Part shown: piece after piece, positions 1 to 36,633 of the stretch
How positions within the stretch are numbered: the first letter of the stretch is position 1
How the letters are laid out: each line of letters starts with the position of its first letter
Source: a virus
Taxonomy: Duplodnaviria; Caudoviricetes
Reading direction: 5' to 3' (one strand)
Length of the DNA stretch: 36,633 nucleotides
IMG/VR virus record: IMGVR_UViG_3300021962_000290
Span: 1 to 36,633 of that record
Notes under the pieces: generated by a model
What the model was told of the DNA's origin: nothing
Databases searched by the model: none
Seen by the model: only the letters and a program-made list of their open reading frames with translations
Made by a program: the position numbers and the translations under genes

Positions 1-358
1 GGCCTGTAAGCTGAATACAGCCACGACCACGGAAACGATAACCATCACCGGATGCCTCGTCACGGTTACCCATGCGGTTGGCGTAAACCATGTTGGCAAT
101 CTTCTTAGGGTTTCCAGCATACTGATCTGCTATCTCTTGAGTCGGGAATCGTTTGGGCCACAGCTTCATCAGCGTTGCGGCTCGGTAGTTTAGGTTCTCT
201 TGCAGGACTTTGAAGTGCCCACACTCGTGACCACACTGACCAATGAATGCGGCCTGTTGTCTGGGGCTGTTGATGTTGAACTTGGCAAACGTAGAGTTCA
301 GCGCGTCAACCCACTCAGCACCAATGTGAAGTCTCTGGAGTTGTTCAGCGTTTACCAT
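1..358 (-). CDS. GH19 endolysin, 5' part (runs off the window edge)
   Basis: ATG at 358; MVNAEQLQRLHIG... nearly identical to 35611..36210. Confidence 0.9.
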   Translation of the reverse strand, partial: MVNAEQLQRLHIGAEWVDALNSTFAKFNINSPRQQAAFIGQCGHECGHFKVLQENLNYRAATLMKLWPKRFPTQEIADQYAGNPKKIANMVYANRMGNRDEASGDGYRFRGRGCIQLTG

Positions 359-851
359 TCAACTGCTCCCTCACTTTGTTGTAGCTGTCGATGCAGGCGT
401 TGAGTTGGTTAATGTGCCTGTCGGCTTCTGCAATGAGGGCGGCGATTGCTGCGAGGGTTTCTCGCTCGGAATCAGAAGGTTGGTCAGGCGCTCTGTCAGG
501 TTGGCTTGGCGCTTGGTTCCGATCTCCGGTGGCAGGGGCGGGACTTGCGGGGGTTGGTACACAACTGGTGGCGGGTTGCGAGACGCGCACCCTGCCAGCA
601 CGAATAGCACGATCAAGAGCAGTTTGTTTTTCAGTGATTGCATTGTTAGCCTCCGCTAGTTTAGATGCGTTTGCATTGATTTCCTCGTTCAGCTTGATCT
701 CGGTTGCCCTGGACTCTGCGTTCTTGGCAGCAATCTCAGCCTGCATTTCCTGATCACGCTTGCTCCACCCGGCAGAGTGACCGTACCAGTAAACCCCGGT
801 CACCACGGCAATGGCTCCAAGAATCATCCAAGGGTTGGGTAGACGGATCAT
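345..851 (-). CDS. Rz: Rz-like inner-membrane spanin
   Basis: N-terminal TM helix, coiled coil, directly upstream of endolysin, contains embedded lipoprotein ORF. Confidence 0.85.
   Translation of the reverse strand: MIRLPNPWMILGAIAVVTGVYWYGHSAGWSKRDQEMQAEIAAKNAESRATEIKLNEEINANASKLAEANNAITEKQTALDRAIRAGRVRVSQPATSCVPTPASPAPATGDRNQAPSQPDRAPDQPSDSERETLAAIAALIAEADRHINQLNACIDSYNKVREQLNGKR
371..643 (-). CDS. Rz1: Rz1-like outer-membrane spanin lipoprotein embedded in Rz
   Basis: Alternate frame inside Rz; signal peptide with lipobox LAGC and Pro-rich mature region. Confidence 0.85.
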   Translation of the reverse strand: MQSLKNKLLLIVLFVLAGCASRNPPPVVYQPPQVPPLPPEIGTKRQANLTERLTNLLIPSEKPSQQSPPSLQKPTGTLTNSTPASTATTK

Positions 852-1366
852 GTGCCAGCCTCCAGTCTTGCAGCGGCAATGCGCTCACGATATTGGTCAG
901 ACTCCATGTGTTCAGGTGGAGTGCTAGGCGGGGGAGGAGGAGTCCAAGACTCATCCAGTTCGGGATTGATAAAGACTGGCATCGCACCCATTGCATTACC
1001 AAACAAGCCGCCAGTCACGGCTTGCTGGAGAGGGGGTTGGGGCGCTCCTGTAGGTGCAGGTGCAGGCGGTGCTGGAGGTGGAGCAGAAGGTGTACCCAGA
1101 CTGCCCACCGCCCCTACTGCTCGCTTGGTCATCACGCCACCAATGCCACCCACGATCAGCAGAACGATGTCGTTCAGCATCTTCAGGTAACCCTGGTCGA
1201 TAGGGGCCATGCTCTTGATTGGCTGAGTCACAAAGGTCACGCTGTACAGCATGAAGAACACAATGCCAGCCAGGATCACGGTCACGATCCCGACGACAAA
1301 TGCCCAGACTCTGACCTCAATTTCCGCTGGTGTTAGCGGGGTTGGGTTGGGGTTGTTGTTGCTCAA
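848..1366 (-). CDS. Two-TM membrane protein with Pro-rich C-terminal tail (holin-like)
   Basis: Likely TTG start at 1366 with GGAG upstream; TM segments VWAFVVGIVTVILAGIVFFML and IVLLIVGGIGGVM; stop overlaps Rz start. Confidence 0.7.
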   Translation of the reverse strand: MSNNNPNPTPLTPAEIEVRVWAFVVGIVTVILAGIVFFMLYSVTFVTQPIKSMAPIDQGYLKMLNDIVLLIVGGIGGVMTKRAVGAVGSLGTPSAPPPAPPAPAPTGAPQPPLQQAVTGGLFGNAMGAMPVFINPELDESWTPPPPPSTPPEHMESDQYRERIAAARLEAGT

Positions 1367-1541
1367 TTTTCTTCTCCAAGATAGGGGCAACCAGGTACTC
1401 AGGACAGGTCTGCGTGAACAGACATCGAGGCTTCTGACATTCAGGCAGGTTGAACTTGTCAGGGTTTTGGCAGGTGTATCTGTATCTGTCCTGGCATCCA
1501 ACCAGTACCAGCACAGCCAGCAACAGGAATCTCATGGGCAT
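1317..1541 (-). CDS. Small Cys-rich lipoprotein
   Basis: Signal peptide with lipobox LVGC, then four more Cys. Confidence 0.75.
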   Translation of the reverse strand: MPMRFLLLAVLVLVGCQDRYRYTCQNPDKFNLPECQKPRCLFTQTCPEYLVAPILEKKIEQQQPQPNPANTSGN

Positions 1542-1807
1542 TGAATCAGTCTCCCAACAATCTTTGCTTTCAGGATTTCATTCACATCACGTTCCTGCTT
1601 TAGTTTCAAACTGAGAATAACAACGCCAATGGTCATGCAAAGGATAATGGTCATGGTGATCAGAAGCCCAACCATGAGGGCAGTGCGTTCTGCTGATGCA
1701 ATCGGATCGTCCACAATATCCCCCACAGTTCGAGAGCGAGAACCAGAAACACCGCGAGTCCCATTAGGTTGTCTTTGATTGCGTTGCGGATTCTGTCTCG
1801 TCGCCAT
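1532..1807 (-). CDS. Hypothetical single-TM protein (start uncertain)
   Basis: Hydrophobic LMVGLLITMTIILCMTIGVVIL; fills the gap in the lysis cassette but overlaps the upstream gene. Confidence 0.5.
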   Translation of the reverse strand: MATRQNPQRNQRQPNGTRGVSGSRSRTVGDIVDDPIASAERTALMVGLLITMTIILCMTIGVVILSLKLKQERDVNEILKAKIVGRLIQCP

Positions 1808-2352
1808 CTGGCTTCTCTGTCTTTCACCAATTGTTTTCGCCTGGCCTCAGTCTGCTCCTCCAGTGTTTGCTCCCACATACTATTGAACCTGGTCCACAGA
1901 TCACCTAACTCCTGCGGAGTATTCCAGGTCATCTGTGTCCTGATTTCAGCGTGCATCTGTTCCAACCTTGATCTAATCAACACCCTGTTGAGAGCCATGC
2001 GTTTCAAAGAACCATCCTTGTCGTCATGTACCTCGTGAGCCTTTCGCTCCTGCTCGTGGAATGCTGCCTCAATCTTGTCCATCGAGTCAAAGAACTCACC
2101 CAACTGCTGGCCTATCTGTGAGATCACATCGCCAGGATCAGTGTGTGATGCGTCCTTGACTCGTTGCTTCTCCTCCTCGATCTGCTTTGCTTGCTCTTTG
2201 CTTACAGTCTTACCAGCAAACTGTTTGTCAATGTCCTTCAGTACGTCCTTGACGTTACCCGCTACACCCTTTACTTCTTTGTAAAGTTCGCAGGCTTTCT
2301 TGATCCCTTTGACAGCGGCAGATGCCGCCGCCATGATGGTGAAGGGGTCCAC
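1660..2352 (-). CDS. Hypothetical coiled-coil protein with C-terminal TM
   Basis: 230 aa ORF, GTG start, MDPFTIMAAASAAVKGIK N-terminus, C-terminal hydrophobic helix. Confidence 0.75.
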   Translation of the reverse strand: MDPFTIMAAASAAVKGIKKACELYKEVKGVAGNVKDVLKDIDKQFAGKTVSKEQAKQIEEEKQRVKDASHTDPGDVISQIGQQLGEFFDSMDKIEAAFHEQERKAHEVHDDKDGSLKRMALNRVLIRSRLEQMHAEIRTQMTWNTPQELGDLWTRFNSMWEQTLEEQTEARRKQLVKDREARWRRDRIRNAIKDNLMGLAVFLVLALELWGILWTIRLHQQNALPSWLGF

Positions 2353-2353
2353 A

Positions 2354-2518
2354 TCATCTGTGTATTGATGACCAAATAACGCCAGCCATTCCGCACAACA
2401 TCACACCAGCAGCCTTGATGATGATCCCTTCAAGTCGTTTCAAACGAGCATTGATCTGTTCGTAGCGGTGGGCACAAACAGCTTCATGCGTGTTCAACTT
2501 TGCTTCAATATCATTCAC
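2354..2518 (-). CDS. Small XhlA-like coiled-coil/TM lysis-associated protein
   Basis: GTG at 2518; HEAVCAHRYEQINARLKRLE followed by a TM helix. Confidence 0.65.
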   Translation of the reverse strand: MNDIEAKLNTHEAVCAHRYEQINARLKRLEGIIIKAAGVMLCGMAGVIWSSIHR

Positions 2519-2532
2519 GATAAACACCACTC

Positions 2533-3405
2533 TTAGAATGTGATTGAACCAGATGCGGTCCATCTGTAAATGCGGAATCCACCAGACACCGTGACGGTCG
2601 GTGAACCAGTCGTGGATACGGCTGCGGCATATAGATCAGGGTAACGGATGATTACGATGCCAGAACCTCCATTGCCGCCTGAATTTCCATAACCACCACC
2701 GCCACCACCACCGCCTGTATTGGCTGTTCCAGCAGTTCCATTAGTAGAACCAGAACCTGCGCCCCCGCCGCCAGCACCTCCAGCACCTCCGGCAGTTTGG
2801 TATCCACCACCACCACCTCCAGCATAAGCTGTGCGAGTTCCAGAAATATCTGATGCAATACCAGCACCTCCACTTCCGTTAACACTTGGCCCTCCGCTTA
2901 AACCAACAGTGCCTGCACCGCCACCGCCTCCACCACCGCTATTTACGCCACCAGAACTAGATGATCCACCACCAGCATTGCCTTGACCAGATGTCCCGGC
3001 AAAACCTGCCGACGAATATCCTGAACCAGACCACACAGCACCTCCTCCTGATCCACCAGAAGAAGTGCCGCCAAGACCACCGCCAAGAGAAACAATATTT
3101 CCAGTTGTTGCTCCAGAAGATGAGGCAATCAATACAGAATTACTACCACTTGAACTATTACCAGAACCACCAGCACCAACAGTAACCCACAATTGAAGTC
3201 CTGCTGTTATTCCAGTAAATCCTGCGCGTAAACCACCTGCTCCACCGCCACCACCATAACCACCGCCAGATGAACCATAACCGCCACCACCTCCAGCAAC
3301 GACTAGGTACTCTACGTTAGGCGTAACTGATCCAGGCCAGTTGCTTTGCTTAACGGCTTGTGACGCTTGTGACAGCGTGAACATCCCGCTGTACTGTGGA
3401 GGCAT
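2533..3405 (-). CDS. Glycine-rich domain virion/tail protein (paralogue 4)
   Basis: VEYLVVAGGGGG ... GGSGIVIIRYP ... WTASGSITF. Confidence 0.85.
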   Translation of the reverse strand: MPPQYSGMFTLSQASQAVKQSNWPGSVTPNVEYLVVAGGGGGYGSSGGGYGGGGGAGGLRAGFTGITAGLQLWVTVGAGGSGNSSSGSNSVLIASSSGATTGNIVSLGGGLGGTSSGGSGGGAVWSGSGYSSAGFAGTSGQGNAGGGSSSSGGVNSGGGGGGGAGTVGLSGGPSVNGSGGAGIASDISGTRTAYAGGGGGGYQTAGGAGGAGGGGAGSGSTNGTAGTANTGGGGGGGGYGNSGGNGGSGIVIIRYPDLYAAAVSTTGSPTVTVSGGFRIYRWTASGSITF

Positions 3406-3407
3406 GA

Positions 3408-3761
3408 TTATTCTCCTGCCTGAACTTCAACCCACGCAGTCGTGGCCTCATCCCACTGATATTGTTTTCCATCAGTAGGCATTGCAGTCGGAGCATTCCA
3501 CAGACAGGTGGACTCATTCAGAACCCAGGACGGATACGGCTTGGGAGGAATGAAAGCGTCACGAACTGAGTCGTAGGTAAAGCCAACACCTGCATAGTTC
3601 TTACGCAGAGGACGACCATCAGGATGCTGGCCTCCGTGAGTGTTGTACGAGGTTTGAATCCACTCTGCCGGGTTACCCCACAGACCAGTGTTCAATGTTT
3701 GTTGGTCGATCACAATGACCTGATCGACGATTCCATTTGTAACGTGAGCGAAATGTGCCAT
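3408..3761 (-). CDS. Tail-associated protein, possible fibre assembly chaperone
   Basis: MAHFAHVTNGIVDQVIV ... LRKNYAGVGFTYD ... YQWDEATTAW; GGAG RBS; lies among fibre genes. Confidence 0.75.
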   Translation of the reverse strand: MAHFAHVTNGIVDQVIVIDQQTLNTGLWGNPAEWIQTSYNTHGGQHPDGRPLRKNYAGVGFTYDSVRDAFIPPKPYPSWVLNESTCLWNAPTAMPTDGKQYQWDEATTAWVEVQAGE

Positions 3762-3770
3762 GTTGACTCC

Positions 3771-4652
3771 TTAGAAAGTGATAGAACCAGATGAGGTCCA
3801 GGTGTAGATTTGATACCCGCCAGCATAGCTGACTTGAGGGCTTCCAGTGGTTGCTGTTGGAGGGCTTGCAGTTGCAGGATAGCGGATGATTACGATGCCT
3901 GAACCGCCTGATCCCCCTGCGCCTGCACTTGCGCCGCCAGCGCCAGCGACTCCGCCACCGCCGGATCCTGTATTTGCTATTGCTGGACTACCGCTTAAAG
4001 TACCAGTGGTTCCTCCACTGCCATTGCCCCCACCAGCGACTCCTAACCCACCAATTGTTGCTCCAGATGCATAATATCCGCCTCCACCGCCTCCGGCATA
4101 TTGGATAGGACTTCCAGAGATTGTTGAATTTATCCCCGCCCCGCCATTTCCTGCGCCATTTGCACTTCCGTTAGTTCCAACAGAGCCTGCGCCACCCCCG
4201 CCTCCGCCGCCAAAAAGCGTACTGCCATTGCCTCCGCCAGAACCTCCGGCATTTCCTTGACCAGATGTTCCTGAACCGCCGGAAGCCGACCCAACACTAT
4301 TTCCCCCGCCTCCAGATCCACCAGATTGGCCAGTAGTCGCACCCGCTCCGCCCCCACCTGTAGCCGTTATTGAACTGAATACCGAGTTTGAACCACTTGT
4401 TGCCGCAGCAGCACTTCCTACCGCACTTCCAGCACCTCCGGCACCAACAGTTACTGTCAGCGCAGAACCAGAAGCTACAGCAAACGCAGCGGCTTGAAGA
4501 ACACCTCCTGCTCCCCCTCCACCGCCAGGTCCACCAGATGATCCTTGGTTTCCGCCACCACCCCCGGCGACAACAAGATACTCCACCGTAGCTGGAGCAC
4601 CAGCTAAGGGGTTAAAGGTTGCAGAGATCACGCCACCAAGTCTGTCACTCAT
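3771..4652 (-). CDS. Glycine-rich domain virion/tail protein (paralogue 3)
   Basis: Same motif set as 2533..3405. Confidence 0.85.
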   Translation of the reverse strand: MSDRLGGVISATFNPLAGAPATVEYLVVAGGGGGNQGSSGGPGGGGGAGGVLQAAAFAVASGSALTVTVGAGGAGSAVGSAAAATSGSNSVFSSITATGGGGAGATTGQSGGSGGGGNSVGSASGGSGTSGQGNAGGSGGGNGSTLFGGGGGGGAGSVGTNGSANGAGNGGAGINSTISGSPIQYAGGGGGGYYASGATIGGLGVAGGGNGSGGTTGTLSGSPAIANTGSGGGGVAGAGGASAGAGGSGGSGIVIIRYPATASPPTATTGSPQVSYAGGYQIYTWTSSGSITF

Positions 4653-4661
4653 ATTAAATCC

Positions 4662-6221
4662 TTAGAACGTGATTGATCCGCTAGATGTCCAGGTATACAC
4701 CCGGTTCTTGTAGCCAAGACCTGTCGAGAATGGGGATAGTTGGTTCCATGCAGGAGTTCCAGTCACAGAACTTATTGCGTAACTGTTGGTTGAACTGTCT
4801 GCAAGGAATGATCCAGAAACTGCGTTCAGCAGCAAAGAGGTTTGATTTCCAGTAATTGCAGAGATGTTTGTACCAGCAGCTTGAGTAGCTTGCAAAGGAG
4901 CCGTGGGTGCAGTAAAGTTTCCTGTGTAAACACACACACCTTTTGTTACACGCAAATTGCTCATGTAAAAAGCCCCAGTAGAACCTGGACTACTGCCATT
5001 ACCACCAACAGTTGGCCTACCAGACCCAACAAGATAGTTGTTTGAATCAGTATATGTGCTACCTGCTTGAGTACCATTGATATACATCTTTGTGCTTGTA
5101 CCTGTACGACAAACTGCAATGTGATACCAAGTTGAAGTATTCAATACATTTCCAGTAATTGCATCGGCAGAGTTTGTAAAGAAAAAAATTCTTCCAGTGC
5201 TTAAACAATATACTGTTGGATAAATTCCGTTTGTTGCATTTGGACGACAATCAAACAAAATAGGACCACCACCAAAAGAGGTGGCATAAATCCAAAATTC
5301 GATTGTGAAATCACCAGTACCAAAAGCAAAAGGAGTTTGAGCGTTGTAACTGAAATACGACGATCCATTAAAATACACGCTCCCAGACCCGCTTGTGCTT
5401 ACAGTCGGTGAACCTGTCGTAGATGTTGCGGCAGCATAGGTGTCTGGGTAAGAGATGATGACAATGCCAGAGCCTCCAGCACCACCTGCATAATGACTTG
5501 CGGCATATCCAGAACCGCCACCGCCGCCACCAGTATTAACTGAACCTGAAGTTGCCGTGGCTCCAACAGAACCTGCACCGCCTCCTCCCGCACCTCCTGC
5601 TCCAGCAGTTCCAGAAGAATAAACCCCTCCGCCGCCACCGCCCGAATAGGTCGTTCGTGTACCAGAGATGTCGGAGGCAATTCCAGCTCCTCCGTTACCT
5701 GCAACAGTGGTAGATGTGGCATTTAAACCTACCGTACCTGCGCCACCACCACCGCCGTTTGGAATGTTTAAAGCTGTTCCATATGCGTTTCCACCAACAT
5801 TTCCTTGTCCAAAAGTTCCTTGTCCCCCTAAAAGAGTTGAACTGCTAACAGAAGACCCTCCACCGCCAGAACCACCCGAAGCACCTGCATTATTTGCAGA
5901 ACCATATCCACCACCTAAAGAAGTTACAGAACCAAATACAGAATTATTTCCATTTGTCTGTGCAGAAGTTGAACTTGCAGAACCAGCAGTTCCACCAGAA
6001 CCAACAGTAACAGTAATAGCCGATCCAGCTACAACAGGAATGTTTCCCTGAAGAAATCCACCGGCTCCGCCGCCTGAACCGGACCCATTGGTATAAGACC
6101 CGCCACCGCCGCCACCTCCAGCGACAACAAGGTAGTTAACAGCAGGAGTCTTCTGACCAGTCCATGCTCTTTGCTGAATCGCACTAAGATGCTGCTTTAG
6201 ATTGAATAGTCCGTTAGGCAT
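4662..6221 (-). CDS. Glycine-rich domain protein with inserted LamG/concanavalin A-like lectin domain (paralogue 2)
   Basis: Gly-rich core plus GTGDFTIEFWIY, WYHIAVCR, MYING and YMSNLRVTKG motifs. Confidence 0.85.
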   Translation of the reverse strand: MPNGLFNLKQHLSAIQQRAWTGQKTPAVNYLVVAGGGGGGGSYTNGSGSGGGAGGFLQGNIPVVAGSAITVTVGSGGTAGSASSTSAQTNGNNSVFGSVTSLGGGYGSANNAGASGGSGGGGSSVSSSTLLGGQGTFGQGNVGGNAYGTALNIPNGGGGGAGTVGLNATSTTVAGNGGAGIASDISGTRTTYSGGGGGGVYSSGTAGAGGAGGGGAGSVGATATSGSVNTGGGGGGSGYAASHYAGGAGGSGIVIISYPDTYAAATSTTGSPTVSTSGSGSVYFNGSSYFSYNAQTPFAFGTGDFTIEFWIYATSFGGGPILFDCRPNATNGIYPTVYCLSTGRIFFFTNSADAITGNVLNTSTWYHIAVCRTGTSTKMYINGTQAGSTYTDSNNYLVGSGRPTVGGNGSSPGSTGAFYMSNLRVTKGVCVYTGNFTAPTAPLQATQAAGTNISAITGNQTSLLLNAVSGSFLADSSTNSYAISSVTGTPAWNQLSPFSTGLGYKNRVYTWTSSGSITF

Positions 6222-6229
6222 ACGTCACC

Positions 6230-7084
6230 TTAGAATGTGATTGATCCAGAACTCGTGAATACATACACGCGGTGTTGACCAGCAATGTATGTTCGTGGAG
6301 AACCTGTCGTGGATGATGCTGGTGCAAGATATGCTGGATAGCGAAGCACTACGATGCCAGAGCCGCCTGCTGCTCCTGGTTGAGATGTAGATGCTGTTAA
6401 ACCAGCACCAGCTCCGCCACCGCCACCAGTGTTTGCAAAACCTGTTGTAGCAGAAATGATTGCAGTTGAAAAACCAGCGCCACCGTTACCACCACCACCT
6501 GCACCATAGGAAACAAAATAACCAGCGCCTCCACCACCACCAGCATACTGGATTTGACTTCCTGTTATGGAAGAAACAACACCTGCTCCACCTGCTCCAC
6601 CTGCAACACTTGCCGCAATTGAAGCAACTCCAGCACTTCCTGCACCACCCCCACCGCCACCACCATAACCGCCTGCTGCCGTAGCACCACCAGCATTGCC
6701 TTGACCAGATGTTCCTGTGCCTGAAGATGCGCCGCCAGAACCTCCGGTTCCGCCAGTACCAGTGGAGTAATTACCATAACCACCACCAGTTGCAGTAATA
6801 CTTCCAAATACAGAATTTGAACCTGCTGTACCAGCACTACTGGCAGACGCACCACCAGCACCACCAGCGCCAACAGTAACTGTAATTGATGAACCTTGAG
6901 TTACCGCATAACCAAATGCAGTCAATAAACCGCCCGCTCCTCCTCCGCCACCAGAGTTACTGTTTGCATTAGCACTTGCGCCACCCCCTCCACCAGCGAC
7001 GACTAGATATTCGACCTGCGTGACAGGATTGCTGATTCCATCGAAACCAGCATTCTTAATTCCACCAGGATATTTCAAGGACAT
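6230..7084 (-). CDS. Glycine-rich domain virion/tail protein (paralogue 1)
   Basis: Same motif set; GGAGG RBS. Confidence 0.85.
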   Translation of the reverse strand: MSLKYPGGIKNAGFDGISNPVTQVEYLVVAGGGGGASANANSNSGGGGGAGGLLTAFGYAVTQGSSITVTVGAGGAGGASASSAGTAGSNSVFGSITATGGGYGNYSTGTGGTGGSGGASSGTGTSGQGNAGGATAAGGYGGGGGGGAGSAGVASIAASVAGGAGGAGVVSSITGSQIQYAGGGGGAGYFVSYGAGGGGNGGAGFSTAIISATTGFANTGGGGGAGAGLTASTSQPGAAGGSGIVVLRYPAYLAPASSTTGSPRTYIAGQHRVYVFTSSGSITF

Positions 7085-7096
7085 AGCGTCCTCCTA

Positions 7097-7468
7097 TCAG
7101 GTGATCGACTCGAACGAAGCAGTCAATTCGATTGCGCTACCAGTGCCAACAGTCACCACAACTGATTGAGCCTCGCCAACATAGAACGAAGTCGTCTTGT
7201 CAGCAATGATCAACGAGGAGTTAGGCGGAACAGAAATCTGGTAAGCAATACGGTATGCCGTACCACCGCCAGAGACTGCACTGTTGATCGACACCGTAAC
7301 TGCAACAGCAGAAGACGTAACATTCGATGCGACAATATTGCCGATCTTATTTACAGTTCCTGCTGACGGAGTTAGTGCAGTCCAGGTGGTTGCACTGGTC
7401 GTCGAAGGGATCAGATACGATGTGCTTCCATAGATGGAAGTGACGTTTACGATGTTAGGGTTTGCCAC
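7097..7468 (-). CDS. Small beta-rich virion/tail protein
   Basis: GTG start with AAGGAG RBS; Ser/Thr/Val-rich. Confidence 0.75.
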   Translation of the reverse strand: MANPNIVNVTSIYGSTSYLIPSTTSATTWTALTPSAGTVNKIGNIVASNVTSSAVAVTVSINSAVSGGGTAYRIAYQISVPPNSSLIIADKTTSFYVGEAQSVVVTVGTGSAIELTASFESIT

Positions 7469-7478
7469 GGTTTACTCC

Positions 7479-7685
7479 TTAGAATCCAAAAACAAGAGTC
7501 ATTGCAATTGCTTTACCAGTGGATGCCGAATTAGCTTCTTTTGCTAATGGAATACCACCAGCAGTTGAACCATCATGTACAACCACGGTTTTCTTGGTTG
7601 TATCAACGGTCACCTCTGCTAAAGCACCAGTGAATGATGAATGTTCTGCTGTGCTACCACGGCGCAGTTTTATTTGCGTTGCCAT
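7479..7685 (-). CDS. Stand-alone Mtd N-terminal-like fibre adaptor
   Basis: QIKLRRG...FTGALAEVTVDT...VVHDGSTAGGIPLA; C-terminal GKAIAMTLVFG. Confidence 0.7.
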   Translation of the reverse strand: MATQIKLRRGSTAEHSSFTGALAEVTVDTTKKTVVVHDGSTAGGIPLAKEANSASTGKAIAMTLVFGF

Positions 7686-7696
7686 CGTAATTCCCC

Positions 7697-8974
7697 TTAA
7701 ACGATTGTACCACCGTCAACAATTCCACCAGTGATATTCACGTTAGTGGAAGCCTGAGTTGCCATAGTCCCCAGGCCCAGGTTTGTACGAGCAGTTGCCG
7801 CACTAGCTAGGTCAGAAAGATTATTAGCAATTGTTAGGAATGATCCACCGGATACATAGGCAATTACCCATGCCGATCCAGTATAGACTTTCATTCCAGA
7901 AATGGTTGTATTGAAATACAGAGAGCCAGCAACCAAAGCATTTCCATCGTTGTCCAGGGTAGGATCGCTGGACTTGGCTCCCAAATATCTGTCATCAAAA
8001 TTGTCATACGCCAGGAGCGTTGCATCCCTGGCAGCTTCTGCCGCGACCTGGGCAGCAGCCGCATCACTTGCAGAACTGGCAGCATTTGCTGCTTCAGTCG
8101 GAGCAGCTTGAATTGCCGCCAGATTATCGTAAGCTGTTTTTAGATAACCATCAGGGGCGGCAGATGGCAAAGTTGCAGCATCAACAATTGTTCCAAAGTC
8201 ATAGCTAAAACTGGTTCCAGCCAGGTCAGCACTGATTGTCTGGATGCCAGACAAGTTATCAATGGCAGTATTTATGTCTGCAATATTAGTTGCAACAGTC
8301 GTTACATTTGCATTATTAGTAGCAACTGTGTTTATGTTTGCAGCGTTTCCAGCAACAGCAGTAACACTTGAATTTATTGCAGCAACAGTATTTACGCTAG
8401 AAATGCTTGTCGAAACAGTGTTTACGCTGGCAATATTAGAAGATACGGTTCTAATATTTGCAATATTGGTTGCAACGGTATCAACGTCTGCAATCAATGG
8501 CCCCTGAGTTGGATTACCAGTAGTCTCATGGAAAGCCATCACACGACCAAGACGGTTCGCCTTGGTTGGCAGCGTCATATCGACGTTGGTTGGGTCAGTG
8601 ACAGGGGTTTTTATTGAACGATTTGCTTTCTCATCCGTTTGCTGAAGCAGGATCGTTGCGGAATCCAGTTCATCATTCAGAGAGTTGGCGAACAGGTCAC
8701 CGCCAGTCACGAAGTCTGTCGTGCGCTGGATTGCTCTGGTTCCATAAATGGTGATCGTATCTGCGCTGGTTGCAGCAGACACAAGCGTCACAGAGCCAGT
8801 GCCGTTGGAGTTGATCGTTACGGTGTAATCCGTGGTCAACGTCAGCAGCGTGCTGTTCTTGTAAACAGCAATATCGGTATTGGCAAGAATCTCAAATGTA
8901 AATGAGTACGGACCAACACCAGCACTGCCAGTGTACTGGACTCGTCTGGATACGTTTGAAATCGGGTAAGCCAT
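7697..8974 (-). CDS. Tail fibre/spike protein
   Basis: T7 gp17-like N-terminal attachment region (GPYSFTF...DIAVY...TDYTV), (V/I)NTVAxNI repeats, FDDRYLGAK...PTLDNDG motif. Confidence 0.8.
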   Translation of the reverse strand: MAYPISNVSRRVQYTGSAGVGPYSFTFEILANTDIAVYKNSTLLTLTTDYTVTINSNGTGSVTLVSAATSADTITIYGTRAIQRTTDFVTGGDLFANSLNDELDSATILLQQTDEKANRSIKTPVTDPTNVDMTLPTKANRLGRVMAFHETTGNPTQGPLIADVDTVATNIANIRTVSSNIASVNTVSTSISSVNTVAAINSSVTAVAGNAANINTVATNNANVTTVATNIADINTAIDNLSGIQTISADLAGTSFSYDFGTIVDAATLPSAAPDGYLKTAYDNLAAIQAAPTEAANAASSASDAAAAQVAAEAARDATLLAYDNFDDRYLGAKSSDPTLDNDGNALVAGSLYFNTTISGMKVYTGSAWVIAYVSGGSFLTIANNLSDLASAATARTNLGLGTMATQASTNVNITGGIVDGGTIV

Positions 8975-11931
8975 TACCTTGCTCCTTTGCCAAATTCTTT
9001 CAGGCGTTGCGCTTTATCTCGGATACGTTGCTGGATGTCAGTCGCATAAAGACTGTCATTCGCCAGAATCTTTCTGGCATCCTCAAAGGTGTCACTGAAC
9101 ACAGAACTAATCATGTTCTGATAACGTATCAGATCACTACGACCAGCATCTTGCTTGATCAAGTCAACCACGGCAGTGACACGCTTTTCGAGTTCCAGCG
9201 CACCATTGGCAATACGCAGCATTTCGTTGTATTCCTCAGAGGTCAACTTGGTGCTGGAGTTGATTCCAGTGTCAGGGTCTTTCATGGACAACTGACGACC
9301 CGGCATGGCAATGTTTGCATTCAACTGGATCAAAGCCTGGTCAACCTCATTCTGCTTTCCAGCCTTCATGCGAAGTGGTGACCATGAGAACTCATGCTGG
9401 ACAGGCTCAGACCAGATGTTGAGCATGGGAGGTAGGTCTTGAGACAAGCCAGGAGTCTCGCTTCTCCACTTGTTCAAAGCATCCATCACACCCTTGATGC
9501 CAGCACCAAGATTGGGATCGGCTTGATAGTCTCGACGCAGGGGATCGACCTTTTCCTTGGTGCTGGTGATAAAGCCACTCAAAGGCTCAACCGACTTGAG
9601 TGCAGTGGTCGTTCCAATCTTTGCAATACCGTTGATGATATTGACCATATGCTCTCGGCTGTTTGGCACATTACCACCAATCAATGAGGCAATGTTTCCG
9701 ACACCAGTCAGGAACGGATGCTCAAGCATATAGTTGGCAACGCCAAACACCGCCCCACCAACATAGGCATTCAGGCGACTGTCGTCCTGTTCATACCGAG
9801 CATAGTCAACATAATCGGCTCCGATGGCCATAAGAGCACCAATGGGTTCCAAACCCTGATAGGACAAGAACACCTTGCCAGCATAATCGCCAGAACCAAA
9901 TCGAACACTACCAGGATGCAGTTGAATAACATCTTTTGTGTCTTCTTTTATATTGCTAATGTCAACCACAAAGCTGTACGGTTGCCAGCCCTGGCGTTCC
10001 ATTGCCTGTCTGGTTCCCTTGTCGCCGGGGCCAGAACCAGTGATGGTTCCATTGGTTGCCAATTGCGAGAAACTGTAGATGGCTGCGCTGGACATTCCAA
10101 CTTTTGCCATCGCCATGTCAGCCTCTTTGCCGCCAGCCGCAATATTTGAGTAGAAAGATTTTGTCGCAAACGCCAGAGGGGTACGCGAAACAACCTCACC
10201 CATCACGTTGACAGGCGTTGAGATAAACGGCATCTGGGTACGCAAGGCAAACCCGGTAGCACTGTTCGGATTCATTGAGGCTTGCATCTCCCCAATGGTT
10301 CCTGTTAGCTTTTGGGTAAACGTACCAACCTCTGCAAGACCAGTAATGTAGTCAGGCGGGTTTAGCGTGAACTGATCAATTGCGTCAGACTGCGCCTTGA
10401 GTGCGGTAGGAATATCACCGCCAGCCTTCAGCGCATCGTCGTATGCGCGAATGCCAACACGAGTCGTTTCTGCTGCCAACTCATAGGTGTAGTTCACACC
10501 CTTGAAGAACTCGTCAGCAGACATCAAGCTACGACCAGGCAGAGTCGTAACAAAGTTGATTGCCTTGATGCTGTTACTCAGCAAAGAACCGTCATCTTTG
10601 AAGTTGATCAGGTCCATCCTGGCTTGCTGCCGAGCAATCTTGGTCGGATCAGTCCAGCCTTTTGGCACACCATTGTTGAAAGCATAAGCCATCAACTCAA
10701 GACCATTCTTGACTGCAAGCTGAGTAGATGCCAACATGGTCGGCACTTCCATCAGCGAATAAGCATCATCAGCGCCAATACCAAGACCTTGACGCAATGA
10801 ACCTGCGGCTGCGGCAGTCGTGCGCTCTGCCATGCGGTACGGCAGGAAGATGGTGTTGCTCAGTGCGTTCTTGATCTGAGTTCCAGGCCGGGACAATATG
10901 CCGTTCACATATACAGTGAATAGCTTTTCCCAAGGATTGCCTTGAGCCATTCCCTTGATGAGTTCTGCCTTACCTTCAGGAGTCTTCAGGTTGTTGTAGG
11001 CTTGCGCGAACTTGACAATATCAGTCTCGTTGCCAAAGTTCTCCAGGATCGTAGAAATATCCACAGCGCCATCTCGCGGCATACGCATGACAGCCAGAGA
11101 TTGAGCCACATTGGTCTGGTAACCCTTGACACTTTGTTGGAGCAGGTTGTGGAAATGGATGGTCTGTGCCATCTCTGCCAACTCGGTAGGAGTTGCGGTT
11201 CCATCAGCAACCTTGGCAGCAAGTCCATCTAAGTGTTCTGCACTTGCAACCTGCACCTTGAACATCTTTATCATGTTCTGAGGATTTATATCCATCTTCT
11301 TGCTGACAAGATCATCTATGAACTTGATGCCAGCACCAGATTGCTCGGCCCAATGCCTGACTTCCTCATCAATGCTTTTAAATGTAATCTTTTCAGTTTT
11401 TAAATCCTGCATCCGAGCCATCGTTTCCACGGTGGTCTTGATGGATTCAGTGGTATCCATCACTGGAAGATTGAATGCAGTAACTGGAGGCTTTTCTAGA
11501 GCAGGGTCAGTCGTCGCTCTCAAGTCGGCAACGTCCTTGCGCTCAGACGAGAATGCTTGCGGAGTGATCTCAGGCTTTTTACTAGCTTCAATCTTGGCGG
11601 CAATTTTTGCCGTTGTCGGACTGTCGGTAATACCAGATGCAACAGCGGCTTTAGCGGTGTCATTTGCCACAGCCGCAGTTGCTGCTTCAGGAGTTACGGC
11701 AGGAGTCTTAGGAGCGCGAATATCGACCTTGGTGAGCCTTTTGAGAACCTCGCTAGTCAACCCTCCAGCAACCTGGAAGTCAGGCTCCAGCGCCATTTCC
11801 CCGGTAGTCTGACCTACCTGCTGGACATCCTGATCAGAAGACGGCAAGACCGTTCCCTCGGAACCCTGCTCAAAGTCAGCGGCAGATTGAGCGATCTTGT
11901 CTAGTTTCTGATCAAGTGGTTGGATAGCCAT
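8974..11931 (-). CDS. Large internal virion/DNA ejection protein
   Basis: 985 aa helical protein in the T7 gp16-equivalent position. Confidence 0.75.
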   Translation of the reverse strand: MAIQPLDQKLDKIAQSAADFEQGSEGTVLPSSDQDVQQVGQTTGEMALEPDFQVAGGLTSEVLKRLTKVDIRAPKTPAVTPEAATAAVANDTAKAAVASGITDSPTTAKIAAKIEASKKPEITPQAFSSERKDVADLRATTDPALEKPPVTAFNLPVMDTTESIKTTVETMARMQDLKTEKITFKSIDEEVRHWAEQSGAGIKFIDDLVSKKMDINPQNMIKMFKVQVASAEHLDGLAAKVADGTATPTELAEMAQTIHFHNLLQQSVKGYQTNVAQSLAVMRMPRDGAVDISTILENFGNETDIVKFAQAYNNLKTPEGKAELIKGMAQGNPWEKLFTVYVNGILSRPGTQIKNALSNTIFLPYRMAERTTAAAAGSLRQGLGIGADDAYSLMEVPTMLASTQLAVKNGLELMAYAFNNGVPKGWTDPTKIARQQARMDLINFKDDGSLLSNSIKAINFVTTLPGRSLMSADEFFKGVNYTYELAAETTRVGIRAYDDALKAGGDIPTALKAQSDAIDQFTLNPPDYITGLAEVGTFTQKLTGTIGEMQASMNPNSATGFALRTQMPFISTPVNVMGEVVSRTPLAFATKSFYSNIAAGGKEADMAMAKVGMSSAAIYSFSQLATNGTITGSGPGDKGTRQAMERQGWQPYSFVVDISNIKEDTKDVIQLHPGSVRFGSGDYAGKVFLSYQGLEPIGALMAIGADYVDYARYEQDDSRLNAYVGGAVFGVANYMLEHPFLTGVGNIASLIGGNVPNSREHMVNIINGIAKIGTTTALKSVEPLSGFITSTKEKVDPLRRDYQADPNLGAGIKGVMDALNKWRSETPGLSQDLPPMLNIWSEPVQHEFSWSPLRMKAGKQNEVDQALIQLNANIAMPGRQLSMKDPDTGINSSTKLTSEEYNEMLRIANGALELEKRVTAVVDLIKQDAGRSDLIRYQNMISSVFSDTFEDARKILANDSLYATDIQQRIRDKAQRLKEFGKGAR

Positions 11932-13178
11932 TATTTAGGCTCCTGCTGAGATGTTGCCATTGTACCTGCGCCAGAACCAACTCCAACAACACCAGCACCA
12001 TGAAGGATACGAGGATCGTTAGGATTCCATGTGCCTTTATTGAAAACTGATTTTATTTGTTCTGGCTTGTAAACGCCAAGATTTTTTACGTCATTTTCTT
12101 TGACATAAAAAGAATCAAACCCAAGAGATTTGATTGCGTCTTGAATTTCTTTGCGCTCAATAACTGTCCAGTTGCTTTTGTTTTCAACATTCATTCCAGC
12201 GTCAAGAACTTCTGCATCGTATAACGTAGGATTGTTGTCTTCAAATAATGCAACTTTCCCATCAGGTCTAGGACTCCCATACTTTTGTAAAGCAAAATCA
12301 ATCACCATCTTTCGATGTTCAGGATTTTCATAGTCAAATGGATTTTCAGCTTTAAGATATACAGGAATAATGTTTGGGTTGACCCATCCCATTTCTGCTG
12401 CTTGTTCTGCGATTGCTGGGTTTGGGCCAGATCGTGCAGTCAATCCTTCTGCAAAACTTGGTTTATCAGTAAAGAACATTGCACCTGCTGTACCAGGCTT
12501 AAATTCTTCAAAATCCATTGCTGTGCCGTGATACCAAACTTGAGGATTCCCGACATCATCGACTACCTGACTTGTCCCAAACCATTTTTTAAATGATGGT
12601 TTCGTAATATCTCCAGCAGAAAGCACTTCAACATCTGGAGTTAACTTTGCTCCTTTTGCAGTCAATCCAACAGGCATATTCTTCAAGGCTTTTGCGCCTG
12701 CCTTAACAGCCTTGTACTGACCACCTGGTGCAATAGTTTCACCAAGAGTTTCAAATGTTTTAACCCCTGGAACCTCACCGACATTGGTATCAAGCCACTT
12801 CTTCACTTCCTCAGTGGTCGGCAGGATGGTTTCTTTTTTCAGCCCATTGATGAACGCATCAAACGCACCCTCATCTGCACGACGAGTCAGCAGTTCTTTG
12901 GCCCCATAAACCAGAGCCTCCAGTTCACCAGGCAATCCCAAGAATCCCTGAGTCACACCCTTGAGAGCAGACGCACCCATGTTCAGCAAGCCCATTGCAG
13001 GCTCGGTAACGTCAGACATGGTAGGGCCAGTCATTGGCCTGCCAGTGCGGGGATGCCTTGCTTGAGCCAGTAAGACATCACCTTCCTGATAACCAGGAGG
13101 CATGGCTTGCTGATCGACATCTGGCTCGGGATAGACCACGCTATCCCAATTCTGTCTCAGTTCTTTTTCGATGCTCAT
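11931..13178 (-). CDS. Internal virion protein with ART-PolyVal-like ADP-ribosyltransferase-fold domain
   Basis: FKKWFG-x-S-x-VVD-xx-GNPQVWYHGT, AMFFT, PVYLKAENP, KPEQIKS motifs; lies in the ejection-protein block. Confidence 0.7.
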   Translation of the reverse strand: MSIEKELRQNWDSVVYPEPDVDQQAMPPGYQEGDVLLAQARHPRTGRPMTGPTMSDVTEPAMGLLNMGASALKGVTQGFLGLPGELEALVYGAKELLTRRADEGAFDAFINGLKKETILPTTEEVKKWLDTNVGEVPGVKTFETLGETIAPGGQYKAVKAGAKALKNMPVGLTAKGAKLTPDVEVLSAGDITKPSFKKWFGTSQVVDDVGNPQVWYHGTAMDFEEFKPGTAGAMFFTDKPSFAEGLTARSGPNPAIAEQAAEMGWVNPNIIPVYLKAENPFDYENPEHRKMVIDFALQKYGSPRPDGKVALFEDNNPTLYDAEVLDAGMNVENKSNWTVIERKEIQDAIKSLGFDSFYVKENDVKNLGVYKPEQIKSVFNKGTWNPNDPRILHGAGVVGVGSGAGTMATSQQEPK

Positions 13179-13181
13179 GGA

Positions 13182-14894
13182 TCACCTAAGATTCTTGTTG
13201 TAGATGTCTTGCTGTTGCTTCAAGCGACGAGCAGTCTCAGAATCTATGCCTTTGATCTTGCTGAAATCTATTTGCTCAAGTGGCAGGTTAGGCTTCACAA
13301 GATTAGGATTCTTTTCAAACACAGAGTTAATTGCTTTTGTAGCAGCATCACGAGCCTTCTGTGCATCTGCAACTAACTTGTCCGAGTTGTACCGTGTGAT
13401 TGCGTTTTGCTTGGCTTGCTCTGGCGTTTGAAATGTCATAACACCCTGGTCGTTTGGAGCCTTCTTGCCAAGTTCCTCGGTAAACAAGTCAATCAATGCC
13501 TGCTTTTTCTTGAGTTTCTCCAGACCAGGATCAATGAATGCGCTGGTAATACCAGCCTCAATCGTCAGATCGCTGATAGCCTTCTGATGGCCCTTATCCA
13601 CCAGTGAGCGAGTCAATGTATGGAACTCACCCTCAGACAGACTTCTGGAAAACTGAGTCAGTTCGCCAACATTCTTGTACTGACCACGCACAACACCGTC
13701 ATAGATTTGTGCAAACAGAACAGGATTGGCTTCTGGCTTTGGAGGTTTGGTAAATGCAATCGCCTGGTCAGCAGTCATCTGCTCAAGGTCAATGCCCATT
13801 GCCGCAATCTCAATCTTGCGTTTTTGCGTTGTATTGGGATTTAGCATCTCAAGCACAAATGGCTTGAACTTGTCTTTGTTTGCAGACTTTGTTTCAGCCT
13901 CAGTAATCTTACGCAGAGACTCAATGTCAGAATAAGATTTGATCACAGTCTCGCGCAGTTTGTCTTTTGCCTCTTGCGTGAGGTTGCCAAGCAAAGGAGT
14001 CAGGTTTCCTGCATCCCCGGCAAGCAACTTCTGAGCAGCAACACCAGCATTAGGCGCAAATGTGCGGTCAGTCATCTGACCAACCAACGCACCAATCTTT
14101 GCATTCTCAACAATCTTGTAGGCTTCCAGAGCGTACTTGTTGCCACCAGCCATGCGAATACTGGTTGCGCTGGTGTACGGAGAGATCATGTTTTGCAGGA
14201 CTTGCTCTAGCTTATCCATTGGCAAGCCAGGCCGCATCTGACCAGTGTCAGGATCAACACCAGGCTGAAGATATGCCTTGATCACGCTTTCAATCGGAGC
14301 GCGAACTTTTTGCAAAGACTGTTCAATCTCCGCAATGTAGGTAGCCTGACGAGCCTTCTCGTCAAACACCAGAGCCTGCTTGTATGCAGCATGGCCCACC
14401 GTGGACATCTGAGCCTTGAAACGGATAGATGTCTCAGGATCAAGCGAGGTCAGTACAGCAGTTGTGCCATCAATGTCGTCGCGCAAGTCCTTTTGGAACT
14501 GCACTGGATCAATGACTTCACCTCGCTCCATACGCATCAGACGGTCAGCCTGACGGTTCTGGAACTGCGTCATCAACTCACTGCCAAGAATGTGGGCAGA
14601 GGCTTTGTTGTAAGTATCCTGGAAGATACGACCAGCACCCTCGACCTTTGGCATCACGCCAGTTTGCTTGGCTAGTTCCAGTTGCTCTTGAGTAGGCGGG
14701 AACTCAACTGCGTATTTCAGTGCAGCTTTCTCAGCCTCTCGTGCAGCCTGATTCTGGAAGAACGATGTCATCCGATCAATCTGAGCGCCAATGTCAGCGT
14801 ATCCCTGCGCCCGGACTTGTTGCGGGGCGGTGGAGATTCTGGGCAGATCAGCGTACTGAACGCCCATATTTTCATAGCGGGGTAATTCAGGCAT
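13182..14894 (-). CDS. Internal virion/ejection protein (gp15-equivalent position)
   Basis: 570 aa helical ORF; synteny. Confidence 0.7.
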   Translation of the reverse strand: MPELPRYENMGVQYADLPRISTAPQQVRAQGYADIGAQIDRMTSFFQNQAAREAEKAALKYAVEFPPTQEQLELAKQTGVMPKVEGAGRIFQDTYNKASAHILGSELMTQFQNRQADRLMRMERGEVIDPVQFQKDLRDDIDGTTAVLTSLDPETSIRFKAQMSTVGHAAYKQALVFDEKARQATYIAEIEQSLQKVRAPIESVIKAYLQPGVDPDTGQMRPGLPMDKLEQVLQNMISPYTSATSIRMAGGNKYALEAYKIVENAKIGALVGQMTDRTFAPNAGVAAQKLLAGDAGNLTPLLGNLTQEAKDKLRETVIKSYSDIESLRKITEAETKSANKDKFKPFVLEMLNPNTTQKRKIEIAAMGIDLEQMTADQAIAFTKPPKPEANPVLFAQIYDGVVRGQYKNVGELTQFSRSLSEGEFHTLTRSLVDKGHQKAISDLTIEAGITSAFIDPGLEKLKKKQALIDLFTEELGKKAPNDQGVMTFQTPEQAKQNAITRYNSDKLVADAQKARDAATKAINSVFEKNPNLVKPNLPLEQIDFSKIKGIDSETARRLKQQQDIYNKNLR

Positions 14895-14896
14895 TG

Positions 14897-15421
14897 TTAA
14901 CCCCTCATAATAGTTGGATCAGGACGGCTCATGTCCACCACCGGAGCGCCACCCGGAATGCCAGGAATCTTGGTTTGGCCCATCATGGCATAACTCATTC
15001 CAGCACTTCCAATAGCCTTCATCACACCAAATTCCTCGGCAGCACTTGCGCCAGCGTACAAAGACTGAGATTGTGCAAGACCACCCTGTTGAGCAGATGT
15101 GGCGTTTTCAATGCTGATCTCGTACTCTCGACCAGCCTTCTGAGCATTTATCTGGTCAACCGTCAACGGACTTCCAGTAAACGGATCAACGCCACCAGCA
15201 GAGGCACGAGCGCGAAGCGTTGCGCCAAGACGTTGCTGCCTGTTGAAAATCTCATTGGCTTGGCGGTTGTAATTCAAAGCATTCTGGCGACCTTGCAATT
15301 CAGCTTGTTGTGCTTGCAAACGCATTTGCGTTGCTTGCGCTTCAGCCTGCTGCATCTGTGCAGAAGCTGATGCAACAGCACCAACTATCTGAATAACCTC
15401 CATTATTCCAACTGCTTCCAT
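14897..15421 (-). CDS. Internal virion protein (gp14-like)
   Basis: Ala/Gln-rich with RASAGGVD...GSP motif; follows tail tubular B. Confidence 0.75.
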   Translation of the reverse strand: MEAVGIMEVIQIVGAVASASAQMQQAEAQATQMRLQAQQAELQGRQNALNYNRQANEIFNRQQRLGATLRARASAGGVDPFTGSPLTVDQINAQKAGREYEISIENATSAQQGGLAQSQSLYAGASAAEEFGVMKAIGSAGMSYAMMGQTKIPGIPGGAPVVDMSRPDPTIMRG

Positions 15422-17403
15422 TATGTGCCTCCGTACACAGACAGTTTGTACTCAAGACCCAACAGGTTCAACTTGAGAGGCAAATTCTGTGAGATGGTGA
15501 TCTGTCCGTCCTGGTCGTATCCAGAGATGCCAGACACGGTTTTCGTGCCAGTAAACTCGGGCATATCGTTGTCCAGAATGTTCTGTGTATCAAACGTCCG
15601 AATCGGGACCAGGTTGCCGTTGACCAGCAAATGCTGCGTCTTGTACAGAATTGCGTTGACCTCAACCACACGCTTGACAAAACCAGTACGCACACCAGCA
15701 GACAATCGAGGTTCAATCGGCAAGGTCACCAACGTGATCGAGAATGGCAGTCCAACCTCGTAGCTGGTTGTGCTGGCGCGGTCCATTGTGATTGATCCAC
15801 CGCCACTGACAGTCTCGTTTGACAGCACAGAACCGTCAGCAATGACGTTCAATTCCTTGCCAATGTGCGGAAGACCACTGATCGTAGTCGCAACACCGCC
15901 AGTAAATGCACAATCGGTAAACAAACCAGAGTCAAATATCTCAACAAAGTATTTCGTTGTGCCATTGAATGTCCTGGAAACCACGACATAGGTGTCCTCA
16001 ATGTCAACACCAATGTCTTTGAACAGCCCATCCGTTGACAATTTGCTTGGGGCAACCACGTTTTGCTGGCGCAGAACCGAGTAATTAGCAATCGTTCCAT
16101 CGCCATTCAAGATGTACAGTGTGTCTGCCTCGTCGGTGCTGATTGATTTTCTCAATGCCAGTTCGACAGGAGACACTATCAGATGACCAGACAACAAGCT
16201 GATCGACTGGCTGACGTAGGACAGGGTTGTGTCGCTGTACAAGAACTCGTTGAGCGTCTTGCCCTGGCGCTGGATATACAGCGTTCCAGACTGCAATGTG
16301 TGGCAGCGGATACCCTCACGAGAACCGTTGCGGCTGATAGCCTTCACAAAGAAGTTGGTCGGGGTGATAGGTTCCAGACCCTGCTGCGGAACGTAGAACT
16401 CACCGCCGCTGGTGAACACCTGCAAGTCACGACCACTGATGATGTCAATGATCACGTTCAGGCTGTTGGTATCCAGTGTCGCCTCGATAGCATCGTCGTC
16501 ATAGGCTTGATCAGGCTGGAAGTCAAAGAACTGACCAACCTTGCTACCCCAAACGGTAGACGGACGGTTCTTGCTACCACCAAAGTACAGCCGCCCCTCA
16601 TGGAATGTGGCAGTCCGAGGCCAGCCTTTGGTAGACGACCAGACATCCTCGTATCCTGCTTCCAGTTGCCAAGAACCACTGGCAATGGCGCTAGTGTCAA
16701 AGAATGGGATTTCAGTTACAGCACGAACGACAGTGGTGCTTGTATAGGAAACGATCTTTGCTCTGCCTTGTGGATCAACATTGATGTATTGACCTACGTT
16801 TCCAGCACTAAAAACAGCAGACCCTGCGGTCAACGTCACGCTTCCAGAAACAGCAGAAGGAGTCAGTGTTGCGGCAGGATTAGATAACGATGCCGTAAAT
16901 TGATATTTCGGAATACCAACAAACGAGACATTGCTGACAGTCCAGCTTGCATCCGTTGCACCACGAACAATCTTGATCGGGTTGATGTCCTTGTGCGTGA
17001 TGATCAAAGTGTCAGCACTTTGAGTCCAGCACATGGTGGACAAAATAGAACTGGTGATGTTTGTCGTCGTCGCGTAGTCGTTTCCGCTACCGTTGATGTT
17101 TGTGATCAAGGCTTTATTCTTGAACACATACATCCGTTGGTTGGTGAACACTAACATATAGTGATCATCAACGGAGAATTCGAACGGAACACATCGAGTT
17201 CCACTGGCAGGAGATGCCCCGCTAGGAATTTCAAAAATGTGTTTTAAGCCGCCCCTGCGCTTAACCCCACCCTGGGGTTGCACCACCACGTTTGTAAGCG
17301 ATTCTGCGCCGTTCTGGTACTGTTGCAGGTCAACCCTGGCACGCAGCAGAGGGTCGATTTCCCCGCTGGAGAAGTTCGTTTGAATCGAAACAATCCGAGT
17401 CAT
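15421..17403 (-). CDS. Tail tubular protein B (nozzle)
   Basis: QTNFSSGEIDP, GGVKRRGG, GWPRTATFHEGRLYFGG. Confidence 0.9.
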   Translation of the reverse strand: MTRIVSIQTNFSSGEIDPLLRARVDLQQYQNGAESLTNVVVQPQGGVKRRGGLKHIFEIPSGASPASGTRCVPFEFSVDDHYMLVFTNQRMYVFKNKALITNINGSGNDYATTTNITSSILSTMCWTQSADTLIITHKDINPIKIVRGATDASWTVSNVSFVGIPKYQFTASLSNPAATLTPSAVSGSVTLTAGSAVFSAGNVGQYINVDPQGRAKIVSYTSTTVVRAVTEIPFFDTSAIASGSWQLEAGYEDVWSSTKGWPRTATFHEGRLYFGGSKNRPSTVWGSKVGQFFDFQPDQAYDDDAIEATLDTNSLNVIIDIISGRDLQVFTSGGEFYVPQQGLEPITPTNFFVKAISRNGSREGIRCHTLQSGTLYIQRQGKTLNEFLYSDTTLSYVSQSISLLSGHLIVSPVELALRKSISTDEADTLYILNGDGTIANYSVLRQQNVVAPSKLSTDGLFKDIGVDIEDTYVVVSRTFNGTTKYFVEIFDSGLFTDCAFTGGVATTISGLPHIGKELNVIADGSVLSNETVSGGGSITMDRASTTSYEVGLPFSITLVTLPIEPRLSAGVRTGFVKRVVEVNAILYKTQHLLVNGNLVPIRTFDTQNILDNDMPEFTGTKTVSGISGYDQDGQITISQNLPLKLNLLGLEYKLSVYGGT

Positions 17404-18017
17404 CAGTACCTCACTGCGACCAGGCTGAAGTCTTCAAACGCTTGCGTTGTATTGCCCTGCCCATCAATGACCATTGCAGTGCGGAAATAACCACCACGGT
17501 TATTCTCACCCGGAGAACCGACTGCGACAGACTGCCAGTATTGGGCCTTGGCTTCCTGGTCTGTCATGGGGGTTGCCAGATGCCAGCACATCATGTACTT
17601 CAGCAACTGGATGAAATAAGAAGGCATCTCCGATTCTGTCGGCAGATACTGGTAGTCAATGACCACCGTTTCCTCGTTGGTCAACAGCTTGTCGCCCTGA
17701 ATCGTCCACTGGCTGAACGTCCTCGCACCAACGGCAGAACTGTTGAATGCTCTCCTGATAGTTCCAAGACGGTCAGAAGGTAGCTGGTATTCGTATTTGT
17801 ATTCGTTGACAGGCGTTGTAGTCGTCTGTGCCAATACAACTTTCTTAAACGTAAAACTCCAGGGGAAAGACTGGAGCGTTGACTTCTTAACACCAGGGTA
17901 GATGCGGTCACAGAGATTGGATGCGTCAGTGCCTTCATTGAATGAAGAAATTGCCTTCTGCCCAATCATCAGCAAGGCATCAGAGCAAACGCGAATATCT
18001 GTATCACCAGCAGCCAT
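17403..18017 (-). CDS. Tail tubular protein A (adaptor)
   Basis: VCSDALLMIG...ISSF, PWSFTFKKVVL, YQLPSD. Confidence 0.9.
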   Translation of the reverse strand: MAAGDTDIRVCSDALLMIGQKAISSFNEGTDASNLCDRIYPGVKKSTLQSFPWSFTFKKVVLAQTTTTPVNEYKYEYQLPSDRLGTIRRAFNSSAVGARTFSQWTIQGDKLLTNEETVVIDYQYLPTESEMPSYFIQLLKYMMCWHLATPMTDQEAKAQYWQSVAVGSPGENNRGGYFRTAMVIDGQGNTTQAFEDFSLVAVRY

Positions 18018-18039
18018 GTGTCACCTCAAATGTAAGAAT

Positions 18040-18069
18040 GGCCTGCCACCAGAAGTCCAGTAGCAGGCC
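18040..18069 (-). terminator. Hairpin after capsid genes, possible terminator or processing site
   Basis: GGCCTGCTACTGG-ACTT-CTGGTGGCAGGCC followed only by ATTCTT. Confidence 0.4.
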
Positions 18070-18087
18070 GATTCACTTGGTTACCGA

Positions 18088-18369
18088 TTAGTCAGTATCG
18101 GTAGCGGTAACAGTCACACCGTCAGTGATGTCAACCACGCCAGAAGCGTTGCTGACCACATAAGCGGTAGACATGACGGGAGTGCCGCCAGTTGCGCTGT
18201 AACAGAAAATGATGTCGCCAACTTTCAACACCGAAGACACGCTGTTGAAGTAGCCAGAGACACGAATCACTGATTGAGCGTCTGCGCTGGAGTAAGTCCA
18301 GATGGCGGGAGCATTGCCCGACTTGGACTGACCACCAACAGCATTAAAGCCAGTTGCGGAAAAAGCCAT
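18088..18369 (-). CDS. Small capsid-associated (decoration-like) protein
   Basis: Directly after major capsid gene; SGYFN...LKVGDII; AAGGAG RBS. Confidence 0.7.
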   Translation of the reverse strand: MAFSATGFNAVGGQSKSGNAPAIWTYSSADAQSVIRVSGYFNSVSSVLKVGDIIFCYSATGGTPVMSTAYVVSNASGVVDITDGVTVTATDTD

Positions 18370-18381
18370 GATATGTACTCC

Positions 18382-19224
18382 TTATTCGCGGCAGGTAATG
18401 GCAACAATACCACCAGCGTCGATAGCGATAGCGCCAGCGGAGAACATCGAGGCAACCAACCACGAGGTCTTCTCGGGGATGTAGTTGATCTCGCTACGCA
18501 CAGCCATTGCTTCAGCCATACCGACAGACATCTTGTGGTAAGCGTAGACGGTACGGTCAGAACCAGAGCCGCCGCCAGTCAAACCACCTTCAGTGCGGTC
18601 ACCAATCACGTTGAACGTAAAGCCCATGAACGTGTTGATCTCGCCCTGCACCAGAGCCTTCACGCTGTTGAAGTCGCTGGAGGTCACTTGCGTTTCCGAC
18701 AGCAGGTTCGACAGTTGCGAAGCGTGCATGACAATGTAGCGCTCTTCCATCGGCACGTTGTTAGCGTTCATCAAACGCTGTGCTTCACGGAGTTTAGCCA
18801 TGTTCATGTTGGTCGTAGCACCACCAATGCTGTTAGCCACGGTCAGGGACGTACCCGAACCAGCCAGAGCATCAATGATCATTTGATCGCTACGACGACC
18901 AATAGCCTTGGCAACCACTTGCACCAGTTCTTGGCGCTCGTCAAAGTTGACTTTGGCTTGGTTGAAAATGTCGCTGTATTCAGCAGCAATGTAGTCCGTG
19001 AGAGTCACGGTTGCTTGCGAATAGGTGACGTTCAGCGGGGTCACATCGGTTTGCGGAACGCGAACCTGGGCAACGCCTGAGCCGATCTTGGGGAACTTGT
19101 GGGTAGACGCAGTAACGCCAGTGCGAAGACGGACAGTGTTACGCAGCACAGCATCAGCTTGATATGCCTGCTTAACTTCCGTATCGAACAGGGTTACAAA
19201 TGCGTTAGAAATGCTAACAGCCAT
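18382..19224 (-). CDS. Major capsid protein
   Basis: AFVTLFDTEVKQAYQ, TSSDFNSVKALVQGEINTFMGFTF; AGGAG RBS. Confidence 0.9.
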   Translation of the reverse strand: MAVSISNAFVTLFDTEVKQAYQADAVLRNTVRLRTGVTASTHKFPKIGSGVAQVRVPQTDVTPLNVTYSQATVTLTDYIAAEYSDIFNQAKVNFDERQELVQVVAKAIGRRSDQMIIDALAGSGTSLTVANSIGGATTNMNMAKLREAQRLMNANNVPMEERYIVMHASQLSNLLSETQVTSSDFNSVKALVQGEINTFMGFTFNVIGDRTEGGLTGGGSGSDRTVYAYHKMSVGMAEAMAVRSEINYIPEKTSWLVASMFSAGAIAIDAGGIVAITCRE

Positions 19225-19362
19225 TTGTTTTCTCCTGAAAACGGTTGATAAAGAGTTTTATCGCCGCTGGTTATCCAGATCGCTCCGGGCCGTGACTTGT
19301 GCCTTACAGCGCACCCCTGGGCTGATCACAGCCATCATGGGCCTTTCGGTTGTCCATGGCCC
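19225..19362 (-). promoter_or_regulatory. Structured 5' leader of the capsid gene
   Basis: Tandem hairpins GGGCC/GGCCC, GCTG-TGAT-CAGC, GTGC/GCAC, CTGG-ATAA-CCAG, GATAAA-ACTC-TTTATC. Confidence 0.55.
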
Positions 19363-19363
19363 G

Positions 19364-19390
19364 ATTATAAGCATTTTGTGTACTTGTCAA
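19364..19390 (-). promoter_or_regulatory. Sigma70-type promoter for capsid genes (short spacer)
   Basis: TTGACA-N15-TATAAT with an A-tract upstream. Confidence 0.6.
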
Positions 19391-19407
19391 GCATTTTTTT
19401 TAACATA

Positions 19408-19650
19408 AGTTCCCCAAGGGTGGATAGCCTGGTATCCATTCCCTCTCCCGCAGGGACTATCTCGTAGTCCAGCCAGAGTACCCATGAGGCAGCGATTCAT
19501 CCAGTATGGCGCTTGTCCCACCGCTTTCACCATACCTACCCTAGTCCCTCGCTGACAGGCTAGTCGGAATACTTGGGGGTGTACCAAGTCCGGTGTTTCT
19601 CGGGTTCAGTCCATGCAGACCATCAGCTAACGCGCCCTGACGGTTGTCTA
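19408..19650 (-). ncRNA. Putative structured RNA domain, ~240 nt, pseudoknotted
   Basis: At least six hand-found helices plus a loop CAGCGA/TCGCTG pairing; no credible ORF. Confidence 0.6.
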
Positions 19651-19662
19651 AACTGCTTTGAA

Positions 19663-19823
19663 TTGACCCCTAGACCGCCTCCCTCATTCGGTCACATTTC
19701 GCCTGGTATACGTTCAGGTTAGAGGTACGTTACTTGGTCACTACTTGGGGTTGGCCTCTCCAACTCGAATGCCCTAAGTCACTGTATGCCTACAGTGCTG
19801 TTCATGATTGCTAACAGGGTCAA
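19663..19823 (-). ncRNA. Putative closed multi-stem RNA domain, ~160 nt
   Basis: Closing stem TTGACCC/GGGTCAA, GNRA hairpin CACTGTA-GGCA-TACAGTG, two candidate pseudoknots. Confidence 0.6.
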
Positions 19824-19842
19824 ATCAAAACAGTCTGCATAA

Positions 19843-19940
19843 ACAAAAAAGCCACTTACTACTGCATCCGGGTTGCACCCCCAGTGACCTGGGGCCAGAC
19901 GCATGAGTAAGCGGCTTCATCTGTTGTGTGCAACGACAAC
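19843..19940 (-). ncRNA. C4-antisense-like RNA with upstream complementary target hairpin
   Basis: Long stem AAGCCGCTTACT/AGTAAGTGGCTT plus U-tract; single-stranded GTGCAAC complementary to GTTGCAC in the upstream loop. Confidence 0.6.
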
Positions 19941-19947
19941 GGTTGTG

Positions 19948-19975
19948 ATTATGCCAAAAAAAAGACCCCTGTCAA
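19948..19975 (-). promoter_or_regulatory. Sigma70-type promoter for the RNA cassette
   Basis: TTGACA-N16-CATAAT with TG extended -10. Confidence 0.65.
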
Positions 19976-19984
19976 GCAGGGGTC
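19956..19984 (-). terminator. Intrinsic terminator after scaffold gene
   Basis: GACCCCTG-CTTGA-CAGGGGTC followed by T8. Confidence 0.8.
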
Positions 19985-20005
19985 AAACCCTCATGGCAGT
20001 GCGGG

Positions 20006-20785
20006 TTACCTAGCAGGACCAGGATACATCTTCTCATAGAGCTTTTCAACCTTGGCACGATAGGCAGGATTTGAATAGTATTCAGGTGTTCCAACCATTG
20101 CGTCCAATTCTTCCTTGGATACGCTGCCTTCAGTGTCGGATTTGAGCGTTTCCACAGGAACCCTGCCCTCATAGGTCTGGCGCAGCTTAGAAAGGGCTTT
20201 GATGCCCTTGGCGGTGTCACCCCACTTGGTGAACTCCTGGAACTCCTCCTGGCTCCAGATGCCCTTCTGGACCATGCCACGACCCCAGGTAGCCATGTCA
20301 GCAATCACAGCCTTGGCGTTTGGCCCCAAAGCCTCCAGTTCTGCTTGCATATTGATCTGGGCAGACTCCATGTTTCGTCCGCCGATCTCGTTGACACTAC
20401 GAGCCAGTTCCTCAAAGGCAGACTGAGAGATACCGTACTTCTGTGCCCAACCCACATAAGCACTGACCACCGGGTCATCTGCTTTGAGATTAAGACTTTC
20501 TAACTCATATTTGCCATCTTCAGGGGGTTTATGGCCTCCTGCTCGGAACTTCTTTTCAAGTTCTACATAAGACTTGCTGATTCCCTCCAGATCAGGCTCT
20601 GCGCTCTCTTTGTTCCAGAACTTCTCAGGCCAGAAATCGGGGCGCTCTAGGGGGCCATCATCAGCATTAGGATCAGGATTGGTGTGACTGATGCTTTGCT
20701 CATGGCCCTCGGTTGTCTGCCCTTCTGCATCGCCTTCAGCGGCGGCTGCTTCCAGCAGGCCAGGGTTGTCATTTGCTTCGCTCAT
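20006..20785 (-). CDS. Capsid scaffolding protein
   Basis: Acidic; RPDFWPEKFW, SYVELEKK, C-terminal YYSNPAYRAKVEK. Confidence 0.8.
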   Translation of the reverse strand: MSEANDNPGLLEAAAAEGDAEGQTTEGHEQSISHTNPDPNADDGPLERPDFWPEKFWNKESAEPDLEGISKSYVELEKKFRAGGHKPPEDGKYELESLNLKADDPVVSAYVGWAQKYGISQSAFEELARSVNEIGGRNMESAQINMQAELEALGPNAKAVIADMATWGRGMVQKGIWSQEEFQEFTKWGDTAKGIKALSKLRQTYEGRVPVETLKSDTEGSVSKEELDAMVGTPEYYSNPAYRAKVEKLYEKMYPGPAR

Positions 20786-21036
20786 TTAAGTTTTGCCTTT
20801 CGCATTCGTGTTTCAATATCGCGGATCACACTGTTTTGTCCCTCTCGGAACACACCCAGTGACGTATCCGCACCAGGCTCCCAACATGGCTGCTCCAAAT
20901 AGAAGTCACGCATCCATGCTAGAACTTTTTTACCTTCATCTGTGCTGAAAGTTCTTGCGAACATCAGATTCAGGTCAACACCTTTTTGATCAGGCTCAAA
21001 CTCCTCTGAGCCTTCCAAGTCATCCCATCCTGCCAT
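20782..21036 (-). CDS. Bbp19-like head protein
   Basis: FSTDEGKKVLAWM...FREGQNSVIRDI; between portal and scaffold. Confidence 0.75.
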   Translation of the reverse strand: MAGWDDLEGSEEFEPDQKGVDLNLMFARTFSTDEGKKVLAWMRDFYLEQPCWEPGADTSLGVFREGQNSVIRDIETRMRKAKLK

Positions 21037-22599
21037 TTACATGGCCCCCTCTAATGCTGGCGCTCCTGCTGCTGGAGCCTGCGCCTGTTGAGCCTGCAAA
21101 GCCAGTTGTTGCATCTGCTGCATCATCTGGGCACGCTCCTCTGGGCTAGTCCTGATCTGTGCAGGAATACCCAACTTGTCAGCGATATAGTCAGCCACGC
21201 TACCCATCTTGACAGCCATCTGACCTTCCGGTCCAAGACCTTGAGCAATCTGCATGAACTGGATAATGTTCTGCACCTCATCCATGTTCTGGGCCATAGC
21301 CAGGGGACTGACAGGACTCACCTTAACGTCCAGTCCGTTGATCCGCAAAGGCAGGTCAATCAGGCCACGCTCGTCCATAATCTCCAAAACCTTGGTCACC
21401 ATCGGGATCATGGTTTCGTTGATCAGACGACCAAAGGCTGAACCCAGATTCTGGGACAGTTCTTTCATGCGTTCGACCACCTCAGTAGCTGATCTGGCGC
21501 TCATGTTGTCAGGAGGCAAGCTCTCGTCCAACAAGGTACGCTTGATGCTCTGGATCAGGTCGTTGATGATAATCTGCGTGACGTTGAAGTCACCCGCACG
21601 AGGCAAAGGCTTGATCGCATCCCCTTGAGGGCCACCGTTACGAGCCACCGGGATGATTGCACCAGGCGTGATCTTGACGTTGGCAGGGTTTAGAACACCG
21701 TCATCAGCCGCTGTGTACACGCCAGTGATAGCCAGTGAAGCATTCTTCAGCAGCAGTTCCTTGGTCTTGTTCAGCGTCTTGATGTCAGGCAGTGCGGTCA
21801 GCACCGGGCCACGACCATAAATTTCACCAGCCACCTTCATGTACCGAGAAACCACCCAAGGAGAAGTCTTCATCTTCTTCTTGACCAGCATGGTCTTGGT
21901 CTTCTCGTGAACAACGTAGTAGGTGTAGTCACCCCTGTCGATGTTCATTACAGTGGCTTCAAGCAGGTCAACTTCCTCAGTCGGCTTGTCAGCAATCTGA
22001 TCCTGGACTTCTTTGGGAATCTTGGCTTCAGGCCACTGCAACTGAATAGACTCGCCCTTTAGACGCATCTTGCGGTAGACGTTATCCACCTGACCGTTTG
22101 CACCTTCCTCGAAACTGACAAGGTACTGCGGAACCGGGATAAAGTTGATTGGGCTGACTGCATCTCCAGACTGAACCAGCATTACGGCAGTACCAACAGA
22201 CAAGTCCAGCAAGAACTCGCCCATCGCAATGTCAAAGTTGGATTGCTTCAGCACAGCGAACATCTTGTCGTTGTAGACATCCAATGCTCGTTGCAGTTCA
22301 GATCGACGGTTCGGAGGAATGTCCGTACCAGACTCCAGACGACACCACTTTCGTTGGGGCGGGAAGATGCCTGATTGCAGACGGTTGGCAAAGCGTTGCG
22401 TCGAGTTGATGGCAGTCGAGTCAAAGACTCGCGTCATCTTCTTTTTGCCACCAACCTTGCCCTCGTACTCGCCACCATAGAGGTTACGTTGCGGCAGAGC
22501 GAACTCCATCGCATCCTCGTACAGAGAACGGAAGTCCTCTTTCTTGTTCTGAGCGATTTTCTGTCGCTTGAGAAGCTGCTCAACAGTTAAATCAGCCAT
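21037..22599 (-). CDS. Portal (head-tail connector)
   Basis: FDSTAI, GEIYGRGP, SATEVVER motifs; ATG at 22599. Confidence 0.92.
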   Translation of the reverse strand: MADLTVEQLLKRQKIAQNKKEDFRSLYEDAMEFALPQRNLYGGEYEGKVGGKKKMTRVFDSTAINSTQRFANRLQSGIFPPQRKWCRLESGTDIPPNRRSELQRALDVYNDKMFAVLKQSNFDIAMGEFLLDLSVGTAVMLVQSGDAVSPINFIPVPQYLVSFEEGANGQVDNVYRKMRLKGESIQLQWPEAKIPKEVQDQIADKPTEEVDLLEATVMNIDRGDYTYYVVHEKTKTMLVKKKMKTSPWVVSRYMKVAGEIYGRGPVLTALPDIKTLNKTKELLLKNASLAITGVYTAADDGVLNPANVKITPGAIIPVARNGGPQGDAIKPLPRAGDFNVTQIIINDLIQSIKRTLLDESLPPDNMSARSATEVVERMKELSQNLGSAFGRLINETMIPMVTKVLEIMDERGLIDLPLRINGLDVKVSPVSPLAMAQNMDEVQNIIQFMQIAQGLGPEGQMAVKMGSVADYIADKLGIPAQIRTSPEERAQMMQQMQQLALQAQQAQAPAAGAPALEGAM

Positions 22600-22600
22600 A

Positions 22601-23071
22601 TCAATCCTTATCTTCCATCTTGTCGGTAATCGGTCCACCAACTAACCACGCATCACACGTTCTAGTCCCGGCACATTTGAAGTGGAACAGTTCGCAGAAT
22701 CCTAGTTGTGCAGTCTCAATGACATCCTCGTCGTAGCCAGACTCCTCAGCAGGATTCTTGGCCTCGATGCCGTTCTTGATGCACTCCAACATGAACTCGG
22801 TCTGAATAAAAGCAGCGCAGTTTCCGCACCGCATACCCTTGGCTTCATCCAGATTCGTTGCCCAGATCGCAGTCTTACGCAACCAAAAGTCTTCGTTGTT
22901 ATTCTCGTCGTTGGGATTGGCAGGACCATATCCAACATTCTTGAATGCCCAATTTCTGTTCTTCAGATTGGTCAAAATGTCACGAGTAGCCAATGGACAC
23001 TGGTATTCACCTTCTCCATTGACCTCTTGTTCAATCGCTATGATTAGACTTGTAGCCATTATTCGTACCAC
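22601..23071 (-). CDS. Cys-rich conserved phage protein, HiPIP-like Cys spacing
   Basis: RCGNCAAF...GFCELFHFKCAGTRTCDAW. Confidence 0.7.
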   Translation of the reverse strand: MVRIMATSLIIAIEQEVNGEGEYQCPLATRDILTNLKNRNWAFKNVGYGPANPNDENNNEDFWLRKTAIWATNLDEAKGMRCGNCAAFIQTEFMLECIKNGIEAKNPAEESGYDEDVIETAQLGFCELFHFKCAGTRTCDAWLVGGPITDKMEDKD

Positions 23072-23652
23072 TCCAAGGTCATAAATGCGGCATGGTCTGT
23101 ACCGTTGACGTTGGTCATGCGGAACAGGTAATTGGTCAATGGCTTCAGGACGTATTCCAAGGCAGAGGCAGTTCCACCGCCAGCTTTCTTGCCAACGCCA
23201 CCAGGCACGATCTGCCCATCAAGCATTGTTCCGACAGAGGTCACGGTTGGATTGATAACCATTGCAACTTGGCTAGGATTGCTGACAGCGTAATTGCGGT
23301 TTCTGTTGATTGGCGTGAATAGCGTTCCACCACTGGTGGCTGTGCCTTCATACACATAGAATTCCGCATCACCTTGGCAAAATACTTCAGGCGAAACGTG
23401 CGGAATTACGCCTGCTGGCGCTGCCATTACGATGTCGATGCTGGCTGCGTTGGGCAACTTTGCACTGACAGGATATATCTTGAAAGCAAAGAATGCCCGA
23501 CCATCATGGTTTCGCTGATGGTTGACATCGACGGTTATGACAGGAGCGTCTGCCCCTGAAACCACGTTTGTTCCAGCGTTGTTCTTGTGAGTCAGCGCAA
23601 CGAACTGCGCTGATGTATCTTCTGACTCACGATCAATCAGGATGACTGCCAT
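23059..23652 (-). CDS. Hypothetical beta-rich protein
   Basis: 197 aa ORF with GGAGG RBS. Confidence 0.7.
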   Translation of the reverse strand: MAVILIDRESEDTSAQFVALTHKNNAGTNVVSGADAPVITVDVNHQRNHDGRAFFAFKIYPVSAKLPNAASIDIVMAAPAGVIPHVSPEVFCQGDAEFYVYEGTATSGGTLFTPINRNRNYAVSNPSQVAMVINPTVTSVGTMLDGQIVPGGVGKKAGGGTASALEYVLKPLTNYLFRMTNVNGTDHAAFMTLEWYE

Positions 23653-23667
23653 GATTGGCCTCCATCC

Positions 23668-23835
23668 TTATTTCTTGGCGGCAGCTTTGCGGCCTTCGCT
23701 CATTGCGATAGCAGTGGCTTGCGCCTGGCTCTTGACGACAGGACCACCTTTGCCAGAGTGCAACGTTCCCGCCTTCCACTCACGCATGACCTTGCCGACT
23801 TTCGCCTGCATCTTGGCTTTTTTACTGTCTTCCAT
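23668..23835 (-). CDS. Small basic DUF6496-like protein (55 aa, missing from ORF track)
   Basis: MEDSKKAKMQAKVGKVMREWKAGTLHSGKGGPVVKSQAQATAIAMSEGRKAAAKK. Confidence 0.75.
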   Translation of the reverse strand: MEDSKKAKMQAKVGKVMREWKAGTLHSGKGGPVVKSQAQATAIAMSEGRKAAAKK

Positions 23836-23840
23836 GATGA

Positions 23841-24080
23841 TCAACCGCCGCCGAGTTTGGTCGTCGTGGTAATGCCAGAGGCAGCATCTTCACGCTCGGT
23901 AGACAACAACTGAGCCAGGCCACCGCGACGACGAGCCATCATGCTGGATTGTGCTTTTTGGGCAGCTTCAGTCTTTTGTGCGTTCAGTTCAGCCTCTTGC
24001 TTTGCAATTTGCTCTTGCTGTTGACGGATACGCTCGGAAGCACCGCCATCTCCACCACCACCACCAAAAAGTCCACCCAT
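23841..24080 (-). CDS. Small virion assembly protein (pre-portal)
   Basis: MGGLFGGG...RRRGG...LL...KLGG pattern; AGGAG RBS. Confidence 0.65.
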   Translation of the reverse strand: MGGLFGGGGGDGGASERIRQQQEQIAKQEAELNAQKTEAAQKAQSSMMARRRGGLAQLLSTEREDAASGITTTTKLGGG

Positions 24081-24082
24081 GT

Positions 24083-24565
24083 TCAACTCCTAGCCATAAT
24101 GAAAAAATCTGCCTTGTCAGGACCGTACTTTTCCATACGACCCTCGATGTGGAAACCTATGGCTTTGCCCCACTTGACAGCACGTTCGTCCTCGCATCTT
24201 ACGACTATTTGCAGTCGATGCAAGTTTCCTGCTTTCATTCTGAAATCACGGTACACAATTGCTGCTTTTGTCATAGAAAGTGCGAACTTTCTACCTCTTT
24301 CTTCCGTAATCATCCACAATTCTTCGACTCCGTTCCATATCTTGACGGAGCCGCAGCAGCCCACTGGACGACCATGTAATATCGCAGTGATAGCATCGCC
24401 TTTGGCTGCTTGAAACGCCAGCATATCCATGATTGGCACAGCGCGGGACAGGTGTTGGAAGTTCTGTGCCTCGATTTTCAGGACAGCGGCATGGCCTAAC
24501 TGGAAGGGAACCCAGATCAGACCGTCGAACTTGGGTAGCAGGCTGAACAGATCAGGAGAAGACAT
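24083..24565 (-). CDS. GNAT-fold protein (T7 gp13-like)
   Basis: GVEELWMI...LHRLQIVV...AIGFHIEGRMEKYG. Confidence 0.7.
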   Translation of the reverse strand: MSSPDLFSLLPKFDGLIWVPFQLGHAAVLKIEAQNFQHLSRAVPIMDMLAFQAAKGDAITAILHGRPVGCCGSVKIWNGVEELWMITEERGRKFALSMTKAAIVYRDFRMKAGNLHRLQIVVRCEDERAVKWGKAIGFHIEGRMEKYGPDKADFFIMARS

Positions 24566-26084
24566 CGAAATCGGTGTTTGTCAGGGTCTGTGCGACGAAC
24601 GAACTGCTCTTTTGAGCGATTGATCCACGAGTTAGCTGACGATATTCACCGCCCCCGGTCATTAGGTAGCCAAAAGCGTCACCAACGTGGGAGTGTTCGT
24701 TCTTGTTCGGGGTATCTCGGAAGCGTTCCTGGCCTGCACCGACTGCAATACGCTTGAAGTGGTAGCCACCAGAGAGGGATTTCCGCAATAACTTGCAGGA
24801 TTTGTTGACCAACAGACCCGGTTTGCCCTGAACCATGCGGTTCATAGGACTAGCCGCGGCTTCCCGACGAGCCTTGAAGTCGTTGGTTGCCGTAGGTTCT
24901 GCTCTCAGACCAAGAGAGCGCAGGTATTCAAAGGCAGTTGTCTCGTAAATGGCATCTCTTTGCATACCAGCGGGGTCACCCCAGATGCGAACTTCGTACT
25001 TGGGGAACCTAGTTTGCAGTTCAGCAGTCAGTGTCTGCCCGAATCGCTCCAAACCCATGTCAAAGGTTACAATTTCATGCAGGACACGCCACTGTCCAGA
25101 GGGCATTCTTTGCCCAAAAACAGCAGCAGGTGTCAAACCAAAGTCCAGTCCAACCTGGATCGGGAAGTTCGGATCAGGCTCGATGTCGGTAGACATGATG
25201 TTGTCGTCGTACTCAGGCCAGACTGGTTTGCCATCTTGCACAAAGGTGTATTTGCCCTCGGCATAGCACCGAATCCAGTCCAGAGTCTTGCCAGCCAACT
25301 GCTGGAGATAGTAGCCAGGCGGGAGGTTCTTGATGTTCTCAGCCTTGGGATTGATCTTCCACCATTTGCCAGACGCAAAGATGTGGTCATTGGCTTCAGG
25401 ATTCTCTGGTAGTTGGTCAGATGGAACTTCGATCACACCGCCTGGTTGCTTAAAGAACTTCCAGGCGTACTTGCCCGTGATGGGTTCTTTCTCTGCCAGA
25501 CGATGCCACCAGTGGTCGTCGTCCATTGGGTTGGTGTCCATCCAGATGCCATGCCATGTAGCACCGCCATCTCGCTTGGTTGGGTAGCGACCAACACGAT
25601 GGGTCAGTCCATCAATGACTGCTTTGGGTAGTTCTTTGGCTTCGTTGACCCACGCTCCAGTAAGTTCCAGGGAGAGCAACTTGCGGACATCTTTAGGCTG
25701 GTCAAGAGCCAAAAATATAACCTCGCAATCAATCCCTGCCGCATCACCTCTGGGTGGTAATTTAATGTGATGCGTAATTGGTGGTGTATGGAGGATAGGT
25801 CCATAAATGTTCTCCGGGAACAGGTCTGCCCAAGTCTTCAGTGTTGTGGTTTTCAGTTCGGGGTAGCTGTTACGCACAATCACAAAGCGTGTGTACCGGA
25901 TGCCATCTACTGGAGATGGTTTTTGTTGGACAGCGCGGATCATTATCTTGGCGGCACAGACGTATGACTTACCGCTACCGACTGGCCCCATCAGACCAGT
26001 AACGAATGCTTTGTCTTGCAGGAATTTGAAAGCAGTCGGGCTAGACCGTAGATCAATGTTAATACCTGCGACCTGATCGCTCAT
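24552..26084 (-). CDS. terL: Terminase large subunit
   Basis: Walker A GPVGSGKS, Walker B AWVNE, nuclease GLDFGLTPA, SHVGDA. Confidence 0.95.
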   Translation of the reverse strand: MSDQVAGINIDLRSSPTAFKFLQDKAFVTGLMGPVGSGKSYVCAAKIMIRAVQQKPSPVDGIRYTRFVIVRNSYPELKTTTLKTWADLFPENIYGPILHTPPITHHIKLPPRGDAAGIDCEVIFLALDQPKDVRKLLSLELTGAWVNEAKELPKAVIDGLTHRVGRYPTKRDGGATWHGIWMDTNPMDDDHWWHRLAEKEPITGKYAWKFFKQPGGVIEVPSDQLPENPEANDHIFASGKWWKINPKAENIKNLPPGYYLQQLAGKTLDWIRCYAEGKYTFVQDGKPVWPEYDDNIMSTDIEPDPNFPIQVGLDFGLTPAAVFGQRMPSGQWRVLHEIVTFDMGLERFGQTLTAELQTRFPKYEVRIWGDPAGMQRDAIYETTAFEYLRSLGLRAEPTATNDFKARREAAASPMNRMVQGKPGLLVNKSCKLLRKSLSGGYHFKRIAVGAGQERFRDTPNKNEHSHVGDAFGYLMTGGGEYRQLTRGSIAQKSSSFVAQTLTNTDFDVFS

Positions 26085-26202
26085 TTCGTTTGTCTCTTTC
26101 TTCTAGTCGATAGGCTTCTTGCATATGCTCTGCCATGCCTTTGAGCAGCAAAAAGAAGATCACTACCACAATGCACAGAGGCAGCATGATCCAGAACGTC
26201 AT
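26059..26202 (-). CDS. 47-aa single-TM protein (missing from ORF track)
   Basis: MTFWIMLPLCIVVVIFFLLLKG...; ATGA overlap with terS stop. Confidence 0.55.
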   Translation of the reverse strand: MTFWIMLPLCIVVVIFFLLLKGMAEHMQEAYRLEERDKRNERSGRRY

Positions 26203-26639
26203 TCTCTGGCTTCTACATCTTGGACATCAGGACCATGAATGTTCACGCCAATGACGCTAGGCTTCTGTCCGTCATCAGGAGTGTCCAGCAAACCAGATGC
26301 CTTTGCCAGAATCCTCAAGACTTGCACCTTGTCGAACAACTCGATGTCAATGACAGCGTTGCCCTCTTTGTCCACACGCTGGCTGATCTTCTTGATGGAT
26401 TGCAGTGCGTGTTCAGGAATCTTGGAACTGGCCTTTACCCTGACATTGCCAGAGTCATCCCACTCCATGATGTCAGTGATCTTGGTGTTTGCCATTGTCA
26501 GCAGGCTATAAGCAACAGCCTCCCGGTTGGCAACAATGGTCTGGCTGCGCTCGATGCGCTGAACGACATTACGAACCCCACCCCATCCTTTTACAGAGGG
26601 GTAGGAACCGTTGCTTTTCTTTTCAACCTTCTCGGTCAT
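26199..26639 (-). CDS. terS: Terminase small subunit
   Basis: IELFDKVQVLRILAK motif; upstream of terL. Confidence 0.7.
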   Translation of the reverse strand: MTEKVEKKSNGSYPSVKGWGGVRNVVQRIERSQTIVANREAVAYSLLTMANTKITDIMEWDDSGNVRVKASSKIPEHALQSIKKISQRVDKEGNAVIDIELFDKVQVLRILAKASGLLDTPDDGQKPSVIGVNIHGPDVQDVEARE

Positions 26640-26881
26640 CAGAAGGGCACATCGTCGTAGTCTTGTTTGGGTTTGGCAGGACGTTTCTGTCCCTGGTCTG
26701 TAACTCGGTCACCCAACTTCAGACCCCACCAGACATCTCCAGACTTCTGATCGACATTGCGCCAGGCAGACAACCAATACTTGTTTCCGTCAGTGTCAGT
26801 CCAAGTACCAGTCAGGTCAGGATGTGAATCTTTCTCTTTGCGGTTGTTCTTACGCAAACTACCACCTGCTTTTGCTTCCAT
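26639..26881 (-). CDS. DUF736-like small ssDNA-binding-type protein
   Basis: KEKDSHPDLTG...YWLSAW; SSB-like DDVPF tail; AGGAG RBS. Confidence 0.7.
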   Translation of the reverse strand: MEAKAGGSLRKNNRKEKDSHPDLTGTWTDTDGNKYWLSAWRNVDQKSGDVWWGLKLGDRVTDQGQKRPAKPKQDYDDVPF

Positions 26882-26927
26882 CTTTTATCTCCTGTTGAAG
26901 CATTGAACAAAGTTGTTGAGACTTCTC

Positions 26928-27005
26928 CCAACACGGCTGAGGACTGGTATCCAGCTTTTCTTACTGGCGTTCACGGGCGATACCGCCAATCCCCATGCGT
27001 GTTGG
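26928..27005 (-). ncRNA. Second C4-like stem element
   Basis: CCAACACG-CA-TGGGGATTGG ... CCAGTCCTCA-GC-CGTGTTGG. Confidence 0.5.
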
Positions 27006-27032
27006 TCAAAGAATGCTATCACAATGCAAGTA

Positions 27033-27061
27033 TTGCAGGCAACATTTATTTGTGGCATAGT
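27033..27061 (+). promoter_or_regulatory. Possible plus-strand sigma70 promoter
   Basis: TTGCAG-N17-CATAGT with TG extension. Confidence 0.4.
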
Positions 27062-27066
27062 GCAGT

Positions 27067-27261
27067 GCATGGGGCCATCACTCAGCCCTCTGGACGGTAG
27101 GCAGCTAACCAACCAGGATAAACGTACCGAGTCTATCGGGACTTCTAGTAGCACGAGCGAACGGGGCCAACAGGTAGAGCTAGTTCTTAACCGATCTAGT
27201 TAGGTTAGATAAACAAGGTGCTGCATCCATTCGTGGATATTCTCACTTTTTTTAGTGAGTG
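27067..27261 (+). ncRNA. Putative structured RNA, opposite to local gene direction
   Basis: Several hairpins including ATCCA-TTCG-TGGAT; no credible ORF. Confidence 0.4.
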
Positions 27262-27516
27262 CCATAGTTCGCCTAAACGCCTCGTGTGCCAGCAAGCTAC
27301 CAGGCTGATTTTGAGAAAAAAATTGCGAGGTGTACCCCCATCGCTAGGTGTGGGGTAGGGGGGGCAAGGTGTCTCGTTTGTAGCGCGATGGTTCTAACAT
27401 CTGCTGCAACACTACCTGCCAGCAATCCTGCAAATACCTACCCTACCGCATCGAACACGATATCCATTATGTTAAGTTACGCCAGACGGTAGCCTGAAAG
27501 TACCAAGATGCTGGCA

Positions 27517-28164
27517 TCAACGTAGCATTCTGTCTAACATCTGCTCAAGTTGCTCGATTGTGTACTTAGGTTCTAAACGAGAGATGGCGAGATCGACTAG
27601 TTCGCTTCCAACTGCTCGCCTGAGAGTATCAATCCTATCTATACTTTGCTGCTGATAGTCAAAATCTAGATTGCTTGCCCGATTGTCGTCAACTACTGGT
27701 TTAGATGACAATTTGCGTTTTTTCATAGTCTGGCCTTTAGGTTGTTGATTTAATTGGGTTTTTTGCTGCTGCTCTATCATGTAGGGCGCTGGTTCTTGCG
27801 TGACAGCGACAATGTCAGACACTGGCAGATCGTTGAATATCACTTGTCTGGTTTGCGCTCGCTCGCCTGGGAAACCTTTATACAAAACCCTCAGATAACC
27901 CTTGCGCGTTAGCCCCTGGGTTAGTCTGGTCATCCTGCTGATACTGATTCCCAGGTGATCGCCCACCCGCTTCATTCCCACCCATGTCAGACCGGATCGA
28001 TTCGTATAAGAGCATAGAACCATTAAAACCCGTAGTTCCATCGGTGTCAGTGTTCTATCGGTAGCTGCGCGGATCGGCACAATGGTTACTGTCCGCTGGT
28101 CTGGCTGCTGCTCTTTCGGTCGAATCCTGGGTTTTTTTGGCAGTGTTATCGGGACTGGTTCCAT
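27517..28164 (-). CDS. Winged-helix replication initiator-like protein
   Basis: LTPMELRVLMVLCSY...W...VGDHLGIS...LTRKGYL; start probably 28164 or 28176, downstream of a terminator. Confidence 0.7.
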   Translation of the reverse strand: MEPVPITLPKKPRIRPKEQQPDQRTVTIVPIRAATDRTLTPMELRVLMVLCSYTNRSGLTWVGMKRVGDHLGISISRMTRLTQGLTRKGYLRVLYKGFPGERAQTRQVIFNDLPVSDIVAVTQEPAPYMIEQQQKTQLNQQPKGQTMKKRKLSSKPVVDDNRASNLDFDYQQQSIDRIDTLRRAVGSELVDLAISRLEPKYTIEQLEQMLDRMLR

Positions 28165-28182
28165 AATGCGCGGCATTGTGCC

Positions 28183-28209
28183 AAAAAAAAGCCACCTACG
28201 ATAGGTGGC
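28183..28209 (-). terminator. Intrinsic terminator
   Basis: GCCACCTA-TCG-TAGGTGGC followed by T8. Confidence 0.8.
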
Positions 28210-28229
28210 CTTCAATGAATCAATTAGTT

Positions 28230-28442
28230 CTAATACCTTACCGCGCCCTGATTCGATAGCCTTTGCGCTGTCTTGATCCGTCTTACCGCGGCGCTCACGG
28301 TGGATTGAGCGCATCCTAGTTCGCTAGCTGCCTGGGTTTGCGTCCTACCCTTAACTAACACCAGTAACGCGCCCCGATGGGCTTTCCCGCCCATCTTAAG
28401 ACGCGCCAGGGCTTGCAATGCATAGAATTGATCAATTGTCAT
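28230..28442 (-). CDS. TrfB/KorA-like HTH regulator
   Basis: QF...LVLVKGRTQTQAASELGCAQSTVSAAVRRI resembles the IncP KorA N-domain. Confidence 0.65.
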   Translation of the reverse strand: MTIDQFYALQALARLKMGGKAHRGALLVLVKGRTQTQAASELGCAQSTVSAAVRRIKTAQRLSNQGAVRY

Positions 28443-28747
28443 GTTGTCCCCTTGTCTCTTACATTGAAAACAGCATAGAACCAATTGCAATTGGGGACGC
28501 CATATCGCTCTGAATCATGGCGCAAATGTGCTGGTGGATTGTCGCTGCCCAAGGGAAAATGGTAACTGTCAGCCAGATCAAGCCCGAATTTATCCATCGC
28601 ATGGACCAATTCCCCAAATTTTCCCCGAGCCACTGCAACACACAATTGCCCCGAGCCACCAGATTTGCCGGTTTCACAATCCAGGGCTTTAAGTGCCCCG
28701 TATACTTGAAAACGCATAGTGTGCGAGAGATCAAAAAACGATTTCAT
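28439..28747 (-). CDS. Hypothetical protein
   Basis: ATGA-coupled on both sides; AGGGGACAAC leader. Confidence 0.65.
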   Translation of the reverse strand: MKSFFDLSHTMRFQVYGALKALDCETGKSGGSGQLCVAVARGKFGELVHAMDKFGLDLADSYHFPLGSDNPPAHLRHDSERYGVPNCNWFYAVFNVRDKGTT

Positions 28748-29529
28748 GTTGTCCCCTCTACCGGCTTGCGACCGGCTTTCAAAATCTTTTCAGTAGCCCC
28801 GAAAATGCGTTGTGCTGACTTATCGCTGATCGTGTCGCCTTGCAACCATGCCTGGATATAACCCCGACTCTCATCCAACCCAGGCAACCCCAGTATCGTG
28901 CAGCATAGGTATGCTACCGACTCGGCTTCGACTTCGCGTATATCCCTCGGAGTGCGCTCGGTGTCGTCCAGTGCGCCCTCGGACGTATGCCCCAAAATAA
29001 CGTGAGCCAACTCGTGAAACCGGGTTTTATGGGGCAATGCTGCAATGGGGCTAACTGCTACGCAACGCCCCTTTGCAAATCCCTGACAATTGCCGTCCGG
29101 GTGGTCAAATGATACTTGCGTGATGTCCAAGGCAGGCAATGCCAGCTCCGCGCTCCATTCAGGCGAGGGCGTGTCGTGCGCGTAATCTTCGCCCTCGGTT
29201 TGCTCCAATACGAACCAGTTATTACGCAACACAAAAGCCTGGAAACAATCCCCGGTTTTGTCGCCGTTCTCATCTTTTTTATTGATCGTCACCGGCATAC
29301 ACAACTGAATGGCCTTGCTACCCTTTTTCACGTTACGCCCCAAGGCTTGCCAACGCTTAAATGTTGCAATGGGGCCAACTGGAATGTCACGCGCCACGCA
29401 CTGAGAATAGGCCAACATTTGATTGCCCACGCTGTAAGTGTAAAAGGCACTGTAAGCCTGAGAGATGATGCCCGGCTTATTGACAGCATCCGATAGCAGG
29501 CCCGACCAGTTTACGGTGTTTGCGCTCAT
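28744..29529 (-). CDS. ardC: ArdC-like ssDNA-binding antirestriction protein with zincin-like domain
   Basis: YSVGNQML, ATFKRWQALGRNVKKGSKA, HELAH, EVEAESVAY. Confidence 0.8.
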   Translation of the reverse strand: MSANTVNWSGLLSDAVNKPGIISQAYSAFYTYSVGNQMLAYSQCVARDIPVGPIATFKRWQALGRNVKKGSKAIQLCMPVTINKKDENGDKTGDCFQAFVLRNNWFVLEQTEGEDYAHDTPSPEWSAELALPALDITQVSFDHPDGNCQGFAKGRCVAVSPIAALPHKTRFHELAHVILGHTSEGALDDTERTPRDIREVEAESVAYLCCTILGLPGLDESRGYIQAWLQGDTISDKSAQRIFGATEKILKAGRKPVEGTT

Positions 29530-29530
29530 G

Positions 29531-29698
29531 TCACACCCCCAGGAAAAGAAAAGTTGCAAACATGAGGCCCATGGCGACAGCTGTCAGCACATCTAGCACC
29601 GGGGTGCTGTCACTGGGTTTTGCTTTGGTGATATAAAACGATGCGCCGAGACGCCAGATGCGGATAAAGTGAATCCCGCCGATTTTCCGATGTGTCAT
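29531..29698 (-). CDS. Small membrane protein
   Basis: ATG 29698 with AAGGGG RBS; C-terminal hydrophobic helix. Confidence 0.55.
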   Translation of the reverse strand: MTHRKIGGIHFIRIWRLGASFYITKAKPSDSTPVLDVLTAVAMGLMFATFLFLGV

Positions 29699-30145
29699 CT
29701 TGATCCCCTTAATAGGTGGGTTGCTGATGTATCGGTGGCCTGATTGCCTGCCGATGCACAGAATATAACGCACGCAAATACGCTATGTAATAGGGACAAA
29801 CCCTAATCCCTGAAAATAAATATTGACAGCATCGGACAATGGCAACACGCGCCCATGCTGAACCGGATTGTCGCGCCCATTGTCTCGCCCCGGCGAACCC
29901 GAAACCCGGCCCGATAGCATGGGAAACGCACCCGAATGCGGGTTCTATGCGTTAACCCAGCGCATGAGTACTTTTCACCTATAGGTAGGGTTTACCCCAT
30001 GAATACTTATGGGTACACTAGGGTATACCCGGATAGGTAGGCGAGTCCCCTGATGTGGGGCCGATGGAAATTTCTAGCCGAGATTGTGGGGAAATAATCT
30101 GGAAACTACCCTCAAATCGGTAGCAAAAATTACCAGGGAATACTG

Positions 30146-30358
30146 CTACCCCCCGGTCATGTTCTTTCTGGCATCACTGATAGCCCTCATGTGACCCCTG
30201 ATGCGCTCGGAAGACCCTTCCCCATACCAAGCCTCACCCGCTGCCAGATGACGCTCTATAAGGGCTTTATCCTTCGTTGCTTCCCAGGTATCCAGCAGTT
30301 CTCTAGCCCTGGCTCTCTCCAGAATCCCACGCTCGGGCAGTGGGCCTGTGTTCTTCAT
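30146..30358 (-). CDS. Hypothetical protein
   Basis: MKNTGPLPERGILERARARELL...; AAGGA upstream. Confidence 0.55.
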   Translation of the reverse strand: MKNTGPLPERGILERARARELLDTWEATKDKALIERHLAAGEAWYGEGSSERIRGHMRAISDARKNMTGG

Positions 30359-30533
30359 CCTTTTGTACGGCTTGCGTAGGATGTTTGACAGCGTACTTGA
30401 TGGCATCCTTGGTCACTCCAAACCTTCTGGCTATCTCCTCATACGTCACACCCTGCTTGATCAGGGTGAACATCCTTTTCTCATCTATCTGGGTACGCTT
30501 TCTGCCCGACCCTGGCCTTGCTCCTCCATGCAT
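30303..30533 (-). CDS. Small HTH protein
   Basis: GGARPGSGRK plus GVTYEEIARRFGVT. Confidence 0.7.
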   Translation of the reverse strand: MHGGARPGSGRKRTQIDEKRMFTLIKQGVTYEEIARRFGVTKDAIKYAVKHPTQAVQKDEEHRPTARAWDSGESQG

Positions 30534-30727
30534 CAGTTCATCCTTGGTGGTTCAATGTCTGTATCCATCTCATGGGCCATCTGCCTGACCTGCCTGGCCA
30601 TCAAGGTCATCCAATGAGACTGCTGAGAGTGCGACTCTACCAGCTTCAAAATGCAGTCCTGAAGCGTGGAAACACCGTCCTCCAGAACCGCTAACCTGCG
30701 CTCGATTTCCTTGATCTTGTCGTTCAT
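30533..30727 (-). CDS. Hypothetical coiled-coil protein
   Basis: ATGA-coupled; AAGGGG RBS. Confidence 0.6.
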   Translation of the reverse strand: MNDKIKEIERRLAVLEDGVSTLQDCILKLVESHSQQSHWMTLMARQVRQMAHEMDTDIEPPRMN

Positions 30728-30978
30728 GCTTGTCCCCTTGCTCGAACGTGGTACGCACAATTAATGCAGGCAGAATCCCACTCGCCTTCAGTGTCATCAT
30801 CAGCGTTTTCCTCACACACCTTCGCACACGCCTCACGCTCTGCGGCGGCGACAAGGACGGCGAAATGCCATAAGGGTTCAAACCCGTGGTCATCGTCTGC
30901 GTATTCCCAACCTGCCTCCTTCGCCAACTCGATATAGCCAGCCTCCCGCGCCATGCGGATGATGTCATCTCGGTTCAT
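30724..30978 (-). CDS. Conserved small phage protein
   Basis: MNRDDIIRMAREAG...AAAEREACAKVCE...RARG. Confidence 0.75.
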   Translation of the reverse strand: MNRDDIIRMAREAGYIELAKEAGWEYADDDHGFEPLWHFAVLVAAAEREACAKVCEENADDDTEGEWDSACINCAYHVRARGQA

Positions 30979-30979
30979 G

Positions 30980-31147
30980 TCATCTCCAGGTTGTTTGAAC
31001 CTTCTGGTTCTTGTAGTAGTAGTTGATCAAGTAATCGAACAACTGCACATAGGTCATCAACACACCAGTCTCCTCATGCAGACGACTCCTGATCTTGTCA
31101 ATGTCGTGAGACACAAACACCGTTAATCTCTTTTTCTTTTCAGTCAC
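30980..31147 (-). CDS. Small ribbon-helix-helix-like protein (55 aa, missing from ORF track)
   Basis: GTG start; MTEKKKRLTVFVSHDIDKIRSRLHEETGVLMTYVQLFDYLINYY... Confidence 0.6.
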   Translation of the reverse strand: MTEKKKRLTVFVSHDIDKIRSRLHEETGVLMTYVQLFDYLINYYYKNQKVQTTWR

Positions 31148-31253
31148 GGTCTTTCCTTTTATAAACCATCAAACAACCAGCCACAACCAACGCAACAAAT
31201 ACTGAAGCAATCAACCCCAACAACGTGAGCAATCCTTCAGTCGCCTCGTTCAT
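31140..31253 (-). CDS. 37-aa membrane peptide
   Basis: MNEATEGLLTLLGLIASVFVALVVAGCLMVYKRKDRD; ATGA coupling. Confidence 0.5.
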   Translation of the reverse strand: MNEATEGLLTLLGLIASVFVALVVAGCLMVYKRKDRD

Positions 31254-31534
31254 GGTTCTTGCGGCTGAACTCTCTCGTAATGCCCACAAGTCCCGCACTT
31301 CCAGTTCAACCCATTGCCAGTCAACATCAGAACATCCTGGCGACACACTGGACAATCACGGAACTCAGGCTTGTCATCCTCGTCTTGCAGTTCTTCCATC
31401 TCGTCACGCAGTGCTTTTAACTGCTCAACCGTGTACCTCAACGCAGCGTGCAGATCAGCCACCGTCTTGACATCAATGGGAACCACTGTGCCTGGATTCA
31501 GGAAGTTCAATCCTCGCTTGACAGATTCATTCAT
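31250..31534 (-). CDS. Hypothetical protein with C-terminal zinc ribbon
   Basis: CPVC...CGTC; GGAG RBS. Confidence 0.65.
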   Translation of the reverse strand: MNESVKRGLNFLNPGTVVPIDVKTVADLHAALRYTVEQLKALRDEMEELQDEDDKPEFRDCPVCRQDVLMLTGNGLNWKCGTCGHYERVQPQEP

Positions 31535-31959
31535 GGCAATATCTCCGCAACAAAAATCTCAACGCATGGGTACTTTGAATAAGCCTTCATGCTATGCAGT
31601 TCCACAACCTGGCTATCGTCTACCCATAGAATCCCATTACCGGCATCCATGACTGCCTTGACGTAGTTGTCAATGTCTGGCTTGCCAGTCGGTCTGATCT
31701 CCGAGGTCACAGCGTCATGCTGCTTCTTCTTTGACCACGATGCAGGGATACCCTTCCACACCCTGACAGACAGCGCCAGCGGCCCTTCTAGTGGCTCGCT
31801 CATGCCCATTGCCTGTCTAGCATGGTCACGCACTACGTCCTCCCACTTGGCAGTCTTGGCAGGCGTGTATGCCTTGACGAATCCACCCTGCCGAGCAAAC
31901 CTTGGTCTGCCCTTGCCAACTGGCTCTCCGTCTACCCGGAAGTTCACAACAAAGGTCAC
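31531..31959 (-). CDS. rusA: RusA family Holliday junction resolvase
   Basis: PVGKGRPRF, KPDIDNYVKAVMDA, WVDDSQVV. Confidence 0.92.
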   Translation of the reverse strand: MTFVVNFRVDGEPVGKGRPRFARQGGFVKAYTPAKTAKWEDVVRDHARQAMGMSEPLEGPLALSVRVWKGIPASWSKKKQHDAVTSEIRPTGKPDIDNYVKAVMDAGNGILWVDDSQVVELHSMKAYSKYPCVEIFVAEILP

Positions 31960-32126
31960 GATTTCCTAGTCCTTTTTAGCCAGCAGCCAACACAGAGCCA
32001 CTTGCTTTCCGACATTCTTATCCCTCCCTCGGGAGGCTTCTCCGAGTGACAGGAACTGCACATTTTTAGTGGGTGAGCCTGCCTGCTGCTGTTCTTGAGT
32101 GCGAGTTGGTGTTTTGCAAAAGACAT
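31956..32126 (-). CDS. Small zinc-finger protein
   Basis: CSSC...KPPEGG...WLCVGCW; AGGAG RBS. Confidence 0.6.
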   Translation of the reverse strand: MSFAKHQLALKNSSRQAHPLKMCSSCHSEKPPEGGIRMSESKWLCVGCWLKRTRKS

Positions 32127-32229
32127 CAATGTCTCCTGTGAGAGTGAGTGCTGCAACAACCTGTTCTGAAGTAGCAGATGTGCCCTCCTTGATCTGGTCA
32201 AGCAACTTATGTGCTTCATCCTTGGTCAT
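31966..32229 (-). CDS. Hypothetical protein (3' half overlaps next gene)
   Basis: MTKDEAHKLLDQIKEG...ALTLTGDI; ATGA coupling. Confidence 0.5.
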   Translation of the reverse strand: MTKDEAHKLLDQIKEGTSATSEQVVAALTLTGDIDVFCKTPTRTQEQQQAGSPTKNVQFLSLGEASRGRDKNVGKQVALCWLLAKKD

Positions 32230-32396
32230 TTTGGCGGCTTGAATTCTGGCCTTGGTTCCGGTGGAACCCAACCAAAACGCTTCCAGGTTGCCTGCACATC
32301 TGCGCCTCTGGTGTACTGGTAGTCCTTGTTAGTCACTAGCACAGTCGGCATCGTGACCTTAGTCCCCGGAGGGGGTTCCCACTTGAGTTGATTCAT
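32226..32396 (-). CDS. Small phage protein (56 aa, missing from ORF track)
   Basis: MNQLKWEPPPG...ADVQATWKRFGWVPP... Confidence 0.6.
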   Translation of the reverse strand: MNQLKWEPPPGTKVTMPTVLVTNKDYQYTRGADVQATWKRFGWVPPEPRPEFKPPK

Positions 32397-32607
32397 CTTG
32401 ACCTTTCAACATGGCTGACAAACGAACATCCAAACTGCTGTACTTCCGAGCCAGTCCGTCAATGATCAACTCCTCGACGATGCTGGCTTGACTACGGCGC
32501 TGGTCTTGCGAGGCGGCAACAAGCAACTCTTTTGCTTGCGGTCGGATGCGAACCATCACCGGGATGACCTTGATCTTGGGCTTGATAAAGTGTTTCATGT
32601 GTGGCAT
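32359..32607 (-). CDS. Arc-like ribbon-helix-helix regulator
   Basis: PVMVRIRP...LLVAASQDQRRSQASIVEELI; first gene left of the divergent control region. Confidence 0.7.
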   Translation of the reverse strand: MPHMKHFIKPKIKVIPVMVRIRPQAKELLVAASQDQRRSQASIVEELIIDGLARKYSSLDVRLSAMLKGQDESTQVGTPSGD

Positions 32608-32701
32608 TGTAGTGCTTTCATTGTGAAATCATGCAACTAGGGAAAACACCTATGTTCTTGCATGGTTGCCTCTGTGGTATAGTGCTTTCACGTTGATAGC
32701 A
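32606..32701. promoter_or_regulatory. Divergent promoter/operator region
   Basis: Minus TTGCAT-N19-TACAAT; plus TG-G-TATAGT; two TGCTTTCA-N3-TGAWAKCA palindromes; central TAGGGAAAACACCTA. Confidence 0.65.
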
Positions 32702-32738
32702 ATCAGCGTAATCTTTAACTTCCAACTATGGAGAAAGA

Positions 32739-32831
32739 ATGAACTGGCCTTTTCCTACCAAACCAATCCAAACGCCGCCCATTGGCGACATTCCCTTTGG
32801 CCTTGATGACTACGAGGATGCACCGCTATGA
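32739..32831 (+). CDS. 30-aa early peptide (missing from ORF track)
   Basis: MNWPFPTKPIQTPPIGDIPFGLDDYEDAPL; GGAG RBS; ATGA coupling. Confidence 0.6.
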   Translation: MNWPFPTKPIQTPPIGDIPFGLDDYEDAPL

Positions 32832-33139
32832 CTTTCGGAACTCTCTGGCAGAAGCTGGTACGCAAAGATGCCCCTGTAACGTCCATAGAGGCGGCAGCAA
32901 GCGTCGATACCGCATCAATGGAGCAACTGGTGTACAGCACCATTGCGCTCCATCCTGACGGCTGTATTCAAGATGAAGTCCTGAGCATCCTGTCCCACCG
33001 CCCCTACTCCAGCGTGACTGCCAGATTCCGCAGTCTGCTGGACAAGGGTTACATCGTAGACACCGGGTTGACTCGCCCCGGCAGGTCTGGTCGTCAACAG
33101 CGAGTCGTCAAAATTGTGGAGAAAACAAATGAGCAATAA
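32828..33139 (+). CDS. Winged-helix protein
   Basis: DAPVTSIEAA...YSSVTARFRSLLDKGYIVDTG..R...SGRQQRV. Confidence 0.7.
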   Translation: MTFGTLWQKLVRKDAPVTSIEAAASVDTASMEQLVYSTIALHPDGCIQDEVLSILSHRPYSSVTARFRSLLDKGYIVDTGLTRPGRSGRQQRVVKIVEKTNEQ

Positions 33140-33338
33140 AACAGGTGGACCAGCGTTTCCTATCGAAATCAATAGCGAGATGACTTGTTTAGGCATGACC
33201 CTGCGAGACTACTTTGCAGCTAAGGCTATGCAGGGTTTTGCGTCCAATCTAGGGCCGGGATACGCTTTTAATTCAAGAGCAGAAATTGCTTACCAATGGG
33301 CAGACGCAATGCTGAAAGCGAGGGAACAAAATGCCTAA
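33129..33338 (+). CDS. Conserved small phage protein
   Basis: TGGPAFP...GMTLRDYFAAKAMQG...AYQWADAMLKAR. Confidence 0.8.
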   Translation: MSNKTGGPAFPIEINSEMTCLGMTLRDYFAAKAMQGFASNLGPGYAFNSRAEIAYQWADAMLKAREQNA

Positions 33339-34281
33339 GTTAACCAGTGATGAGATGCTGTCGTGCAGTCAACTGCCCAGCCTGTTCGGAGTGAGTCCTT
33401 ACTCCAAACCAAACGACACCCTGATGTTCTGTGCCAAGTCCATTCTGGGCGAGGATGCTCGTACTCCAGCAGGCGAGGCGGCAGATTGGGGCAACCTGCT
33501 TGAGCCTGCCATCATTGCGGAGATTGCCAAGCGTCTGGGCATCGACCGCTACGAGATGCCTGACAAAGCGTTCAAGCATCCTGAACTGGCGCTCGGTGCT
33601 AGTGCTGATGCCATTGCCTTTGTGGACAAGGAGATCGTCATCCAGCACGATCCGTCCAACGGCATCTATGTGGTGGACGGTGACTCGATCACCCTCAAGG
33701 GCAATGGTGTACTGGAATCCAAGCTGACTAGAAGCCCCCAGGAAGAATCCCTGCCGCTGTACCGGGGGCCAATCCAGGTGCAAGGCGTAATGATGTGTAC
33801 TGGTCTGGAATGGGCAGCAATCGGGTGTCTGTACTCAGGCATTGAACTGCGCATCTTCCTGTTCAAACCCCATCAGGCCACGCAGGAACACATCAAGAAC
33901 CTAGCCTACGACTTTGAGTTGCGGCTTGAGAAGTTCCGTCAGACCGGGGAACTTGATTACTATCCGCCTGCTGACAACAAGGATGCCAACCGAGTTTGGC
34001 CCACAGCCAACGACGAAGACATTGATCTGGGTGACGAGTACGAGGGTATTGCCAGCGCCATCATTGGACTGAAGGCTGAGATCAAAAGCATGGAGGATCA
34101 GGTTGCCGAGAAAGAACTGAAACTCAAGGAGATGATGCAGGGGTTTGGCAGTGCTAAGTGTGGCAAGTGGCAGATCAAATGGCCCATGCGTCACTACAAG
34201 GAAACTCAGGAAAAAATTACACCGGCAAAACCTGCATACTCAGTGCGCCAGTCAACCCTCTCAATCAAGGAAATCAAATGA
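33331..34281 (+). CDS. YqaJ/lambda-Exo family recombination exonuclease
   Basis: WGNLLEP, ASADA, LESK, IQVQGVM PD-(D/E)xK motifs. Confidence 0.85.
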   Translation: MPKLTSDEMLSCSQLPSLFGVSPYSKPNDTLMFCAKSILGEDARTPAGEAADWGNLLEPAIIAEIAKRLGIDRYEMPDKAFKHPELALGASADAIAFVDKEIVIQHDPSNGIYVVDGDSITLKGNGVLESKLTRSPQEESLPLYRGPIQVQGVMMCTGLEWAAIGCLYSGIELRIFLFKPHQATQEHIKNLAYDFELRLEKFRQTGELDYYPPADNKDANRVWPTANDEDIDLGDEYEGIASAIIGLKAEIKSMEDQVAEKELKLKEMMQGFGSAKCGKWQIKWPMRHYKETQEKITPAKPAYSVRQSTLSIKEIK

Positions 34282-34502
34282 ACAATACGCAATCAGATTT
34301 TGATTATCTTGTATCTGTTTTCAGTGCAGACGTTGATGCGTTAGAAGATGCTCGAATGACACTGGAATCAATCAAGCAGGCTGACCCTGGAACTTATGAT
34401 GAAATCATTGATGAATCATTAAGACTAATATTAAAAGCATTGAGCCTCTCTATTGGTGAGGTTACTGAAAGAATTGCAGATCAACTTGGAGTAACACAAT
34501 GA
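34278..34502 (+). CDS. Hypothetical acidic protein
   Basis: AAGGA RBS; coupled to neighbours. Confidence 0.6.
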   Translation: MNNTQSDFDYLVSVFSADVDALEDARMTLESIKQADPGTYDEIIDESLRLILKALSLSIGEVTERIADQLGVTQ

Positions 34503-34747
34503 AGTCGTCAAGAATTAAATCAAAGGTCACGACTGACCACCCCATGCACAAACTATATGAGGCAGCAAACGACATTGTTGCTCGTACAGTAACTGCCTAC
34601 AACAATGCCAATGTGCCTGTACCAGAGAGCTTCTCTCTGCCCATCTGGATTACTGGCGACGAGATTATGAAGGTGACCATCGAGGTAGGTTCGAAAACGT
34701 CAGCAGAATACGCAATCTTTAAAGCACAAAACGAGGATAAGAAATGA
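34499..34747 (+). CDS. Hypothetical protein
   Basis: GGAG RBS; ATGA coupling. Confidence 0.6.
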   Translation: MKSSRIKSKVTTDHPMHKLYEAANDIVARTVTAYNNANVPVPESFSLPIWITGDEIMKVTIEVGSKTSAEYAIFKAQNEDKK

Positions 34748-35511
34748 AAGTCTACCAAGCAATCAATGCAGTTCAGAACGAACTGTCCAAGATCGGCATC
34801 ACCAAAGACCGGCTGAATACCCAAGGCAGTGGCTACAAGTTCCGTGGCATTGATGATGTTTACAACACCATCTCTCCGTTGCTGGCTGAACATGGTCTGT
34901 GCATCCTGCCTCGCGTCATCAGTCGTGAGTGTGTCGAGCGTTCTAGTGCCAAGGGCAATGCTCTGTTCTACGTCACCGTAGAAGCTGAGTTCGACTTTGT
35001 GTCTGCCGAGGATGGTAGCAAGCACACAGTCAAGACGTTCGGTGAGGCAATGGATTCTGGCGACAAGGCCACCAACAAAGCAATGTCTGCGGCATACAAG
35101 TACGCAGCATTTCAGGCATTTGCCATCCCGACAGAAGGCGACAACGATACTGAGACAAATACCCACGAGGTCAGAAGCAGACCAGCACCAAAGAACCCAC
35201 TGGACATGATTGACCCTCCTGTCAAACCATCAACAGGGGCACAGTTCCGCATGGCAATCCCCGGCAAAGAAGACAGAATCTATGGTTCATCTCAAGAATT
35301 GTTTGATGCCATGATGATGATCAGAGATCAGATCGAGAAGGCTGGCAGCATAACCCCACGGCTACGCATGACCAAGATGCGGGAACTGCGTGAGGCCAAT
35401 GAGATGAACGTGGATCGGATGGATATTGCCCACAAGTCTGAACTGGTTGGCGACTATACCAAGCGGCTCAAGCGTCTGGGCGCACAAGGAGGTGAAGATG
35501 GAGTCAACTGA
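34744..35511 (+). CDS. erf: ERF family single-strand annealing protein
   Basis: YKFRGIDDVYN, GEAMDSGDKATNKAMSAAYKYA. Confidence 0.9.
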   Translation: MKVYQAINAVQNELSKIGITKDRLNTQGSGYKFRGIDDVYNTISPLLAEHGLCILPRVISRECVERSSAKGNALFYVTVEAEFDFVSAEDGSKHTVKTFGEAMDSGDKATNKAMSAAYKYAAFQAFAIPTEGDNDTETNTHEVRSRPAPKNPLDMIDPPVKPSTGAQFRMAIPGKEDRIYGSSQELFDAMMMIRDQIEKAGSITPRLRMTKMRELREANEMNVDRMDIAHKSELVGDYTKRLKRLGAQGGEDGVN

Positions 35512-35614
35512 TTGGGCTGCTCTTGACCAGCAGTATCAGGAATACTGCCATCAGTGCCAGAAAGAAGGGAAAGTCCCAGAAGACTTCCACATCTGGTTGC
35601 TCGGCAAGGATTAA
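35498..35614 (+). CDS. 38-aa protein with CxxC
   Basis: AAGGAGGT RBS; stop overlaps the convergent endolysin stop (TTAA). Confidence 0.55.
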   Translation: MESTDWAALDQQYQEYCHQCQKEGKVPEDFHIWLLGKD

Positions 35615-36210
35615 GCAGACAGGACTTGCAAAGCCTTCTCTGTGTGGGCAATGCGGTCCTGCAATCCAATCGTCCCACCATTGATCTTCTTGGTGAGGCC
35701 AGTCCAGTTACTGTTCTCAGCCAGGTTGTTGCAGTCGTGGGTTGACCAGAACCATCCTGCGGTCAGTGCCGCATAAGCAGGAGTTGCGACCAGATCGGGC
35801 TGTAATACAAAGTCAATTCCCAGAGCCTTGCCAGCATGGAAATAATTGGCATGGCCTGTAAGCTGAATACAGCCACGACCACGGAAACGATAACCATCAC
35901 CGGATGCCTCGTCACGGTTACCCATGCGGTTGGCGTAAACCATGTTGGCAATCTTCTTAGGATTTCCAGCATACTGATCTGCTATCTCTTGAGTCGGGAA
36001 TCGTTTGGGCCACAGCTTCATCAGCGTTGCGGCGCGGTAGTTTAGGTTCTCTTGCAGGACTTTGAAGTGACCACACTCGTGACCACACTGTCCAATGAAT
36101 GCGGCCTGCTGTCTGGGGCTGTTGATGTTGAACTTGGCAAACGTGGAGTTCAGCGCGTCAACCCACTCAGCACCAATGTGAAGTCTTTGAAGTTGCTCAA
36201 CGCTTACCAT
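35611..36210 (-). CDS. Glycoside hydrolase family 19 endolysin
   Basis: FIGQCGHE, ENLNY, DGYRFRGRGCIQLTG, KKINGG. Confidence 0.92.
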   Translation of the reverse strand: MVSVEQLQRLHIGAEWVDALNSTFAKFNINSPRQQAAFIGQCGHECGHFKVLQENLNYRAATLMKLWPKRFPTQEIADQYAGNPKKIANMVYANRMGNRDEASGDGYRFRGRGCIQLTGHANYFHAGKALGIDFVLQPDLVATPAYAALTAGWFWSTHDCNNLAENSNWTGLTKKINGGTIGLQDRIAHTEKALQVLSA

Positions 36211-36633
36211 TCAGTTGCTCCCTGACACGGTTATAAGAATCTATACACGCATTTAATTGGTTGATGTGCCGGTCTGCTTCTGCGATGAGGGCGGCGATTG
36301 CGGCGAGGGTTTCTCGCTCGGAATCAGAAGGTTGGTCAGGCGCTCGGTCAGGTTGGCTTGGCGCTTGGTCCCGATCTCCGGGGGCAGGGGCGGGACTTGC
36401 GGGGGTTGGTACACAACTGGTGGCGGGTTGCGAGACGCGCACCCTGCCAGCACGAATAGCACGATCAAGAGCAGTTTGTTTTTCAGTGATTGCATTGTTA
36501 GCCTCCGCTAGTTTAGATGCGTTCGCGTTGATTTCCTCGTTCAGTTTGATCTCGGTTGCCCTGGACTCTGCGTTCTTGGCAGCAATCTCAGCCTGCATTT
36601 CCTGATCACGCTTGCTCCACCCGGCAGAGTGAC
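36197..36633 (-). CDS. Rz: Rz-like spanin, second copy, 5' end truncated by window edge
   Basis: Near-identical protein to 345..851. Confidence 0.85.
   Translation of the reverse strand, partial: HSAGWSKRDQEMQAEIAAKNAESRATEIKLNEEINANASKLAEANNAITEKQTALDRAIRAGRVRVSQPATSCVPTPASPAPAPGDRDQAPSQPDRAPDQPSDSERETLAAIAALIAEADRHINQLNACIDSYNRVREQLNGKR
36253..36495 (-). CDS. Rz1: Rz1-like lipoprotein, second allele (80 aa)
   Basis: Same lipobox; earlier TAA than the left copy. Confidence 0.8.
   Translation of the reverse strand: MQSLKNKLLLIVLFVLAGCASRNPPPVVYQPPQVPPLPPEIGTKRQANLTERLTNLLIPSEKPSPQSPPSSQKQTGTSTN

Follow-up and report, generated by a model that had tools for sequence, protein, structure and literature searches.

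What lies between the scaffold and capsid genes of this phage, and what might it be for? The window that we analysed, the whole 36.6-kb virus record IMGVR_UViG_3300021962_000290 (36,633 nucleotides), encodes a T7-like virion module, a terminase, RecE/Erf recombination genes, RusA and an HTH_36 initiator (27517-28314; PHROG and Pfam matches), and its GC skew is monotonic and hence uninformative. On the minus strand, the capsid scaffold gene (20006..20785; Pfam PF05396, E 8.5e-31) lies upstream and the major capsid protein gene (18382..19224; phrog_3437, E 5e-60) downstream of a gap of 781 bp. A preliminary description of this DNA gave the spacing as about 780 bp, which is correct, and held that these genes are normally nearly adjacent, which is not: we surveyed 80 capsid relatives, 71 of which also had a scaffold gene, and the gap measured 154-313 bp in 52 of the 71 and 571-978 bp in 19.

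The long gaps hold different elements. The cassette described here, whose core we call family A, is found in 12 of them, and a second element behind the same kind of leader in five; the long gap of L019 holds an HTH_36 ORF (an initiator half) with internal direct repeats, and that of L038 an HNH ORF. The scaffold-capsid gap is therefore a slot with exchangeable contents.

The cassette is non-coding and modular

We asked whether the cassette encodes an RNA or a protein. Its 551-nt minus strand folds at z = -2.9 and none of 100 shuffles was equally stable, which bears out the proposal of a structured RNA region. Rfam held no match to the window at the gathering level; at E<=10 there were only sub-cut-off matches, all of terminator type or due to chance, and the covariance models of large RNAs and ribozymes (GOLLD, ROOL, introns, self-cleaving RNAs) found none. 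The claim that no credible protein is encoded also held. A protein-coding reading is ruled out by the absence of a conserved frame among 63 core homologues and of any PHROG or Pfam match, including for a 66-aa ORF at 19387-19587; in any single frame at most 7 of the 63 homologues are stop-free, and their lengths modulo 3 are distributed 25/21/17. A tRNA or tmRNA was sought as well, and none was found.

The cassette had been described as one self-contained RNA of about 550 nt, and this did not survive comparison with other carriers, where the middle domain is missing or replaced; that domain also occurs in a tRNA array. We found instead that the cassette is an optional, three-part element in which a leader, a passenger RNA and a core of ~240 nt are separable modules. 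What remains of the undescribed, regulated large RNA that was proposed is an element that is real, uncatalogued, promoter-led, structured and pseudoknotted, but not a single 550-nt unit. The literature that we searched, with most subscription papers outside it, holds no description of this element.

The passenger (19650..19836, minus strand) has a core of ~160 nt inside a closing stem and belongs to a separate uncatalogued family. In other carriers it is absent, or unrelated stem-closed inserts take its place. Homologues were found in three viral (lambdoid) contigs and within a tRNA array of Klebsiella phage MY01, and 17 of its 52 predicted pairs show double changes, a count from only five sequences; it is probably a real, separate RNA. 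The closed domain of ~160 nt is thus structured, as had been noticed, but is an independent module rather than an integral part of one RNA. At least four other unrelated stem-closed inserts occur between leader and core (L001, L027, L091, L113, L131), and one insert in the passenger position has a tRNA-like T loop.

The core domain is a conserved pseudoknotted element

The core (19393..19643, minus strand), a candidate primer RNA, was recognized from homologues, covariation and a covariance model. Pattern scans and iterated nhmmer searches gave 222 matching loci, 198 of them full length, a total in which many contigs are counted twice; 63 homologues are non-redundant at 92%. A metagenome scan found the whole domain in 78 of the 101 loci with sufficient flank behind the 3' motif. 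The only match of covariance model R1 in the window is this core, at 229 bits. Genome hits contained the core in 3 of 32 cases (a Betaproteobacteria bin, a Sulfuricella bin and an archaeal bin), too few to assign a host.

The fold consists of a P1/P2 junction, with three tertiary pairs that join the P2 loop to the strand after it, and a P3 with a CACCC loop. A kissing loop of 6 bp pairs 19554-19549 with 19495-19490; like the tertiary pairs, it was found by mutual information. A long-range pairing joins a GGTGG loop (19522-19518) to a 3' CCACC (19423-19419), with the family form GGTG(G/A) with (C/T)CACC. Across the alignment, both partners have changed in 42 of 49 pairs, the kissing loop included, and 93.9% of alignment cells pair, a value reached by none of 500 shuffles and compared with 35-45% for slid partners; the counted structure was derived from the same alignment, and the comparison with slid partners is biased in its favour. 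An independent RNAalifold run gave double changes in 25 of 29 pairs, and three P1 pairs are canonical in all rows after 60 of the 63 were re-anchored. The pseudoknotted domain of ~240 nt that had been proposed is accordingly well founded, with 63 non-redundant homologues, strong covariation and a kissing loop. A UUCG tetraloop was dropped as evidence for RNA, its bases being paired to a strand further away.

A promoter and a CI/C4-like attenuator precede the core

The scaffold gene is followed by an intrinsic terminator (19956..19984, minus strand) with an 8-bp stem (hairpin 19984-19964) and a T run, and cassette-free relatives have a similar hairpin and T run. Within it begins a sigma-70-type promoter, TTGACA-16-CATAAT (19948..19975, minus strand), which matches the consensus at 11 of 12 positions and has its predicted +1 near 19941; the overlap of its -35 with the terminator hairpin, pointed out earlier, is plain in the sequence. 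Distinct homologous leaders are preceded by a -10-like hexamer in 42 of 46 cases and by a -35-like hexamer in 31 of 46, counts that carry no shuffle control. Downstream of the cassette and outside it lie the capsid promoter (-35 at 19390-19385, -10 at 19369-19364) and a conserved capsid leader (together 19225..19390, minus strand), which are found in relatives with and without the cassette. The capsid promoter is present as described, with a 15-nt spacer, but is absent from the matches of our promoter scan. The capsid leader (19365-19225, minus strand) contains repeated GAYAACC...GGCCC blocks, kept in relatives with and without the cassette, and had no Rfam match; it may be an RNA that controls translation of the capsid gene.

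The leader of the cassette (19842..19941, minus strand) was identified by its fold and by seed/anti-seed complementarity. A 7-nt seed (19934-19928) lies in the first hairpin and the anti-seed (19878-19872) in the internal loop of a long terminator hairpin, whose arms (19917-19906 and 19860-19849) are followed by a U run. Seed and anti-seed are complementary in 84 loci, with 23 distinct heptamers; 160 loci had 200 nt upstream, and those not among the 84 have another type of leader or were missed by the pattern. Of 50 distinct full leaders, 48 leave the anti-seed unpaired in their predicted folds, and the anti-terminator pairing of seed with anti-seed appears in only 20 of 50 truncated folds, this phage's at 80 nt among them. 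A second leader type stands before the same core in L141, L145, L147, L236, L249 and L224, and had no Rfam match at the gathering level.

The leader shares with P4 CI/seqA and P1-P7 c4 a same-strand position upstream of the gated part, a terminator, and a short, phage-specific complementary pair, with the complementary target upstream on the same transcript and varying between phages. P4 CI is reported to block the P4 replication genes by premature termination via seqA/seqC pairing (PMC4825925). Unlike in those systems, the gated cargo here is RNA rather than protein; no further copy of the seed, of the seqC/a2b2 type, was noticed downstream, and Rfam C4 (RF01695) gave no match to the leader at E<=10. 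The C4-like element of the preliminary description is hence right in its C4/CI anatomy and in gating an RNA without protein cargo, but it is not a member of the Rfam C4 family by match.

Some relatives of the core adjoin initiator halves

We next considered where the core occurs in other phages. Twenty of 62 non-redundant homologues lie in the scaffold-capsid slot, and 42 lie elsewhere or on contigs too short to place. An initiator-motif ORF is found within 1.2 kb in 11 of these 42; 31 have none nearby, some of the loci being short. Other neighbours of the non-scaffold homologues are terminase subunits, ParB-like proteins, helicase and methyltransferases (69 of 148 neighbour ORFs were compared with PHROGs). 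Outside the virion operon the cassette follows cro-like HTH genes with RusA nearby, that is, it occupies the lambdoid replication slot. The adjoining ORFs, of 113-140 aa, match only the C-terminal half of initiators (about 177-265 of phrog_270; about 218-296 of phrog_678). Among 20 such carrier records, phrog_270 was matched in 14 (13 C-terminal only, one N-terminal) and not in six; in the 10 records at least 90% complete, all seven phrog_270 matches were C-terminal only. All 20 downstream domain-motif ORFs at metagenome loci are short at the N end (<=53 aa; one cut), and in one carrier the initiator half lies upstream of the cassette. In lambda O, origin binding resides in the N-terminal half and recruitment of the helicase loader in the C-terminal half. 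By analogy, the same division of labour would apply to these initiator halves.

A reverse search with the C-terminal domain, using a query from the RNA-linked ORFs, covered the best 80 of 519 relatives: 36 were fused to an N-terminal half (all four fused ORFs that were checked are full initiators), 43 stood alone and one was cut. Among these best 80 of 519, 14 of the 43 stand-alone domains but none of the 36 fused ones have family A at a distance of 1.5 kb or less (Fisher p 6.6e-5, ignoring kinship, with stand-alone and fused ORFs mostly in different lineages). Together with three sister families, whose models B, D and E were built from the stand-alone loci themselves, it precedes 38 of the 43 stand-alone halves and 0 of the 36 full-length initiators in the same best 80. 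An element of this kind would not fit in front of fused initiators, since their median gap to the upstream ORF is 0.5 nt, with at least 250 nt in only 2 of 36 of that set.

Each sister element follows a U run like that of the leader. Families B1, B2, D and E (~200-270 nt) lie upstream of a stand-alone initiator domain in L336, L345, L372, L360 and L348; family D has its 5' domain in common with family A and ends 3' in a G5-TA-G6 tract. Families A and B were compared only by eye and with nhmmer. Family B2 (L336, L345), which has the same leaders and the same slot, matches the Betaproteobacteria-1 RNA (RF02932) above the cut-off over 120 nt only, and RF02932 had 0 matches in the genome studied here. 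Plasmid searches with families A, B2, D and E found no carrier.

The podophage group to which this phage belongs shows no anti-correlation between cassette and initiator. Its 26 records gave 16 phrog_270 matches, all N-terminal, whether or not the cassette is present. Because an HTH initiator is found in all 12 near-complete podophages, with or without the cassette, nothing in this phage needs the cassette.

The 3' end of the core resembles the ColE1 origin region

The core ends in a conserved 3' terminal motif and an A run (19394..19422, minus strand), a predicted RNA-to-DNA switch region defined by a terminal profile. In the whole ColE1 plasmid, the best site of the terminal-block profile is at 1182 (GGAGCCTATGGAAAAA, 16.2 bits). 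A 16-nt terminal profile made from 49 ends that were found without the motif ranks the same position first of 13,262 sites, with 15.7 bits against 9.2 for the next site; the chance expectation of a 15.7-bit site anywhere in ColE1 is about 0.25, and the likeness was first spotted by eye. We take site 1182, about 550 bp beyond the RNA II promoter, to be the origin, and on that placement the terminal motif falls, as in ColE1, at the pre-primer 3' end after a G-rich tract. The G-rich stretch upstream of the 1182 region in ColE1 is described as essential (PMC6317783). Both systems have a promoter-driven non-coding transcript, no Rep protein, and a 3' end made up of a G tract, GGA(A/G)CCTATG and an A run, which in this phage may partly be the upstream element of the capsid promoter. 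The distance from promoter to motif is ~540 nt here and 550 bp from promoter to origin in ColE1 (PMC5043065), a match that may be due to chance because most homologues are shorter.

The core differs from RNA II in its fold, with a kissing loop; in its control, which is exerted in ColE1 by a convergent RNA I and here by a same-strand attenuator; and in being found in phages, adjoining the C-terminal half of an initiator, whereas the known ColE1 replicons have been described as gamma-proteobacterial plasmids (PMC8683028). The whole element had no nhmmer match to ColE1, its profile alignments to ColE1 scored below 12, 2 and 9 of 40 shuffled controls, and the covariance model gave a non-significant E of 0.45-0.92 at the origin end. 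The plasmids pB1005 and pAsa1 gave no match. A search for a plus-strand promoter of the RNA I type had no match within 19400-19984, Rfam gave no RNAI match, and the plus strand has one hairpin, at 19921-19942. Because the whole-element tests were negative, we read the element as probably working like RNA II without classing it among ColE1 replicons. In one variant of family A (L138 1548-1530, minus strand) the 5' end is identical over 19 nt to ColE1 downstream of rop; the ColE1 site lies downstream of the origin on the opposite strand, presumably next to a primosome assembly site, and the database E for this short query is 7.

RNA-primed origins are already known from ColE1-type plasmids, MRB plasmids and a few mycobacterial prophages. 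The MRB plasmids of Vibrionaceae form a second RNA I/RNA II family (PMC3035462), and prophages of cluster A mycobacteriophages have RNA-based origins, a precedent for RNA-only initiation in phages (PMC7157519). Both belong to other hosts and are plasmid-borne or parABS-linked; we set them apart by their descriptions only.

The cassette as a probable replication origin

An RNA that starts DNA replication is likely because in other phages the element sits where the DNA-binding half of the initiator is missing. We consider the cassette to be, probably, an RNA-primed (transcription-primed) replication origin with copy control by attenuation rather than by RNA I. Of the four functions offered in the preliminary description, the replication primer agrees with the slot, with the exclusion of intact initiators and with a 3' end like that of the ColE1 origin; packaging is less likely, as most relatives lack the cassette and other phages carry it far from their virion genes. 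We are more confident that the cassette is a replication origin of some kind, whether an RNA primer or a single-stranded DNA signal is at work.

The latter, on its own, seems improbable to us: transcription would expose the non-template strand, which as folded single-stranded DNA would form a priming or helicase-loading signal. The displaced strand does have the sequence of the RNA, and RNA and single-stranded DNA motifs are hard to separate computationally (PMC5737381). The small P1 loop is mostly GTTA or GATA, not GNRA, and the 19-nt identity of one 5' variant is with the opposite strand of ColE1 (E = 7). Against these points stand three elements that are pseudoknotted or tertiary, with almost all their bases paired and G-U pairs frequent, and a covarying pair that closes a 6-nt loop rather than a tetraloop. 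Such pseudoknotted and tertiary elements and abundant G-U pairs are more typical of RNA.

It is also unlikely, in our estimate, that the core is a regulatory RNA and no origin. As a cis leader of downstream replication genes it would use the terminal GGGG-N5-ATG as a ribosome-binding site; as a trans RNA it would bind the stand-alone initiator domain or a host protein. CI/C4-type leaders do gate downstream genes (PMC4825925), and the terminal ATG opens an ORF of at least 50 aa in 10 of 62 homologues, an initiator half in a few of them. However, when the 20 scaffold-capsid homologues have the ATG, no more than 3-6 codons follow from it, with one exception, and a separate promoter lies after the core; at several ends GTG, TTG or nothing resembling a start triplet takes its place, and the carrier with its initiator half upstream of the cassette does not suit a leader. 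A selfish mobile RNA or ribozyme, spread between phages with HNH help and residing in replication regions without an origin role, would account for the patchy occurrence among close relatives (family A in this gap in 12 of 71), the HNH ORFs in the slot of L016, L034 and L038, and tertiary contacts like those of catalytic RNAs. We regard it as very improbable: no Rfam ribozyme or intron matches, no gene is interrupted, HNH genes follow only a minority of the elements, and such a module is not expected to track loss of the initiator N-terminal half.

Proposed mechanism and transcription

If the cassette is an RNA-primed origin, transcription would begin near 19941 at the cassette promoter. Most transcripts would end at the leader terminator, and their exposed anti-seeds would pair in trans with nascent seeds and so sustain termination, giving a phage-specific copy control through a 7-nt code, like that of P4 CI/seqA. 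Read-through RNA would fold the core, whose GGTGG loop would capture the nascent 3' CCACC. The G loop of RNA II pairs with its template. Here the P3 CACCC loop, which shows no informative variation, might be freed to do likewise. An R-loop would then persist over the G tract, terminal motif and A run, and the primer would be produced and elongated by host RNase H and Pol I. Helicase loading in lambdoid carriers would fall to the stand-alone C-terminal domain. Since this podophage keeps its HTH initiator, the cassette would here add a second, optional origin or be one that hitch-hikes, with the 160-nt domain as its passenger.

Contigs of relatives from sequencing runs are compatible both with transcription of the cassette and with its absence. 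Related contigs came from 24 runs, all with small shares, and contigs of relatives were examined from eight. In four runs coverage extends from the capsid gene through its leader to about 19400, with little of the cassette included; a 198-nt contig from an RNA library contains the 3' half of a relative's core and beyond, and a 1,019-nt contig of a relative extends from promoter to capsid, in a run that we only guess to be RNA.

More broadly, and as a tentative proposal to which we give not quite even weight, a widespread group of at least four RNA families in aquatic phages may have taken the place of the origin-binding half in initiators of the lambda O type, with an attenuator-controlled primer RNA opening the origin and the freed C-terminal domain loading the helicase. 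The module would be mobile into unrelated podophages as a second origin, ancestry shared with ColE1 RNA II would be possible, and Betaproteobacteria-1 RNA would gain a function. If so, RNA would be able to replace half of a protein initiator across many phage lineages, the orphan initiator fragments of phage genomes would be explained, and compatible replicons keyed by a 7-nt code could become possible. It would also provide a tractable model of a nascent transcript capturing its template, a step that PMC5043065 describes as so far speculative in ColE1.

Other features of the window

Four tandem paralogous genes that match phrog_2295 follow the tail fibre gene (2533-7084, minus strand). The HTH initiator is followed by a non-coding stretch (27520-26885, minus strand) with a G/C tract near 27340 and a GGCCCC-closed element near 27165-27065. 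Near 26995-26925 lies a stem-closed carrier unit, seen again in L011 and L414-L416, where it surrounds small RNA-like inserts.

Follow-up and report, generated by a model that had tools for sequence, protein, structure and literature searches.

The window, the complete 36.6-kb podophage-type viral record analysed here (36,633 nt), carries a structured RNA on the minus strand of a 781-nt gap flanked by ORF 20006-20785 on one side and the major capsid gene (18382-19224) on the other. The ORF is scaffold-like by position only and has no PHROG match, and the capsid protein shares 65% identity with its counterpart in Methylophilales phage MEP301. Among the loci listed from the 80 that were fetched with the capsid protein, the scaffold-capsid gap usually spans 150-270 nt, indicating that most of the 781 nt in the window is accessory. 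The RNA begins directly behind the U-tract of an upstream element, module B, which lies outside the RNA family (Table 1). A near-consensus promoter is found 110 nt upstream of the RNA, beyond the U-tract hairpin, and is the likely source of its transcript. ARAGORN and Rfam detected no tRNA in the window, Rfam assigned no family to any part of it, and no reverse transcriptase was present among the 38 window proteins scanned; UG27 arrays, which require this enzyme according to the accessible part of bioRxiv 10.64898/2026.09.22.753630, were ruled out on this ground.

Module B had no match in Rfam, and we take it to be reminiscent of c4-type phage antisense RNAs. Its 7-nt pairing changed on both sides in every aligned locus (the window, L002, L004, L021, L023, L025, L038 and L133), with the variants GUUGCAC/GUGCAAC, GUGACAC/GUGUCAC, GUAGGAA/UUCCUAC and GUCGAAA/UUUCGAC. 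A conserved structured non-coding block (module D, window about 19440-19646, minus strand), also with no Rfam match, travels with module B and does so even to an unrelated site in L002. The capsid gene has a conserved structured leader across related loci (module E, window 19225-19390, minus strand) behind a TTGACA-15-TATAAT promoter; this leader is not Polynucleobacter-1, and the contigs covering it in four RNA runs stop or diverge near 19370-19400.

Homologs of the RNA were first recovered by blastn in N4-like Klebsiella phages, immediately ahead of their tRNA cluster, and blastn placed the RNA in 29 cultured phage records of the Schitoviridae and Ackermannviridae. Further homologs came from pattern scans with chance matches discarded, four scans retaining 5/28, 12/12, 1/5 and 10/15 loci and the later ones 68/79, where the 11 dropped had no model match. 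The 68 distinct short-form members fall into two subtypes and cluster to 45, 21 and 9 groups at 90, 80 and 70% identity, so that these sequences are related and their counts overstate independence. About 50 long forms of 215-240 nt occur in unrelated phages; their scan returned 97 loci representing 70 distinct stretches, nine of them with no 5′ anchor (seven chance-like and two members missed by the script). Long forms retain P1, P2, the GCAA/CCRAG loop, a 2-bp P3, GAA/AGUA, GUAC, P6 and P7, and their P4/P5 region is enlarged. The covariance model R1, built on 26 short forms only, matched them weakly but significantly in 4/5 genomes, with one copy each. A single cellular copy, in a Burkholderia sp. 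MAG (L139), was the one true match among five pattern hits in the species-genome collection, and L139 itself was the only positive among the 151 genomes of its family, with few candidates scored per genome; no copies were found in plasmids or E. coli genomes.

The 161-nt piece delimited by the initial annotation was, on its own, no more stable than shuffled sequence (z -0.31; 76/200 shuffles as stable). Together with its outer stem (19648-19838), the RNA gave a z of -3.23, with 0/200 shuffles as stable. An alignment of 26 distinct short-form homologs (A1) yielded a 43-pair model with 95.7% of cells paired and 31 pairs changing on both sides, compared to 72.8% paired for shuffles and 38-49% for slid partners, a control that favours the model because the structure was derived from A1 itself, later homologs being the better test. 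In the window, the revised fold has an energy of -59.8 versus the minimum of -61.0, a cost of 1.2 kcal/mol with the pseudoknot uncounted. Covariation supports eight helices and one pseudoknot (Table 1).

Table 1. Features of the RNA and its upstream region in the window
Feature	Position	Strand	Description	Evidence
Promoter	19948-19975	-	sigma-70-type, TTGACA, 16 nt, TG-CATAAT; overlaps scaffold-gene terminator	11/12 consensus matches; putative function
Module B	19840-19941	-	upstream hairpin, covarying 7-nt long-range pairing, U-tract	alignment A3
Whole cassette	19650-19836	-	RNA plus closing (carrier) duplex: 12 bp (19825-19836 with 19650-19661), U-U mismatch, then P1	folding; outer arms common to L004 and L133
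P1	19663-19823	-	8 bp, UUGACCCU 19823-19816 with GGGGUCAA 19670-19663	7/8 aligned pairs change on both sides; 91.8% of cells paired; register from window fold
P2	19729-19815	-	long-range, GUUA 19815-19812 with UAAC 19732-19729	100% paired, 26/26; AU/UA swap in 7
Internal loop beyond P2		-	GCAA 19811-19808 / CCAAG 19737-19733	
P3	19738-19807	-	UCAU 19807-19804 with GUGA 19741-19738; then GAA 19803-19801 opposite AGUA 19745-19742	94% paired; 3/4 pairs covary
P4	19780-19797	-	hairpin CACUGUA/UACAGUG, loop GGCA 19790-19787	98.5% paired
P5 and P5a (variable domain)	19747-19774	-	P5 GGG/CCC, bulge CAUUCGA 19771-19765, P5a GUUGG/CCAAC with loop AGAGG	98.7% and 92.1% paired
Invariant linker		-	GUA 19728-19726	
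P6	19702-19718	-	CCUG/CAGG, loop AACGUAUAC, palindrome ACGU 19713-19710 (predicted kissing loop)	4/4 pairs covary
P7	19673-19693	-	GACCG/CGGUC, 11-nt loop AAUGAGGGAGG	100% paired; 5/5 pairs covary
Pseudoknot	19678-19725	-	CCUCU 19725-19721 with GGAGG 19682-19678 in P7 loop	93.8% paired (A1)

The closing stem and the helices CACTGTA/TACAGTG, GGG/CCC, GTTGG/CCAAC, CCTG/CAGG and GACCG/CGGTC proposed in the initial annotation all carried compensatory changes in A1. Two other helices of that drawing fared poorly, CTGTT/AACAG being paired in 46% and ACTT/AAGT in 42% of the cells of A1, and the loop GGCA, which had been called GNRA, has C as its third base and is not GNRA by sequence; homologs have GAAA (L222) or GCAA (L189) there. 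Overlooked in that drawing were P2, P3, the pseudoknot listed in Table 1, the palindromic loop and the 12 bp that extend the closing stem outwards. In later homologs P2 is rewritten as GUAG/CUAC, GUGG/CCAC, GUGU/ACAC or GUAU/AUAC, and in the second subtype AU/UANNA takes the place of the whole GCAA/CCRAG internal loop. Beyond P3, NGUA stands opposite GAA in 64/67 parsed members, and we take this GAA/AGUA element to be a loop-E/bulged-G-type motif. The P4 loop of the 67 parsed members is GGCA-type in 41, UCGAAA-type in 23 and of other kinds in 3. At the P5 bulge, UUCRAG or UACGAG was present in 32/32 members of the window's subtype and in 10/35 of the second; its UUCRA is presumably T-loop-like. 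The homolog of Salmonella phage As2 (L118 1516-1687, plus strand) misses the entire P5a hairpin and keeps every other element, indicating that P5a, whose loop formed the first pseudoknot of the initial annotation, is dispensable. The closing duplex totals 20 bp in the window copy and reaches at least 15 bp in 55/66 members, with sequences unrelated between different phages and a mean of -23.8 versus -8.7 kcal/mol for shuffled partners.

Two pseudoknots had been proposed before, AGAGG (19755-19759) with CCTCT (19721-19725) and CATTCG (19766-19771) with CGAATG (19685-19690). All four words are present at these positions, and in A1 the first pairing was found in 65.5% of cells and the second in 66.7%, below its own shuffles. 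Because their partners are not conserved in homologues, the refutation that the annotation itself had named, both pairings are refuted; the RNA is complex and pseudoknotted as claimed, through a pseudoknot that differs from both. The middle pair of this CCUCU/GGAGG pseudoknot was AU in 14, CG in 8 and UA in 4 sequences of A1, and Watson-Crick in 67/68 distinct members. In a held-out test, the two positions left free by the search pattern were Watson-Crick in 44/44 distinct model-positive matches, 38 of which lay outside the training alignment; the outer C-G pairs had been dictated by the pattern and do not count as independent evidence. Of the 68 members, 10 have A-C as the second pair and 21 have a broken fifth pair, and the pseudoknot is shortened to about 3 bp in long forms. 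A 5-nt partner for the CCUCU strand within the variable domain, present in only 7/68, was rejected. A candidate 3-bp AUU/AAU contact would link the P5 bulge with either the P7 loop or the stretch between P6 and P7, its bases being nearly invariant. The covariation is compatible alike with a pseudoknot formed within one molecule and between molecules.

In 56/56 distinct short-form 3′ domains, the P6 loop contains a palindrome that is perfect, spans 4-10 nt and has its centre 9-11 nt past the pseudoknot strand (at 10 in 42 of them), compared to a mean of 20 and a maximum of 32 in 2000 runs with the ten loop bases shuffled. Palindromes occurred in 5, 12, 24 and 5 short forms at the other four-position windows. 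The core tetramer varied widely: CCGG in 20, GGCC in 10, CUAG in 8, CGCG in 7, ACGU in 6, AGCU in 3, and CAUG and UGCA in 1 each. In the long forms, which were found by a pattern not covering the P6 loop, 46/46 distinct 3′ domains carried the palindrome (null mean 18.9, maximum 31) and added UCGA, making nine tetramers overall, with the position range of the palindrome chosen after sight of the sequences. In the window the palindrome measures just 4 nt (ACGU), and its centre is one base off the commonest position, as in 11/56 domains. A DNA-level role of the palindrome as an operator or restriction site was ruled out by the nine different tetramers, and the idea that the loop ACGU pairs with the invariant ACGU at 19730-19727 was discarded, since the loop differs in other members and that word does not. 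The inner two bases always form a self-complementary dinucleotide (CG, GC, UA or AU), and as adjacent bases within a single loop are unable to pair together, the pairing would have to join the loops of two molecules. A palindrome kept while its sequence changes, the behaviour of homo-oligomers of the OLE, GOLLD, ROOL and manA kind, is what every one of the 56 short-form and 46 long-form domains displayed. In the accessible part of PMC12286853, switching of the palindrome between homologs at OLE L9.3 and GOLLD L21a argues for intermolecular kissing, which cryo-EM confirms there. Two molecules of the present RNA thus likely pair through a symmetric P6 kissing loop, as judged from the comparison. 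The long forms carry a second palindrome of 8-12 nt in the P4 loop (44/44), which has few variants (CUUCGAAG in 31).

The proposal that the RNA is an independently folding module inserted as a unit was examined in an alignment of eight loci chosen for sharing both flanks (A3), together with the associated check of whether related phages lack exactly this block. They do: between conserved flanks, the block is absent from five of the eight chosen loci (L002, L021, L023, L025 and L038), where the U-tract of the upstream hairpin runs straight into the downstream element. A homolog of the window RNA occupies this place in L133, where the outer stem arms are shared as well, and L004, whose capsid protein is 273/280 identical to the window's (98%), keeps the outer closing-stem arms but holds an unrelated structured RNA of ~157 nt inside the same stem, as the proposal of a modular insertion would have it. 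L030 contains yet another, shorter insert at this site. No target-site duplication is visible. The core of the RNA gave no blastn match in any of the 80 capsid-fetched loci, and R1 had no match in the 24 of them given to it. The L004 replacement cargo (2400-2580, plus strand) ends in a T-arm-like hairpin and had neither an Rfam match nor a tRNA call. The scaffold-capsid gap of L019, L041 and L022 carries short ORFs that look HNH-like or helix-turn-helix-like by eye. As RNAs or short ORFs occupy this gap in relatives, it is a general insertion hotspot. Small-RNA arrays of repeated carrier stems with differing cargo, the window RNA being one such cargo, were observed in L121 (about 1700-2400, minus strand), L124 and L014, where they lie in the capsid gap or follow cro-like genes. 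These comparisons indicate that the RNA gene moves between unrelated phages as a cassette, by gain, loss and swap.

Elsewhere, the RNA keeps company with tRNAs. A same-strand tRNA was found within 1.3 kb in 50/68 short forms and an opposite-strand one in none, with some loci extending less than 1.3 kb per side; in 32/68 the tRNA starts within 40 nt of the last loop, and many members lie mid-array among tRNAs. Long forms have a tRNA within about 700 nt in 48/50. Co-orientation within a tRNA cluster, as for T4 RNA C and RNA D, is hence the setting of 50/68 short and 48/50 long forms and not of the window copy, which is among the 18/68 short forms with no nearby tRNA; such forms belong to early operons of other phages or to arrays of small RNAs. 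RNA run X1, a library that may include DNA, contained two short contigs of relatives (164 and 189 nt) and eight pieces on L209, some continuing into tRNA sequence. Assembled contigs of runs X3, X7 and X8 gave no coverage of the RNA, run X2 covered the flanking tRNAs only, and runs X7 and X10 had nothing on L209; none of these contigs was taken as evidence of expression.

At the gathering score, Rfam 15 placed no family over the RNA in the window or, among the matches listed, in the 14 and 20 loci scanned, and scans by E-value returned weak unrelated matches only, for L209 as for the gap in the window. Independence from manA and Polynucleobacter-1, the two known motifs named beforehand, was borne out by their covariance models: manA (RF01745; gathering 55.2 bits) matched neither the window nor any of five carrier genomes at E 10, and Polynucleobacter-1 (RF01718) had no match at E 10 in the window. 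GOLLD (RF02032) did not match over the RNA in the window, nor did the T4 rnaC/rnaD region match R1 at E 5. Literature searches, covering papers outside subscription, returned no description of this RNA; motif and contig-id searches in 4/6 files of PMC10690425 gave no match, and that set of 10,006 candidate alignments of structured RNAs may include the family. The covariation and the database comparisons identify the RNA as a real and uncatalogued structured family.

Among known systems, GOLLD and ROOL are likewise phage or prophage RNAs near tRNA islands and, with OLE, likewise have pseudoknots and no known function, as well as symmetric kissing loops with a switching palindrome of the kind predicted here, but are several hundred bases long and fold differently (accessible part of PMC12286853). 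GOLLD is also found in 2/5 carrier genomes, both giant phages, where it is encoded separately, on the strand of the long form and about 0.8 kb downstream of it (G162:C1:234282-234746 and G164:C1:305415-305881). Like the window RNA, manA is shorter than 200 nt and phage-borne, and its pseudoknot-like loop contacts proved intermolecular, forming closed oligomers (PMC2864571 and bioRxiv 10.64898/2026.07.01.735769, accessible parts); the manA contacts described there join two different loops, whereas the single loop of the window family is self-complementary. T4 RNA C (rnaC, 139 nt) and RNA D (rnaD, 119 nt) are small stable RNAs in a phage tRNA cluster with function unknown and are late RNAs, according to the accessible part of PMC9697503, but rnaC has, by eye, a T-arm-like hairpin at its end and no comparable closing duplex. 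By analogy, the window RNA would work most like the self-assembling phage tRNA-island RNAs (GOLLD, ROOL, manA) and sits like T4 RNA C and D, while belonging to the family of neither.

With P1-P7, the CCUCU/GGAGG pseudoknot, presence and absence at the window site, the tRNA-array setting and the ever-palindromic P6 loop provided by the comparison, the explanation that we favour, and regard as reasonably probable, is a two-domain pseudoknotted phage RNA, spread as a mobile cassette, likely cut from a longer transcript and likely acting in trans, as copies assembled through the kissing loop into a homodimer or larger complex. In the window, transcription would start at the promoter at 19975-19948 and read through the U-tract of module B; elsewhere, the RNA would be co-transcribed in a tRNA polycistron. 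Nucleases of the RNase III type cut double strands specifically. Release at the closing duplex could thus be achieved by a host nuclease of this type or by trimming of the flanking tRNAs, and the excised RNA would then fold and dimerize through L6. Action in trans is suggested by the varying neighbours (capsid gap, tRNA arrays, positions behind cro-like genes) and by the replacement of the RNA with other cargo. More tentatively, the assembled RNA might serve as a nuclease-resistant scaffold or a decoy for a host RNA-binding protein, with the variable P4/P5 and its T-loop-like element as an exchangeable face. Weighing against the favoured explanation are the read-through of a U-tract that the window RNA requires, its short and off-centre palindrome, the 18/68 short forms with no nearby tRNA, the relatedness of the members and the lack of the T-loop-like word in 25/35 members of the second subtype.

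A more ambitious version, in which a widespread phage RNA superfamily of 160 to 240 nt self-assembles protein-free, appears rather unlikely. P6 dimers would be joined by a second contact, either an intermolecular pseudoknot or the long-form P4-loop palindrome, into rings, cages or filaments, and the traded cassette would counter RNA-targeting defences of the host, as a scaffold or a decoy. Such higher-order assembly is made plausible by manA variants of <200 nt, which form decamers and a 60-mer cage via loop contacts between molecules (accessible part of bioRxiv 10.64898/2026.07.01.735769).

The initial annotation also saw ribozyme-like complexity in this RNA, and of this the complexity stands, while no known ribozyme family of Rfam scored even at E 10 in the window or L209. 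A new ribozyme class, self-cleaving or RNA-processing, that frees adjacent tRNAs or small RNAs as theta ribozymes do would account for the tRNA adjacency and for the invariant unpaired bases at the P1/P2/pseudoknot junction (ACGUAC, AAUG and AUGA). [quoted passage not shown] In contrast, the window RNA is larger, its covariation fold has one supported pseudoknot and no nested double one of the HDV-like kind, both of its ends lie within a long duplex, and there is no tRNA in the window. The distance to the nearest tRNA ranges from 23 nt to over 1 kb, or there is none, and cleavage leaves the varying palindrome unexplained, making a ribozyme improbable.

Nor is a cis-acting transcription or processing element, such as an antiterminator or stabiliser for the genes behind the RNA, probable. 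The window copy does follow a U-tract terminator-like hairpin directly, the RNA is the first element ahead of the tRNA cluster in N4-like phages, and it lies, by eye, behind early promoters in L121, L123 and L124. Yet many members sit in the middle of a tRNA array, close relatives have no RNA or an unrelated cargo, no downstream gene is common to the loci, and a closed duplex with a palindromic loop suits a free RNA better.

The T-loop-like UUCRA in 32/32 members of the window's subtype, GG-UUCRANN-CC in 33/44 long forms, the tRNA-array setting and the T-arm-like hairpin at the end of the L004 cargo would all suit a tRNA-elbow mimic, a monomeric decoy for host anti-tRNA defence enzymes. This possibility is very doubtful as well, since the RNA lacks an acceptor stem with CCA and was not called as a tRNA by ARAGORN or Rfam, the T-loop belongs to the most variable region and was absent from 25/35 of the second subtype by the test used, and the conserved core stays unexplained. 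Least credible is an aptamer that would sequester a small signalling compound, for instance a defence nucleotide, as the invariant GCAA/CCRAG loop and junction bases, whose conservation may resemble that of a riboswitch pocket, are contradicted by wholesale replacement of this loop with AU/UANNA in the second subtype, by the lack of any metabolic gene association and by the failure of riboswitch families to score.

The homodimer or larger trans-acting assembly that we favour bears on a small group, as few natural assemblies of RNA alone are known and no function has been assigned to any of them. The family described here combines short length with a well-supported fold, the intermolecular contact is predicted base by base, and its hosts include cultured enterobacterial phages (29 records), so that both assembly and a knock-out phenotype are directly testable. 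The window site is itself a natural experiment, with nearly identical phages carrying this RNA, another RNA or nothing at one position.

In the tail region of the window, four adjacent ORFs (2533-7084, minus strand) match one region of phrog_2295 and form a tandem paralog set. Finally, L205, L212 and L213 carry a short and a long form of the RNA within about 1 kb, and in L212 the L6 palindromes of the two forms differ (CGGCCG versus CUCGAG), a difference that would keep the two RNAs from cross-pairing.
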